From contig DKOA01000046.1 in NCBI GenBank assembly GCA_002469895.1, positions 19,129 to 83,128 on the forward strand: a DNA stretch of 64,000 nt, written 5' to 3'. The DNA comes from Opitutia bacterium UBA7374 (GTDB lineage: Bacteria; Verrucomicrobiota; Verrucomicrobiia; Opitutales; Coraliomargaritaceae). Shown in pieces: positions 1 to 64,000 of the stretch. Numbering within the stretch: the first letter of the stretch is position 1; every line of letters begins with the position of its first letter. A program made the position numbers and the translations under genes. The notes below the pieces were generated by a model. That model was not told where the DNA came from and did not search any database. It saw only the letters and a list, made by a program, of their open reading frames with translations.

Positions 1-1027
1 GAACTCCAGGATGACGCAGGAAAAGGCGCAAGTTAGTCTGAAAGAGGCCAACGCTCGCGTTGTCGATGATGCTTTTCCTCCTTTACGTCACTCCTCTCCA
101 AATATAACCGTCAACCTCTTAGTCGGTGTGTTTGGTGGACTCGCGGTAGGCGGAGGCCTTGTCTTTATTGTCGCTTTTCTAGACGACCGCGTGAAGAGCG
201 CTTTCGATATTGAAGGGACAATTGGACTTCCGCTCCTAGGCGTAATTCCTCGAATTAAGAAGCTGGATTCAAGCACTAAAGCCCAGGCAGTTGCCGCGAA
301 TGTTGATCGGCATGTAACGGAGACATTCCGCTCGATACATTCGTCATTAAAACTCAATGACGAAAGTAAGAACGCGAAGGTCATACTGGCAACGAGTACG
401 GTTCCTAGTGAGGGTAAGTCATTTGTTAGCTCAAATATGGCACTTACCTTCGCTAATCATGGGGAGCGCACACTGCTCCTGGACGCGGATTTACGTCTCC
501 CGAATATTGCATCCTCGCTACAGTTGCCAAATGAGTTCGGCTTGCTCGACCATATTGAACAAGGTAGCCGTTTGGACGATATGATAGTCAGTGAAGTATA
601 TCCCAATCTGGATGTCTTGCCATCGGGCGGTAAGTCGAAGAACCCCACCCAAGTTTTGGTGAGCGCACAATTTGAAGCGATGCTTGCTGATTTACGAGAT
701 CGTTATGATCGAATAGTCGTGGATTCGCCTCCTCTGGCAGCGGTGAGCGACGCTCTCAATCTTTTGCCTTTTGTCGACGGAATTGTTTACGTAATCAAAT
801 TCAATACAGTCAAGCGGAAGACTGCGGTTGCGAATGTCCGCAGACTATGGGAATCCAATACCCCAGTATTTGGTGCGATCTTAAACAATATAACAACATC
901 TCTTTCTAGTTACTACTACTCACAGTACACGGACAAGGCCTACCAAGACTATTACATTGGCCAAGAAGATGAGATGGAGGACGAATTGGCAGCCAGCACA
1001 GAGCCGGAAGAAAAAGTCGAAAGCTAG
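1..1027 (+). CDS. Wzc/EpsB-type tyrosine autokinase (polysaccharide co-polymerase C-terminal part), 5' end cut by window edge
   Basis: The frame is open back to position 2. TM helix ITVNLLVGVFGGLAVGGGLVFIVAFL is followed by a P-loop domain: Walker A STVPSEGKSF, Walker A' LLLDADLRLP, Walker B DRIVVDSPP. A C-terminal Tyr cluster SSYYYSQYTDKAYQDYY is present. Confidence 0.85.
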   Translation, partial: NSRMTQEKAQVSLKEANARVVDDAFPPLRHSSPNITVNLLVGVFGGLAVGGGLVFIVAFLDDRVKSAFDIEGTIGLPLLGVIPRIKKLDSSTKAQAVAANVDRHVTETFRSIHSSLKLNDESKNAKVILATSTVPSEGKSFVSSNMALTFANHGERTLLLDADLRLPNIASSLQLPNEFGLLDHIEQGSRLDDMIVSEVYPNLDVLPSGGKSKNPTQVLVSAQFEAMLADLRDRYDRIVVDSPPLAAVSDALNLLPFVDGIVYVIKFNTVKRKTAVANVRRLWESNTPVFGAILNNITTSLSSYYYSQYTDKAYQDYYIGQEDEMEDELAASTEPEEKVES

Positions 1028-1049
1028 CTTTGAACGTATCCTGAAAGTC

Positions 1050-2048
1050 TTATCTGGCTTTTGCCGCCGCTCTTTCCAGTCGATCATTGATTGCAGTGCC
1101 AACACCTTCTTCTGGACAACGTTCGATCACTATCTTTTTGTAGCCTAGATGGTCGAGCTTTTGGAGCATACTGAATAAGTTACGCGCAACGATCGGAAGG
1201 TCACCATCTTCAGATAACCAGAACAGGTTATCTCTGTTTGGTTCGTTTACAGCAGGTCTTTGTATTAGCAGGTAAGCGGCCTCCGGGTGGTAAGAGATTT
1301 TTTCACTACTACCATGCTGAAGAAGTACCAGTTCTGTATTTGGGCTATAATGCCGATTCATGCCTCCTGGAGCTAGTTGTGTGTCCGGATCCCCTTTTTT
1401 GTTTGCGGACACGATGGGTACTTTATTTTCAACCTGAAGTTTGAGAACTTGCTCCAATTCTTCCGGTAGGACTGGGCCATGACGTAATACTGCTGGGCAG
1501 TTTGGATTGCGCAAATCGAGTATTGTGGATTCAATACCAATTGTGGAAGGGCCATCGTCAAGAATAGCTGGAATCTTCTGCCCCAGCGTTTGTTCGACCT
1601 GTGAGGCAGAGGAAGGGCTGATGTAGCTGAATGGATTCGCGCTGGGTGCTGCGAGAGGAAAATCTACAGCTGACAGTAGGCTTCTGAAAGTTGGCTGACT
1701 GGGTATACGAACCGCTACAGAAGGAAGACCGGCGGTAACAATGTCCGGAATACGATCCCTCTTTTGCGTAACAATTGTTAATGCGCCCGGCCAGAATGCT
1801 TCCGCTAAGATTTCCATTTGAGAGGATACGAGGGCGTATGCGCTAACTGCTTCGAGACTGGAAAAATGGCAAATTAGGGGATCCATTAGTGGGCGACCTT
1901 TAACCCTAAAAATGCGACGAACAGCAGACTCATCGGTTGCATTTGCCGCTAAACCGTAGACTGTTTCGGAGGGAATCGCGACAATCTCTCCCGCTTTGAG
2001 TAGGATCGCACAATGCTGGATGTTATCTCTATTTGCCGGTAGTCTCAC
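1050..2048 (-). CDS. sua5: L-threonylcarbamoyladenylate synthase (Sua5/YwlC type, t6A pathway)
   Basis: 332 aa with YrdC-fold motifs IPSETVYGLAANA and FRVKGRPLMDPLI, plus the additional Sua5-type C-terminal domain. Confidence 0.85.
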   Translation of the reverse strand: MRLPANRDNIQHCAILLKAGEIVAIPSETVYGLAANATDESAVRRIFRVKGRPLMDPLICHFSSLEAVSAYALVSSQMEILAEAFWPGALTIVTQKRDRIPDIVTAGLPSVAVRIPSQPTFRSLLSAVDFPLAAPSANPFSYISPSSASQVEQTLGQKIPAILDDGPSTIGIESTILDLRNPNCPAVLRHGPVLPEELEQVLKLQVENKVPIVSANKKGDPDTQLAPGGMNRHYSPNTELVLLQHGSSEKISYHPEAAYLLIQRPAVNEPNRDNLFWLSEDGDLPIVARNLFSMLQKLDHLGYKKIVIERCPEEGVGTAINDRLERAAAKAR

Positions 2049-2072
2049 TGTAATGTTGTTATATCAGTGATC

Positions 2073-2107
2073 AAAAAAATCCTTCCCCAATAGAAAGGGA
2101 AAGGATT
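2073..2107 (-). terminator. rho-independent terminator downstream of rpsR
   Basis: On the minus strand, stem ATCCTTTCCC / GGGGAAGGAT (plus-strand 2079-2088 and 2097-2106) is followed by a T7 run (plus-strand A-run 2073-2079). It lies about 55 nt after the rpsR stop. Confidence 0.6.
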
Positions 2108-2160
2108 TGCAGGAAAGGCTTATATCGAAGCAGTAATTATTATTCCTCTCGGTCTACGAA

Positions 2161-2358
2161 CTACTTCATCGTAAGCATGTTGCGTGCACGCTTGATCAGG
2201 TTGGTCACTCGTCGCTGATGTTTGGCAGAAAGGCCAGTTATCTTACGAGGCAGGATCTTTCCGGTTTCTGTTACAAAGCGAGAAAGTTGATCCACATCCA
2301 TGTAGGTGTAATCCATGGGGTTGCGTGAGCGGTTTAAAGTCTTGTTATCTGTACTCAT
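2161..2358 (-). CDS. rpsR: 30S ribosomal protein S18
   Basis: 65 aa. [29 protein letters not shown] matches the conserved S18 core. Confidence 0.9.
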
Positions 2359-2456
2359 AGGAAGGCGAGAAAGTAGGGCTCTCTTTTTCTAGTGCAAGCA
2401 CATTTTTAAGGTGGATTTTTACATATTCGCTTTGAAACGCCGGACTGTAGAGATCT

Positions 2457-2484
2457 TTGCTTGTTGCGAAATTTTGTTTAAGAT
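2457..2484 (+). promoter_or_regulatory. candidate sigma70-like promoter for tRNA-Arg
   Basis: TTGCTT (2457-2462), 16 nt spacer, TAAGAT (2479-2484), about 20 nt upstream of the tRNA 5' end. This is a by-eye match only. Confidence 0.3.
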
Positions 2485-2504
2485 ACACTGCTAATGTGTT
2501 TTTA

Positions 2505-2579
2505 GTCCCCATAGTTCAACGGATAGAACAATAGTTTCCTAAACTGCAGATCTGGGTTCGATTCCCAGTGGGGGCACCA
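2505..2579 (+). tRNA. tRNA-Arg (anticodon CCT)
   Basis: Hand-folded cloverleaf: acceptor GTCCCCA/TGGGGGC, D arm GTTC/GAAC, anticodon loop TTCCTAA (CCT), T arm CTGGG-TTCGATT-CCCAG, discriminator A and encoded CCA. Confidence 0.85.
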
Positions 2580-2581
2580 GA

Positions 2582-5296
2582 TTAGATGCCCGGAAGGAGC
2601 TTTCTCGGATCAAAAATCGAGCGCCATCGCTGTTTCTCCAGAGTGCCTGAAAGGTCAAAGCGCAAAAAAGTAGAGAGTGGGCTTATGATGTCGGTAATGC
2701 GCGTGATCGGATTATTACGATCGGTAGAATTACCAAAAAGCTGAACAGCAACCCGCATATCGAGAGCGTGGGATTCCAAGGCCATTGATCCATTTGCTTC
2801 AATTCGAGTGATGGGACCGTTTACAAGAAGTTCTGTGAATTCTGCAATTCCATCTTGCACCAAGAATTCGGCGGACATCTTGTTCAGTTCAAAAGAGGTA
2901 AATCCGAGTACAGTGCCTTGCAGGAGAATGGAAAGTGGGCCGAGCAGTTGAATGGTTCCCAAGTCGCGGTCTCGGATGGAAAAACGACCTTCGCCGGTAA
3001 AGCGGTAGGGATCGTCCAGAGGCCCACAAGCGTGCAGTTGGGCATCCAGCAAACCGGAATCTCCCCCGGCTGAAGATCCGCTTCTTGCCTCTTCCGGGGT
3101 TTGAAAATCGTCTTCAATTTGGTCGAGTGCCGGAAGGTTCTGAATGGCGCTCTGCCCATCCGCCTCGATCAGGTTTACTTCAACACAGGCAAAGCCGGCT
3201 CGTCCGGGGCGGCTGGTAATATCGACGGAGCCATTGCCTAAACCTTGTGCATAGCCAAAGGAGATATTGCGCAATTGAGTTACGCGATCGTCGGAGTAAC
3301 CATTGAGTGTGAGATATTCAAGAGGGGCATGGTTATATTCCAGTGATCCAGCGGAATCAGCATAAAAGGAGAAATTGCTTTTCCCTTTAAATTCAGGGTA
3401 GCGTCCGCTGAAATAACTACTTCCATCAAGCTGTATTTTTGGACGTCCTGTAAACGTGAAATCACCCACAGTGCGTTTGTAGAGGAGTTCGCCAACAAGA
3501 TGACGAGTTGCGTCGATCGACAATTCTGTTTCAACATCTAGGTGCAAGGCGAGTAGGCTGGGAATCCCGTCCTGTCGACGTGTTAAGTCTATTGTGCCGG
3601 CAAAACTGCCTTCTGTGCTTTGGACTTGAGAAATGTCCAGTTGGATATGGAGCGGGTTTCCATTTACCTGCACGGTCGCCTTCTCCAAGGGTACCTTACT
3701 ATAGGTTGCGTCATTTAGTTTCACTACCCCGTAGAAGCGGGTTCCTGCTTGGCGCAGATAGGCACTGTTGATCGCAAAGTTGGCTTGGGTGAGGGCTTTC
3801 GAGTGGAAGGTGAAATCTTTAAAAATATGCCCCCACCAAGTCGGCAATAAACTACCGTATTCTTTCGGCTGAATTCTACCGTTTGCAAGGATGTGAGCCG
3901 TGTGTTCCTGCGTATCGATTTTTATCGAAGCTTTTGCATATTCATCGTTTCGGTACACCTCGAGATTCGGTACTTTGATAATGCCTTTGTAGTGTTCTCC
4001 TTTCGCTTGAATGTGGTCAAAATGAACATCGCCTGCCTTTACCCGGTTTGTTTGCAGAGTAAAACCGATGTACTCCAACTTCTCATTTTTATTGAGGCGA
4101 ACTTTTGCAGAATAATCGAGTGCGTCTAAAAAGTCGAGCAGTGGTAAATTCTTGAGGATAGAGGCGGGCAGTAATTCGATTATTCTGTTTGGATGTAATT
4201 CCCCACTGGTCGCAATCTCAGAGCGTTGTTCTTCTGGAAAATATGTGGCTTTGATTCTTGAAACACAGCCATACAGTGAAGTAGAGCCGCAAACTTCCAA
4301 TCTCTCAGGCGAACTCTCGGTTACTTCAAAGGTAGGGTATTCTAAAGTATACTCAGCGAGCATTAGTCTTTGTGCACAAAACTTTATTCGCGGTAACTGC
4401 TTCTGTAGAAGCCGATGAATTTCGTCTGGTCTAATCGAGCAACTGGCTTCTTCAGCGGTCACTCCGTAGGCAGGCATCCGCACGTTCTGTCCCGTGATGA
4501 GAGCTGGTTCTGCGAGGAGGACCTGATCGCCCTGTAATCGTAAAGATAAATCAATGGACACACGATCCGAACCAATTTGCTCACTCTTTATTTCTGGGCT
4601 CGAAATATGAAGTTCAAGATGGGCCGCTTCCGCTGTTGTCCTCTGCAAATTAAAAGTAACGGTCGGATTTGTCAGATAGTTGTGATCTGCCTGCTGTTTC
4701 TGGATCCGTGAAGCAAGTTTATAGAAAGAATCCAGTAGATCTGTATCTTCCAGAGTGTTTGTTTGAAATCTATTTACTGCAATATCTACAGTGCCTCGTA
4801 GTATCCAGTTGTCTAACTTTGCGCAGATTGCATTTGCACGAACAGAGTCATCTTCAAATTCTAAATCGATCGCAATATTGTTGAGTAGAGGCCGATGCAT
4901 CCCATCGGGAGAGTAGATCGCGGGTTGATAGAGAGTTCCTCCCGAAATGATGCAACCGACTAACCGAAGCCCACGCTCACTCCCACGCATGCCCCAGTGA
5001 AGCAATGCACTTTCTGCCTTAATTAGAGGTTTCTGATTCCCCTCTTTAAATAGAGCGAGATCTTGTGCCTCTACTTTGCCATCCAGACGGAGTTGATAAT
5101 TCTTTGCTTCAATGCGCAGGTCTTCAAGCGGATGCGAGGCAAAATATTCGTTGATTTGTTTCGGCGGCAACGGGATATAGCCATAAACAAATTCACAGAC
5201 CAGTGCGACGCATTGCAGGCTAAGCAGTAGTAGTAGAAATAACCTGATGAATAGACTGATAAACCACAGAATGGGAGATTTCTGGTTTTTGACCAT
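2582..5296 (-). CDS. large membrane-anchored hypothetical protein (904 aa; AsmA/TamB-like is only a guess)
   Basis: Long uninterrupted ORF with an N-terminal TM helix (ILWFISLFIRLFLLLLLSL). It lies 50 nt downstream of, and co-oriented with, the GldG/DUF4340 cluster. I recognise no catalytic motif. Confidence 0.6.
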   Translation of the reverse strand: MVKNQKSPILWFISLFIRLFLLLLLSLQCVALVCEFVYGYIPLPPKQINEYFASHPLEDLRIEAKNYQLRLDGKVEAQDLALFKEGNQKPLIKAESALLHWGMRGSERGLRLVGCIISGGTLYQPAIYSPDGMHRPLLNNIAIDLEFEDDSVRANAICAKLDNWILRGTVDIAVNRFQTNTLEDTDLLDSFYKLASRIQKQQADHNYLTNPTVTFNLQRTTAEAAHLELHISSPEIKSEQIGSDRVSIDLSLRLQGDQVLLAEPALITGQNVRMPAYGVTAEEASCSIRPDEIHRLLQKQLPRIKFCAQRLMLAEYTLEYPTFEVTESSPERLEVCGSTSLYGCVSRIKATYFPEEQRSEIATSGELHPNRIIELLPASILKNLPLLDFLDALDYSAKVRLNKNEKLEYIGFTLQTNRVKAGDVHFDHIQAKGEHYKGIIKVPNLEVYRNDEYAKASIKIDTQEHTAHILANGRIQPKEYGSLLPTWWGHIFKDFTFHSKALTQANFAINSAYLRQAGTRFYGVVKLNDATYSKVPLEKATVQVNGNPLHIQLDISQVQSTEGSFAGTIDLTRRQDGIPSLLALHLDVETELSIDATRHLVGELLYKRTVGDFTFTGRPKIQLDGSSYFSGRYPEFKGKSNFSFYADSAGSLEYNHAPLEYLTLNGYSDDRVTQLRNISFGYAQGLGNGSVDITSRPGRAGFACVEVNLIEADGQSAIQNLPALDQIEDDFQTPEEARSGSSAGGDSGLLDAQLHACGPLDDPYRFTGEGRFSIRDRDLGTIQLLGPLSILLQGTVLGFTSFELNKMSAEFLVQDGIAEFTELLVNGPITRIEANGSMALESHALDMRVAVQLFGNSTDRNNPITRITDIISPLSTFLRFDLSGTLEKQRWRSIFDPRKLLPGI

Positions 5297-5346
5297 GGCT
5301 CAATCTGTGCGGTAAAAAGATTATCGATTGCACTTATTCAACCCAA

Positions 5347-7296
5347 TTACTTCGTCGGGGAGTTCTCCGGTCGAGGGAGAGGGGCCAGAGGAATCGAGTC
5401 CGGCACCGGTTGTCCGTCTACTTCAGGTGGCGCTGGCTCGTCGGGTACAATCGCAGCCAATGCTTCAATTAATTGAATAGGGCTATTGAAGAGTGATTTA
5501 TGGCGTACCGAGGCTCCTGGCTGAGAGGTTCCGGAAAGTCGTTCAGTAAAATAATATGTGTGCGTTTCTTTATTTGTCCGATCTCCGCCGGGTAGAATAA
5601 TTTCGACATTGAGTTGGTAGGCCCAAGGTACTGTATCTCCGTCCTCCGTTGAGTAGACTTCTGGGAATTGGTCAGCTAAATGGCTTTCTACACGTGCCTC
5701 CCGAACCCAATCAAGTAATGTAAGAATGGCGTTCTTTCTTTCGAGAGGTTGCTTTTCTAGTAAGGGCTCCCATGAGCTATTTTCGTTCCCGGAGATGAGT
5801 TGAATGATGGATTCCCCGCTATCTTGATCAATGATTTCGATCGACTCAATCAGAGCGGCCTGAGGCAGTATTTCAAGTAATCGATTTCTGTAGTAGAGGG
5901 GGTTTAGCGGGAAACAAGAAAGGCTGGTAAAGCGATTAACTTCGTAGATATATTCGCTCTGGTTTGTTTTAGCGTAGAGTTTTTCCTCATTTTCCTCTGG
6001 ATGTGCCAGTTGAAGGATAATTTCGGGGGCATCTTCTTGGAATTCTATTTGTAGAGTTCTGGTGGGCTTATCAAAGCCGAGGCGGCTCAAGTCAGCAGTC
6101 GTTGGAGAGTCATATGCGAACTGGACCGCGCGGAGGGTTTGTATGTCAGCGATTAATTTTTGCAAAACTGCTGGAGAGGCACGATGTGGGGTGACTTCGT
6201 TTTCGCGGTTGCTTTTAATTACCTGCCACCCGCTGGTCTCAAGTTTACGGAGGCGAATTTCCATTTCTTCGCTACGAATATTAATAGCACTGACCGGTTT
6301 ATTCTGAAAATCGATAAATTTGCGTTCTCGCAGAGACTGTTGGGCAACTCGCAATTGATCAAAGGGCTCTGCCGATACGGTAAAAACAGTCGGGTAGTTT
6401 TCAATTTTTGCGTAGTAATATTCTGGCTCTTCGGAAGGTTGGTAGGGATTCCCGATAAGGAGTGTTTGTTGGCGCTTGTTCCCGTAGAGTGTGATCTTCA
6501 TGAACGGAGAGTTTAGACCACGTCGAAGCGGGTCTCCTGTATCCGGGATAAAACGATCAATTTTGATCAATGCGAGTGAGCTGATCGTATCGCTCACCAA
6601 TGCAGCATCCGCCTCAGCAGATAATGGAGACTCAAAACGCCACCCATCATTATTTCTACGTAACAGTACCTTGAATGCCTTTTCGCTGGGGTTGTCTGGA
6701 TTGACATGTTGCACGCCGAGGGCCTCTACTTCGAAGACGGGTATATCAAATACCTTACGGTTGCGAAGTTCATCCAGACCAACGAGTAAGCTACTAATCA
6801 GTTCATTAGAGACAACGTGTACATATTTTCCCCTTGGCCCGAGTATATATACGTTACTGCCAATTTCGGTCTTACTTCCGATCTTCAGCTCGATGGACCT
6901 GTTAGCCCCGGTTATACGCAAGAGTATGGAAGGATCTTCTAAACCGTAGTCGTCAAGGGATTGTCCGGTGCTCTTGATCTCGTCTACAGAGAAGGCAACT
7001 TGCTCTTCCAAAAACTGCAGCTGATTGAGGATCCGATTGACTGCGAAATAATTAGCTGACCATTTATTCGGTGACTCCAGAGTCCAATCGGAGCCGTCTC
7101 GGGTGAGTGTTCTTGGTGTCTTCAGCCCGGGCCCACTGATTTCGATACGATTTGCCTCAATAATCTGTCGGCTAATTTGGCTGGAGAGTCCTTTGCTATC
7201 TCGAGATGAGATGGTTTGGTCGTCTTGTAACAAGAAAATCAGCCCAAAAGTTGCTAGGTTGAGTAGCAGGAGGAGAATAGTTGTGGTAAAGCGCAT
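5347..7296 (-). CDS. DUF4340-like protein, fourth gene of the GldA/F/G-type ABC cluster
   Basis: 649 aa with an N-terminal TM anchor. It sits 3 nt after the GldG-like gene, matching the widely conserved four-gene arrangement of ABC ATPase, ABC-2 permease, GldG and DUF4340. Assignment rests on context plus overall architecture. Confidence 0.6.
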   Translation of the reverse strand: MRFTTTILLLLLNLATFGLIFLLQDDQTISSRDSKGLSSQISRQIIEANRIEISGPGLKTPRTLTRDGSDWTLESPNKWSANYFAVNRILNQLQFLEEQVAFSVDEIKSTGQSLDDYGLEDPSILLRITGANRSIELKIGSKTEIGSNVYILGPRGKYVHVVSNELISSLLVGLDELRNRKVFDIPVFEVEALGVQHVNPDNPSEKAFKVLLRRNNDGWRFESPLSAEADAALVSDTISSLALIKIDRFIPDTGDPLRRGLNSPFMKITLYGNKRQQTLLIGNPYQPSEEPEYYYAKIENYPTVFTVSAEPFDQLRVAQQSLRERKFIDFQNKPVSAINIRSEEMEIRLRKLETSGWQVIKSNRENEVTPHRASPAVLQKLIADIQTLRAVQFAYDSPTTADLSRLGFDKPTRTLQIEFQEDAPEIILQLAHPEENEEKLYAKTNQSEYIYEVNRFTSLSCFPLNPLYYRNRLLEILPQAALIESIEIIDQDSGESIIQLISGNENSSWEPLLEKQPLERKNAILTLLDWVREARVESHLADQFPEVYSTEDGDTVPWAYQLNVEIILPGGDRTNKETHTYYFTERLSGTSQPGASVRHKSLFNSPIQLIEALAAIVPDEPAPPEVDGQPVPDSIPLAPLPRPENSPTK

Positions 7297-7299
7297 GGC

Positions 7300-8781
7300 T
7301 TAACGGCGGCGGATAAGGTGAATCGTAGTGCCTGCGAGAGCAGCGAGAGCCGGAATTGCGGCAAAATAAAACAACAGTAATTTAATTTCCCTCTCGCTCA
7401 TAATCAATTGATATTGTTGTAGCGGTCTTGTTGGTATACTCAGTAACTCGGTTCGATTCAAAGCCCAATTTACGGAGTTAATGAAGAGACTCTGGTTGCC
7501 GTAAGTTTGCAGCCGCTCATTGGCAATAAAGTCACCATTTCCAAAGACTACGAGCCGGCCTCCCTGTATATTAATGCCAAATTCGGAACCAGCGCTACGG
7601 CTAGAAGCAGTGGCGATACTAACTGGCCCGAGCAGGTCTCGATTGGCATCAAATTTTTGGGAGGTTGATTTTCGAAAATCGCGCTCTGCCCAACTATTGG
7701 AAGAAGATCCAATGATTTGTTCGACGACTAGCCCATCTACATTGAGCGCCGCTGGGTCAGTACGAACTGGACGGGGCAGGCCAAATAAAGCGGTTATTTT
7801 GTAGTCGATGAGCATTTGTGTGATCGGGTGAGGGGCAAATCGGCGTACGATTAGATCACCGCCACGAGCACGAAAGTCTTCGCTCGGATCCAGTATAGCC
7901 ATATCTTCAACGAGGACGCCCCAATCGAAGAACAGATCCTCCATGCCATGCTGCCGACCGGGATTGATGAGCACAATCATTCGGCCATTGCGCTCAGATA
8001 GGTAGCGCCGCAGTTTTTCGACTTCTTCAGGCATGATCCGACCCTGGGGAGAGGCTAAGACAATCAAGTCTGCATCCTCGGGCACTGCAGGTTTGGCACT
8101 TAAGTCGAGCGGCCGAATCACCATATTTCTTTCTTTTAGAAAGTGGTCTAGTTGAGAGATGCCGTAAGCTGAATCCGTATCATCGAGTTGCATCTCTCCA
8201 TGACCGACAAGAAAATAAACATGATCCGGTGATTCCGAAGCGACTTCGATGATAGCGGAAGTAAAGACACGCTCTCCACGAAAACCAGTGATGCTCTCGC
8301 CATCGTTTTCATATAATTGTGCCTGTCGAATTTCGCGTGTGCGACCCTCGCAAGCAACGAGGATAAGGTTTTCTCCGGAGGTCCTATACTGGCGGGCAAT
8401 TTCTTCTGCGCGCTTGCGCTGCCGGTAGATATCGATGAATTCAATTCTAATATTCGAGCCGGCACTGGCGGCACTCTCTGCCTCATATTGGCGGAGTAGC
8501 TTCCTCAAATCACCGTAGATTTTTTGGAGCTCAGGGATATCGGAATCCCCCATCACGGTTGCCATGATGTGGACGGGCTTTTCCAGAGAGCGAATATATG
8601 CCTTAGTCTCAGCAGAGAGGGTGTATGTGCCTGTACGGCTCAGGTCAAAACGGCTGAAGTTATTTGACGCTAGGTAGTTGAGCCCAATTAAGAGGCTGGT
8701 AAATAATACAATTTGAATCACCAGATTGACGGCCCTTGCTTTACGGGCAAAACCAAACTCTTCCATCTTGGAAATATTCAT
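7300..8781 (-). CDS. GldG-family ABC-transporter auxiliary component
   Basis: 493 aa with N- and C-terminal TM helices flanking a large periplasmic domain. Its start overlaps the permease stop by 1 nt (TAATG on the minus strand). Confidence 0.7.
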   Translation of the reverse strand: MNISKMEEFGFARKARAVNLVIQIVLFTSLLIGLNYLASNNFSRFDLSRTGTYTLSAETKAYIRSLEKPVHIMATVMGDSDIPELQKIYGDLRKLLRQYEAESAASAGSNIRIEFIDIYRQRKRAEEIARQYRTSGENLILVACEGRTREIRQAQLYENDGESITGFRGERVFTSAIIEVASESPDHVYFLVGHGEMQLDDTDSAYGISQLDHFLKERNMVIRPLDLSAKPAVPEDADLIVLASPQGRIMPEEVEKLRRYLSERNGRMIVLINPGRQHGMEDLFFDWGVLVEDMAILDPSEDFRARGGDLIVRRFAPHPITQMLIDYKITALFGLPRPVRTDPAALNVDGLVVEQIIGSSSNSWAERDFRKSTSQKFDANRDLLGPVSIATASSRSAGSEFGINIQGGRLVVFGNGDFIANERLQTYGNQSLFINSVNWALNRTELLSIPTRPLQQYQLIMSEREIKLLLFYFAAIPALAALAGTTIHLIRRR

Positions 8782-9545
8782 TATGATTTAGCCTCGATTA
8801 CGAGGGTAGCTAGGCCAAGAACGAGTGAACCCGTACTAATATAGTAAAAGAAGGGCCGGGTATCGATTATGCCTCGAGAAAAATCATCGAGGTGTTGAAA
8901 AACTTGGAGATAGCCTGCCAGAGGCTGTAACCAGGAATTCATATCTGCACTGTATTGCGTGAGGCCTTCAATCTGAGAGCCGCCGACGATTGCAGCAAAG
9001 AGCGCGGTAAAGGTAAGCATGCCGGCGACTAGTTGGCTGCGGGTCAAGCAACTGGAAAAAATGCCGATCGCGATAAAGAGGAATCCGCTGAGAGCGATAA
9101 AGAGCAGGCTACCGGTAACGGCGGCACGTTCGAGCAGTGCTTCCAAGGGGGCAACATGCGGAAAAAAAAGTAGTGTGATGGCCGGGAAGCAAAGGGTGCC
9201 GACCCAGAGTAGCAGGTAGAATAAATAGGCGCCGGCAAATTTACTTAAAATTATACTACTGTATGAGGTTGCCGTTGTGAAGAGGGCATCCAAAGTGCCG
9301 TCGCTGCGTTGACCGGCAACGCTGCGCATGGTTAGCAGAGGAACAACGAAGAAGGTGGGCAGCCAGAATAGTTTGAAAAAATAGACGGCCGGCAGCTCAT
9401 CCTGAGCCGTTGCGATCATGTCACGCAGGATGCTCCAGTAAAGCAAGCCCATGACAACGTAGAAGAAAAACGCTGCCAGATAGGTGGCCGGTGAAATTAA
9501 GAGCATGCGCAGCTCATGCTGAAATAAAGTAGTAAAATTTCGCAT
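8781..9545 (-). CDS. ABC-2 type transporter permease (GldF-like)
   Basis: Polytopic membrane protein. I chose the internal Met (MRNFTTLFQHE, ATG at 9545) so the gene begins 5 nt after the ATPase stop rather than overlapping it by 61 nt. Confidence 0.75.
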   Translation of the reverse strand: MRNFTTLFQHELRMLLISPATYLAAFFFYVVMGLLYWSILRDMIATAQDELPAVYFFKLFWLPTFFVVPLLTMRSVAGQRSDGTLDALFTTATSYSSIILSKFAGAYLFYLLLWVGTLCFPAITLLFFPHVAPLEALLERAAVTGSLLFIALSGFLFIAIGIFSSCLTRSQLVAGMLTFTALFAAIVGGSQIEGLTQYSADMNSWLQPLAGYLQVFQHLDDFSRGIIDTRPFFYYISTGSLVLGLATLVIEAKS

Positions 9546-9550
9546 TTCTA

Positions 9551-10567
9551 TTAGGCGCTTGGAGGCTGGGCTTTGGCCGGCAGGCGGCTTTTTTCTACGG
9601 GTTCCTCCCAAGAACGCTTGGTCGCGGCAAGGAAGATCTCTTCCATGTCGGGTTGGCGTGGAGCAAGGCTGACCAGAGAAAATGAATTCTCATTACTGAG
9701 GATTTTTAATAATTCTGGGCTCTGTGCGAGTGTGGCCTCTTCGAACTGAAGACAGTGTTTACCTATACCGCCCTCGAGTTCTTCGCTGGCAGTAATTTCT
9801 GCAGACAAACCGGCTCTTTTGATTGCGGCTAGCAGGTCTTTGGGATCTCCCTGCATGGTTATATCCATCCGGCTCTCCGGGAGGAATTCATTGCGGAGAT
9901 CTGCGCTGGTGCCACTCGCGACAACCCGCCCCCGATTAATAATGATGACACGGTCACAGCAGCGCTCAATTTCGGGCAGTATATGGCTGGAAAGGATCAC
10001 CGTCATGCGCCCTCGAATGGAGTCTATGAGTTTGCGAATGCCTTGGATCTGATGCGGGTCGAGCCCGATGGTTGGCTCGTCCATAAGGATGACTTCCGGT
10101 TTGCCCAGAAGTGCATCCGCAATCCCGACTCGTTGGCGAAAGCCCTTAGAGAGTGTGCCGATGATTTTTCTTCGCGCAGTTCGCGCCAAGTCGCATATCT
10201 CCAAGGCATCTTGCACGGCTTGCCGAACCTTACGCGCAGGCACTTGCTTCAGTTCTGCTCGAAAGCGCAGGTATTCCGCTACACGCATGTCATTCGGCAG
10301 GGGATTGTTTTCCAGCATATAGCCGATCCGCTTCTTTAGTTCATGCGGGTGTTCGGACACAGATAAACCGGCTACCCGCGCGGATCCGGAGTGAGCCGGC
10401 AGTAGTCCACTCAGAATCCGCATCGTCGTGCTTTTTCCTGCACCGTTTGGGCCGAGAAACCCGACGATTTCTCCTCGTTTTACCTCGAAGCTGACATTGC
10501 GGATCGCTGCGACCGTACCATAGTTTCGAGAGAGGTTCTCGACGCGTATACTCGGTGGGATTTCCAT
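9551..10567 (-). CDS. ABC transporter ATP-binding protein (GldA-like)
   Basis: Walker A GPNGAGKST, ABC signature LSKGFRQR, Walker B ILMDEPTIGLD. Confidence 0.9.
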   Translation of the reverse strand: MEIPPSIRVENLSRNYGTVAAIRNVSFEVKRGEIVGFLGPNGAGKSTTMRILSGLLPAHSGSARVAGLSVSEHPHELKKRIGYMLENNPLPNDMRVAEYLRFRAELKQVPARKVRQAVQDALEICDLARTARRKIIGTLSKGFRQRVGIADALLGKPEVILMDEPTIGLDPHQIQGIRKLIDSIRGRMTVILSSHILPEIERCCDRVIIINRGRVVASGTSADLRNEFLPESRMDITMQGDPKDLLAAIKRAGLSAEITASEELEGGIGKHCLQFEEATLAQSPELLKILSNENSFSLVSLAPRQPDMEEIFLAATKRSWEEPVEKSRLPAKAQPPSA

Positions 10568-10776
10568 AAGTTCTCTCTTCTGCTTAGAGGATTCCGGTAA
10601 TCATGCAGTGCATTCTCGTAAATGGACAACATTTTTACACACTTCTACATTCTCCCTTAGCGCAGGTTCTTCAATGTGGCGGTTCACTCTTTAGGGCATG
10701 ATTTTTGAGAAAAAGGTGCTTTTTGTGAAAAACTGCTTTCCAGCCCAGTCCGTTTGCAGGTACGAATAACAGCACA

Positions 10777-11943
10777 ATGATTTCGAGTAAAGACGAGCTA
10801 AAAAATTTGGCCAGAGAGGCCGCCAGTGCAGGCGCTGTTGGGGTGGATACAGAATTTGTATGGAGCCGCACTTTTTATCCTACGCTCGGGCTCGTGCAAG
10901 TCGGGTTTCCCGATGGTCATTGTGTCTTGATCGATGCTCCGCAGGTCGAGGACTGGAGCCCTATCGGCGAATTGCTTTCCGATCCGGAAACGACGAAGAT
11001 CTTACACGATGCTCAGCAGGACTTAAAGATCCTGCGTCGCTTATGTGGCGGGGATCCCCAGGGCATATTTGATACGCAGTTGAGCTGTGGCTTTATCGGC
11101 TTGTCTTCGACGATTTCCCTGAGCGATGCATTAAAAAGACTACTTCGTGTGCGTTTGGATAAAACAGAGACGCAGTCTGACTGGGTGGCCCGGCCGCTAA
11201 CGGATGCTCAGCTTAAATATGCCGAAGACGATGTCCGCCATTCAGTCGATCTCATGCTAGAGATTACAGATAGAGCTGAAGCACTTGGTCGTGCAGAGTG
11301 GATCCGGGATGAAATGAGTTTTTATGATAATCCCAAACTTTATCGCGAGCCGGATCCTGAAACTGAAATGCCCAGGGTGCGGGGCAGTGGTGCCTTAAAC
11401 AAAAGACAACGCGATGTATTGCGGGCATTGGCCTCGTGGCGAGAGTCGAGTGCGAGAAGGCGGAATTTGCCCAGGGGGTTCATCCTCTCGGATGAGGCAA
11501 TTGTGGCACTGACCAAGAACACACCGTCTTCGCCCGAAGCGATTCATCCAGTCAAAGGGTTGAATAAGAACAATCTAGACCGAAATCGTGAGAAGATCTG
11601 GAAGGCAATTAGTCGTGGTGTTGAGGGGGATCTGCCGGAACTGCCGAATACGAATCAGCAGGGACCTTCTCCGGATGAAGGTTTTGAAGCGAGGGTAGAC
11701 TTAGCTTTGGCCTGTATTAAAGGGACTTCACTAGCGGCCGGGATTGACCCGGCTTTGGTGGGCAATCGATCGGAGATCACTGAATTTGTTCTGGAGGCTG
11801 GACTAGAGGATGGGAACAGTCAAAACCGCCTACGAAATGGATGGCGTTCTAATTTTTGCGGTGGCCGCTTACGGGAGTTACTGCATGGTAAAGGCAGCGT
11901 ATTGATTGACCAAGAAACAAACATGCCAAAGCTATCCGACTAA
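10777..11943 (+). CDS. rnd: ribonuclease D
   Basis: DEDDy exonuclease motifs VGVDTEF, LHDAQQDL and YAEDDV, followed by an HRDC-like region (RRNLPRGFILSDEAIVALTKN). Confidence 0.85.
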   Translation: MISSKDELKNLAREAASAGAVGVDTEFVWSRTFYPTLGLVQVGFPDGHCVLIDAPQVEDWSPIGELLSDPETTKILHDAQQDLKILRRLCGGDPQGIFDTQLSCGFIGLSSTISLSDALKRLLRVRLDKTETQSDWVARPLTDAQLKYAEDDVRHSVDLMLEITDRAEALGRAEWIRDEMSFYDNPKLYREPDPETEMPRVRGSGALNKRQRDVLRALASWRESSARRRNLPRGFILSDEAIVALTKNTPSSPEAIHPVKGLNKNNLDRNREKIWKAISRGVEGDLPELPNTNQQGPSPDEGFEARVDLALACIKGTSLAAGIDPALVGNRSEITEFVLEAGLEDGNSQNRLRNGWRSNFCGGRLRELLHGKGSVLIDQETNMPKLSD

Positions 11944-11955
11944 GGGAGCCGTCGT

Positions 11956-12699
11956 TTACAATACGAAGTCTTTTTTTGCGATAAGGACGACAAATTCTCC
12001 TTTCTGGCTACCTCGAGCCACTCGATCGCACACATCAATTGCGGTGCCCGTATGAATCGTTTCGTGCATCTTGGTTAATTCCCGGCAAACGCTTATGCAG
12101 CGCAGAGGACCGAGTACAGTAACCAACTCATTAAGAAATTTTGTAATACGGTGACAGGATTCGTAGAGCACCAGTGTATATTCGAGATCTTGATACTTTT
12201 CCAGAAAGCGTTTTCTGGCAGCGCTTTTGGGTGGGAGAAAACCGGCGAAGAGAAAACCATTACTGGGGAGGCCGGAAAGGGAAAGTGCGGTAGCCGCGGC
12301 GGTAGGCCCGGGAGCGCTGGTCACGGGTAGGCCGCGCTTGCGGCATTCACGAACAAGCCGGAAGCCGGGATCACTGATGGCCGGTGTCCCGGCGTCACAA
12401 ACAAGAATGATATCTTTTCCTTCAGTGATTTGGTCGGCGAGTAGAGAGGCGAGCCGAGTTTCGTTTTCTTCTCGAAAGGAAATTAACTCGGCGTCTTTGC
12501 CGGCTTCGATCAGGCTGAGTAGTTTGCCCGTAACGCGGGTATCTTCACAAGCGATGCATTGGGCATCGAGTAAAGTTTGTTTTGCCCGGTCGGTAATATC
12601 GCCGAGATTCCCGATTGGCACGGAGACAAGCGTCAATCTGCCGGATGCTGCGTTTACGCTCATGCCTGCAGGTAACTGTGTACCTACAGGCATTGGCAA
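11956..12699 (-). CDS. rsmI: 16S rRNA (cytidine1402-2'-O)-methyltransferase
   Basis: Tetrapyrrole-methylase fold with VPIGNLGDIT, ACEDTRVTGKLL and LVCDAGTPAISDPG. The true start may be the internal Met at 12663. Confidence 0.85.
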   Translation of the reverse strand: MPMPVGTQLPAGMSVNAASGRLTLVSVPIGNLGDITDRAKQTLLDAQCIACEDTRVTGKLLSLIEAGKDAELISFREENETRLASLLADQITEGKDIILVCDAGTPAISDPGFRLVRECRKRGLPVTSAPGPTAAATALSLSGLPSNGFLFAGFLPPKSAARKRFLEKYQDLEYTLVLYESCHRITKFLNELVTVLGPLRCISVCRELTKMHETIHTGTAIDVCDRVARGSQKGEFVVLIAKKDFVL

Positions 12700-12718
12700 T
12701 AAAGAAAAAGCAGGTTGC

Positions 12719-12865
12719 TTAGAAACCGCCCATTCCAGGGGCTCCGCCCTCCCAAGACGCGGGTCGACCCCAAGGCACGGTTTGCTCGTCTACGGTGCTA
12801 TTAAAGCAACCGGTCAGAGCAAAAACAGAGAGGAGCAATAAGCAGAGGAGGGTGTGCTTGCGCAT
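12719..12865 (-). CDS. small putative lipoprotein (48 aa), below the ORF-track length cutoff
   Basis: My own translation gives MRKHTLLCLLLLSVFALTGCFNSTVDEQTVPWGRPASWEGGAPGMGGF. It has a positively charged N-terminus, a hydrophobic core and lipobox L-T-G-C. It fills the 184-nt gap between rsmI and the coiled-coil gene on the same strand. Confidence 0.45.
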   Translation of the reverse strand: MRKHTLLCLLLLSVFALTGCFNSTVDEQTVPWGRPASWEGGAPGMGGF

Positions 12866-12883
12866 AAGTCGTAAAAGTTGAAA

Positions 12884-13705
12884 CTATCGAAGGAACTGAA
12901 CCATGCTCCCATCGCTCAGTGAAGAGGGCGCGGGATCTGGAAGAATGTGAGCTAGAAGCTCATTTCCATTGGATTCAATGATGCGAATTTTGGCAAGTGC
13001 CTTGAAGCCTTTGACTAAAGTAATTTCGGAACCTGCCTCAAGAGCGGCTTCCGCGGAGGCTTCGAGAACCAGCATGCCGTCTCGTGCTTGCGTGGTCAAA
13101 ATTGTTATCTCCGGGCCCAGGCTGGCGGGCAGGACAGCGGGACGGGTGTTAAAGCTGTACGCATCAGTCGTGGTGGGCGCTTCGTCGGCGAACGAGTTGC
13201 TTGCTGTGGCAACGTCGGCTTTGGCCAGCATGATTTGTTGCATCTCGTTATTTGATTCCCGCAAGGCGACCAACTGTTGTTCCATTTGTTTGATTTGTGC
13301 GGTGCTGCTTTCCAGCGCAGATACTTGACGACGTATGGCAGAGAGTTGACGACTGAGAGAACCGTTCTGTTCCTCCAGGTTGTTCGCTTTGCGCCCCGCA
13401 TCTGCAAGTTGCTTACTTAAGCGGTTACCCTTCTGCTTTTCCATCGCCAGCTGGGAGTTTGCCTTGCTCAGCTGGTTGCGGGTTTGGGAGAGGGAAGTCC
13501 GTTCACTTTCAAGATCCTTCTTGAGAGACTGGATGTTCTCGTTAGCGGAATCGAGTTGGCTTTGCGTTGCGGCTTCCGCCTGGCGTGAGGCGTCCAACTG
13601 GTTGGCAGTGTCAGCTAGCTGATTCTTTGTATCAAAGAATAAATAGCCAAGTGCACCAGCGGCGATGAGAGCGAGTACGGCAAGAATAGTGGCAATGTGC
13701 TTCAT
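12884..13705 (-). CDS. membrane-anchored coiled-coil protein, function unknown
   Basis: N-terminal TM helix (IATILAVLALIAAGALGYLFF), then about 150 aa of Q/S/L/E-rich heptad-like sequence and a C-terminal globular part. Confidence 0.6.
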   Translation of the reverse strand: MKHIATILAVLALIAAGALGYLFFDTKNQLADTANQLDASRQAEAATQSQLDSANENIQSLKKDLESERTSLSQTRNQLSKANSQLAMEKQKGNRLSKQLADAGRKANNLEEQNGSLSRQLSAIRRQVSALESSTAQIKQMEQQLVALRESNNEMQQIMLAKADVATASNSFADEAPTTTDAYSFNTRPAVLPASLGPEITILTTQARDGMLVLEASAEAALEAGSEITLVKGFKALAKIRIIESNGNELLAHILPDPAPSSLSDGSMVQFLR

Positions 13706-13764
13706 GAGATGTGCGAGTTGGGCTGTTTTTCCGACATGGGAAAAGCAGCAGGTAGGGTTGAAGG

Positions 13765-15342
13765 TTAAACTGACAAAAAGGTAGTTTCATGGGGAAGTCC
13801 ATCTTGTTTAAGCTGAATGCCTCGATTGTTTACGGATAGGCGCTTGAGGATTTTATAGATGTTTTCAGCGTTTTCCGGACAATTGAGTTCTGCTGAGAGA
13901 GCCTGCGCGGTCAGGGCTTCGCCGGCCTGTGCCTTTAGCGCAGATAGAACTTGTAACTCTAGCTCCAAGACACCGGCAGCAGCCTTTTTCCCTGCTTCCA
14001 CGCCGGGTTGGTGATAGGCATTCACGTTAATCATGTGGGCATAAATTCCGACAGCTCGCTCAAAGAGCGCGATGAGGCGACCGATGGCTTCCGGGGTAAC
14101 TTCATGAATCGTAATGGTGATAGATTCTCTGCCGTTTTCGTGCAGTGCTTGACGGGTGCCGAGGTAGAAGCCCTGTAGGTAATCTCCAGTCGTGGTGTCT
14201 GCGTCGACCTCAATGGAGTCTCCCTTACGGTCTTTGAGAACTTCAATAAAGGTTACAAAAAAATTGTGTACACCTTCCCGCAATTGCTGAACGTAGGCAT
14301 GCTGATCGGTGGATCCTTTGTTGCCGTAGACAGCAATGCCTTGGTGCACTGTATTGCCCTCTAAATCGAGTTCCTTGCCGAGGGACTCCATGACCAATTG
14401 CTGTAGGTATTTGGAGAAGAGCATGAGGCGGTCTTTGTAGGGTAGGACGACCATATCTTTAGCGCCTCGGCCACCGGTTGCCTGATACCACATCAGGGCC
14501 AGTAGGGCGGCCGGGTTGTTTTGGGTTTCCCGGATACGGGTTGCGTTGTCCATCTCAGCCGCTCCGGAGAGCATGCGATCGATATCGATGCCCTGCAAGG
14601 CAGCGGGCAGCAGACCGACAGCAGCGAGTTCCGAGGTGCGACCGCCGACCCAGTCCCACATGGGCAAGCGATTGAGCCAGCCTTCTGACTCCGCGACAGC
14701 GTCAAGCTTGGAGCCTTTGCCGGTTATAGCGATAGCATGCTGGGCAAAATTAAGGCCGGATCTCTGGTACGCAGCTTTTGCCTCGAGCATACCGTTGCGC
14801 GTTTCTGCGGTGCCTCCCGATTTTGAAATAACAATGCAAAGAGTGCGACCTAACTGGCCCTCCAGTGCAGTCATTGTTCGATCCATGCCGTCCGGATCGG
14901 TATTATCAAAGAAGTAGAGCTTAATCTTGTCCCGCTGCGGGCAACCGAGCGCGTCGGCTACAAACTGAGGGCCCAATGCAGAGCCACCAATACCGATGAC
15001 CAAACAGTTTTCAATGGAGCCGCTACTTCCTGTTGTCGTACCGCTATGGACATCGGCAGCGATTGTTTTAATCGCCTCCAGACAGGTTTCGATATCGCTG
15101 CGAATCGATGGGTCTGGCGCGAGAGCGGCATTGCGCAGCCAGTAGTGGCCGACCTGCCGATTTTCATCGGGGTTTGCCACTGCTCCGGCCTCAAGCGCTT
15201 CCATTGCATCGTAGGCAGCCTGTGCCTTTGGTTCCATTTGCAGGAGGAAGCTGTCGTCGAAACCGATCCGGCTGATGTCCAGAGCGAACTCGAGTTCTTT
15301 GCTCTGCAAGTAGTATTTGTTAAAGCGTTCCCAAGTGGACAT
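13765..15342 (-). CDS. pgi: glucose-6-phosphate isomerase
   Basis: 525 aa with PGI motifs GIGGSALGP, SKSGGTAET and GGRTSELAAVGLLPAAL. Confidence 0.9.
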   Translation of the reverse strand: MSTWERFNKYYLQSKELEFALDISRIGFDDSFLLQMEPKAQAAYDAMEALEAGAVANPDENRQVGHYWLRNAALAPDPSIRSDIETCLEAIKTIAADVHSGTTTGSSGSIENCLVIGIGGSALGPQFVADALGCPQRDKIKLYFFDNTDPDGMDRTMTALEGQLGRTLCIVISKSGGTAETRNGMLEAKAAYQRSGLNFAQHAIAITGKGSKLDAVAESEGWLNRLPMWDWVGGRTSELAAVGLLPAALQGIDIDRMLSGAAEMDNATRIRETQNNPAALLALMWYQATGGRGAKDMVVLPYKDRLMLFSKYLQQLVMESLGKELDLEGNTVHQGIAVYGNKGSTDQHAYVQQLREGVHNFFVTFIEVLKDRKGDSIEVDADTTTGDYLQGFYLGTRQALHENGRESITITIHEVTPEAIGRLIALFERAVGIYAHMINVNAYHQPGVEAGKKAAAGVLELELQVLSALKAQAGEALTAQALSAELNCPENAENIYKILKRLSVNNRGIQLKQDGLPHETTFLSV

Positions 15343-15374
15343 ATCAGATATAGTTAATTTTTTCGCAGAGTTAT

Positions 15375-17093
15375 TTAACGAGAGATTTTATCGGTCACCG
15401 CACCTTCGGATGCGGTGGCAACCAGAGCTGCGTACTTGCCCAGAACCCCCCGCGTCTCCCCGGGGCCACTTGGCTGGAATGCGGCCATTCTGGCGGCGTA
15501 CTCAGTAGGCTCGATGCAGAGCTCAATCGTGTTTTTAACGGCATCGATCTCGATCGTGTCGCCATCCTGCACGATACCAATCGGACCCCCATTAGCTGCT
15601 TCCGGAGTGATATGCCCGACATCAAAACCGTGGCTGCCGCCAGAGAAACGCCCATCTGTGATTAGGGCGACTTCCTGAATGAGCCCGCGACCTGCAACGG
15701 CGCTGGTGGGGGAAAGCATTTCCCGCATGCCGGGTCCGCCGACAGGGCCTTCGTTACGGATGACAACAACATCTCCGGACTGAACATCCCCCCGGAGTAT
15801 GCCGGTCAGGGCATCTTCCTCGCTCTCATAAACTTTCGCGGTTCCCTTAAAATGTAGGCCTTCCTTGCCGGTAATTTTGCCCACTGCGCCGCCCGGGGCG
15901 AGGTTTCCCCGGAGTATACGCAGGTGGGTGCTGTCCTTGATCGGGTTGTCCCAGGGACGGATAATATCTTGTTCATCCGGGTAGGCTGCGTAATCCCCAA
16001 CGCCTTCCAGCGATTCAGCGATGGTTTGCCCGGTAACAGTGAGACAGTCCCCATGTAGCAGACCACGATCGAGGAGTCGTTTCATCATGGGTCGGATGCC
16101 GCCGACACGGATAAGATGGCTCATGTTGTAACGTCCGAATGGTTTTACGTCAGCCAATAGAGGAATGCGTTCACCGATTTCAGCGAAGTCGTCGAGTGAG
16201 AGGTGGACTTCGGCAGAATGGGCGATGGCCAGTAGGTGGAGGATGAGATTGGTCGAGCCACCGAGCGCGAGACAGGTAGTGATGGCGTTTTCAAATGCTT
16301 TGCGGGTCATGATATCACGTGGATTGATACCCTTCTCCAGCATTTCCATAACGGCCGCTCCTGCTTGCTCGCAGTCTTTTCTTTTGTCTTCGCCCACAGC
16401 GATCTGCGCACTGCTACCGGGCAGGCTCATACCCAGTGCTTCGATTGCGCTGGCCATGGTATTTGCCGTGTACATGCCGCCACAGGAGCCTGGGCCGGGA
16501 ATCGCGTGCTCCTCAACTTGCTTCAGCTCCTCGTCGCTCATCGCCCCTTTAGCGTGTTTCCCGACAGCTTCGAACACGGAGACGATATCCATCGCGTTAC
16601 AGGCGTCTTTTTCTTTGCCGGGAAGGAATCCGGGGAGAATTGTACCCCCATAGACAAAGACCGCCGGGCGGTTGAGCCGAGCGATTGCAATCATGCATCC
16701 GGGCATATTTTTATCACAACCACCGATGGCGACTAGACCATCAAAGCCTTCCGCCGCGGTAGTCGTTTCGATAGAATCTGCAATGACATCACGGGAGACG
16801 AGGCTGTAACGCATACCTTTTGTGCCCATTGAGATGCCATCGGAAACCGTGATGGTGCTGAAGTTGACAGCCTTCCCCGCGGCCTCATTGATTCCATTGG
16901 TCGCGTGCTTAGCAAGTTCACCTAGGTGCATATTGCATGGGGTAAGGTCGCTCGGAGAACTGGCGACCCCGATTTGGGGCTTGGCAAAATCTTCATCCTG
17001 AAAACCCACCGCACGGAGCATGGAGCGGGCTGGCGCACGGTCATTACCGTCGACGACGGCTGCGGAGTGGGGACGTGTATTGGGTGCTTGCAT
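15375..17093 (-). CDS. ilvD: dihydroxy-acid dehydratase
   Basis: 572 aa with IlvD/Edd family motifs GGCDKNMPG and SCGGMYTANTM, and the C-terminal ALITDGRFSGGSHG. Confidence 0.95.
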   Translation of the reverse strand: MQAPNTRPHSAAVVDGNDRAPARSMLRAVGFQDEDFAKPQIGVASSPSDLTPCNMHLGELAKHATNGINEAAGKAVNFSTITVSDGISMGTKGMRYSLVSRDVIADSIETTTAAEGFDGLVAIGGCDKNMPGCMIAIARLNRPAVFVYGGTILPGFLPGKEKDACNAMDIVSVFEAVGKHAKGAMSDEELKQVEEHAIPGPGSCGGMYTANTMASAIEALGMSLPGSSAQIAVGEDKRKDCEQAGAAVMEMLEKGINPRDIMTRKAFENAITTCLALGGSTNLILHLLAIAHSAEVHLSLDDFAEIGERIPLLADVKPFGRYNMSHLIRVGGIRPMMKRLLDRGLLHGDCLTVTGQTIAESLEGVGDYAAYPDEQDIIRPWDNPIKDSTHLRILRGNLAPGGAVGKITGKEGLHFKGTAKVYESEEDALTGILRGDVQSGDVVVIRNEGPVGGPGMREMLSPTSAVAGRGLIQEVALITDGRFSGGSHGFDVGHITPEAANGGPIGIVQDGDTIEIDAVKNTIELCIEPTEYAARMAAFQPSGPGETRGVLGKYAALVATASEGAVTDKISR

Positions 17094-17212
17094 GGCAGGG
17101 AAGTGGGTTTAGTTTTCCTTTCTCGTTGCGATGAATGTTCGGATTGAATGGATTCGGACGATGGCGACAACAAGCTTTTTACACTAATGCTGAGCATTTA
17201 CTTTATTTTACG

Positions 17213-17998
17213 ATGGAACCCGACTTAAAAAAGATACTTGAAGCGCTCCTGTTCTCTACGGCAGAACCGATTTCCTTGCGGCAATTTGTCAAGCTCTTCG
17301 CCCGTTACCAAGCGGAGCAAGCGGCTGGGCAGGCAGAGTCAGAGGCGGGGTCAGAGGCGGAAACTGAGGCGACTGCACTAGAAAAAATCGGTGAGTCGGC
17401 TTTGCGAAAGGCGATGGAGTCTTTGATCAGTGAGGCGGAGATGGAGGATCGTGCCTATCGCATTGTGGAGGGCCCGGCTGGGTTTCAATTGGCCACGGCA
17501 CCACAGTTTGCGGTTTTTGTGCGCTTGCTGCGCGGCGAGCCACGCCCCTTTCGCTTAAGCCCGGCCGCGATGGAGACAATCTCAATCGTGGCCTATCGTC
17601 AGCCCGTTACCCGGGCAGAGATTGAAGCCATTCGCGGGGTCTCTGCAGATGGGCCGTTAAACAAATTGATTGAGTTGGAGCTGGTCCAGGTAACGGGTCG
17701 GGCAGAGCTGCCCGGCCGTCCCATACAATATGGTACGACCGATGCATTTTTAGAGTTTTGTGGGATCAAAGAATTGGACGAGTTGCCGGCTTCCGATGTG
17801 TTGAGCAACCATCAGATCGATGACTGGATGCGCAAGTCCGAAGAGCCGGAGGCGCCCATATATGATCAAGACGTGGGTTTGGCGCCGGAGCCGAAACCGG
17901 ATGAATTGCCGCTAGACGAGACGTATGCAGCCATTGATTGGCAGCAGGAGAATGCGGAAAGCGATGCAGCCGGCATGTCACCGCCGGAGGTGTCTTGA
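17213..17998 (+). CDS. scpB: segregation and condensation protein B
   Basis: ILEALLFSTAEPISL at the N-terminus and VAYRQPVTRAEIEAIRGV (winged-helix 2). The start is set at MEPDLKK (ATG 17213) rather than the upstream alternative at 17135. Confidence 0.8.
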   Translation: MEPDLKKILEALLFSTAEPISLRQFVKLFARYQAEQAAGQAESEAGSEAETEATALEKIGESALRKAMESLISEAEMEDRAYRIVEGPAGFQLATAPQFAVFVRLLRGEPRPFRLSPAAMETISIVAYRQPVTRAEIEAIRGVSADGPLNKLIELELVQVTGRAELPGRPIQYGTTDAFLEFCGIKELDELPASDVLSNHQIDDWMRKSEEPEAPIYDQDVGLAPEPKPDELPLDETYAAIDWQQENAESDAAGMSPPEVS

Positions 17999-18051
17999 CA
18001 GAGGGCGTTCTTCTTTGCGGTATCAATGCTTACGTTAACAGCGCGCCTGCT

Positions 18052-19140
18052 ATGACTGATAATATCCAAAATAAGTTAGAAGAAAGCCGTCAAGCGATCG
18101 ACTCAATCGACCGTGAAGTCGTCCGCTTGCTCAGCGAACGGGTTAGCCATGCAGTCAAGATCGGGAAAATTAAGCATGCGAGTGATGCCGATTTTTATGA
18201 TCCCACGCGCGAGGCGGAGGTCATGGATAAGATTTCCGCGCTGAATCCGGGGTCCATTCCGGATAAGACGCTTCGTGCTATTTATCGTGAAGTCATTTCC
18301 GGCTCGATTTCGTTGGAAAAGGTACTGGTCATTGCCTACTTGGGCCCCGAGGCTACGTATACACACCAGGCAGCCGTACGCAGCTTTGGCGCCAGCCTGG
18401 ACTATCGTCCGATGAAGACGATCTCGGATGTGTTCGCGGAGGTTGAGCAAGGCGATGCGGACTATGGAGTCATCCCTATTGAGAATTCGACGGAGGGCGC
18501 GGTTTTTCACTCGATGGATCGTTTGGTCGAATCCGATTTGAAGATTTGTTCACAGGTATACTTACCGATTGAGCATTGCCTCCTCTCGAGTTCGTCGGGG
18601 GATACAATCCGGGCCGTGCACTCGAAGGATCAGGCGCTGGGACAATGTCGAGAATGGCTACGGCGAAATCTCCCGGAGGCGGCGCTGGTCGAAGCCACAA
18701 GCACCGCGGCGGCCGCAGAATTGGCTAGTCGTGAGCCGGGTGTCGCGGCAATCGCCAGTGAATTGACGACTGGCTTGTACAACTTGGAGATTCGTGAGCG
18801 GGGAATCCAGGATAAATCCGGGAATGTGACCCGTTTCCTTGTAGTGGGGAAAACTTTAGCAAAACCATTGGGAGATGGGCGCGACAAGACGAGCTTGGTG
18901 TTGTCTATGAAGGATGAGTGCGGTGCTTTACAGCGCGTTCTGGAGAGCTTCGCCTCGCGTGGTATTAATTTAAGTAAGATCGAGTCTCGTCCCAGTCGGA
19001 AGAAGGCCTGGGACTACATCTTTTTTATTGATCTGCTGGGTCACTACACCGATGAACCGGTGCAAGCTGCCCTGAGTGAGTTGGAGTCGCATTGCTCCTT
19101 CGTAAAATGGCTCGGCAGCTACCCGAATGTTGAAGCCTAG
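18052..19140 (+). CDS. pheA: bifunctional chorismate mutase / prephenate dehydratase (P-protein)
   Basis: CM_2 helix region (LEESRQAIDSIDREVVRLLSERV), PDT domain (IAYLGPEATYTHQAA, IENSTEGAV) and ACT domain (GALQRVLESFASRGINLSKIESRP). The start is set at MTDNIQ (ATG 18052). Confidence 0.85.
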   Translation: MTDNIQNKLEESRQAIDSIDREVVRLLSERVSHAVKIGKIKHASDADFYDPTREAEVMDKISALNPGSIPDKTLRAIYREVISGSISLEKVLVIAYLGPEATYTHQAAVRSFGASLDYRPMKTISDVFAEVEQGDADYGVIPIENSTEGAVFHSMDRLVESDLKICSQVYLPIEHCLLSSSSGDTIRAVHSKDQALGQCREWLRRNLPEAALVEATSTAAAAELASREPGVAAIASELTTGLYNLEIRERGIQDKSGNVTRFLVVGKTLAKPLGDGRDKTSLVLSMKDECGALQRVLESFASRGINLSKIESRPSRKKAWDYIFFIDLLGHYTDEPVQAALSELESHCSFVKWLGSYPNVEA

Positions 19141-20217
19141 TCAGCGGTGAGAGCCGTTGCAGCCCTCGGGAAGAAAGGCCTCAGAGCCCGTCAAGCCAAG
19201 CGTGATCGTCAGATTTAGAAAGGTGATGTCTCCCATCGAGTGGCAGAAGTAAAAGCGGTGGTCTTGGTGCATTTGTGCGAGTTCATCCCGCAACTGTTTC
19301 ATTTTTTCATCGCTGGAGATTTGGTCCAGACACATGCAGTCACGGAGCTGCTGAATCCGAGCAAAGGCGAAGTTCAGTCTTCGGGTTATTAATGATCGTT
19401 CTTCCCTCTGGTACTGACGACTGGTTTCCAGATTGATCAATTCGGAGCAAAGTTCGACGACCGGGCGATTATTTTTGAAGAATTGAGGCAGGTAGAGAGA
19501 GCGCCGGCCTTCGTAGCATTGCTGGTCGAAGTCAATCGCGCGGACACGATATTGATTCTGATCAAAGTCTGGGCTCACCTGGACCACATAATTGTAGGCA
19601 CGCATGTCGCCGAGCAGGCGAACAAAGCAGCGTTCATTAAATTTAATGAATTCCTTTGCCAGTCGAACGGAGTGAAGGTCCTCCTTAGGGAGGTATTCAC
19701 GGATAAAGTCATCTCCCGGCAGGCCAATAATGTGTTCTTCAATCAGGGTGTCTTGATGAACAATGAAATTTATATCATTGGGGGAGAGCAGTTGCTCCAG
19801 TTCGAGGCCGTAGATGCGAGAAGCGTCTGCTTTCTTAACGTAGAAATAGTCGTGGTTATCGTTGTACTGGTTGACGATACGCACACGCATGGGCTGCGTA
19901 TTGCCAAATGTACAGAAGTCGACTCGGTCGATGTAGAGGTTGTCGAGTACGGATTCGTCACCTCCGGAGCGCAGAAGCACGTAAATGCGCTTGAGCGCAT
20001 CATAGAGTTCACGCCCGAGGTGTTGTTCATAAATGAGGGTTTGCCAGAGGGAGTCATTGCCATCGCGGTCAAGCAGTGGAAAGGAGTCCTCATATTTCAG
20101 CAGGTCCTCGTAGAGCAAAGGCAGCGGGTGGGTGCGATGATATTGCCCAAGATACTCCCGGAAGTGCCGGTTGATAGGAAAGAACTTTTTTCGTTGCTGA
20201 GCTTCTGCTGGTTGCAT
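19141..20217 (-). CDS. hypothetical protein (358 aa), no family recognised
   Basis: Long ORF with protein-like, diverse composition. The opposite-strand 249-aa ORF looks like a Val-rich shadow. Its stop directly abuts the pheA stop (TAG-TCA at 19138-19143). Confidence 0.6.
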   Translation of the reverse strand: MQPAEAQQRKKFFPINRHFREYLGQYHRTHPLPLLYEDLLKYEDSFPLLDRDGNDSLWQTLIYEQHLGRELYDALKRIYVLLRSGGDESVLDNLYIDRVDFCTFGNTQPMRVRIVNQYNDNHDYFYVKKADASRIYGLELEQLLSPNDINFIVHQDTLIEEHIIGLPGDDFIREYLPKEDLHSVRLAKEFIKFNERCFVRLLGDMRAYNYVVQVSPDFDQNQYRVRAIDFDQQCYEGRRSLYLPQFFKNNRPVVELCSELINLETSRQYQREERSLITRRLNFAFARIQQLRDCMCLDQISSDEKMKQLRDELAQMHQDHRFYFCHSMGDITFLNLTITLGLTGSEAFLPEGCNGSHR

Positions 20218-20347
20218 GGAGAACCTTATTGATCAGAAATTAGAGGAGAAACCGCCGTGCGCCATCCTATTTTTACAGAGGATAAAAAGCGGGTTGCTTC
20301 CTTCTTAGCTAGGGACTGTGCTGCTGGTCTGCAGATGCGTCTAATTT

Positions 20348-21055
20348 GTGTGGTCTATGTTTGAATACCAGACAGTTTACAATGGCTATACTGCCCTCTT
20401 AGCGGGGCTGGTTAGCAGCGTACATTGCGTCGCAATGTGTGGCCCGCTTTCCTGTGCCTTTGGGCCCCGGAGTGCGGATGAGGCAGCCTCCAGAGTTTCT
20501 CTGCTTTCTTTCTATCATGGGGGAAAACTTGTATCCTATGGAATTTGTGGGGCTTTGGTTGGGGGTATCGGAGGGGCGGCCCTGAGCTTTCTTGAAGCTT
20601 CCTCGATTGGGCGTGTCGTTCCCTGGGTGCTTGTTCTATTTTTTTTGGGGGTCGCGCTGGGGGTAGATCAAAAGCTGCCAAAGCCGACTTTTCTGGCGGG
20701 TCTCTATCAGAAAAGTCAGCGTCGTTTTACTCTGCTGACTCCGCATCTCAAGGCGGCTTCCATCGGATTGGTCAGTCCCTTGCTTCCCTGTGGCCCGCTC
20801 TACTTGATCTTCGGACTTTGCCTGTTTTCCGGTTCAGCTACACGGGGTGCAGAGTTTGCTTTGGGGTTTGGTCTGGGCACACTACCGCTGCTTTGGGTCG
20901 CGCAAAACTGGTTCATGCGGATGCCCGGCCGAATGGGTGCCGGGAGCATCAGGCGTATGCAACGAGGCGTCGCCTTCTTGGCAACGGGAGTCTTGATCTG
21001 GCGTCTTCGCGCCTCCCTTGGGTTTGAGGCAGCGGTTGACTGGTTCTGCCGTTAA
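20348..21055 (+). CDS. DsbD_2 / TauE-SafE-like integral membrane protein
   Basis: Polytopic, with the paired motifs HCVAMCGP (TM1) and LPCGPLY (TM4) typical of the DsbD_2/UreH-like transmembrane family. Confidence 0.7.
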   Translation: MWSMFEYQTVYNGYTALLAGLVSSVHCVAMCGPLSCAFGPRSADEAASRVSLLSFYHGGKLVSYGICGALVGGIGGAALSFLEASSIGRVVPWVLVLFFLGVALGVDQKLPKPTFLAGLYQKSQRRFTLLTPHLKAASIGLVSPLLPCGPLYLIFGLCLFSGSATRGAEFALGFGLGTLPLLWVAQNWFMRMPGRMGAGSIRRMQRGVAFLATGVLIWRLRASLGFEAAVDWFCR

Positions 21056-21071
21056 GCGGGGTCGAGATTCT

Positions 21072-21788
21072 CTACTTGTCCTCTGGAGGTGAGGTGGTCT
21101 CTTCGTATTCTTCTTCCGTTTCCTCTTCCTCGTCCCATTTCATGGTTTCATCTGTTTCGATATCTTCATCCGGCGCAGCCTCAACATCCGCTAAGTCTTT
21201 TTCCAGAGCCTCGTCTACATTCTTGTCTACGGTTGCCTCGTCCTCTTCCAATTCGAATCCTTCGGGCACGTATTCAAGGATGGAGGAAAGTTCATTAAAG
21301 AAGTGTGTGGCTCGTCCTTCCATGAAGTCATTGTTTTGTACTTCACGGATTTCTTCTTCCAGTTCTTCCGCGGTCAGCTTTTGGGAAAAATCAATCAAGT
21401 CGTTGAGCAATTTTACGCGGAGCTTGATCGCATGGTCGACTAGATCAGCGTACGGGCTCTTGTCTTCGTCGAGCATATCAGGCAGAGCAAACAGCTGTTC
21501 GTCCGAGTCCAGAATGTTGTCCTTAATCCTTTTCAGATATACGGTCTTATCTTCCTCCACGCTCTCTATGGCGAAAGTATAGAATGCATTTTCAATAAGG
21601 CCGGTTTGCAACCCGTACTCTTGCATGTTTTCGAAGAGTTCGACGAGGTATTGGAATTGTCTCGGGTCAATGATGCCTAGTCCGTCAACATCCCAATGGA
21701 TGGGGTCACTGATTTCGTGAATCCACCAATTCATGTCTTTACCGAGGCGCGCTTTGCACCAGTTGAGCTTGTGTTTTGGGTTCGCCAT
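21072..21788 (-). CDS. hypothetical protein with a strongly acidic C-terminal tail
   Basis: 238 aa. The last roughly 70 residues are dominated by D/E (EEDEATVDKNVDEALEKDLADVEAAPDEDIETDETMKWDEEEETEEEYEE). I recognise no family. Confidence 0.6.
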   Translation of the reverse strand: MANPKHKLNWCKARLGKDMNWWIHEISDPIHWDVDGLGIIDPRQFQYLVELFENMQEYGLQTGLIENAFYTFAIESVEEDKTVYLKRIKDNILDSDEQLFALPDMLDEDKSPYADLVDHAIKLRVKLLNDLIDFSQKLTAEELEEEIREVQNNDFMEGRATHFFNELSSILEYVPEGFELEEDEATVDKNVDEALEKDLADVEAAPDEDIETDETMKWDEEEETEEEYEETTSPPEDK

Positions 21789-21997
21789 TAGTTAAGTAAT
21801 CTATAGGTTGATTAACGCAGAAGCTTCATCAAGAAGATCCATTAGTCCAGAATTTGTTTTTACATATATACTGGGTAAAATCACCCGCTTTTGATTGTAA
21901 AGCGGTTTTATTAAAAATTTTCGCTGTGGCATTTTGCTTGTTTCATCCATGGGGATGCTTACTTTCAAAAATTCTGTCTTTCTAAGCCTTACGAAAT

Positions 21998-23062
21998 ATG
22001 GGAGTTTGTTACGAAAATGTAGTCCGTCCGCTGCTCTTCCGGATGGAGCCCGAAGAGGCGCATGCCATGGGCAGTCGTCTCCTCCGCTTGGCTCCAAAAG
22101 TTCCCGGCCTTTGTTCGCTCTTGCGTGCGTACAGCCTGGTCCGCGAAGACCGTCCGGTTAAATTGTTTGGCCTGGAGTTTCCTAATCGCGTGGGACTGGC
22201 CGCCGGAATGGATAAGGACGCTGAGTTTACCCGAGTGGTGGAAGCACTTGGTTTTGGTCACGCCGAGGTGGGTACGGTTACACCAAAGGGGCAGCCGGGC
22301 AACCCGCAGCCGCGCCTCTTCCGTTATCCCGAGACGGAGACTATAGTCAACCGTATGGGTTTTAACAACCATGGTGCTGAGGCAATGGTTCAACGATTGG
22401 CCGTAGAGTACCCGAAGGGGAAGCGCAGGATGCCGATCGGTGTGAATATAGGGAAAGCCAAAGAGACCCCCATTGAAAATGCGGTGGATGACTATCTGGC
22501 ATGTTTTCGTCTATTGGCTGATCAGGCAGATTACTTTACCATCAATATCAGTAGCCCGAATACGGAGGGTCTGCGGACACTGCAGTCAAAGGCCTATCTG
22601 GAGGAGTTGCTATCGGCCCTGCGAAATGAAAATTGCCGTTTTGCAAAACGCTTGGGCCGAGACCCGCATCCCATGCTCGTGAAGATTGCCCCCGATCTGA
22701 GTTTTTCTGAAATTGATGCCGTTCTGGAGGTATTACTAGCCGCCGAGTATAGTGGAATCATCGCCACAAATACAACGATCACACGCCCCGAATCTTTTCC
22801 GGGCAATGAGTCCGGTGGATTGAGCGGAGGCTCTTATCTGGCGAAGCGCTCTCGCGAAGTGGTTAATTACATGCACCTCGCAACGAATAGTCGACTCCCC
22901 ATTATCGGCGTTGGGGGTATTAACTCACCGGAGGCCGCCGGCGCGATGATCGATGCGGGTGCCTCTCTGGTGCAGATTTACACCGCCTGGATTTATAAAG
23001 GACCTTTTTTCGCTCGTGCTTTGGCCCGTGCGCTGAAGAGCCAGGGCGAAGACTGGATATAG
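21998..23062 (+). CDS. pyrD: dihydroorotate dehydrogenase (quinone), class 2
   Basis: 354 aa with GFGHAEVGTVTP, NISSPNT and GIIATNTT motifs. Confidence 0.9.
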   Translation: MGVCYENVVRPLLFRMEPEEAHAMGSRLLRLAPKVPGLCSLLRAYSLVREDRPVKLFGLEFPNRVGLAAGMDKDAEFTRVVEALGFGHAEVGTVTPKGQPGNPQPRLFRYPETETIVNRMGFNNHGAEAMVQRLAVEYPKGKRRMPIGVNIGKAKETPIENAVDDYLACFRLLADQADYFTINISSPNTEGLRTLQSKAYLEELLSALRNENCRFAKRLGRDPHPMLVKIAPDLSFSEIDAVLEVLLAAEYSGIIATNTTITRPESFPGNESGGLSGGSYLAKRSREVVNYMHLATNSRLPIIGVGGINSPEAAGAMIDAGASLVQIYTAWIYKGPFFARALARALKSQGEDWI

Positions 23063-23118
23063 CTTGTTAAAAAGCCGCTGCGGATGCTTTGCGATTTGCG
23101 GCCCTGTGACCTGTCGCA

Positions 23119-24036
23119 TCAATTTTCAGCTTGGGCTAGGGTTGCCTGTTCAGCCAGCATACGCAGGCGCCGTTCTCGCACGTCAAACTTATAGGATTGT
23201 TCGTCAGCATGATAGGATGAGCGTACCATCGGGCCGGACTCGCAGACACCAAATCCGGCATCCAGTGCGAATTGCTTCCAATGTTCAAATTCCTCGGGAG
23301 TCACCCATCGGTCGATCGGTTGGTGGTCTCCGGAGGGCTGCAGGTATTGCCCGATAGTCAGGATGTCAATGCCCTCTGCTGCCATATCGCGGAGGACTTG
23401 CTCGACTTCTTTTTCCTTCTCCCCAATGCCGAGCATGATACCTGACTTGGTGATGAAACCACGCGACTTTGCGTGACGTAATACCCAGAGCGAGCGGTCA
23501 TAGCGGGCGGTCTTGCGAATCGGGCGTTGGAGGCGTTCGACCGTCTCCAGGTTGTGATTAAAAATATCCGGGCAAGCATTGAGGACAAGGTCGAGATATT
23601 CCTGTTGTCCGCGAAAGTCAGCGGTCAGTACCTCGACTGCGCATTCCGGTACCCGGTGGTGAATGGCCCGGATGGTAGCGGCCCAGACTGAGGCGCCACC
23701 GTCTTTCAGATCGTCCCGCGCGACGGAGGTGATCACAGCGTGCTGCAGGTTCATCTTCGCGATGGATTCAGCGACACGGGCCGGTTCTCCGAGATCAAGC
23801 TCGGTGGGTCGACCGGTTTGCACCGCACAAAAGCGGCAGGAGCGGGTGCAGATATTGCCGAGGATCATTACGGTCGCTGTGCCGCGCGACCAGCATTCGC
23901 CCATGTTCGGGCACTGAGCGCTCTGACAGACCGTGTGCAAGGAATGTGTGTCGACGAGTTCCTTAGTCTCGCGGTAGGCTTTGCTGGTGGGCAGCTTGGC
24001 GCGGAGCCAAGGCGGTTTCTGCTTATTCATTTCCAT
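23119..24036 (-). CDS. lipA: lipoyl synthase
   Basis: Auxiliary cluster motif CQSAQCPNMGECW and radical-SAM motif CTRSCRFC. Confidence 0.95.
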   Translation of the reverse strand: MEMNKQKPPWLRAKLPTSKAYRETKELVDTHSLHTVCQSAQCPNMGECWSRGTATVMILGNICTRSCRFCAVQTGRPTELDLGEPARVAESIAKMNLQHAVITSVARDDLKDGGASVWAATIRAIHHRVPECAVEVLTADFRGQQEYLDLVLNACPDIFNHNLETVERLQRPIRKTARYDRSLWVLRHAKSRGFITKSGIMLGIGEKEKEVEQVLRDMAAEGIDILTIGQYLQPSGDHQPIDRWVTPEEFEHWKQFALDAGFGVCESGPMVRSSYHADEQSYKFDVRERRLRMLAEQATLAQAEN

Positions 24037-24742
24037 CTGTTAGCAAAGTTTTCCCGAACACCTCTTGAAACTCAACTGCTAATCGGGATTTTACACTCTT
24101 TGCTTCAATTGGTTTTCCTAACTCCAGACTCATCGAAGTCACTGTGCCGTCGGTAATGCCACAGGGTACGATACCGGAAAAGTGGGACAGGTCCGGATTT
24201 ATATTCAGTGCCAGTCCGTGGTAGGTGACCCACGATTTTACGGCTACGCCGAAAGCACAGATTTTACGTTTTTCAATCCAGATGCCGGTTAGTCCATCAC
24301 GCCGCACAGCTTCCAGTTGATAATGGCGAAGGGTGCGCAAGACGACTTCTTCCAAGTCGCGGAGATAAGCGTGCAAGTCCTTCCGCTTACTTAGTGAGAT
24401 GATGGGGTAGGCCACAATTTGCCCAGGCCCATGGTAGGTAATATCGCCACCCCGGTTGCTTGTGTGCAGGGTTACCCCGGCGGCAGATCGCTCCGCCTCA
24501 CCCCAGAGCAAGTGGTGCTCCGCTCCACTCCGCAGGCCCAGAGTAAAAACCGGCTCATGTTCGGTAAATACGAGGATGTCCGACTGCCGACCGGCCTGCC
24601 GCTCGGCCACCAGTTTTTTTTGCCGCTCCAGCGCGTCTGCATAATCTGTGCGTCCCCAGTCAGAGATTTCTAGAAGCGTTACTTGTTCATTTGTTCCCGG
24701 CATGCAGCTGCGATATTGGCTGGATTCTGGGCGTTTGGGCAA
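24023..24742 (-). CDS. lipB: lipoyl(octanoyl) transferase
   Basis: RGGDITYHGPGQ and KICAFGV motifs. It overlaps the lipA start by 14 nt. Confidence 0.9.
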   Translation of the reverse strand: MPKRPESSQYRSCMPGTNEQVTLLEISDWGRTDYADALERQKKLVAERQAGRQSDILVFTEHEPVFTLGLRSGAEHHLLWGEAERSAAGVTLHTSNRGGDITYHGPGQIVAYPIISLSKRKDLHAYLRDLEEVVLRTLRHYQLEAVRRDGLTGIWIEKRKICAFGVAVKSWVTYHGLALNINPDLSHFSGIVPCGITDGTVTSMSLELGKPIEAKSVKSRLAVEFQEVFGKTLLTDGNE

Positions 24743-24823
24743 GGACGCAAATCGATCACCGCGTGAATTCAGGTTAGCGGTTCGGCTTGATTTTAGTGGA
24801 GGGCACGTTCACCTATCTTACCT

Positions 24824-26188
24824 ATGTCTGATGTCCGTGTTCGTTTTGCTCCTAGCCCCACCGGTTTTTTCCATATCGGAAGCGCCCGTACGGCTTTATT
24901 TAACTGGCTCTACGCCCGCCATACCGGTGGACGCTTTATCTTGCGAATTGAGGATACCGATAAGCAGCGCAATACAGAGGAAGCTTTGCGGGTATTACTA
25001 TCGGGGATGCGCTGGTTAGGGCTGGATTGGGACGAGGGCCCGGAAGCGGGAGGCGATTATGGTCCCTATTTCCAGAGTGAGCGCCAGGCGGTCTATGACG
25101 AGTATCTTGAACGCTTACGTGCAGCCGGCCGCTGTTATGAGAAGGATGGTGCTATTTGGTTTCGGTTGGAAGGCGAGCGCTACACCGAGTACGACGATTT
25201 CAAGAAGGCGGAGGTGGAGAAAGTAAAAGCTGCGCCAGTGATCATCAATGATGCCGTGCGTGGTCGGGTAGAACGTTCCGAGGAGATGGATTTTGTTATT
25301 GTGCGAAAGGACGGCAACCCCGTCTTCCATTTTGTTAACGTGGTCGATGATATAGCTATGGGCATTACGCATGTCATCCGTGGAGAGGATCACCTCTCAA
25401 ATACGAGCAAGCACGTGGAGTTATTCCGCGCCTTCGGAGTGGAACCGCCCCTTTTTGCCCATATTCCGCTTATTCTCAAGGAATCTGGCCCGGGCAAAAT
25501 GAGTAAGCGCGACAAGGGTGCTCTGGTGGAAGATTACGAGACCCGTGGTTTTCTAGCGGCCGCTGTCCGCAATTATATTTCACTGCTTGGCTGGAACCCG
25601 AAGGATGATCGTGAAAAGTTATCGATTGATGAGATCGTCGAACTTTTTGACTTTCCCGGCATTAACAAGGGCAACGCCCGCTTCGATGAGCGCAAACTTT
25701 CGGCACTCAACTCCGAGTACTTGCGGGAGCTCGATATTGGAAGTTTCTGCTTTCTCGCACGCCCACGCCTTGCGGAGTCTGGCTTGGTTGGGGAGGAGGT
25801 CTCCGAGGACTATCTGCAAGCGGTACTGACCCTCTGCCAGCCCAAGGCACGCAGTTTGGATTCGCTGGAGGAACTCTGTGGTTATTTCTTTTCAGATACC
25901 TTTATTTTCGACGAGAAAGCTTCGGCAAAACTGGCTAAAAAAGGAGATCCCAAGGCAACGATTGCAGAACTCTTGCCGGTCCTCGAATCGTTGGCGTCCT
26001 TCGAGGCCGAGTCTATGCAAGCGGCTTTGGAGAAGCATGCCGAAATGAAAGGGGAGAAGCCCTTCGCGTTTTTTCCGGCTCTGCGTATGGCTGTGAGTGG
26101 CAAAGGCGGCGGCCCCGACTTAATGCCACTGCTCGCAGTTTTAGGCAGAGAGCGTGTGCTCGCTCGTCTGCAAAATTACATGGCTTAG
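24824..26188 (+). CDS. gltX: glutamate--tRNA ligase
   Basis: Class I motifs [14 protein letters not shown] (HIGH) and KMSKR. Confidence 0.9.
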
Positions 26189-27645
26189 TTGGGGCGTTTG
26201 AAGCGTCGTTTCCCTGTCGTCTTCGGGTAGCCGGGCTTTTTCTTTTTCCGGTAGTCTTGGCGTCCTCCCCGAGAATCATTTTTTTTGTACGGTTTTTTCC
26301 GCTTTGGGTTTTCCTCAAACGGCTCGCTGTCCTCAGCAATGGTTTCCCGTCCCCTTTCTTCATCTCCCTGCAAGAGATCGAATAAAGCGCTGGCAATGTC
26401 TGTCGGGGTATGCCCCGTGTCGAGTAAACGGTCAATTTGCGGGTCGTAACGCCGGTACTTGCCTTGCTCCAAATGGTCGCGTAATTGGTTAAAGACCTTA
26501 TCTGCGCGACTGCCTTCGACTTCCTCCTGGCTGGGGATTCTCATCCGGCGGACCGGCTGACGCGTATAGCGCTCGATTGCCTCTAAACGATAGATATCGC
26601 GTCCGTAGCAAAAGGTAATGGACCGGCCAGAGCGCCCGGCACGACCTGTCCGGCCGATGCGGTGTACATAGTCTTCCGGGTCGTAGGGCAGGTCATAATT
26701 AAAGACCATGTCGATATCTTCGATGTCGAGTCCGCGGGCAGCAACATCGGTAGCCACCAGAATCTCGACACTGCCATCCCGAAAACGCCGTAAGACTTTT
26801 TCTCGTACAGGTTGAGTAATGTCGCCGTGAATACGATCTGCCGGATAGCCTCGTGCAATCAGCGCTTCACAACATTCATCGACAGCCTTCTTCGTGTTAC
26901 AGAAGACGATACCACGTTGACTCGGAGCGATATCCAGAAGGCGGCTCATGACTTCGACTTTTGAGCGGTTGCGCACCTCGTAGTAAAACTGCTCGACCGT
27001 ATCTACCGTGATCGACCGGCCTTCGATCTCAATGTACTCCGCCTGATTGCTGAAAGCGCGGATGAGTCCGGTCACCCCCTTATTCATTGTCGCGGAGAAG
27101 AAGAGAGTCTGTCGCTCGCGGGGAATCGCATCGAGAATGGTTTCCATGTCTGCACGAAAGCCCATGTCGAGCATACGATCCGCTTCGTCGAGTATGCACA
27201 TACGAATGTTTTCAGTGCGTAATGTGCGCCGCTTCAAATGGTCGATGACTCGCCCGGGTGTACCAATAATGATGTGTACCCCCTTTTTCATGGCGCGGAT
27301 CTGGCGGTCAATCGGGGCGCCACCATAAACCGGTATGGCGCTCACGCCTTTGAGTTTATTGGAGAGGCGGTGCACTTCCTCACATACCTGAACAGCCAAT
27401 TCACGAGTTGGGCACAAGACCAAAACCTGGGGTGCGTTCAAGTCCAGGTCGATTGCTTGCAGGGCGGGTAAGGTAAAGGCGGCCGTTTTGCCGGACCCGG
27501 TTTGTGAAATGCCCACAATGTCACGCCCGGAAAGTGCGACGGGTATCGTCTTCGCTTGTACGGGAGAGGGGGACTCGAATCCGAGTTCCTGTACGCTGGC
27601 AAGGAGTTCCGGCTGTAGACCGAGTTCTTCAAATGTAGTTTCCAT
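26185..27645 (-). CDS. DEAD-box ATP-dependent RNA helicase
   Basis: [12 protein letters not shown] (ILDEADRML), SAT and [10 protein letters not shown] motifs, with a basic K/R-rich C-terminal tail. Confidence 0.9.
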
Positions 27646-27835
27646 GAGTAATTATCCAGAAAGAGGCTGCAGTGCTTTAGTCAGTAGCCGGATAGTTGCG
27701 GGCTTTGACAGGTCTGGAAACAATGCACAAGGTTTAAGCACTATTCAGGAAGATTCTTTTCTATGGTTGGAGTGCCGGAAATCTGTAAAAAAAGCCTTCA
27801 CGTGGAATCGCGCATGTAGTTTCCTAGTGCAGATC

Positions 27836-28663
27836 ATGTCGGATGAATGGAAAATAGCCGCTTTTTATCACTTTGTGGAACTGCCGGATCGAGACGACTG
27901 GGCGGATCGTTTAGTCGACCATGGGCTCAAGGTGGGTTTGCGGGGCAGCATTATTCTTGCCCCGGAGGGGATCAATTCCACCTGCGCCGGCAGCCGGGAG
28001 GCGATCGATTCAACGATCGCGTTGCTCAAAGAGGATCCACGTTTTGCGCCGATAGAGGTCAAGTATTCTTACGCAGACTTTTGTCCGTTTCCCAAATTCA
28101 AGGTCAAGCGCAAACCGGAGATTGTAACCTTTCGCCAGCGGGGGGCGGATCCCCGAGAGGATGTAGGGACCTATCTGGAGCCGGAGGAGTGGAATGATTT
28201 GATTGCGGATCCGGAGGTGCTGACGATTGACACGCGCAACGACTATGAAGTGCGGGTCGGGTGTTTTCAGGGAGCGACTAATCCAGATACAGAGGATTTC
28301 ACCAGTTTTGCCCGTTTTGTCGATGAGCAGCTTAAGGGAAGGGAAGAGCAGAAGATCGCTATGTACTGTACCGGTGGGATTCGCTGTGAGCGGTCGACCG
28401 CCTACCTCAAGAGCCGTGGATTCAAGCACGTCTATCACCTCAAGGGTGGTATCCTCCGCTATCTGGAACTGATGCCGAAAGAGAAGAGCCTCTGGGAGGG
28501 GGATTGTTTCGTCTTCGACTACCGTGTGGCCCTGAATCATGATCTGCAGCCGGCACCTTGGAAAATAGATGCTTTTACGAGCGATCCAGTTCCCATGTCG
28601 GAAGAGGAGCGCCCTCTGATAGAGGAGCGCCGTCGCAGCGGTGCTATTTTCAGGAAAGAATAA
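27836..28663 (+). CDS. trhO: rhodanese-domain tRNA uridine(34) hydroxylase (TrhO/YceA, UPF0176)
   Basis: The N-terminal IAAFYHF is typical of UPF0176, and the rhodanese active-site loop is CTGGIRCE. The start is set at MSDEWK (ATG 27836), because the longer ORF overlaps the helicase gene. Confidence 0.75.
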   Translation: MSDEWKIAAFYHFVELPDRDDWADRLVDHGLKVGLRGSIILAPEGINSTCAGSREAIDSTIALLKEDPRFAPIEVKYSYADFCPFPKFKVKRKPEIVTFRQRGADPREDVGTYLEPEEWNDLIADPEVLTIDTRNDYEVRVGCFQGATNPDTEDFTSFARFVDEQLKGREEQKIAMYCTGGIRCERSTAYLKSRGFKHVYHLKGGILRYLELMPKEKSLWEGDCFVFDYRVALNHDLQPAPWKIDAFTSDPVPMSEEERPLIEERRRSGAIFRKE

Positions 28664-28740
28664 ACTTTCTCAATGCCGGCGCTTCTGCTAGTAGATAACC
28701 TTTACAACGTATACCTCAGAGTTTTTATCTTTGTAATTTA

Positions 28741-29382
28741 ATGTATCCGGCCCCACACCCCACCTCTTCAGATCGTCGTCATCGCGCCCGCGGCTTTACC
28801 TTAATCGAAATCCTACTCGTGATTGCGGTTATCGCGATTCTCGCGAGCATCACTTTTGGTGTGTCTCAAGGCATTCAGGGTGCGCAAAATCGTGCGCGTG
28901 CAAAGTCAGAATTAGCAGTATTAGCGCAGTCGATTGAACAATTTAAACTACGGTTGGGTGACTTCCCCTGGACGCGCGGCAGCGAAGTGCCGGAACAGGT
29001 CCTATTACAAGCGCTTCTTGGATGGAAGGAGTTTAAGCGCACGGGTGGGACGACTACGATGGAGGATCTGGACAGGGTCCCGGACGCTGGCCCCAAGGGC
29101 TTCATCGATACGGCGCAGTTTTTAGTTTCTTCAGCAGATGACCCAAGCAAAGAATTATCGGCAGATAACACAACTCAGCCAAAAGGTCTGGTCTTTATAG
29201 ATCCATGGGGAAATCCGTACGTCTATGAATACAGGGATACAGACCGTTGGGAGAACTTTGGTTACGTGCTCTACTCTACCGGCCCGGACGGCTTGCACAT
29301 TCCTGTCGACGACAGCGGTGTCGTCACTCAGGATAACCGTCTGTTGGATGAAAATCTCGATAATATTTACCCAGGCGAATAA
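28741..29382 (+). CDS. gspG: type II secretion major pseudopilin GspG-like protein
   Basis: Class III signal RG|FTLIEILLVIAVIAILASI with Glu+5, plus the GspG C-terminal signature DPWGNPYVYEY. Confidence 0.75.
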   Translation: MYPAPHPTSSDRRHRARGFTLIEILLVIAVIAILASITFGVSQGIQGAQNRARAKSELAVLAQSIEQFKLRLGDFPWTRGSEVPEQVLLQALLGWKEFKRTGGTTTMEDLDRVPDAGPKGFIDTAQFLVSSADDPSKELSADNTTQPKGLVFIDPWGNPYVYEYRDTDRWENFGYVLYSTGPDGLHIPVDDSGVVTQDNRLLDENLDNIYPGE

Positions 29383-29951
29383 TGAATAAACAGAAAAGAA
29401 AAGCGTTCACCCTGATCGAACTCTTAATGGTCATTGCGATTATCGGCATTCTTGCCGGTATTTTAATTCCGGCAGTGGGTTCGGTACGAAAACAGGCCAG
29501 CATAGCGGCCTCCAAGTCACAGCTTTCAAACTACATCAGCGCGGTGGAGCTCTATAAGAGTGAGTACAAATTTTATCCGTTTTTGGATTCCGCAGAGGAT
29601 CAGGATAATCTTCGCATTAATGATAGTGAGTTTTTATTTTACCGTACACTGAGCGGTAAAGAGCCGAACGGTAATTCCAGTGCCGGCTGGAATGAGCGGA
29701 ATCGGCGACGCATAAATTTCTACAACTTTACCGACTCTGAGCTGCTGGAAACTTCCGGTGGCGAAGAAACGCAAGAAGATCCGATTATTGTCGACCGTTT
29801 CAACAATCAGGAAATCTATTTTGCTATCGATGGGGACGGCGATGGATTTATTCAGCCGGAGATTACCAATACTCCGGTGCGTGCGTCTGTCACGGCATAC
29901 GTTATCGAAGACGTGCAAGGCGGGCCAGCTTATCAACTCTGGGACGAATAA
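29382..29951 (+). CDS. prepilin-type N-terminal cleavage/methylation domain protein (pseudopilin)
   Basis: KA|FTLIELLMVIAIIGILAGIL. The start overlaps the upstream stop (TAATG). Confidence 0.7.
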   Translation: MNKQKRKAFTLIELLMVIAIIGILAGILIPAVGSVRKQASIAASKSQLSNYISAVELYKSEYKFYPFLDSAEDQDNLRINDSEFLFYRTLSGKEPNGNSSAGWNERNRRRINFYNFTDSELLETSGGEETQEDPIIVDRFNNQEIYFAIDGDGDGFIQPEITNTPVRASVTAYVIEDVQGGPAYQLWDE

Positions 29952-29952
29952 T

Positions 29953-30609
29953 ATGACGAGTGACTCCAAACACAGACGTCAAGCAGGCTTTACCCTGATT
30001 GAGTTGCTTGCCGTTATTGCTCTTATTGTACTGGCTTCCTCGATCCTCTTCGTTGCCGGCAGCGGAGGTGCGGGTGCCGCGCTGGACAATTCTAAGCGTA
30101 TTGTTGGGAGTATTGCAAGCGGTGCGCGGGGACAGGCTATTCTGAAAAATACCCGCACGCGTTTGATTATATATACCGATCAGAGCACCGTTCGTAACGA
30201 TGATAAGTACCGCCGTTTCTTTGGAATCGTCTACGAAGATAAGGCGAACCCCAGTCAGTGGATTGCTGCGACACAAGGCACCTATCTACCCAGCGGTATT
30301 TACTTCGACACCGAATTGAGCGATGCAAAAACCGGCTTTGTCATCGAGTATCCCCGTTCCATTCCCAAAGCGGAAGGCACCGGTGAATCGTTTTCTTATT
30401 ATGAATTTTCGAGCAATGGGAATATGTCCACCAGTCCGGATAATTTTACCAACTCCCGCCTGATCATCCGTGCCGGCAGTCTGCAGCCCAGCAATGGATT
30501 ACTGGATGTTGTGGTCAATGAGGAGCAGGAGTATACCGTGACGGGGTTGATTTTCCGGCGGGCGGGTACGACAACCCCAATCAATAATCCCGAAGAGGCA
30601 TTGAAGTAA
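29953..30609 (+). CDS. pseudopilin, GspH/FimT-like
   Basis: AG|FTLIELLAVIALIVLASS, followed by ...SIASGARGQAILKNTRTRLII, which resembles the GspH/FimT pattern. The start is set at the ATG at 29953 (1 nt after the upstream stop), not the longer overlapping ORF. Confidence 0.6.
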   Translation: MTSDSKHRRQAGFTLIELLAVIALIVLASSILFVAGSGGAGAALDNSKRIVGSIASGARGQAILKNTRTRLIIYTDQSTVRNDDKYRRFFGIVYEDKANPSQWIAATQGTYLPSGIYFDTELSDAKTGFVIEYPRSIPKAEGTGESFSYYEFSSNGNMSTSPDNFTNSRLIIRAGSLQPSNGLLDVVVNEEQEYTVTGLIFRRAGTTTPINNPEEALK

Positions 30610-30615
30610 GCAATC

Positions 30616-31329
30616 ATGAACGGAACACCCTCCCCGCAAGTATCCTCTAAATCCGGCTTCAGCCTGATTGAGGTGGTCATGGCCCTTGGTATTTTCCTGG
30701 TTTCCGTGCTCGCCCTCATTGGCCTGCTCGGCCCCTCACTGAAATCAATAGAAGAGGTCGAGACGACCGATGAGATCGCTTCACTGGTCAACACATTAAA
30801 TGCCTTTTTGCACTCTTCTTCGGACATTGCTACCGGGTCGAATTTTAACGCCATCTTTGGTGCGGTTGCCGACAACGGCTATGCTTCGGTCCTGATCTAT
30901 CGCTATTACGAAGCGGATGCAGGCGCAGATCCAACTGCGCCCCCCGTGATCAATCTGGAGATAGGCTTCGAGTCCGATGAGGGCGGTAGCATTGAAGCAC
31001 GGGGGGTCGTTAACTTCCAAGACCCGGATGCCGGTCGTACTGCAGACTTTGAAAATGCTGCCGGATCGATCTATCGTATCATCCTGACGCCTTCTTCTGT
31101 GATTCCAACCGATCACATAACTGATAATGGCGTGAGTTCGTATCCACGGTACACTCTGAGCAAATCATTGGCCGCTTATCCGGAAGGTTATTTTGCCATG
31201 GAGGCACGCATTTTCCGGCTAGAGGCGGATCAGTCTGCCATTCAAGGGGGTGGTATGCCCACCGTTGATATCGCGAATTTGGCAGATGAATCCTCTATCT
31301 TTACATACAATCTGGCCGTCGTGCGCTAA
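30616..31329 (+). CDS. pseudopilin, GspI/PilV-like
   Basis: SG|FSLIEVVMALGIFLVSVLALIGLL, the typical GspI/PilV-type N-terminus. Confidence 0.55.
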   Translation: MNGTPSPQVSSKSGFSLIEVVMALGIFLVSVLALIGLLGPSLKSIEEVETTDEIASLVNTLNAFLHSSSDIATGSNFNAIFGAVADNGYASVLIYRYYEADAGADPTAPPVINLEIGFESDEGGSIEARGVVNFQDPDAGRTADFENAAGSIYRIILTPSSVIPTDHITDNGVSSYPRYTLSKSLAAYPEGYFAMEARIFRLEADQSAIQGGGMPTVDIANLADESSIFTYNLAVVR

Positions 31330-31336
31330 TTAAACC

Positions 31337-32236
31337 ATGAAGAAGCCTACATTTATTGCAAGAGCCCGTCGCCGGACAAAGCGCGCCTTCACACTCATTG
31401 AAATCATGGTAGCGACTGCGATCATGGTTGTTCTGGTAGGTCTGGTCATTCAGATCACCAGTCAGGTACTTAATGTCTGGACCCGTTCATCCGGTCGCCT
31501 TTCGGCTTTGGCCAGTGCTCGTATTGCCATGGAACTCATTACGCAGGACCTCGAGACAGCGGTTTTTCGCAACAATAACATGCAATGGCTGCGCGCGGAA
31601 AACAGCACCGTCACGACTCCGGGTGGTTCGACTAACACAGTCTCCCTGAAACTATTTTCTCCCGCCCTCGACCGACCGGAAGGCCCCGGCGATATTTGTG
31701 CGATTGGCTACTTGTTACGCTATGCGGACCCGGTGTCCGGTGAGGAATCCGGTGATGATCGCCTCTTTGTTCTCTACCGAAAGGTGATCAGCCCGGAAAC
31801 TACGTTCAACGAATTGATGGGTGTCGGCAGTCAGGAGACACTTGACTGGGGAGCCTGGTCTTCCGGCGAAGGTGCAGACGGGGAGACCCCGGTTTCTACA
31901 AGTACGATTACTGCGGATGATTATCTGGTCAGTAATATTGCCAGCTTTGAGATAAAGTTTCACGTCGAGGATGATGGTAACCCGGCGACGACCACTTTGG
32001 TCCCGGGAGATACTCTCTTTGGTGGAACCTCTGCCACAGTGGGTGCCGGAGCCGACGTAAGTGCACGCTTCCAGAAGCCTCTGGCGTACGCTGATATCCG
32101 TTTAACCGTGTTATCCGATGAAGGGGCTGCGATTCTGCAAAGCATGGCAGTGACCGGCGAGGATCTGAATTCTGTGCTGCTTCAACACAGCCAGGTCTTT
32201 TATCGCCGGGTGTATTTCCCCGCGCGGCCGATCTAG
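31337..32236 (+). CDS. pseudopilin, GspJ/PilW-like
   Basis: RA|FTLIEIMVATAIMVVLVGLV followed by ...SARIAMELITQDLETAVF, resembling the GspJ/PilW N-terminal pattern. Confidence 0.6.
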   Translation: MKKPTFIARARRRTKRAFTLIEIMVATAIMVVLVGLVIQITSQVLNVWTRSSGRLSALASARIAMELITQDLETAVFRNNNMQWLRAENSTVTTPGGSTNTVSLKLFSPALDRPEGPGDICAIGYLLRYADPVSGEESGDDRLFVLYRKVISPETTFNELMGVGSQETLDWGAWSSGEGADGETPVSTSTITADDYLVSNIASFEIKFHVEDDGNPATTTLVPGDTLFGGTSATVGAGADVSARFQKPLAYADIRLTVLSDEGAAILQSMAVTGEDLNSVLLQHSQVFYRRVYFPARPI

Positions 32237-32354
32237 CGATCATCTTTGGACAAGTTTAGCTCCTGTATAGTGCTACCAAGGAGTCGCCGCATAGAACCCG
32301 GATCTTTGCAGATCTGCGTATCCATAAATACGTCTTTCGCTTTCGTCGAGAGAG

Positions 32355-33005
32355 CTACGCAGTCTCTTGTCCGTGCGTTAAGCCGGGGTCGTTGTCCTTA
32401 GCCGATTGTTCTGCCTCTGCCCGCAGATAAATTTCGCGACTGATCCACGCGTCTGTTGCAGCATAGCGAATTTGCCGGGCATCCAAGCTCTCCCGTGCCC
32501 AATTCGTGACTTGCGCAGCCTTACTGATACGTCCTTTGAGGAGAAGGGCCGCAAGTGCGCGTAAGCCGCGGTTTTCGTACTTGAGCTTAGCGGTCAGGTC
32601 AGCGATTTCGACAAAGCCCGCCGGCAAAAAATCTTCCAGAGCACGAAGTTCTTTTACATCGTCCGCGATGGCGACACCGGTCTTTCGTATCGTTTCAGAC
32701 TGAAATAAGGGAAGGAGCGGAGCCAGCGTCTTCGTCTGGCTGATGCGAAAAAGGTAGACACAATCGGCACTGGCGAGCTGTACAAGTGCAGGCGGGTAGT
32801 GTTCTCCTTTGCGAAAGCTGGGACGTGTTTCGGTATCAAAACCGAGGTGGGTCTCTTTGACTAATTGTCCGACAGCCGCCTCCATTTCGCTTACCGTATC
32901 CAGTATTTTTACAGGGCCCTCCCAGGCGATGAGAGGCAGTTCGTTAATTTCCGCCTTGGAAATGCGCCGTCCGGGGATTGCTGAGGGTTGAGATGCTTCC
33001 TCCAT
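32355..33005 (-). CDS. 3'-5' exonuclease (DEDDy, RNase D / WRN-exo family)
   Basis: ExoI LGFDTETRP, ExoII GVAIADDVKEL, ExoIII YAATDAW. The start is set at MEEASQ (ATG 33005), 22 nt after the MBL gene stop. Confidence 0.75.
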   Translation of the reverse strand: MEEASQPSAIPGRRISKAEINELPLIAWEGPVKILDTVSEMEAAVGQLVKETHLGFDTETRPSFRKGEHYPPALVQLASADCVYLFRISQTKTLAPLLPLFQSETIRKTGVAIADDVKELRALEDFLPAGFVEIADLTAKLKYENRGLRALAALLLKGRISKAAQVTNWARESLDARQIRYAATDAWISREIYLRAEAEQSAKDNDPGLTHGQETA

Positions 33006-33027
33006 TGAATGTACCGGGGGTCGTTGC

Positions 33028-33996
33028 TTAGGCCTCCAGACGGAGGCCATCGTAGGCGAGTCGGATCTTTCGAGGTCGAGGGCCCTGCGAAGATTGGGCC
33101 GCCTCCAGAGCCTGCAGGTGCATCGACTCGATCCGGGCATCCAGAAAGCCGGGCTCATGATGAAAGAGTACAAGTTGTTTCACTCTGGCGAGTCCTGCCA
33201 GTTCGATGGCGGTTCTGTGGTCGGAGTGACCCCAGTTACGCTTTTCGTTATCTACCTGCTCCCGGGTATATTGAGCATCATAGATGACGATATCGGCATC
33301 TTTGAAGAAATCGATAAAGGACGCATTGTCGCTGCGGTTTTCCGCAAGGTGCTCGGCGTCTGTTGAGTAGACGATCGATTTGTTTGCCTGTTCGAAGCGG
33401 TAACCCCAGGAGTCTCCGGGATGATTTTGCCGAATAGCACGTGCCTGTACACTGCCCAGATCGAAGACGGATCCTTCCTCCCGTATATCAAATTCAATTT
33501 CCGCTTTCATGCTTTCGAAGGGAACGGGAAAGCAGGGTGCTTCCATCTGGCGGCGTAAGACCGCCTCGGTCTCCTGATGAAAGCCATGAATGAGGATGCG
33601 GTTGCCTGCTTGATAAGCTGGGCCAAAGAAAGGAAAGCCTTGGATGTGATCCCAGTGCAGGTGAGAGAGAAAAAGATGATAGGTGCGCGGCTTGGTTTCC
33701 GGGCTAAGAGAGAGGGCATAATCCCGAATTCCGGTTCCCGCATCACAGAGGATGATGGCATCCTCGTCCGTTTCGATTTGCACGCAGGAAGTATTGGCGC
33801 GGTAGGTGCCCTGTAGGCTGTGTGGCAACTGGTCGACAAAATCTTCTACCTGACGCTGGCTTTCAAAGGCTGTACCCCGTGCTTCCCAAAGAGCAGCGAG
33901 CACCTTCTGACGGATTTCATCGGAAGTTGCGGGTGAAGGCAGGGAGCCACAGGATCCCCAAATGAAGGCGCCAAAGTTCACATCTAAAGTACACAA
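33028..33996 (-). CDS. MBL-fold metallo-hydrolase
   Basis: N-terminal IWGSCGSLPSP, DAGTG, and the HxHxDH motif HLHWDHIQGFPF. Confidence 0.8.
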   Translation of the reverse strand: MCTLDVNFGAFIWGSCGSLPSPATSDEIRQKVLAALWEARGTAFESQRQVEDFVDQLPHSLQGTYRANTSCVQIETDEDAIILCDAGTGIRDYALSLSPETKPRTYHLFLSHLHWDHIQGFPFFGPAYQAGNRILIHGFHQETEAVLRRQMEAPCFPVPFESMKAEIEFDIREEGSVFDLGSVQARAIRQNHPGDSWGYRFEQANKSIVYSTDAEHLAENRSDNASFIDFFKDADIVIYDAQYTREQVDNEKRNWGHSDHRTAIELAGLARVKQLVLFHHEPGFLDARIESMHLQALEAAQSSQGPRPRKIRLAYDGLRLEA

Positions 33997-34075
33997 CTAT
34001 TTAGAGATTGGAACCGGAGTCAAAGAAAAGGAATGCGAAAAGCGAGCCCGCTGTGCATCCTCTAGTTTTCTATAG

Positions 34076-34756
34076 CTAGACCGGGTTGGGTAGGCGATTA
34101 CTGTGGGCATAGGTACGACTGGCGCGTACTTGCACATACCGCTTTTCCTCAAGGATGTAGGCGGTGAGGTAACCGCCGTAGACGCATCCGGTATCAATCC
34201 CGATAGAGGACTTCTTCTTATATACTTTGGGTCGCGGCGTATGCCCGTAAATGACAAAAGGCGGCCCCTTCCAGCTATCCGCCCAGGCAGGTGCCTCCGG
34301 AGCATCTGAGCGCTTCGCTGGTTGACCATTTACATCAATTACCTGAATGCTCGTGGTCACCTCGATGGATTGTTTCATCCATGGCTGGCCCGGGAGAAAG
34401 CCACCGTGAATGAAAACGGTCTCGGATATTCCGTCATATTTAAATTTCGGGAGGCTCTCGAGGTAGGACCAGTCGTCTTGCTCCAACTGCTTAAGAGTGG
34501 TCAAATCATATTCTTTCAGTTGCTCGGGTCGTTTTTCTCGAAGCGCGGTAAGAATGCGGAGTTCATGGTTCCCCAGTATGGCTTCGATTCCATTTTCTCG
34601 TGCGATACGAACGGCTCCGTGACTGTCCGGCCCACGGTTGATCAGATCGCCGAGTTGGATTACACGGTCGCCGCTTTTGGGATTCAGCAGTTGCAGCAGT
34701 TCGGCAAATTCCTCGGCGCAACCGTGGACATCTCCGATAGCGATAGTTCGGCTCAT
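34076..34756 (-). CDS. metallophosphoesterase (ApaH/PrpE-like Ser/Thr phosphatase family)
   Basis: IAIGDVHGC, GDLINRGPDS, GNHE and a later GH motif. Confidence 0.8.
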   Translation of the reverse strand: MSRTIAIGDVHGCAEEFAELLQLLNPKSGDRVIQLGDLINRGPDSHGAVRIARENGIEAILGNHELRILTALREKRPEQLKEYDLTTLKQLEQDDWSYLESLPKFKYDGISETVFIHGGFLPGQPWMKQSIEVTTSIQVIDVNGQPAKRSDAPEAPAWADSWKGPPFVIYGHTPRPKVYKKKSSIGIDTGCVYGGYLTAYILEEKRYVQVRASRTYAHSNRLPNPV

Positions 34757-34826
34757 TGCGGGTGGCAGGGATAAAATTAAAACGCACTAAATCTAAGGTT
34801 TTTAATCGTGGTGGGGGCAAGTTAAA

Positions 34827-35378
34827 ATGAATCGATGCTTGTCGAAGCCCTTTTCTCGGTGGAATATGCAAACAATGGTAGATTGGCAGATTAAAACAAT
34901 GGCAGACCGTTGTCAGAGTCGTGGTTCCCTCTTTAACCCTGGTGATCGCGTCGCCTGCCTGATCTATCAGGACAAGGAAGCCAGTGAGTTGAGGCGTCTT
35001 GATTTACTGGAAGATGCGGTCGCTGATTATACGTTGCCGGGTGAATTGCTCGGTCGCTGGGTGCGCTTGGTGGGGGAGCCGGATGCAGAGGCCGGTAGTG
35101 CCGCTGATGGCCTACAGTCGGCAGAGGAGCTGTTTCTCTCGCTCTACGAAGCGGAGACGGAGGCGGCGGCACTTACTGAAAAGCAGGCATTGCAGCATTT
35201 GCTGGCACTACTTTTAGAGCGCAAGCGTGTCTTGCGGCCTTTGCCACCCCGTCAGGTTGAGGGCACCCAGACCTACCTGCATGTTAAAAGCAAGCGCAGC
35301 TTTGCGGTTCCGGTCATTGAAATTTCTGCGCCTCTGATGGCCCGGATAGAAGACTCGATTGGCGACTTGATCCATTAA
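34827..35378 (+). CDS. hypothetical protein
   Basis: 183-aa ORF, first of three closely spaced plus-strand genes. No family recognised and the start is uncertain. Confidence 0.5.
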   Translation: MNRCLSKPFSRWNMQTMVDWQIKTMADRCQSRGSLFNPGDRVACLIYQDKEASELRRLDLLEDAVADYTLPGELLGRWVRLVGEPDAEAGSAADGLQSAEELFLSLYEAETEAAALTEKQALQHLLALLLERKRVLRPLPPRQVEGTQTYLHVKSKRSFAVPVIEISAPLMARIEDSIGDLIH

Positions 35379-35399
35379 TCCTTAGGCGCGGAGCTATTT

Positions 35400-35882
35400 A
35401 TGAAACGACTATTGTCACTGCTTCTTTTGATCGGTCTCTTCACCGGCTGCAAGACTACGCCTGAAGTAGAGAATATGTTGATTCCTCGCATCATGGTGGA
35501 GTCAAGGGGCACCCAGTATGGTGCTCTGCGGGGCAAAGCGTACAAGTTGCCGGTCAGCGGTACGGAGATAATTGCAGATCGTGAGCCGGTCATTACCGAA
35601 AAGGACATCCTCAATGTTGAACTGGTACAGGTGGAGATGGGTCTGGCACTGTTGATTGAGATGAACGATGCCGGTGCCCGCGCGCTCTATCGAGCTTCAG
35701 TCACGGATCGAGGCAGTCGACTGGTCTTTACGACTAATGATCAAGCGATCGGGGCCCGTCGCATAGACGGTGTTATAAACGACGGTAAGTTGTACACCTT
35801 CGTTGAGGTCAAAGACGATGAAATGGGGCCGCTCGTACTGGACATAAAGGCCAGTTTGGCAGCCTTAAGAAGAAGTCGCTAG
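35400..35882 (+). CDS. putative lipoprotein
   Basis: Signal peptide MKRLLSLLLLIGLFTGC with a lipobox-like FTGC. It lies 8 nt upstream of the M23 peptidase gene. Confidence 0.55.
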   Translation: MKRLLSLLLLIGLFTGCKTTPEVENMLIPRIMVESRGTQYGALRGKAYKLPVSGTEIIADREPVITEKDILNVELVQVEMGLALLIEMNDAGARALYRASVTDRGSRLVFTTNDQAIGARRIDGVINDGKLYTFVEVKDDEMGPLVLDIKASLAALRRSR

Positions 35883-35889
35883 CTGTTCG

Positions 35890-36900
35890 ATGGTTGGTCC
35901 TGCCATTTTTCGGTCTCTTTGCTTGGTTTTCTTGCTTGCTACGAACGTCGTTGCGTTGGTTTGGCCGACCCCGAATCCGGCATTTCAGCAGGGGCGATCG
36001 GCAAAAGACTTTATACAGCCAACCGCTTCTGGCATCCTTAAATCCGGTTTGTTTGGTTGTGTGCGCAATGGAGGCAGTCGTTTTCATGAGGGTATCGATC
36101 TTTTCCCATTGAAGCGGGATCGAACTGGCGAGGCCGCAGATCCGGTCTATAGTATACTTCCCGGGCGGGTGGTTCATATTAGTGGGATTGCCGGCCACAG
36201 CAGCTACGGACGTTATGTCGTGGTCGAGCACGATGCAGAAAAGCCGGTCTTTTTAACTCTTTATTCTCACCTTTCCCGTATCGCAGAGGGCGTTGCGCCC
36301 GGCTCCCGGGTGAAGTCCGGAACGATCCTGGGGATCATGGGGCGTTCCGCCGCGGGATACACGATACCTAAGTCCCGCGCCCATTTGCATTTTGAGATCG
36401 CATTTCAACTGACCGATGATTTTCAGGATTGGTATGATCGGCAGGCCTTCAAGGAACCGAACCGTCACGGAAACTGGAATGGAATGAATCTGGTGGGCAT
36501 TGATCCGCTTGCATTTTATGAAGCCATGCATGGGCGAAAGGAGGGTGGGATGAATGCACACCTGAAGGCGCTACCGGTGGTCGCCCGCATCCGTGTTTTT
36601 ACTGGTAAGACGCCCAACTTTGTGACGCGTCACCCAGCACTGGTCACGCGGTCTTTTCAGGAGGCAGCGGTCACGGCTTGGGATATTGCCTTCACGAAGT
36701 ATGGATTGCCCGTTCAATGGACGCCCCGTTTCGCTGACGAAGGACTTACCGGCCGCGCCGGAGATGTACAAGTGCTGGCTTACCAGCAACGGTTGCTAGA
36801 AGGACAGAGCTGTAAGCGTGTTTTGGATATGGGTGCATCCGGTCCGCGCATCTCGAGAGGTACGCTCGATGACTTGAAGAAGCTTTTTGGCTTTCGCTGA
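35890..36900 (+). CDS. M23 family metallopeptidase
   Basis: HEGIDL, YSHLS and HLHFEI motifs (HxxxD ... HxH of LytM/M23), with an N-terminal signal/anchor. Confidence 0.8.
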   Translation: MVGPAIFRSLCLVFLLATNVVALVWPTPNPAFQQGRSAKDFIQPTASGILKSGLFGCVRNGGSRFHEGIDLFPLKRDRTGEAADPVYSILPGRVVHISGIAGHSSYGRYVVVEHDAEKPVFLTLYSHLSRIAEGVAPGSRVKSGTILGIMGRSAAGYTIPKSRAHLHFEIAFQLTDDFQDWYDRQAFKEPNRHGNWNGMNLVGIDPLAFYEAMHGRKEGGMNAHLKALPVVARIRVFTGKTPNFVTRHPALVTRSFQEAAVTAWDIAFTKYGLPVQWTPRFADEGLTGRAGDVQVLAYQQRLLEGQSCKRVLDMGASGPRISRGTLDDLKKLFGFR

Positions 36901-36920
36901 TCGATTACGAAAGTGGACGG

Positions 36921-37601
36921 TTAGGCATTCGCTGCCTTGCGAACCTCTTTCATGAATTTTCCTGCTTTTGAATGACCCAGCCTGCTGGCTCCTGCTTGGA
37001 ACAGCTTTGTTGTATCAGAACCAGCCGACATCTTAGCGATCGCCTTTATCGCGATTTTGCTAGAGCGGTGTTTGCAGAAAAGAGCGACATCTTCTGGGTC
37101 GGATGCATGCAAGTCGAAGCCGGTCGATGTCTGGATGAAGTCAGCGCTGACCTGTTCGCAGATAGCCAGAGCATGGCGCTTCTGTTTCTTTTTCAGGTAG
37201 CCGGCCTCGACGACAATCTTGGTTATCAGGCCGACACTCCGTGCTGCTTCGCACAAAAGGGCTGCCTCATCGGCTGCCAGACTTTTTTCATCTCTGCGCA
37301 AGTGATTATAGTTTAAGACAATATCCACTTCCGCCGCGCCGTGGTCTCGCGCTTCAAGGATTTCTGCCCGTTTAGACTGCACGCCGGAGCGCCCATGAGG
37401 AAAGCCGATCACAGTAGAGACATTTACTGCAGTATTGTAGAGAATGCTCGAACAGATGGCGATGTCTGTTGGGTATACGCAGACTGCGGCAAATCCAAAA
37501 TCAGCGGCTTCATCACAGAGCGCACAGATCTCTGCTTCGGTTGCGTCGAGCATCAGATTGGTCGAGTCGATCAGGCTGGCGATTTGCTCGATTTTCTTCA
37601 T
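36921..37601 (-). CDS. deoC: deoxyribose-phosphate aldolase
   Basis: LIDSTNLMLDATEAEICALCDEAADFGFAAVCVYP is the typical DeoC N-terminal region. The start is set at MKKIEQ (ATG 37601). Confidence 0.8.
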   Translation of the reverse strand: MKKIEQIASLIDSTNLMLDATEAEICALCDEAADFGFAAVCVYPTDIAICSSILYNTAVNVSTVIGFPHGRSGVQSKRAEILEARDHGAAEVDIVLNYNHLRRDEKSLAADEAALLCEAARSVGLITKIVVEAGYLKKKQKRHALAICEQVSADFIQTSTGFDLHASDPEDVALFCKHRSSKIAIKAIAKMSAGSDTTKLFQAGASRLGHSKAGKFMKEVRKAANA

Positions 37602-37684
37602 GGGGAATCGTGAGTAAAAATAGCAGACCCATTTTTGCAATTACATTACACTCGTGGGCTATGCCTTTTCCATCCGTCGTCAGG

Positions 37685-39511
37685 CTATTCCTGAAAGCGC
37701 TTGCTCCAGTCGCTCCAGCTGATCTCGGTCAAGGTCGGTTTGCCGGAGGGAGCGGTATGCGGCACCCGGCAGTTGAGCAATTGCGCTGCGAGCACTTCAA
37801 CCGCTTCATCGCTCTGTGGAAGCGCATCCCGGCTTACATATTTGCAGGCTAATTGCTTCAGGGTCTCACGGTGTAGTGTTTTTTCGCCCTGCCGGTCCCC
37901 GCGCTGTCTGATTTGGTCGATCAGGTCGCGAATAAAATTTTCTGCCTCTGCATCCGGCAGCCAGGCAGGAATGGACTCGATGCGGAAGAAATTTGTCCCG
38001 AAGGGTTCAACTACGAATCCGTTGGCTTGGAGCAATTCTGTTTGTTTAGCGAGCTGCTCAGCGGCAACCGGTTCCATGTCTATCGGGATTGGAAGGAGTA
38101 GTGGCTGGCTGGCTGCACTGCCTTGGCTAAAGTCGTCTTCAATTTGTTCGTAGCGCACTCGCTGGATGGCATGTTGTAACTGGAGCATGACCAGACCCTC
38201 GGGTGTTTGAAATAGTGCATAGCGCATCTGAAAGCGAGCCAGTAGCTTCCACCCGGTGATTATGGGAGCGGATGCGGATATGGGCTTATGTGCCGCACTT
38301 GATTCGGTCGCTGAGCTTGTTTTTTTCGGTAGTGGTGGGGTGGACGTTGTTCTCTGTGAAGTGACGGCGTCTGTAGATGCGGGCACCTCCTTCGGCAGGG
38401 GTCTGGGTAGGCTGGGGTGCGAAGAAGGGAGAGTGGATAAATCGGGGAGTGGGGGTCTCTCTTTTCCTTGCGGCGTATCACTGGGTGCCAGCTTCTGCAT
38501 GGGCTCGAGCGGGAGCGCAGGAGCGATCGCTTTTTCTACGGATTCCAGAATAAATCGACGCACTCTGCTTTCATCGCGAAAGCGAACTTCCCGCTTGGCC
38601 GGATGCACGTTAACATCGACCTGAGCTGGGTCGATTTGAAGAAAGAGAAAGGCGGGCGGGTAGCGCCCTTTCTGGATCCTTCCATGGTAGGCATCGAGTA
38701 CGGCAAAGCCAAGTGTCCGGTTGTCTACGGGCCGGTTATTGACCAGAGTAACGAGCTCGCGGCGGGTGGCCCTGCCCACTCCCGGCTTGGCGGTGAGCCC
38801 ACCTAAGCGAAGCCCGGTCTTTGGGTCTACCGCATCCACCGGCAGGAGGTTGTCTGCCAGACCCTTGCCCCAGATTTCTGCGATACGCCCCGGCAAGGCA
38901 TTACAGGCCGGCGAACGAAAAAGAGTGCGACCATTTTCGATCAGGCTAAACGCGATATTCGGATGCGCTACAGCAAAGAGACGTGTGGTGTAGGCGATAT
39001 GGGCACTTTCCGTGGCATCGGTCTTGAGGAATTTTCGTCGAGCTGGCACGGAGTTAAAGAGATGGGCGACTTCGATCTTCGTACCAACCGGCATGCCGCA
39101 ATCTTTCTTATCAAGCAGCTTACCCCCGTTGATTCTGACCTCGGTGCCATGCTCACGGTCTTGCCCACGTGTCTGTAGGGTAAATCGACTGACGGAGGCA
39201 ATCGACGGCAGCGCTTCTCCGCGAAAGCCAAAGCTTTGAATGGAATCCAGATCCGCGGCCTCGCGTATCTTGCTGGTGGCATGCCGCTCGAGACAAAGCA
39301 GAGCCTCGTCGGGGGCCATCCCCTTGCCATTGTCTTCGACGCGGATGTAGGACTTTCCTCCATTACGGAACTCGACCTCGATTCGTGTCGCACCAGCATC
39401 AAGGCTGTTCTCTACCAGTTCTTTAACGACCGCAACCGGCCTCTCGATGACCTCACCGGCTGCTATCTGATTGGCTACCAAATCTGGTAGAACTCTTATA
39501 TCTCCGAACAT
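37685..39511 (-). CDS. mutL: DNA mismatch repair protein MutL
   Basis: GHKL ATPase motifs [24 protein letters not shown] and GFRGEAL, plus the C-terminal dimerisation region. Confidence 0.95.
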
Positions 39512-39960
39512 TGTTTATACAATTATATCTGTTTTGGATAAGTCCAAACCGAAAATTGCAGAAGGGATGTGCCTCGATTGCCAGCCGCCCACAGAACTAA
39601 TCTGGCTTCTTCAGTGGATTGGACGGCCTCTTTCAAGGCTGTCCTTTCTTTGCTGAAAAAACAAAAAATGGGCAATTTTTTTTAACTTTTTCGATAAATT
39701 TGCACGGCTCGTTCATTGGTAAAGTTATGAACATTTTAATTACTTCATTATGAAGGACTTTAGGAGTTATTCACAAATCTCATAAGTTATTAACAATCAT
39801 AGGTTTATGTAGATTCATTGTTGACATGCTGAAATTTGATTTCATTTTAATTACATACCTTCGGGTATATGATCTTTGACAGAAGCGATAAATTTCAACT
39901 GCGCACTGTGTGTTGTTGAAAATATTATCTCGATAATGTTCGATTTTATCGAACCAATGG

Positions 39961-40840
39961 TCGGGTAGCACTGGCGCGCCCGGCCCCTGCAATAGCTACA
40001 CCTCGGTGTTGAACTTGCAGGCAGATGTCACCAACTTCCACGCAGGGTTCGTTAGCCCTGCGAGTTTAACGATGCGGGGGTTTGGCGGTGAGCACAGGCC
40101 CGAGCTAATAATAACGCCCGGGAGAGAACCAGATTGCTCACCGAGTCACGCATGTAAGAATGGGTTCTACATTCTTGCGCTGCGAACACAGTCGGTCTCA
40201 GACCGGTAGTTGTTACTGTGAGCCAGTACGGAGATCATGATCCGGCGGAAAGACGAAATAGCTCCGCCCGAAACTGAGGGTTTCGCAACCTGACAGATGA
40301 AAACAGATCCTGACTTCGTGAGTTGAGTGCGAAGTGTTGAGACAGCGGGCGGCCGCTGGCGGGCACAGCGCACAATAACACTCGAGTCGCGGGAGGTCTT
40401 AACCGGTCGTCCGCCTGAGAAAAAAATGCAACCTGCGGGATAAGAGACAAGACCCGTCGTCTAAGGCAAACGACTGCTGCAAATGCAGTGCCGTCCTTAG
40501 ACTAAGACGATCCACATAACTTCTCAGAAGTGTGGAAACCTCGGGTTCGTACTGCACTTGTTTGCAAGCAAGCACAGTATGGGCAAAGAAGTCTCACCCT
40601 AAGAGCTCCAGCGGTGACGCTGGAAGCAGGTCTCGCTGCGGGACCAAATGGTTGGAACGTCTGCACAACCAGCGTAGCGTCGGGGAACTGGCAGCCATCT
40701 CATTCGACGGATGGGAGGGCGCCTAATGTCAGTGCATCGAGGAAAGAGAGTGTGGCGAGCTCCCACTCCTCACCTTTTTCGCTAATCATAGCGATAAAAG
40801 TTCTTTAAAACCCATAGGTTTTCACCTGTGGGTTTTTTTG
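39961..40840 (+). ncRNA. candidate large structured ncRNA, class unassigned (5' end uncertain)
   Basis: GC-rich stretch with no ORF over 92 codons in any frame and non-protein-like translations. I hand-folded many helices, listed in the first finding. There is a colinear long-range pairing between 39968-39981 and 40717-40735. A GTGA tetraloop hairpin sits at 40608-40623. The element ends at an intrinsic terminator, and no plus-strand gene follows it. Confidence 0.45.
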
Positions 40841-41155
40841 TGCCCCCACGACAATCGGTCTCTTTCCTTGCTCTGCAATAGATGAGTTGCGGCAAACGGG
40901 TGCTACCATCGGAAATGCTATTCCTGAAGCGACTATGATGCAGTCATCATCCAAAGAGATGCCATAATAGTTGAAAGAGATATACGCTTCACAATGAACG
41001 AATTCAAGGAACCAAGAGTTGGCTCTACGATAATGAGAGTACTGGAAGGGAAAGCGTATATCACAGTGACTTTTGAAGAGACGGATGCCTTCAAAAATAG
41101 GGCAAGTGGCAGTCACATTAGAAAAGTCGATACTTGCGGATTCATCTGTAGGCAC
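40805..41155 (-). CDS. doubtful small Cys-containing ORF (116 aa)
   Basis: An ORF exists in a low-GC stretch, but its last 11 codons are encoded by the terminator hairpin. An equally long ORF (40994-41344) lies on the other strand. No family recognised. Confidence 0.25.
   Translation of the reverse strand: MPTDESASIDFSNVTATCPIFEGIRLFKSHCDIRFPFQYSHYRRANSWFLEFVHCEAYISFNYYGISLDDDCIIVASGIAFPMVAPVCRNSSIAEQGKRPIVVGAQKNPQVKTYGF
40808..40839 (+). terminator. rho-independent terminator (possibly bidirectional)
   Basis: Stem ACCCATAGG (40810-40818) / CCTGTGGGT (40825-40833, one G-U pair), 6-nt loop, then a T7 run (40833-39). The upstream side carries AAAA, so the reverse strand also reads hairpin plus TTTT. 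Confidence 0.65.
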
Positions 41156-41352
41156 CCGCTTTTACCGCTTCAAGGTGGCGGAATCATTCTCTCGGTCATG
41201 ATGTATCCTCACATCTGCCTAAATAACCCTGCCCTTGGATATTCTACAATCCCTCAGGCGCTTGAGAAGGGGCTCCAATTCCATATGAGGGGAGCAATTG
41301 GTCAGACTTTAGGGAGCCAAGTAGAGGCTTCCGGGCCGAAATAATCATTCTA

Positions 41353-42060
41353 CTATTTTCTTCGCCAGAAAACGTAGCCCAGGACGGCCCCGCCTAAAAG
41401 GAGTGCATAAGTCGTTGATTCGGGGACTGTTGAAAGCGTAACAGACACATCGTCAACTCGAATATCGTGAGTGCTGTTGGTTGAAATCACTCCATCTCCT
41501 ACAAAGCTCATAAATTTTATATGAAGTAAACCATCCTCAATGATCACAGGAGTAGGGTTCGTGAAAATTCTTTGGTTAACCCAACCACTGGCACCATTAT
41601 TACTTGTAGAGCTGTAGCTAAGTTCAGTCCAAACAGAGTCAACACTTGCATCACTGACAGCAAAGTCAGAGCCTGAAGTGTAGTAAACTTTAAAGACGTC
41701 ACTATCCATACCGGAAAAATCTTTAATCGCCTCACTGGTAGCAAAACCAACAGAGAGATAAGCACCGTAAGATGCTGTATTAGCATTAATGTTATAGATA
41801 AGAAAACCTTCCGTATTGTCTGTAAGAAATACGTTATTACCTCCAGTTGCATCAGGATATTGGCCTGCAGAACCACCTGAAGTCCTAACGTCTGCATCTT
41901 CGATTGAGAGATATTCAACTGAGTTATTATTATCTAATCCGGTATCATTCTCTAAAGAAAGTCTGCTGTCGCTGTCTCCAAAACCTTCTGTGAGGATAGT
42001 AGTAAAAGCAGCAAATGAACTAAGGGTAGTCGCTAAAAAAAATAGTAGGTATAATTTCAC
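41353..42060 (-). CDS. PEP-CTERM sorting-domain protein
   Basis: Signal peptide MKLYLLFFLATTLSSFAA and C-terminal VPESTTYALLLGGAVLGYVFWRRK, which reads as a PEP-like motif, a TM helix and a basic tail. Confidence 0.8.
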   Translation of the reverse strand: MKLYLLFFLATTLSSFAAFTTILTEGFGDSDSRLSLENDTGLDNNNSVEYLSIEDADVRTSGGSAGQYPDATGGNNVFLTDNTEGFLIYNINANTASYGAYLSVGFATSEAIKDFSGMDSDVFKVYYTSGSDFAVSDASVDSVWTELSYSSTSNNGASGWVNQRIFTNPTPVIIEDGLLHIKFMSFVGDGVISTNSTHDIRVDDVSVTLSTVPESTTYALLLGGAVLGYVFWRRK

Positions 42061-42504
42061 ACAAATACGCAGCTAGAGGTATTCCAATTTAGCGGATTTA
42101 TTAAATTTTTTAAAAATACTTAAAGTGCCTCCTTAGGTTTATAAATAAAAGCAGTCAATCCGTAGGGAATATGCTCTTCTACGACTGATATAAAGGATAC
42201 GGTCACTGAACTCATGAACAGGTTAAGGATACAAACAGCAGAAAAATAGACTTCATATTTTCCTGACAAATCTGGTACTACGGAATGCAGGCTACGCCCA
42301 TTTAAGCGGCATTTTTTTGAGTGGACCTAATGTAATAGGCACAATTCAGGCGGTGGCTTATTCGACCCCCGCTTTCTGACTCAAACTTGACCCAATGCTG
42401 ATTAAATAAAGTCTATTTTGTTAAGAATAGCACTGATCGTTCGAGTTTATTGGGTTGTCCCAATTTCAATATATTTTTATAAATAATTGATCTTTAGAGA
42501 CTTC

Positions 42505-42581
<77 letters not shown>

Positions 42582-42683
42582 GTCCAATTGAGCGAAACAT
42601 AAATGTGGCATCGTTGCTTGAAGTCAAGCCTCTGGCGTGCTGTCTTGATGGTGCATTAGATTTGTAAAAGAGAGACTAAGATT

Positions 42684-43301
42684 ATGTTTACAGGAATCGT
42701 AGAAGAGACGGGTATTGTGCGTTCGTTTACTGAGCAGGAGCAGGCTTGGCGTTTGGTTTTGGATGCGGCTGTGGTGACCAAGGGCCTGCAACTGGGCGAC
42801 AGTGTGGCGGTGAATGGCTGTTGCTTGACAGTGGTTGATTTTGCCGAGGATCGTTTAGAATTTGATCTGCTGGCACAAAGCGTACGTTTGACATCAATTG
42901 ATGGCATCGGGCCGGGGGGACGGGTCAACTTGGAGCGGGCACTCCTCCCCACGACGCGAATGGGTGGGCATTTTGTTTCGGGTCATGTGGACGGTACAGG
43001 CGCGATCGCCACGATTGAGCCGCGGGGCAAAGATGTGTACCTGCGAATAACGCCGGACCCGGAAATGTTGCGTTATGTTGTGGCCAAGGGCTGTGTCGCG
43101 GTCGACGGGATTTCTCTGACAGTGGCAGAACTCGACGATACGGGGTTCAGTATCTGGCTTATCCCGCATACTCTGGAAGTAACCAACCTCGGGGATAAGC
43201 GAGCGGGGGATCGGGTCAATCTGGAGTTTGACTTGCTGGCGAAGTATGTGGAGCGGCTTCTGGGGAAGGACGATGACTCGTCTTTAACTTGGATTGGCTA
43301 G
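42684..43301 (+). CDS. ribE: riboflavin synthase alpha subunit
   Basis: [10 protein letters not shown] start and a duplicated lumazine-binding repeat ([13 protein letters not shown] / [12 protein letters not shown]). Confidence 0.9.
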
Positions 43302-43922
43302 GCGCATGACGCGGAAGAGGAGTCCGGCGGCTACGGCAGCCAGAGCCTGCACCAGGCAATAGAGGGGGAACGCGCTCCAGGGGATAAATCCGGCGATGCA
43401 GAGGAAAAGGGTAATGGCGGGATTAAAGGCAGCAAAAGAGATGGGCCCGACAGCATAGGCGCCAGCTCCGACAATGGCGCCGATGGCGATGCCGTAAAAG
43501 CCGTTGCCGAGATTCTTATGAGCAATTGCGACGTTCAGAATGACCCACATGAGAATGAACGTGAAGAGGCACTCGGCGAGGAGGGTTTTGCCCATTTCGA
43601 GTTCGATGGGGACCAGTTCCGCAAGTGCTTCCGGGTAGAGCAGCGGAAGGGTCCAGGCTGCCAGAATGGCACTGATAAAGATGGCAATCATATAGGGCAG
43701 TACGGCTTTACCCGGGAGATCGCCTGCGCTGAAGTAGGTGATCGTGGTGGCGGGGTTGAAATGTGCCTTGGAGATATGACCGCAGGCGTAGACGAGGGCA
43801 GCGAGGCCGATCGTCACCGCGAGTGGGGTGAAGTCACCTGCTCCGGGGGGCAGGGCGCAGAGTCCGATGATCAGTGCGAGGAAGTAGGTGCCGATGACTT
43901 CTGCAATGAGGATATTTTTCAT
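43284..43922 (-). CDS. MIP-family channel (aquaporin/aquaglyceroporin), likely arsenite channel by context
   Basis: Two NPA boxes (HFNPATT, AFNPAIT) and six predicted TM helices. The start is set at MKNILIAE (ATG 43922), because the longer ORF overlaps arsC. Confidence 0.85.
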
Positions 43923-43977
43923 AGTGGATGCGTCTCTACTCTCGTGTTCGTTTTGATTGTCCGGTTTTAAATGGGCT

Positions 43978-44436
43978 TTATGAAGATGCTGGTAGGGTGG
44001 CCTGACGGTAGCCGGCGGCATAAGCTTCAAAAACAAGTTTGATTTGATCGCGGATGCGGCGGAAAGCATCGAGTTCGGATTCGCCGGGTCGCATGGCGTG
44101 AGGGGGGTCTTCAAAGCCCCAGTGGTAGCGTTGGCTTTGTCCGGGAAAGATGGGACAGGCTTGATCGGCATTGCCGCAAACGGTGATGACGGTGTCGATG
44201 CCGCTATCGAGGTACTGCTCGAGAGGATCAGAGGTATGTTGACTGGCGTCGTAGCCAATTTCGTTGAGGGCTTCGATGGCGAGTGGGTGGACTTCGCCCT
44301 TGGGCTTGGAGCCGGCGCTGAAGACTTCAAAGAGGTCGCCCGCAGCAGCGCGGAGGATGCCTTCGGCCATATGGCTGCGGCAGGAGTTGCCGGTGCAGAG
44401 GATGAGTACTTTGGGTTTGGTCATGGTCGAATTCAT
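43978..44436 (-). CDS. arsC: arsenate reductase, LMW-PTPase (thioredoxin-coupled) type
   Basis: CX5R loop LCTGNSCRS plus the downstream Cys pair [10 protein letters not shown]. Confidence 0.9.
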
Positions 44437-44455
44437 TGTCGAAGGTTGGTATTTA

Positions 44456-45418
44456 TTAAAGAAATTGTGCGATTAGATTGAGGAAGTACCCGGTGAAGAT
44501 AATCGCCAGAGTCGTCATGCCGAAGTAGATGCCGATGAGTTGGAGCTGCATGGTACGGCGCAACATAATGGCTTCGGGCAGGCTGAGAGCGGCCATAGCC
44601 ATCATAAAGGCGAGGGCCGTGCCGAGTGGGATACCTTTGTTAAAGAGGACTACGGCAATGGGAACAATAGCGGCACAACTGCCATACATAGGCACGCCTA
44701 AAGTCGTAGCGATGGGCACGGAAAAGAGGCCGGTCGCCTGCATTAAGTTGTGGATGGTCTCCTGTGGCACATAGTTGTGAATGAAGGCCCCGACACCGAC
44801 GCCAATGATGACCCAGAGCCAGATTTGCCGGATGACGGTAATGGCTTCCTTTAATCCGTAGCGCAAACGGGTGCTCAGGGTGTGCTTGAAGGCTGCTTCT
44901 TCATCGTCAATACCTTCGGCCATGTCCTTCTCAAGATAACGATGTAAATGCATCTTTCCAAGCAGGGCACCGGCTGTAGTGCCGATGAAGAGCCCACTGC
45001 TGACGTAGGCAATCGTTACCGGCAGTCCGAATTCGCCGACCATGAGGATGACGAGGTATTCGTTGATGATCGGGGAGGTGAGGAGAAAGGAGAAGGTAAC
45101 GCCGAGCGGAACTCCGGCCTTGAGCAGGCTGATAAAAAGAGGGATGGAGGAGCAAGAGCAGAAGGGGGTGATCGCACCGAAGAGCGCGGCGATAAAATTC
45201 CCCCAAAGACCGCCACGGCTCATCCATGCCTTGAGTCGCTCTTGTGGCAACCAGGTACGGATAAAGCCGATCATAAAGATCATCACGGCAAGCAGGAAAA
45301 AGATCTTTAGCGTATCGTTGAGAAAGAACTGAAGGGCTTGTCCAAACCGGGCATCCGGATCGAGGCCGAACCATTGGTAGACAATTGTATCGGACAGTTG
45401 CTGGAGAAGAGCACTCAC
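44456..45418 (-). CDS. ArsP/YraQ-family permease
   Basis: Polytopic protein with the motif [13 protein letters not shown], located inside the ars operon. Confidence 0.75.
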
Positions 45419-45423
45419 TTTGC

Positions 45424-45597
45424 TTAACAGCAGTTGCCGTCTTTCTTACTGTTTTCAGAACAGCAGGCATTATCTGCCTGTTTATCGGCCTTTTCTTTCA
45501 TCGATTGATCCAGCTTAGTGAATATCCGTTGGAAGAATCCTGGCTTCGTATCGTTCAGTGCGGTTGGTTTGAGTTTGTCTGGGTTTGTATCGTTCAT
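45424..45597 (-). CDS. small Cys-pair protein (57 aa) in the ars operon
   Basis: [11 protein letters not shown]...[22 protein letters not shown] carries two vicinal CC pairs at the C-terminus. The start is set at ATG 45597, 13 nt after the arsR stop, and the gene ends 5 nt before the permease start. Confidence 0.4.
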
Positions 45598-45610
45598 AGG
45601 AAGAGTTTTT

Positions 45611-45946
45611 TTAGCAGCAGCCAATCGATTCACAGACCGGTTTAGGGCAATCGTCGGGATCAGTGGAAATACGCCGTACAAGTTCCAGACGGGCGATGAG
45701 GTCGCCCTGTAGCTCCGGGCAATCGGCTGCGTTGAGATATGAGAGATTGGCACAAAGGAGCCCGTTAACCGGTTCTTTCAAGCGATAGATCATCCAAGTT
45801 CCTTGGCGGGTTGCGGTGATCAGATCGAGTTGCTTGATCAGGCCGAGTTGCTTGGAAATATGAACTTGTGTGGTCTCCAGAATTTCCTGGATATGGCAGA
45901 CGCAGAGCGGCCCTGCAGTCAGTAGATTGAGGATGCGCAAGCGCAT
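45611..45946 (-). CDS. arsR: ArsR/SmtB family transcriptional repressor
   Basis: wHTH with the metalloid-binding motif [10 protein letters not shown] and additional C-terminal cysteines (CESIGCC). Confidence 0.85.
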
Positions 45947-46014
45947 CGGATCGGCGAGGCACTTTAGTATGCTGGAGATTTGTACGGTTTCGATGATTCG
46001 TATATTCCAAATTT

Positions 46015-46040
46015 ATTATATACTGTAAAGAGTATATAAT
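46015..46040. promoter_or_regulatory. perfect inverted repeat, candidate ArsR operator overlapping -10-like boxes
   Basis: ATTATATACT (46015-46024), GTAAAG spacer, AGTATATAAT (46031-46040), giving 10-bp perfect arms. It lies 69 nt upstream of the arsR start and 48 nt upstream of cstA. Each strand reads TATAAT at the arm end. Confidence 0.5.
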
Positions 46041-46087
46041 GAGTCTGAAGGTGCTTCATGAATGATTGAAATTTTATTTTCGGCTGC

Positions 46088-47713
46088 TTGTCTATTTGCA
46101 TGCTCGTTACCCTGTTACTCTTGTCGGCCTTGTTGCTCCTGCTGGGCTACCGATTTTACGGTCGGTTTCTGGAGCGGCGTTGCGGGGTCGATCCGGATCG
46201 TCCGACGCCGGCTTGTGAAGTGAATGACGGGGTGGACTATGTGCCGACCTCTGTACCGGTGCTCTTCGGGCATCATTTTTCTTCAATTGCCGGAGCCGGT
46301 CCCATTGTGGGGCCAATTATTGCAGCTTCGATCTTTGGCTGGCTGCCCACATGGTTGTGGATTCTGGTTGGAGCGATATTTGTCGGAGGGGTGCATGATT
46401 TTGGGAGTACTTTGATGTCTTTGCGGCAGGGTGGGCGTTCGATTACATCGACTTGTCGTCGGCTCGTCGGTGAGCGTACAGGTCAACTGTTTCTCTGGTT
46501 TGTCTTGTTGGCTTTGGTCTATGTCATCGTAGTCTTTTTAGACCTCACGGTTTCGGGCTTTCAGGGGCAGTCGGCGGTGGCAACGGCCTCGGGTTGGTTT
46601 ATACTTACGGCACTCCTCTTCGGCTGGGTTTTGCGTCGTCGTCTTCTACCTGCGGGCTTGGCCGTGGCCCTTTTTATCCTACTGACCTATGGTGGGCTTT
46701 GGGTGGGTGTCTCTTTTCCCGCACCGGCACTGGATAAGCCGGTTTGGATCGGGTTGGTGCTGCTCTATTGTTATGTTGCGGCGATCCTTCCGGTGGGGAC
46801 GCTGATGCAGCCGAGAGATTTCCTGAGTGCGACTTTTCTGTATGCGATCTTGCTCTTTGGGGTCCTTGGAATGTTGGTCCGCGGGGGCGGAATGGATCTG
46901 CCGGTATTTGCCGGCTTTGAGCCAAAGGATCTGCAGTATTTGGCACCCTTTCTTTTCATTACGGTGGCTTGTGGCGCCTGCAGTGGCTTTCATAGCGTAG
47001 TCAGTAGTGGAACGACATCGAAGCAGTTACGCACGGAGCGGGATGTGAAGAAAGTGGCTTATGGGGCAATGCTGGTGGAGGGGCTTCTGGCAGTATTTGC
47101 GCTCGGTTGCGTAGGTGTGGTCGGGGGGTTTACGGGTAGCCCGGTGGAGGCGTTCTCCCGGGGGGCCTCTCTCTTTTTCTCCGCACTTGGTTTGCCGTTG
47201 GAGTTGGGGCTGGCTTTTGCCTCGCTGGCGGTGAGTACCTTTTTACTGACATCGCTCGATACCTGTACCCGTCTGACTCGTTTTCTTTTAGAGGAGTTGT
47301 TGGATCGCCGGAACCGTTGGACCCGGTTTGGGGGTACTTTTATTGTGCTGTTGCTTCCGGCAGCAGCAGTCTTCGGCACATTCACGGGACCGGAGGGGCA
47401 ATTGATACCGGCATGGAAGGCGGTCTGGCCGCTCTTTGGTGCAACTAATCAGTTGTTGGCGGCACTGGCTTTAACCACTTTTCTGGTCTTTTTAAGAGAT
47501 CGCCGGATTGCTTTCGGCTTCGCACTCTGGCCGACGCTTTTCATGGTGGCCATGCCGATGCTGGCACTCGCTTTGATGGTGGTGGAGCACGGGCCGATGA
47601 GCTTGCTCGGGGGGATCGCTTGCGCGATGTTGGCTTTGGGGCTTTATGTCAGCGTGATGTCGCTACGCTTCGTCTTTACCCCGTCAACTCCAGCAGCTTC
47701 AGTGGAGGCCTGA
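46088..47713 (+). CDS. cstA: carbon starvation protein CstA family transporter
   Basis: YRFYGRF...DGVDYVPT and [16 protein letters not shown] motifs in a polytopic protein. Confidence 0.85.
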
Positions 47714-47747
47714 GCGATGCGTTTACACCGGGTCTTGGCGGCGTTGT

Positions 47748-49034
47748 TCAGACTAGTTCAGAGATAGAGCCAAAGCCGGGATCAAAGAGCCGTTTGTAGA
47801 TACGCACGGCCTGTCCATCAGTTAGTCCGGCAATAAAATCACAAAGCCTGCGCATGCGTGCGCGTGGTTCGGTTTCGTTGTCGATCAGTTGACGCACGGC
47901 ATCGGGAAGAATTTTCAGTCGTTGGTTGTTGTTTCCGGTAGCGTGCTCTTTGAGGGCATAGAAGAGTTTCTCCAGAAGGTATCCACCCTTGAATTCGATT
48001 TGCTGAATTTGAGTGGAACGAAAGATGAGATCGAGCGCCATTCGCTTATAAAGACGGCTCTCAATTTCTACGGCTGAATCAACTTGTAGGTCGAATGCGT
48101 GTCGATGGGTTTGCTCGCTAAGGAAGCCCCGGCGGGGATGGAGGGTACATCCATGGACAAATTTACCGATACGGCTGCCAAAGTAGGGCTCGTAGCTACC
48201 TTTGTGAATGGTCGAGCAGAGTTTATCGATATGGTCGGTTTCTTCTTGGCTCAGTTCCTGATTTTGCGCCCATTCCCGGATGCTGCCGACGGTGATGTAG
48301 CGCGCGTGAATGCCATCGACAATGTCGTGTAGGGAGTAGGCGGTGTCGTCGGCCCAATCCATGATCTGGCATTCGATACTTTTCAATGAATTGATTGCTT
48401 TGGGAGCAGTGAGCTCGGGAGGGCGGGGTTCCTTTGCGGTGACGGCGTCGCGCCAATCGACCTGCTCATCGTAAATAAAATGATGGTTCGGGGCCTGACC
48501 CGTATCCTCCAGCCATTCGCTGTGTAGTGCTTTGTACTTGAGGACACCATCCAGGAGGGCACGCGTTGGGGCAATTCCCTTAGTTCGGCTGGGACGCTCG
48601 TAGAGGAGTTCGGTGAGGATACGCAGGGTCTGGGCATTGCCCTCAAAGCCACCTTCCTCGGCCATCAACTGATTGAGTTTGCGTTCTCCGATGTGGCCGA
48701 AGGGTGGATGCCCGAGATCGTGGGCAAGACAGATGGCTTCAGTGAGGTCGGGATCGATGTAAAAGTCCGCCTCTAGGTGAGCGCTTGTGCTTTGTAGGTA
48801 CTGGCAGATAGAGCGACCGATTTTGGCCACTTCGATGGAGTGTGTCAGGCGGGTGCGATAGAAGTCATATTCTCCCGACTGGAAGACCTGTGTCTTGGAT
48901 TGGAGCTTCCGGAAAGGGTAAGCAAAAATGATACGGTCTCGCTCAATTTGGAAGGCGTTGCGGTACTCTTCTTCAGCGCAAGGAGTTTCGGGGAAGCGCT
49001 GGAGGTCGAAGTCGCTGTAAAATGAGTTTTGCAT
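47748..49034 (-). CDS. dgt: dGTP triphosphohydrolase-like HD-domain protein
   Basis: HD motif [12 protein letters not shown] and [10 protein letters not shown]. The start is set at MQNSFY (ATG 49034). Confidence 0.85.
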
Positions 49035-49092
49035 CCGAGGCTGGCTTCTGGTTCGGTTATCAGACTCAGACAGATATGTTGCTAACTGTTCA

Positions 49093-49731
49093 ATGATGAA
49101 ATTACCTAAAACCGACTTCTTTTTCCGGCTGGCTGGTTTGGTCAGCTTGTTTCTTTTCCTCAGCGCGCCGATGGAGGCGCGGATTGGAGAAAGCCAAGAA
49201 TCGATTGAGCGCCGTTTGCTTGCCTCCGGAGGCATTGTTTACCGCGACGATCAGGTTAAGTCGAACCGCAGCCGTGGCCTGCCCTACCGGAAATATTTGG
49301 ACTTCCTACCGGAAGAGACTGAAGTGCGTATTTACTTTAAGTCTTCTGATGGACGTAAGCCAAAATCATCTGATATGGAGGAGAGTAACATGTCTTCGGG
49401 TTGGGATATACATGTTCTCTATGTCCGGGGTAAGTCGGTTCTCGAAGTGTACAAACGGAGTCAGTCGATGACTGATCCCGAGCTGAATCTTTTACTGACG
49501 CTCTTGGGGCAGGGCTCTTACTGGAAAAAGGTTAAGCCGAACCCCGAAGATACAGAAAGCCCGCCGTCGGCCTTTGGTTATACCATGTTGCGTTCTGACG
49601 GCATGGTGCGGGGCAAAAGTCTGGGAAGCGATCGGCTAATGGTTTTTGATGTGGCCTTTGATGTCGGGCTGGCTGAAATGGAGATAGCCGACGACTTGGA
49701 ACGGGCGCCAGAGAGCGTCAACGGGTTCTAG
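49093..49731 (+). CDS. secreted hypothetical protein
   Basis: Signal peptide [17 protein letters not shown]. No family recognised. Confidence 0.6.
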
Positions 49732-49818
49732 TCTGGCGCTTCGTTAACTTTTTGCCTTTGCCGGTTGAAAAATGGGCTTTCGGCGACTGTCTTAGTAAAG
49801 TAGATAACAGATCAAATT

Positions 49819-51303
49819 ATGGCAAAAGATTGGCTAGCAGGAATAGAAGATACATACGATGTGGTCGTCATTGGTTCTGGCTTAGGCGGACTGACCGGCG
49901 CGAATTATCTGGCAAAGAACGGGCACAAGGTGTTGCTGCTGGAGCATCATTATCAGTTTGGTGGACTGGCGACTTGGTTTAAGCGCCCAGGGAGTCATGT
50001 CTTTGATATTTCACTGCATGGCTTTCCCTACGGCATGGTTAAGTCCTGCCGGAAGTATTGGACGCGGGAGATAGCGGACTCGATACACCAGCTCAAGGAT
50101 GTACGCTTCATTAACCCGCAGATGAATGTGTGGACGACTTTTGATCGTGATGATTTTACGCGTATTCTAGTAGAGGATTTTAAGGTGGATCGCGATCGAG
50201 TGGAGGCCTTTTACGTGCATCTCCGGCAGATGAACTTCTATGACGACAATACCCAGACGACGGGCGAGATGTTTGAGGAGTTCTTCCCCGGACGGACGGA
50301 TGTGCACCGCTTATTGATGGAGCCAATTTCTTATGCCAATGGCTCGCACGTGAATGATCCGGCGATTACCTATGGGATTGTCTTCTCCAACTTTATGAGC
50401 AAGGGGGTATTCACCTTTCAGGGCGGTACGGACACCTTGGTCAAAAAGATGGTCGCTGAATTGCAAAAGAATGGCTGTGAGGTGCGTAAGTGTGCTCTGG
50501 TTGAGGGAATAGATGTGGAGGACGGTCGCGTCACCGGGGTTCGTGTACGGAGTCAAAATACAGGGGGCGAAGAATTTCCTCTGCGCACGGTGCGGTGCAA
50601 GGCGGTTCTTTCGAATGCCAACTTGCGCAGTACAATTGAACACATGGTGGGTGAGTCGAAGTTTGCCGGGGACTTTATGAAGGAGGCCCGTGCGGTTCGT
50701 AACAATACGAGTTCCTGCCAAGTCTACATGGGTATTCGCAAAGGGGAAAGCATCCCGAATATCGGTGATCTGGTATTTACCTCGAAAGCCCCCGAGTATA
50801 GCATTGATGAATTGACATCGATCCAGACATCGAGCCACACCTTCTCCCTCTATTACCCGGAAACACGACCCCATCTGAAGGAGCCCCGCTATGCGGTGGT
50901 CGCTTCGCTGAACGCTCGGTGGGACGAGTGGAATTCACTGGACGAGGAAGCCTATGCGAGGGAAAAGCAGCGTTTGTGTGACGAATGCATAGCCAGCTTG
51001 GAAACTTTTATTCCCGGCGTGCGGGATAAGATCGACCATATAGAGGCAGCGACTCCTCGGACGGTCAATCGCTACACTCGCTCCATGCAAGGCACTTCAT
51101 TTGGGACAAAGTTTGAAGGCTTAAAAATCTCGATGGAACTCCCTCAGCAGGTGGGTGGGCTTTTTCATGCTGGTTCGGTTGGCATCATTATGTCCGGTTG
51201 GCTGGGTACGATGAATTACGGGGTTATCGTGGCAAATAAGCTGGACAAGTGGCTCTATGAGCAGGCACGTCCGGCGACGGTCAGTACGGTTCACGCGGAG
51301 TAA
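49819..51303 (+). CDS. NAD(P)/FAD-dependent oxidoreductase (phytoene-desaturase-like fold)
   Basis: Dinucleotide-binding motif [30 protein letters not shown] in a 494-aa protein. Confidence 0.8.
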
Positions 51304-51344
51304 GCATTTGGGCTTCCGCATGGGCCCATCTATATGTCAGCGAT

Positions 51345-52727
51345 CTAGGTGCTTGCATTCGTTGCGGAGGCGGCTTTTTTGATCGCTCTCTGTCCGCGTA
51401 TGATACGATATTTACCTTTGAAGAAACGGGTAAAGTCGCGCAGTTGCTGTTCCTCCGGCTTTGACATGGGTTCGTCTTCGGCGAGAAAGAGAACGATATT
51501 GATAGAGGGTGCAGTTTTGTTGAATTGGCCGTAGAGCTCATCATTCACTTTCCTAAAGTAGGCGGCCGTCTCTTTTGGAGCGATATCCGGATAGGGGCGA
51601 TGTCCGGGGTGTGGTGTCTCCCAGCGCAAGCCAAGGTCGTTGACTTGTGAATAGATTCCGTGCCGGCTATTGAGGACTCTATCCGGCATGCCACTAGCTC
51701 GGCGTTTTTTATTCTCCTCAGCGAGCGTGTAGCGGATGCGTTTCTGCATTTCGACTTTTTCAAGATTATGTGCCGCCAGTTCTTTTTGGTATTTTGGAGC
51801 ACTAATGACTTTTTGCCAATCGGCCTCTTCTGCGGGAGTCATTTTACGGCGTAGTCGCTCAAAGCCTTTGTGATATCCGGCAATGTGGAAAATCGCATCG
51901 ACCCCTTGTTCGAGGGCGTACTGCGTGAGGAATCCGGTCTCATTACCAAGGAAATTGTCGTTTTGGGTAATTGTTGAGTGAACCAGCTCATTCTGCAGAG
52001 TTTTCAGTTTTGGTACGGTGGCCCGGGATTTGCTCTCCAGTCCGGTACGCGATGTGTTGGCATTGACCGGAGCTAACCATTTGAGCAATTCAGCATGCAC
52101 TTCATTGCCAGCAGTTACCAGCTTGGGCTTGAAGAGAAGGGTTTCTTTTCGGTCATGCAGGAGCACATTAAAAAGTGTACCGGCTGAGAGATTTCCAACC
52201 ATGCTGGTGATCTCGTTTTTAATTACTCGGTAACTGTTGAGCCCGCCTTTAGCATCCGTTATCATCTGCTTGTTTGTATCAATAACGAACAGGATGCGTT
52301 CTGCTTTTGTTTTTAAGCCAAATACATTGACGCTGGACATGCCGAAATCGATTCCTCCTCGTGCACCTCCGAGAAGACTACCGCCACTGATGTTGCCAAC
52401 ACCTCCGCTGACAGTGAAGCTGTCACTCATCGAGGGTAGGTTCACATCCAAGTCGGCCACGGCGATATTACCTACCTGGCGAAGGCTGAGTTTCTGCATC
52501 GGCTGATTTTGCTGGGCAGGTGGCTTGATCTCGATCTTTACCTCTTTGGGCGGTTCCTGCTCCTCCATTACGGGCGGCTCTTCAAACTGCGCGTCTTCTT
52601 TGATTACATTGGTAGCGATCGTCACCACGCCTGCAATAAACCCGGCCACTACATGCAAGAGCACGCTGATTACGATGACCTTCATCAGCATAGGGTTGAT
52701 CTTAGACTTACGAGTTTTCGTTATCAT
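51345..52727 (-). CDS. TonB-like membrane anchor plus Pro/Glu-rich spacer fused to a vWA-like domain with degenerate MIDAS
   Basis: N-terminal TM helix with an S-x3-H pattern (VISVLLHVVAG) and spacer EEPPVMEEQEPPKEVKIEIKPPAQQNQP. The following ILFVIDTNKQM ... LFNVLLHD ... resembles a vWA beta1/MIDAS region lacking DxSxS. It is the last gene of the ExbBD cluster. Confidence 0.55.
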   Translation of the reverse strand: MITKTRKSKINPMLMKVIVISVLLHVVAGFIAGVVTIATNVIKEDAQFEEPPVMEEQEPPKEVKIEIKPPAQQNQPMQKLSLRQVGNIAVADLDVNLPSMSDSFTVSGGVGNISGGSLLGGARGGIDFGMSSVNVFGLKTKAERILFVIDTNKQMITDAKGGLNSYRVIKNEITSMVGNLSAGTLFNVLLHDRKETLLFKPKLVTAGNEVHAELLKWLAPVNANTSRTGLESKSRATVPKLKTLQNELVHSTITQNDNFLGNETGFLTQYALEQGVDAIFHIAGYHKGFERLRRKMTPAEEADWQKVISAPKYQKELAAHNLEKVEMQKRIRYTLAEENKKRRASGMPDRVLNSRHGIYSQVNDLGLRWETPHPGHRPYPDIAPKETAAYFRKVNDELYGQFNKTAPSINIVLFLAEDEPMSKPEEQQLRDFTRFFKGKYRIIRGQRAIKKAASATNAST

Positions 52728-52747
52728 GACTCTGCAGTAGAAGCGGC

Positions 52748-53182
<435 letters not shown>

Positions 53183-53184
53183 GC

Positions 53185-53589
53185 CTAGTCTTGCGAGGAT
53201 GCAAAGATGAGATCATAGATGCCCGCTTTGGCGCAAGAATCCATGACCATGTTAATATAGCGGTGCTGGGCGACTCCATCGGCGCGAAGGTAGAGCTTCA
53301 GTGTGGGCACTTTTTGTTTCATCGCCGCTAAGACGCCAGGCAGCGTGTCATATTCGACGCGTGCCGCTCCAATATAGAGATCACCGTCTTTAGTGACTGA
53401 GATATACTGACGTTCGCCGGCATCTTCCGGTATAGAGGCTTGCTCTGCGGAGGGCAACTCGAGCTTAATAAGCTCTGCACTGATGAAACTCATCAAAGTC
53501 ATAAAGAAAGCGATGAGAAGGAAAACGACGTCGATCATCGGAGTTAGTTCAAACTCCGGATCAGCCTCGTCTGGGGACCATATTTTCAT
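53185..53589 (-). CDS. exbD: ExbD/TolR family protein (paralog 1)
   Basis: LTPMIDVVFLLIAFFM TM motif. Confidence 0.85.
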   Translation of the reverse strand: MKIWSPDEADPEFELTPMIDVVFLLIAFFMTLMSFISAELIKLELPSAEQASIPEDAGERQYISVTKDGDLYIGAARVEYDTLPGVLAAMKQKVPTLKLYLRADGVAQHRYINMVMDSCAKAGIYDLIFASSQD

Positions 53590-53609
53590 GGTGTGTAGGG
53601 CTGCGGCTG

Positions 53610-54383
53610 CTATTGTTTCTTAGCAGCGGTGCCAAGAGTGAATTCAAGATCACCGACTACACGGGCTACGCGTGAAGTGATCTTGCCGTACCGGTTCTTG
53701 AAAAAGAAGAAGAAGAACATAGCAGGGATACCGACAATCATTCCGGATGCGGTGGTAATGAGTGCTTCGGAGATATTCCCCGCGAGCGCTTGGGCACTGC
53801 CGGCACCCTCGGCTTCAATCACATTGAAAGCCTTGACCATACCGGAAACGGTACCGAGCAGTCCAATCATAGGGGCGAGTGATCCGATAACGGAGAGGTA
53901 GTTAATCAAGATGAAGGGCCCCGCCAGTTCTTCGGAGGAGGCTTCCTCGATGGCTTCTTTGACCGGTTCCGGGTCATAGCTGTCGGTATTCACACGATTC
54001 AATCCGGCGGCTATGATATTGGTCGCTGGTGAAGGTGACTCGGCGCAGATTGATTTAGCTTTTTCTATGTCGAGAGTTTCCAGTGCTGAATCAATTTCTC
54101 CGGTCGCTTCCGGATTCAAAATCAGCTGCGGGCGGATCGCCATAAAGTTGTAGATAATCAGGCCGAACCCGGCAATCGAGAAGAGGGTCAGGGGGTACAT
54201 GGCCCATCCGCCAGTTTTGTACTGGTCGATTAGTGTTTTCTTTGGCGGAAGTGCTTCTTCCTCGCTTACGGAGACCTCAGACTCCTGCGCTTGGAGGTTT
54301 TGGCCTGTCAACCAGAGGCTGGCACAAGTGATAAGGCCGATCATGAAGTAGGTCGGCAGAGTACGTATATTAGTTGCTTTCAT
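53610..54383 (-). CDS. exbB: MotA/TolQ/ExbB proton-channel protein
   Basis: GLLGTVSGMVKAF and ALITTASGMIVGIPA motifs. Confidence 0.85.
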   Translation of the reverse strand: MKATNIRTLPTYFMIGLITCASLWLTGQNLQAQESEVSVSEEEALPPKKTLIDQYKTGGWAMYPLTLFSIAGFGLIIYNFMAIRPQLILNPEATGEIDSALETLDIEKAKSICAESPSPATNIIAAGLNRVNTDSYDPEPVKEAIEEASSEELAGPFILINYLSVIGSLAPMIGLLGTVSGMVKAFNVIEAEGAGSAQALAGNISEALITTASGMIVGIPAMFFFFFFKNRYGKITSRVARVVGDLEFTLGTAAKKQ

Positions 54384-54417
54384 GGGTGGTAAGTATGCGT
54401 AAAGTTAGTTTTATGGG

Positions 54418-55581
54418 TTATTCGTCTAGAGTTTCGGGTTTTGGTAAGGCGTCAATCGCTGCAGAGGCTGACTGATACCAGCTCGATTCCGGATAAAGTA
54501 GTGTGATTTCTGACCAAACATTGCGGGCAGCCATCGGATCTTCCGCGCGGGCGTAGCAGTCCCCAATTCGGTAGAGCATTTCCGGCACCCAAGAATAAGA
54601 TGTTTGGGCCCGCACAAAACCGCGCGTAAGCGTGTCTAAAGCCTGCATGTAGTCGCCCTTGCGGTAGGCACGCGAGCCCTCCAGCAATTTATAGAGCGAG
54701 AAAAGCTCCTCTGAAGGGCTGGGCTCTTCCAAGGAATCCATCAGGACGGTGCCTTCTTCCACACGGTCGGCTAGTACGAGGCTGTAGGCCAACCATAAGT
54801 CGACCTGCTCCTTTTCTTCAAAGGAGGTATTCGGGCGAATGGCCTGATAGATTGGGATCACATCCTCGTAGAAGCCGGCACTGCGGATTTGGTCGGCTGC
54901 TTCAAGTGTCGGCTGGATGTTGCTCTCGTAGCCTACTTCGAAGGGTAGTCTTTGGGCGACTCTAGCGGAGGCAGCCGGCTCATTGGCAAGAAGGTAGGCG
55001 TTCATCAATCGTACAGCAGAATTGCTGTAGTTGATATCGACCGCACTTAGTTTGATGCGCTTAAATAAATCTTCCGCTTCGGCGTATTCCCCGGCGTTGA
55101 CCAGCGTGTCGAGCAACTTTCTCACTGGAGTGTGAAGGTCGACGAAGATGGACGGTAGTTGATTGTATTTTACCAAGGGGTAAATGTCCGGTCGAAGCAG
55201 TTGCAACGCGCCTTCGAAGTTGCCCTGGTCGAGCATAAGATCGGCCTGCACGCGATTCTTCAGGTTGAAGGTGAGCGTTTGCGCCATGTTCTCGCTGACC
55301 GGCAGTGAAATCTCCGCGGTCGTGGTTGTCCCGTCCGGGTTTTTCAAGACAAGCTCGGCTTGCAGCATGTTATCCGCATATCCAATAAACTTTAAGATCT
55401 GTTTACGCCCGTTATTATTTTGTTCAACGTAGACCGGTTGATTGGCGTGCTCCTGCCAATGAACGTTATCCGCATAGCCGGACTGTATGCCGGTGGCGGT
55501 AACTAGTCCACAGAGTAGGGTGGGGACAGAGAACAGTTGTCGGCAGATGTTTTCCGTAAAACTATTTTGAAGCAGGTTCAT
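54418..55581 (-). CDS. periplasmic hypothetical protein (TPR-like C-terminal half)
   Basis: N-terminal hydrophobic signal and helical-repeat-like C-terminus (YRKGDYMQALDTL, IGDCYARAEDPMAARNVW). Co-oriented within the ExbBD cluster. Confidence 0.6.
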   Translation of the reverse strand: MNLLQNSFTENICRQLFSVPTLLCGLVTATGIQSGYADNVHWQEHANQPVYVEQNNNGRKQILKFIGYADNMLQAELVLKNPDGTTTTAEISLPVSENMAQTLTFNLKNRVQADLMLDQGNFEGALQLLRPDIYPLVKYNQLPSIFVDLHTPVRKLLDTLVNAGEYAEAEDLFKRIKLSAVDINYSNSAVRLMNAYLLANEPAASARVAQRLPFEVGYESNIQPTLEAADQIRSAGFYEDVIPIYQAIRPNTSFEEKEQVDLWLAYSLVLADRVEEGTVLMDSLEEPSPSEELFSLYKLLEGSRAYRKGDYMQALDTLTRGFVRAQTSYSWVPEMLYRIGDCYARAEDPMAARNVWSEITLLYPESSWYQSASAAIDALPKPETLDE

Positions 55582-55593
55582 ATCGATAAATAG

Positions 55594-58593
55594 TTAGATC
55601 TTTGTGCGTTTTTCGATAAGCGCTTGGTAGAGTTCACTGGGGGCTGATTCTTTGAGTTCAGCAATCGCTTCGTCCAGTGTGCCAGCAGCCCCTTCGGAGT
55701 CACCCATTTTCAAGAGTGCTTCCGCATCAGCCAGATAAGCCTGGGCAGACCATTCTGTAAAATTGGCATAACCGAGGAAGGTGCGCTCGAAGAAGCCGTG
55801 TGCGGCCGGATAGTCTGCATCGGCCATGTAAGATTGGCCGGTTTGGTATAGTGCGCGGGCATGCAGAATACCACGCCAGTCGGGCACACGCAAAATGTAC
55901 TGGTATTTCTCGCGCGCTTCGTTCGTGCGATCCAGACGAGTCAGCAATTCTCCTTGGCGGAGATTGACCAGTGGAAACTGGGGTGACCAGGGGAAGGCAT
56001 CCGCTGCCGCAGTTAAGTTGGCCAGCGCATCTTCATAGCGCTCTGCGGTCTCGTGGTAATCAGCTAAGCGCAGATAGGCAACAATGGCCGCGTCATCTCT
56101 GGGGAAGCGCTCGAGTAGGATGTTCCAAGCTTCGACGGAGCGATCAATATTCTCCCCCCGGTAGTAGTCAGCAACATAGAGGACCAGTCTCGGGCTGATC
56201 GTCTTGATGAAATCGTTCGTGTATGGGCTGGTTGGGTGCTCCACAATATCACTGCGATAGAGGCCCATGCGCATCCGGGTCGAGGCGACCTCCATCTCTT
56301 TCGATGCATATTCCAGCAACTGTGAGCGAAAGAAAGTCTCGGGTGTGTCCTTGGGGTATTTGGCCAATTGTTCTCTGTAAATGTTACTTATTGGCTCAAT
56401 CGGGGAAAGGTCCTCCATCAACTCCAAGTTAAAAGCGGGATTTTTGCGCAGGTCATTGTATAAATTCTGAATAATATCGGGATTGTTGTAGAACTCCTCA
56501 AAGAGGGCACCGCGGTCAGTGATCATGAGCTTCCGGAATTCCAGATCATCCCGCATTTGATCCAGAAATGCAGAGGTACGCTCTAATTCACGCAGATTGC
56601 TTTCGTATTTCTCAGCGTAGGCTTCGATTAGGGCATCCGCACCGTGATTCGCCGGGTCATTGGCAAAGCGAATAATGCTCCTGCGGTAGAGCGCGAGCAT
56701 TTCGGTAGGCTGGTTCAACAATTCATAGGCGCGACCTATCTGAAGCAATGCCTCACTAATCAGCCCGCGTGTATCAAAGCGTTCGGTATAGGCAATAAAG
56801 TGGTCGAGCATCTCTTGATAGCGCTGCATCGACTCGAGCAATTCGCCGATTCGGAAGGCCACACCATCGTGGACGCTTTGTGCCTCCGTTAACGCATCCG
56901 CCTTTTTGAAATAGTCGATCGCCAGCGCCAAGTAGCCATCCAGACTCTCGACTTCGCCAAGGAAATAGTAGGCTTGGTCAATAGACACGCCATCCGGATA
57001 TTTTTGCGTGTAGCTGGTTAAGGTTTCACGAGCCGGTGCTACCTCCTGTTCATAGAAGTGGCAGATGCCTTTTCGGAGGGTTGCATCCGGTGTGTAGGCG
57101 CTGAAAGGAAACTCCCCCAACAAGCTGGCAAAGCTGGTTACGGCATCGCCGTAAGCCGCGAGTTGTAGGTGAGCCATGCCCGACCAGTAGTAGAGGCCAT
57201 CTTTAAAGACCGGATTCTTATGCATCTGCTGCCAAGCAGCGCATTGATCGATCACTTCTTGCTGTCGCCCTTCTTCTAAGAGGCGGGCCGCCCAGGTCGT
57301 GATAAATTTAGCGGAAAATGCATCGTCCGGGAATCGGTCGAGAAAGTCCCTAATCAGGGCAAGCATCTCCTCAAAGGCTTCTGTTTCTTCCAACGTATCT
57401 ACCATGCCCGACGACACATCAGAGTAATAATCCCCATTCGGGTATTGCGCACGATAAGCGTGTCCCAATTCCAGTGCGGTTTCGTACTTTTTAATTTTCA
57501 GTGCTCCGGAGAAGCTTGCGTAGTGGTAAAATTCAGCGCGTTGATGATCCGGATTTTCCTCATAGAGATCATAAAACATCCAGAAAGATTCAAAGGGCCG
57601 ATTTGTCTTGGTGAAATTCCTCGCTCTGCGTACCAGCAGGTCATTGCGCAGACGCGGAAGGTCTCCGAGAACTGTAAGCCGCTCTTCAATCGTGAGGATT
57701 TCCTGTTTCAGTTCCGAGATCCGGTCATTTGATCCACCGATCATTTCCAAGCGCTTGAGCACGCTGGTCTTGGCATCGCGTTGCTCTTTGTTGTAGGCGA
57801 TCATCATGTCAGTCGTTTTGATCAGGTTCAGCACGAGGGCTGCCTCGCTATAACGACCGTTATCGACCATCTTATCGCTCGCCTTGAGGAGGGCCACATT
57901 AAGCCTCGGCAGGTAGCGTACATTCGATTCTTTTGCGAGCTTGGGTAACAGCAGCACGGCCTGGTCGAGTTCCTTGCTTTCGATTAATCCCTCGAAGCTG
58001 GCGGCTGCACCCAGCGCCCGGTCATCCACGGTTAGCCCCGAGTTTGCCAACTTATTAAAATAAGCCACACCCTCCTTTAGTTTGCCTGTACCATAGTACA
58101 TCTGGCAGATGTCTTTGAGGAGTTTGTTCTCTTCAGAGGCAGAAAGAGTGATATTCTGCTTCCCGTTGAGGATGTCTTGCAGGAGCGCCAGCGCTTCAAT
58201 TCGGTTCTTTAATGCGCGGAGGACGTCGACTTTTTTGAGCAGTGTCAGCTTACGATTGCGCGAATCCGGATACTCATTGAGCAAACGGTCAAACCAGGTA
58301 ATGGTCGTACTTAGCTGACTTGTATCACCGGTGTCTGCAAAGAGTTGAATGTGGCCGACCCCAAGCAGAAAATAAGCGAAGTCGAGAGGGACATCGGACG
58401 TGCCGGTACTTTGGATCCGGCTAACCAGTTCCTCAAGTACGGGAATGGCCTCCTTCAAACGACCAGCCGAGGCGAGCGCACTCGCTTGTTCTTTTAGGTC
58501 GGAGAATGCCGCTTGATCCACGTCCGGCGCCTGTGCACTGACCAGATTACAGGCAGCCAGTGAAAATAGTAGGTAGCAATAAAGTTTTTTCAT
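55594..58593 (-). CDS. large secreted TPR-repeat protein (999 aa)
   Basis: Signal peptide MKKLYCYLLFSLAACNLVSAQA, with many A/Y/L-patterned 34-aa-like repeats throughout. Confidence 0.75.
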   Translation of the reverse strand: MKKLYCYLLFSLAACNLVSAQAPDVDQAAFSDLKEQASALASAGRLKEAIPVLEELVSRIQSTGTSDVPLDFAYFLLGVGHIQLFADTGDTSQLSTTITWFDRLLNEYPDSRNRKLTLLKKVDVLRALKNRIEALALLQDILNGKQNITLSASEENKLLKDICQMYYGTGKLKEGVAYFNKLANSGLTVDDRALGAAASFEGLIESKELDQAVLLLPKLAKESNVRYLPRLNVALLKASDKMVDNGRYSEAALVLNLIKTTDMMIAYNKEQRDAKTSVLKRLEMIGGSNDRISELKQEILTIEERLTVLGDLPRLRNDLLVRRARNFTKTNRPFESFWMFYDLYEENPDHQRAEFYHYASFSGALKIKKYETALELGHAYRAQYPNGDYYSDVSSGMVDTLEETEAFEEMLALIRDFLDRFPDDAFSAKFITTWAARLLEEGRQQEVIDQCAAWQQMHKNPVFKDGLYYWSGMAHLQLAAYGDAVTSFASLLGEFPFSAYTPDATLRKGICHFYEQEVAPARETLTSYTQKYPDGVSIDQAYYFLGEVESLDGYLALAIDYFKKADALTEAQSVHDGVAFRIGELLESMQRYQEMLDHFIAYTERFDTRGLISEALLQIGRAYELLNQPTEMLALYRRSIIRFANDPANHGADALIEAYAEKYESNLRELERTSAFLDQMRDDLEFRKLMITDRGALFEEFYNNPDIIQNLYNDLRKNPAFNLELMEDLSPIEPISNIYREQLAKYPKDTPETFFRSQLLEYASKEMEVASTRMRMGLYRSDIVEHPTSPYTNDFIKTISPRLVLYVADYYRGENIDRSVEAWNILLERFPRDDAAIVAYLRLADYHETAERYEDALANLTAAADAFPWSPQFPLVNLRQGELLTRLDRTNEAREKYQYILRVPDWRGILHARALYQTGQSYMADADYPAAHGFFERTFLGYANFTEWSAQAYLADAEALLKMGDSEGAAGTLDEAIAELKESAPSELYQALIEKRTKI

Positions 58594-58781
58594 CGGGGTG
58601 AGCTTGGGTTAGCTACTACGAAGAACTCGAAAACATCTTACACTGGCCGTTGTCTGTAAAGAAGATTTCAAGAGATTCGTCCGACAAGATGCCTATTTTA
58701 CCAGTTCTGTAATTCAAAACCACCTTCTTTGCAGCCGAGACTTGCCTGATTGATACGGCCTGCCTTACTCAGAATTGTCCT

Positions 58782-59348
58782 ATGTCCGCTTTCTCGAATC
58801 TACACGCCATAGCAACTTTCTGGTATCGGCCGATCCAGACAGTGCGAGGGTTGGTTAAACAGGGGCAGGGGCACGCCGTCGCTTGTGCCAACGCGGGCCT
58901 TTTAGGTATGGTGACTTCTCTTCGTTTCTGCCTGGGCAGTGCCGAGGGTGCGGCAGCAATGTTCTATTGGCTTCCCGCGGGGTTTTTGGGTGGTTTAGGG
59001 ATCCTTTACTTTCTGGCTTTGTTGGTGCGCAATTTTGGCCGATGGCTGGGTGGTCATGCCCGCCTGCAGGCTATTCGTACCGCACTGGGTATGGCTTGCC
59101 TGCCCTGGTTACTCCTCTGTTGCCTGCTCACCGCTTCGCTCTTTTCGGGAATGGATGCCGCGGCCGTTGCTAGCTTTTGGCCGGTTTTTTTCGTACTCTT
59201 CATCTATAGCTATGTGCTGCTTTTATTGTCTGTGATGACTGTTCTTGGCATCGGTGCCCTTCGTACGACGCTGACGCTTGCGATTAGTTTTGTTGTCGCT
59301 TTCTTTCTCCTATCGGCCATCGCAAGAGTCTTTTTCAGCCCGGTCTAA
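58782..59348 (+). CDS. Yip1-like integral membrane protein (tentative)
   Basis: 188 aa with a soluble N-terminal segment followed by four or five TM helices. Family assignment rests on architecture only. Confidence 0.5.
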   Translation: MSAFSNLHAIATFWYRPIQTVRGLVKQGQGHAVACANAGLLGMVTSLRFCLGSAEGAAAMFYWLPAGFLGGLGILYFLALLVRNFGRWLGGHARLQAIRTALGMACLPWLLLCCLLTASLFSGMDAAAVASFWPVFFVLFIYSYVLLLLSVMTVLGIGALRTTLTLAISFVVAFFLLSAIARVFFSPV

Positions 59349-59365
59349 ACTGAATTAGTAAAACT

Positions 59366-61027
59366 ATGCTACAGTACATTCGCATCGAAAATCTAGCATT
59401 GCTCTCAGAGGTTACTTTGGAGTTTGAAGCCGGTTTTACCGCAGTGACCGGAGAAACCGGCGCAGGAAAGAGCGTACTGCTCGGTGCGCTCAGCTTATTG
59501 TCCGGGGCTCGTACGGATAAGACGCTTATTCGGCAAGGAGCGGATAGTTTACAGGTCGAGGCAGCCCTTTATTTTCCGCAGCCGACAGCTATTGATGAAG
59601 CACTGGAGGCAAGCGGGTTACCATGCTGTGAAGAGGGGGTGTTGGTACTTCGGCGGAATATTCATCGTAGTAAGATGCCGCGTGTGCAGATCAACGGCTC
59701 GATCGCAACGCTTACGCAACTGCAGGCGTTGGGTGAGCACTGGATCGATTTTCACGGGCCGGGGGAGCCACAGAAACTCTTTCACGAGCGGCGGCAGCTG
59801 GAGATGCTCGATGCCTTCGCCGGCAATCTCGAAAACCTGTCCCGGTATCAGGGGATTTTCTCGGAGTGGAAAGAAGCCTGTGCGGCGATCTCTGCGATTG
59901 AGACAGGAGAGCGCCTCGACGCAGATGAAATTGAGTTTTTAAAAAAGCAATTATCTAAAATTGACGCCCTTGAGGTGAGCGAATCATCAATTACTGAGCT
60001 GGAGCGCGACTATACCCGTATTTCACAAGTACGTGAGCTGGCCGCTCTCGCGGTGGACAGTGCGCGCGCTCTTGGAGGGGAAAATGGAGCCTGTGACCGA
60101 TTGCGGGAGGCCGGTGGGCAGCTCGAGTCTCTCGCTGCTCTGGACGCGGATTCAGAACCTCTCGTTGAGAGAGTTCGCAGCTTGCAGATTGAGGCCGAAG
60201 ATATCGCCACAGAGTTGGACCGTCTGTCGGAATCTCTCGACTTTGAGCCGGAGGTTGTCGAGGCAATCAATGAGCGCATGAATCTTTGGCAGGAGTTGCG
60301 GCGTAAATATGGGGGCAGCGTGGAGTCTGTTTTAGTAAAGCGGGAGGAATTGGCCACCAAGCTGTCTCTGCAGGGTGATATTGAAGGTCTTTTGGCTGAG
60401 GCGCGCCAGTCCGAGGAAGCTGTGCGAAATCGCTTAGTGGAGCAGGCGGCTGTCCTCCGTAAACTCCGCGAGAAGACAGCGACACAGTTAGCTACTCGGG
60501 TCGCTGATTTGCTGAGCGCGCTGGGCTTTAAGAAGGCGCAACTGAAAATCGAGATCGTAGCGGAGCCGGAATTGCGTGAGTATGGGGATTGCCGTTGTCG
60601 CTTCCTCTTTTCACCCAATGCTGGTCAGGAAGTCCTGCCGTTGAATAAGATCGCTTCAAGCGGAGAAACTGCGCGAGTGATGCTCGCACTGAAGACCGTA
60701 TTGGCTGAGTCGGATGCAACACCCTTGCTGGTTTTTGACGAGGTCGACGCCAATGTGGGCGGTGAGGTAGGACGATCTGTGGGTACGGAATTAGCCCGTC
60801 TGTCCGGTCGGCATCAGGTGCTTTGCGTAACCCACCTGCCACAGGTTGCCTCGCTGGCCAGTAACCACTTTCTGGTCGAGAAGTCTCAGGACGAAACGGA
60901 CACATTTGTCTCCATACGAGCGATACATGGCGAGGCCGAGTCTCGACTGGGTGAGCTGGCAAGGATGCTCGGTGACCGGGAGTCGGCATCCGCACAAGCT
61001 CATGCCAAGGAGCTTCTGGAAGGCTAA
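59366..61027 (+). CDS. recN: DNA repair protein RecN
   Basis: Walker A GETGAGKS, a long coiled-coil middle, C-terminal SGGETARVMLAL and LVFDEVDANVGG. Confidence 0.95.
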   Translation: MLQYIRIENLALLSEVTLEFEAGFTAVTGETGAGKSVLLGALSLLSGARTDKTLIRQGADSLQVEAALYFPQPTAIDEALEASGLPCCEEGVLVLRRNIHRSKMPRVQINGSIATLTQLQALGEHWIDFHGPGEPQKLFHERRQLEMLDAFAGNLENLSRYQGIFSEWKEACAAISAIETGERLDADEIEFLKKQLSKIDALEVSESSITELERDYTRISQVRELAALAVDSARALGGENGACDRLREAGGQLESLAALDADSEPLVERVRSLQIEAEDIATELDRLSESLDFEPEVVEAINERMNLWQELRRKYGGSVESVLVKREELATKLSLQGDIEGLLAEARQSEEAVRNRLVEQAAVLRKLREKTATQLATRVADLLSALGFKKAQLKIEIVAEPELREYGDCRCRFLFSPNAGQEVLPLNKIASSGETARVMLALKTVLAESDATPLLVFDEVDANVGGEVGRSVGTELARLSGRHQVLCVTHLPQVASLASNHFLVEKSQDETDTFVSIRAIHGEAESRLGELARMLGDRESASAQAHAKELLEG

Positions 61028-61033
61028 GCTAGC

Positions 61034-62707
61034 TTACGGTGTACTCCCTTGCTCAATGAGCTCGCGGGTTAGTGACATCTCCCCGATATAGGCGGCGTAG
61101 CGCTGAAGGAAGGATTCCGCGGAAGCATAATCTTCATCGTCCGGAGCAATTTCGGGAGCCGTCTTTTCTTCGAGATAGACGAATAAGCCGGTTTGCTCTC
61201 TGGTTGTGATCATATCGGAAAGGTCACCCGCGGCGAGGTTGCCTGCGCGTTCAAGAACCGCTCTATCTAGCTCGCTGGGAGGCTCTCCAAATTCAAACGA
61301 CTCAAATTCGGAGGCTTCCAGCCCGAGAGCCGTAGCGGCTTCCGCAAAATTTTCACCGGCACGCAAGCGAGTCTCTAAATCTTCTTTTAGGCGGGCCCCT
61401 TCAGTATTAAAAAGTTCGCGTTTACGTTCCACCTTGTAGTCATTGCTTACGCGAGCGGCCACAGCCTCATAGGGAGGGATTTCCGGTGCAATGCGTCCAT
61501 CTGTAAAGAGTAGGCCAAAGCCACCCTGCATCGGGTATACGCCGGTGTAATATCGGTTGCTTCCTAGAGAGAAGGCTTCTTCCAGCATCTCCCCGGGCAG
61601 AGAGCGCTGGCTGGTTTGATTGAGGCTAAATGGAGGAACCGACTGCAGGGAGATCTGGTTCTTCTCGAGTAATTCGGTAAAGGCGGCCGTATCGCGTTCA
61701 ACAGATTGGTCATAGAGCGCAAAAGCAAACGATTGAGCGGCCTCATTGGCGGCACGCTCCGCTTGCTTGGCTGCATAGTCAGTGGCCACCGCTTCTTTCA
61801 CATTTTCAAAAGTAACGACCGGAACATCCGTAGCGGACGCACTCGTTTCCGCTTCTTCCGTTTCAACTGGCTCAGGTTGTGGATTTGCCGCTTCATAATC
61901 GGCCACAAAGCGGGCGCGGTCGCTGATGAAATGTTCCCGTAAGGTGGACTCATCGACCGTTGCCTCCGGGTTGGCATAGTTGGCTGCAGGGAAGAATGCG
62001 ATGCTGGCCTCGAGACGCTCGGGGATTTCATAAGCAGTCTTGTTGGCTGCATAGTAATCCTTCATTTCCGCTTCGTCTTCTGCGATAGTGGGCTCAAAGT
62101 TTGCATAGGCCAGTCCTGCGGTTGCCAGTTTGTAGACCGTCTTATTGCGGGTCGTTTGCAGGCGTACTTCATCGGGCAAAACAAAGCCCGGGCCCCCAAG
62201 CACAGAGCGGATTTGGTCGATCCGGTAGTCCTCTTCGAGAACAATGCTTATTATATTATCGGGCATTTCCGGGTTAGACTCGATATTATCGGAAAATTGG
62301 GTGAATACATCCGCGCTGAATTGACCATCCGGGCCAAAGAAGAGCGGTCGAGTGCGCAAGTACTCACCGAGTGCTTCGATTGATGGAGCGGGAACGCTCA
62401 TTAAATCGGCGAGATGGAGAAGGGCGACTCGCTGGGGAATCAGTTGGGCAAATTGTTGGTTGTTTTGTACCGGACGGCCTGTCGAGAGGAGCTGGCTCAA
62501 GTTTGTCCGTTGTCCGAGAATTTCCTGATCGATCGGGGAGTTCAGATCATAGCCGAAGAAATTTTCAGCAACATAGTTGCTCCGGTTGGTCGTACAACCC
62601 GGTGTGTTGCCTATAGTAAATACGAAGGCGACGATAATCACAACCAACAGGCTAATGAATATCCAACGACCATGGCGGATGAGATGGTTTTGTATCCAGG
62701 AAATCAT
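61034..62707 (-). CDS. PpiD-like periplasmic chaperone (SurA N-terminal domain protein)
   Basis: MISWIQNHLIRHGRW followed by a TM anchor (IFISLLVVIIVAFVF) and a long periplasmic helical region. I saw no clear parvulin motif. The start is set at ATG 62707. Confidence 0.65.
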   Translation of the reverse strand: MISWIQNHLIRHGRWIFISLLVVIIVAFVFTIGNTPGCTTNRSNYVAENFFGYDLNSPIDQEILGQRTNLSQLLSTGRPVQNNQQFAQLIPQRVALLHLADLMSVPAPSIEALGEYLRTRPLFFGPDGQFSADVFTQFSDNIESNPEMPDNIISIVLEEDYRIDQIRSVLGGPGFVLPDEVRLQTTRNKTVYKLATAGLAYANFEPTIAEDEAEMKDYYAANKTAYEIPERLEASIAFFPAANYANPEATVDESTLREHFISDRARFVADYEAANPQPEPVETEEAETSASATDVPVVTFENVKEAVATDYAAKQAERAANEAAQSFAFALYDQSVERDTAAFTELLEKNQISLQSVPPFSLNQTSQRSLPGEMLEEAFSLGSNRYYTGVYPMQGGFGLLFTDGRIAPEIPPYEAVAARVSNDYKVERKRELFNTEGARLKEDLETRLRAGENFAEAATALGLEASEFESFEFGEPPSELDRAVLERAGNLAAGDLSDMITTREQTGLFVYLEEKTAPEIAPDDEDYASAESFLQRYAAYIGEMSLTRELIEQGSTP

Positions 62708-62849
62708 TTCAAGGGGACGGTATATTGAGCAGAAACGCGCCAAGTTAGATTCTCGGTGGGTTCTGTCAATCCATAGCTTAGGCTCTCTGTCCCCTAGTTT
62801 ATATGAAAAATGGTTGGTCGACTCCCTCTATTTCTCTTAAGTTAGTGAT

Positions 62850-63557
62850 ATGTCTAAAGCGCATGGAGTCGTGATCGAGTCATCGAATCATCGAAAAAAC
62901 CATAGATGCTCGATTTTTTATGGGGCACACGATTCCCCCTACGGGACTTGCCGGATCGCACTGGATGAGGGAAGCCGGATTTGTTATCTGGGCTTTTGTG
63001 ATACTGGGAAAAGGGCAGATTTTCGGGTACTCTTAGAGAGCCTCTGGCCGGCTGCAGTTTGTCGACATGCGCCAAAAGAAATTGCCTGGGTAGTCGATTC
63101 GTTGGCGAAAAGAGTGACTCTGAATGTTACCGTTTTGGTGCACGGCACGGACTTTCAGATTCGGGTCTGGTCGGCATTGTTGGAGACCGCCCCCGGTACC
63201 GTTCTGAGCTATGGGGAACTGGCGCGGCAGATCTGTCATCCGGGCGCTGCGAGAGCGGTCGGTCAGGCAGTTGGTGCCAACCGCATTGCCCTGCTTATTC
63301 CTTGTCACCGAGTGATCAGTAGCAACGGGCAACTGGGTGGCTATCATTGGGGGACAGAACGGAAGCGGGCACTTCTGCTTAAGGAGCAGGCGGGTGCTCC
63401 TCTCTTTGCCGGCGAAGCATCGCATCGACTCGATCCAATAAAGTGCGGTGCTGATCCGGATCGTGGAAAGAGCCGGCACCGTGCGGAGGTCGTTCGCCCG
63501 GCGTCTCTTGCGGTAAAAAATGATGGGTGCGACGAGAATCACCCAGCTCGTAGGTGA
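62850..63557 (+). CDS. ogt: methylated-DNA--protein-cysteine methyltransferase
   Basis: Active site LIPCHRVI and helix-turn-wing region SYGELARQICHPGAARAVGQAVGAN. It has an unusually long tail of about 55 aa after the usual C-terminus. Confidence 0.85.
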   Translation: MSKAHGVVIESSNHRKNHRCSIFYGAHDSPYGTCRIALDEGSRICYLGFCDTGKRADFRVLLESLWPAAVCRHAPKEIAWVVDSLAKRVTLNVTVLVHGTDFQIRVWSALLETAPGTVLSYGELARQICHPGAARAVGQAVGANRIALLIPCHRVISSNGQLGGYHWGTERKRALLLKEQAGAPLFAGEASHRLDPIKCGADPDRGKSRHRAEVVRPASLAVKNDGCDENHPARR

Positions 63558-63607
63558 CTTGGTATCCCGTTCCTTCCGGCTCCTGCGCCGCGTGTATCTT
63601 CCCTATT

Positions 63608-64000
63608 TTAGACATGAGTTTCAGTCATTGCTGGCTCTTTTATGATTTTCAAGGCGGATGGGATGGCTTGTTTGAAGCGAAAGAATCCGTGTGTTGCTTT
63701 TGGATAGAAGATTTCATCCCACCAGTGTCGCTGAGGCAGCAGTTCGATGCCCTCTTCAAACAATCGAGTCTTTATTACCGGTAAAGTAGTTGTCCATAAA
63801 CCGACCGGCGGTTCTGCCATTAGAACCGTACTCAGTTTCCGGGAGGTGCACCAATCAATGAATGGATCGATTGATTCAAACAAATCGGCACCCGAGCGCT
63901 CGGCTAAGCAGGCACGCCGAAAATCAATGACCTTTTCGTCGATGCCCAATTCCTTGTAGGCTGTCGAGGGCAGGAATCCGGAAACTGCATCGACTGAAAA
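63608..64000 (-). CDS. hypothetical protein, 5' end beyond window edge
   Basis: The reading frame stays open from 63608 to the window end (the TTG at 63949 is only the track's start). No family recognised. Confidence 0.45.
   Translation of the reverse strand, partial: FSVDAVSGFLPSTAYKELGIDEKVIDFRRACLAERSGADLFESIDPFIDWCTSRKLSTVLMAEPPVGLWTTTLPVIKTRLFEEGIELLPQRHWWDEIFYPKATHGFFRFKQAIPSALKIIKEPAMTETHV

Follow-up and report, generated by a model that had tools for sequence, protein, structure and literature searches.

The GC-rich, helix-dense element at 39961–40840 of the window (the 64,000-nucleotide stretch of contig DKOA01000046.1 analysed here) is a gene for MISL RNA (Rfam RF03079), an identification to which we assign a probability of about 95%. 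MISL RNA is a catalogued family of ∼0.75–0.95 kb structured non-coding RNAs of Verrucomicrobiota. The fuller account, in which this is a divergent MISL copy from a marine member of the Puniceicoccaceae with its own transcription unit, also appears highly probable to us when taken as a whole; that the RNA acts in trans is a less certain part of it.

Results

The element matches MISL RNA from end to end

When the whole window was searched with cmscan against Rfam 15, RF03079 matched the plus strand at 332.9 bits (E = 9.4e-99; gathering score 274.6 bits), the match covering model positions 1–751 of 751 (Table 1). At gathering thresholds the scan returned three matches in the window, MISL RNA and two tRNAs. 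A search of 39500–41400 at E ≤ 5 gave, among other Rfam families, just four chance-level matches to small unrelated families, and no match to GOLLD, ROOL, OLE, HEARO, raiA, RNase P, tmRNA or group I/II introns. The first-pass annotation had described the element as a large stand-alone structured non-coding RNA that could not be assigned to a known class. The first part of this description is upheld by the full-model match, the covarying helices and the terminator; the second is overturned by a full-length RF03079 match above the gathering score. Because MISL is already an Rfam family, the element is a real RNA, not a new RNA class. Its start, previously set at 39961, also moves, as the family model begins earlier, at 39931.

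The cmscan alignment, when transcribed, reproduced the window sequence exactly. The window is identical to the RF03079 consensus at 389 of 751 positions (52%), and at 228 of the 291 highly conserved ones. Both partners are present for 163 of the 177 model pairs, and 147 of these 163 are standard pairs; with respect to the consensus, 69 pairs are unchanged, nine carry one-sided changes, 69 carry compensatory double changes and 16 are broken, counts that lean towards the structure because the covariance model fitted the alignment to it.

The composition and folding of the element agree with this identification of a non-coding RNA. GC content rises from 0.30 at 39700–39899 to 0.535 at 39900–40099 and then remains at 0.50–0.56 until ∼40800; the abrupt switch from AT-rich to GC-rich sequence reported near 39960 is real. 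The element is ORF-free, as had been stated: its longest ORF encodes 92 aa (40530–40808), each of the six frames contains 6–13 stop codons, and gene callers left the RNA stretch empty on each of four independent contigs. The RNA strand of 39931–40780 folds at −336 kcal/mol, as compared with −289 ± 5 kcal/mol in shuffles (z −8.9).

Table 1. Features of the MISL RNA gene in the window (window coordinates; all on the plus strand).
Feature	Position	Strand	Basis or remark
Candidate −35 element, TTGACA	39821..39826	+	Putative; the L090 promoter region also has TTTATGTAGATT..TTGAC
Alternative candidate −10 element, TATGAT	39868..39873	+	Tentative; 5/6 match to TATAAT
Degenerate leader copy GATCTTTGACAGAAG of the motif AGUUCNUUGANAGAAC	39871..39885	+	12/14 positions of GTTCTTTGATAGAAC in L090
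MISL RNA core (model 1–751)	39931..40763	+	cmscan, RF03079
Extra helix 39986–90/40017–21, enclosing hairpin 39996–40011	39986..40021	+	Absent from the cmscan structure line
Insertion, 25 nt, in the loop of helix 40086–95/40132–43	40097..40121	+	cmscan insert columns; not in consensus
Loop–loop pairing, GAACC 40126–30 with GGUUC 40163–67	40126..40167	+	Homolog covariation
Insertion, 35 nt, at the tip of helix 40318–32/40368–85	40333..40367	+	cmscan insert columns
Most conserved block, GCAACCUG-N5-UAAGAG-N-C-N-AGACCCGU	40428..40457	+	Matches highly conserved Rfam positions
Long-range helix	40437–39/40597–99 and 40444–47/40592–95	+	Rfam structure; 100% paired in homologs
Pseudoknot, hairpin loop CGCUG 40634–38 with linker UAGCG 40675–79	40634..40679	+	Homolog covariation
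Lineage-specific hairpin between model end and terminator	40774..40800	+	Predicted fold; outside the Rfam model
Intrinsic terminator, 13-bp hairpin then U-run	40807..40842	+	Fold −19.2 kcal/mol, z −5.6

The family helices covary among homologs

Homologs were retrieved from GTDB species genomes and from metagenomes with a degenerate 30-nt pattern drawn from the most conserved block, which gave 81 loci in genomes and 13 in metagenomes. Sixty-six complete genome copies were aligned by MAFFT L-INS-i with structure ignored and with the Rfam consensus sequence as a ruler. The structure was projected through the consensus row, the window row being locally misaligned in this first alignment (A1). Across the 66 homologs, 84.7% of cells pair, as compared with 34–42% when the 3′ partners are slid by 1–3 columns, and most helices contain several compensatory pairs. 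A second alignment (A2), likewise made without regard to structure, held 38 rows: the consensus, the window and 36 diverse homologs. Here 84.5% of cells were paired, versus 73.4 ± 0.3% in shuffles and 36–43% with slid partners; double changes occurred at 145 of 182 pairs, versus 93 ± 4 in shuffles; and the covariation score was 0.357, versus 0.164 in shuffles and 0.065–0.107 with slid partners. None of 500 shuffles reached the observed value in any of these three comparisons. The family helices thus covary.

The RNA is a string of ∼23 conserved helices joined by near-invariant unpaired linkers and accompanied by at least two tertiary pairings; in the Rfam structure of the family there is no overall closing helix. 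The long-range helix closes a junction of three hairpins (40460–40501, 40509–40540 and 40545–40584) and carries two compensatory changes in the window, G-C for A-U at 40438/40598 and A-U for G-C at 40447/40592. The 30-nt core pattern is present in the window, and because this block served as the search pattern, its invariance in A1 and A2 is partly built in. Other invariant linkers common to the window and the family are GCGUCGGGG and GGAAAGAG..GUGGCGA. Neither of the two insertions has a significant fold of its own; z is −0.6 for the 25-nt insertion, and the local hairpin predicted within the 35-nt insertion is not significant by itself.

All of the complementary segments that the first-pass annotation had picked out by eye are present in the sequence, and seven of its local helices are family helices, with one more receiving modest support. 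Those found in the Rfam structure include 40041–47/40056–62, 40154–61/40171–78, 40460–66/40495–501, 40473–77/40485–89 and the GNRA-capped helix 40608–13/40618–23. A proposed hairpin at 40512–23/40527–35 divides into a family helix, 40512–16/40531–35, and a lineage-specific extension, CTTC/GAAG at 40520–23/40527–30, which is 18% paired in homologs. The pairing suggested at 39986–92/40015–21 is retained as the five pairs of the extra helix in Table 1, for which support is modest: 90% of cells pair over the five pairs in 38 sequences and three pairs are double-changed, the window having G-C where homologs have C-G. Finally, CGCUA/UAGCG (40780–84/40789–93) does lie in a predicted hairpin, but one that is lineage-specific and outside the model.

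Two further proposals did not survive comparison with the homologs or with chance. The long-range pairings 39968–73/40730–35 and 39976–81/40717–22, which had been thought to close a ∼770-nt domain, show no covariation; 68.4% of cells pair as compared with 68.8% in shuffles, and 360 of 500 shuffles score as high. The segments concerned belong instead to covarying local helices. Five homologs have a changed 3′ helix, GCAAUCGA/AUUGC or GCACACAG/GUGUGC, while their 5′ hairpin loop still reads GCUGG, and so the long-range pairing breaks. When the element is folded by itself, the minimum-energy structure does contain the closing pairings; on this point it misleads, and single-sequence folding reaches its limit. 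The other proposal was a repeated 8-mer taken as a motif, with a T-loop-like arrangement at one copy. Three repeated 8-mers are observed where 6.4 are expected, which is chance level. T-loop motifs have five-nucleotide loops that start with U and carry A in fifth place; UUCGUUAG, the loop sequence at the GGGUUCGU site (40045–52) of the window, and its consensus counterpart UUCGCG both lack this A, and the sequence does not suggest a T-loop-like reading.

Tertiary pairings

All column pairs were scanned for stacks of complementary positions that the Rfam structure line does not include. The pseudoknot so detected, which joins model positions 640–644 with 676–680, pairs in 100% of cells across the 66 homologs, with A-U replaced by G-C in eight sequences, and all five of its pairs are standard in the window. 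Similarly, two neighbouring hairpin loops (GAAAC at model 162–166 and GUUUC at 198–202) pair in ∼95% of cells in the 66 homologs, among which both G-C and C-G variants occur; the window forms five pairs here, one with an A-U to C-G change, in a register that is 1 nt off the cmscan alignment. The flanks of a small hairpin at model 394–407 also pair. All these features may already be drawn in the published MISL consensus. Both sides of a candidate long-range pairing, GGUUGC/GCAACC (40208–13/40428–33), are almost invariant, one of them being fixed by the search pattern.

Ends of the transcript

A stem followed by a T-run had been called as an intrinsic terminator at 40808–39. This call is confirmed by the folding energy (Table 1) and by the homologs, which carry a hairpin at the same position: in 52 of 66 a strong hairpin (median −28 kcal/mol) ends ∼45 nt past the model end and leads into a T-rich tract, and among the other 14 those printed have the same hairpin with a weaker T tract. 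The hairpin that precedes the terminator in the window was not found in homologs.

At the 5′ end, a near-invariant leader motif, (C)AGUUCNUUGANAGAAC, forms a short hairpin 55–80 nt upstream of the model start in every other lineage examined, marine ones included. In homologs it lies 6–7 nt after a −10-like hexamer accompanied by a TTGTCG or TTGACG −35 element; in the marine homolog L090, the sequence TTGACG-17 nt-TAGAGT precedes it. This conserved upstream leader indicates that the natural MISL transcript probably extends ∼80 nt further 5′ than RF03079. In the window the degenerate copy has a broken hairpin stem, and a search there for an intact leader hairpin found neither one nor any closer copy. 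The leader hairpin is not a defining feature of the curated MISL family; it is seen in homologs and lies outside the Rfam model.

A sigma-70 promoter scan of the plus strand found nothing convincing. The candidate −35 element at 39821 lacks a convincing −10 partner, and the region in which a −10 element would be expected, 39846–39856, is hypervariable in 99%-identical relatives. The alternative −10 candidate is unchanged in close relatives; its −35 partner is weak, and the scan did not list it. Transcription would start between ∼39855 and 39931, from a promoter in the AT-rich spacer that separates the RNA from the divergently oriented mutL gene, and would end at the intrinsic terminator. The RNA forms its own transcription unit.

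Host, distribution and constraint

By clustering at 90% identity, the window MutL groups with MutL of Puniceicoccaceae bacterium MED-G30, and the window RibE is identical to an entry from a Coraliomargarita sp. TMED73 MAG. Because of these two matches we place the host in Verrucomicrobiota, Opitutia, Puniceicoccales, and on sequence grounds we take it to be a marine member of the Puniceicoccaceae (Opitutia). Contigs with the same genes derive from Tara Oceans and other marine metagenomes. The 81 genome loci are nearly all from Verrucomicrobiota (Limisphaerales, Verrucomicrobiales, Pedosphaera and some Opitutae), and nearly every matching genome has a single MISL locus. Seventeen other loci that were scanned all contain MISL, at 359–607 bits, leaving the window copy with the lowest score of the 18.

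In the metagenome scan, relatives of the window were either near-identical (98.7–99.9%) or distant marine MISL copies, and no intermediate relatives of the window lineage were found. Among the near-identical relatives there are four variable sites in the 850 nt of the RNA, as compared with 15 in 430 nt of upstream flank and ∼12, together with a 7-nt indel, in 620 nt downstream. Purifying selection thus acts more strongly on the RNA than on the sequence to either side.

Genomic context

The mutL gene occupies 37685–39511 on the minus strand (Pfam DNA_mis_repair, MutL_C and HATPase_c_3), with its start at 39511 as annotated before. The window neighbours of the RNA are housekeeping genes. Downstream lie a minus-strand gene of 235 aa, a minus-strand tRNA-Met gene and then ribE at 42684, 1.8 kb away; no credible plus-strand gene was found between the RNA and ribE. 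An ORF at 40994–41344 is frameshifted in a relative (L089).

An association between mutL and MISL was considered and rejected: mutL, deoC, ribE and other window neighbours are absent beside MISL in homolog loci. The sole window neighbour to recur is an M23 peptidase gene, which is found upstream of MISL, almost always divergent, at 32 of the 65 loci with enough sequence. In the window this gene (35890–36900, plus strand) is 3 kb from the RNA, with deoC and mutL between. Downstream of MISL, cysK is present on the same strand at 25 of 55 loci and starts ∼70–130 nt past the terminator. No MISL match was found in collections of 50,697 phage and 72,556 plasmid records. Conserved synteny, single copy number and the lack of phage or plasmid matches fit a vertically inherited chromosomal gene rather than a mobile element.

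Discussion

Alternative explanations of the element

The identification of the element as MISL RNA leaves little room for the readings that its sequence might otherwise invite. A novel, unclassified class of large RNA, as favoured in the first-pass annotation, draws on its size, helix density and lack of a nearby partner gene, all of which resemble other orphan large RNAs, and on an identity to the MISL consensus of merely 52%. This reading is highly improbable in view of the RF03079 match, which spans the full model above a curated threshold, and of the invariant blocks, helices and two tertiary pairings that the window has in common with more than 90 homologs. Still less credible is a decayed protein-coding gene or pseudogene with a surviving GC content, even though the GC content of the element is similar to that of neighbouring genes and a gene caller reports a 116-aa ORF nearby. 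Stops interrupt all six frames, no gene is called over the RNA, substitutions are compensatory in helices rather than codon-periodic, and the stretch evolves more slowly than its flanks; the earlier judgement that this is not a decayed gene was sound.

The position of the terminator hairpin between the RNA and cysK, which follows closely on the same strand in many homologs, could suggest a very long cis-regulatory leader in which the terminator is a regulated attenuator for the downstream gene. We regard this as very unlikely. In the window a minus-strand gene and a tRNA gene come before ribE, so that the first-pass conclusion that the element is neither a leader nor a riboswitch holds; the cysK linkage is missing in more than half of the loci; and no bacterial riboswitch leader of such length (∼830 nt) and with ∼23 conserved helices is known to us. 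A cis effect on cysK in ∼45% of homologs is nevertheless possible for the family. An RNA linked to mobile elements or phages, of the same type as GOLLD, ROOL, HEARO/omega-RNA or group II introns, would be of similar size, and a tRNA-Met gene does lie 1.7 kb away. The prospect of such an origin is remote, given that the GOLLD, ROOL, HEARO and group II intron models have no match at E ≤ 5, that no reverse transcriptase, IscB, TnpB or phage gene is nearby, and that the locus is single-copy, conserved in synteny and unmatched in the phage and plasmid records.

How MISL RNA might act

The literature searched contained no description of a function for MISL RNA. The family was mentioned just as an Rfam example in the Ribonanza preprint, and the main text of the paper on 224 candidate RNA motifs does not name it (Weinberg et al., 2017). 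Any proposed mode of action therefore rests on analogy. By such analogy, we consider it fairly probable that MISL RNA acts in trans, in a structural or catalytic mode. This preference follows from the apparent possession of its own promoter and terminator with no same-strand downstream gene in the window, from the conserved unpaired linkers and pseudoknots, and from single-copy, syntenic, vertical inheritance. MISL RNA would then be a vertically inherited, housekeeping-type RNA acting through a compact, pseudoknotted tertiary fold, whether within a ribonucleoprotein, as its RNA component, or by working or assembling unaided, as other large ornate bacterial RNAs do. Regulation of a neighbouring gene is unlikely.

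Each specific activity within this trans-acting mode (ribonucleoprotein part, ribozyme or self-assembling RNA) is a guess by analogy and individually improbable. In one version, MISL would be an RNA-only homo-oligomer rather than a monomeric ribozyme or a protein-bound scaffold. OLE, ROOL and GOLLD, all three of the large ornate bacterial RNAs examined by cryo-EM, are reported to form homo-oligomers (PMC12286853). MISL is comparable to them in size, is likewise rich in conserved hairpin loops and lacks a helix that closes the whole structure; nevertheless, the conserved loops identified to date pair intramolecularly, and we regard the homo-oligomer as doubtful. Equally speculative is the broader suggestion that MISL may be a ribozyme or a self-assembling RNA-only complex with a housekeeping role specific to Verrucomicrobiota. 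Were this true, the Opitutia copy, the most divergent seen here, would define the functional core: the leader hairpin could be lost and 25 and 35 nt inserted, while the invariant linkers and the two tertiary pairings would be fixed.

Comparison with known RNAs

Like OLE, MISL is a large structured RNA encoded on the chromosome and rich in conserved unpaired nucleotides, and its size is within the range of OLE, GOLLD and ROOL. OLE adjoins oapA, whereas MISL has no conserved adjoining gene for a partner protein. OLE belongs, moreover, to extremophilic Firmicutes, another phylum, and there is no match between the two in sequence or structure. With GOLLD and ROOL the likeness is in size range and in a multi-helix ornate architecture. 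The biochemical roles of those two RNAs are unknown, and they often occur in prophages and next to tRNAs (PMC5737381). MISL, in contrast, is a chromosomal gene with conserved synteny and no counterpart in the phage and plasmid records searched, and the Rfam models of GOLLD and ROOL do not match it.

Within the MISL family itself, the window copy has the same helices, invariant linkers, two tertiary pairings, terminator position and phylum as other members. It differs in its low score (332.9 bits, versus 359–607), its 52% identity to the consensus, its 25- and 35-nt insertions and its degenerate 5′ leader hairpin; in the presence of mutL and deoC between the RNA and the M23 gene; and in its host, a member of the Puniceicoccaceae (Opitutia), whereas most matches come from Verrucomicrobiia. 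The window RNA is thus an unusually divergent member, from marine Opitutia, of a family already known, and its finding amounts to the correct rediscovery by eye of a catalogued orphan RNA. Its value is limited and comparative. The copy places MISL in abundant marine Puniceicoccaceae, and its very divergent sequence sharpens the conserved core of the RNA; the comparison with homologs suggests, in addition, that the curated RF03079 model may miss a conserved 5′ leader of ∼80 nt and a conserved terminator.

Leader and promoter

In MISL-bearing loci other than the window (L002-L081, L024, L086 and the marine homolog L090), a near-invariant motif, (C)AGTTCNTTGANAGAAC, forms a short hairpin 55–80 nt 5′ of the MISL model start. 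In all non-window MISL lineages examined it is preceded by a conserved promoter, TTGTCG/TTGACG–17 nt–TAAGAT/TAGAGT, and many homologs also share a conserved block, GTGAATAA..TGTGCATAAGAATTC, on the 5′ side of the −35 element. The motif lies outside RF03079, and by these sequence comparisons the curated model therefore seems to lack a 5′ leader of ∼80 nt. The window's own copy is degenerate (see table).

Between the candidate −35 element and this leader motif, contigs that are otherwise 99.5% identical differ by a cluster of substitutions; in the near-identical relative L083, an 11-nt stretch holds seven changes. It looks like a small replaced patch of spacer.

Further upstream, in the interval separating the AT-rich spacer from the start of mutL, stands a terminator-like hairpin that is preceded by no plus-strand gene. 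Its score against the sbrA model, 20 bits as against a gathering score of 45, is at chance level. Read on the opposite strand, the hairpin could be part of a long mutL 5′ UTR.

Features of the window in and around MISL
Feature	Position	Strand	Remarks
M23-family peptidase gene	35890-36900		deoC and mutL loosen its linkage to MISL
Terminator-like hairpin	39587-39653	+	GGACGGCC..GGCTGTCC, then T-rich tail
Substitution cluster	39846-39856		
Degenerate leader-motif copy	39871-39885		stem broken; no closer copy in window
Loop–loop contact	40126-40130 with 40163-40167		covariation in 66 homologs; kept in window
Loop–linker pseudoknot	40634-40638 with 40675-40679		covariation in 66 homologs; kept in window
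116-aa ORF	40994-41344	+	predicted by gene caller on public contigs
235-aa gene	41353-42060	−	weak PEP-CTERM match

Genomic neighbourhood

Among homologs, an M23-family peptidase gene lies 1–2.5 kb upstream of MISL, a linkage found at 32 of 65 loci and spanning two classes of Verrucomicrobiota. The gene is usually divergent from MISL, and a gene for a lipoprotein-like protein of ∼200 aa, with no Pfam match, usually precedes it. The linkage may have a functional basis or may simply reflect inherited gene order. Downstream, the 116-aa ORF has no match in Pfam, and in L089, a 98.7%-identical relative, a 7-nt insertion at 41282 shifts its frame; on both counts this ORF is probably not a gene. The stretch of ∼500 nt from the MISL terminator to the 235-aa gene is thereby left without explanation.

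Tertiary pairings and expanded copies

Both tertiary pairings are missing from the structure line that cmscan prints with the window's RF03079 match; the published consensus may or may not annotate them. The MISL copies of seven marine Verrucomicrobiales loci (L024, L086 and L094-L098) and of L026 measure 890–945 nt. They owe this length to sizeable structured insertions within the 5′ domain, and the scores of about 510 bits that these copies still attain, despite such insertions, indicate that the MISL family tolerates large expansions at defined sites.
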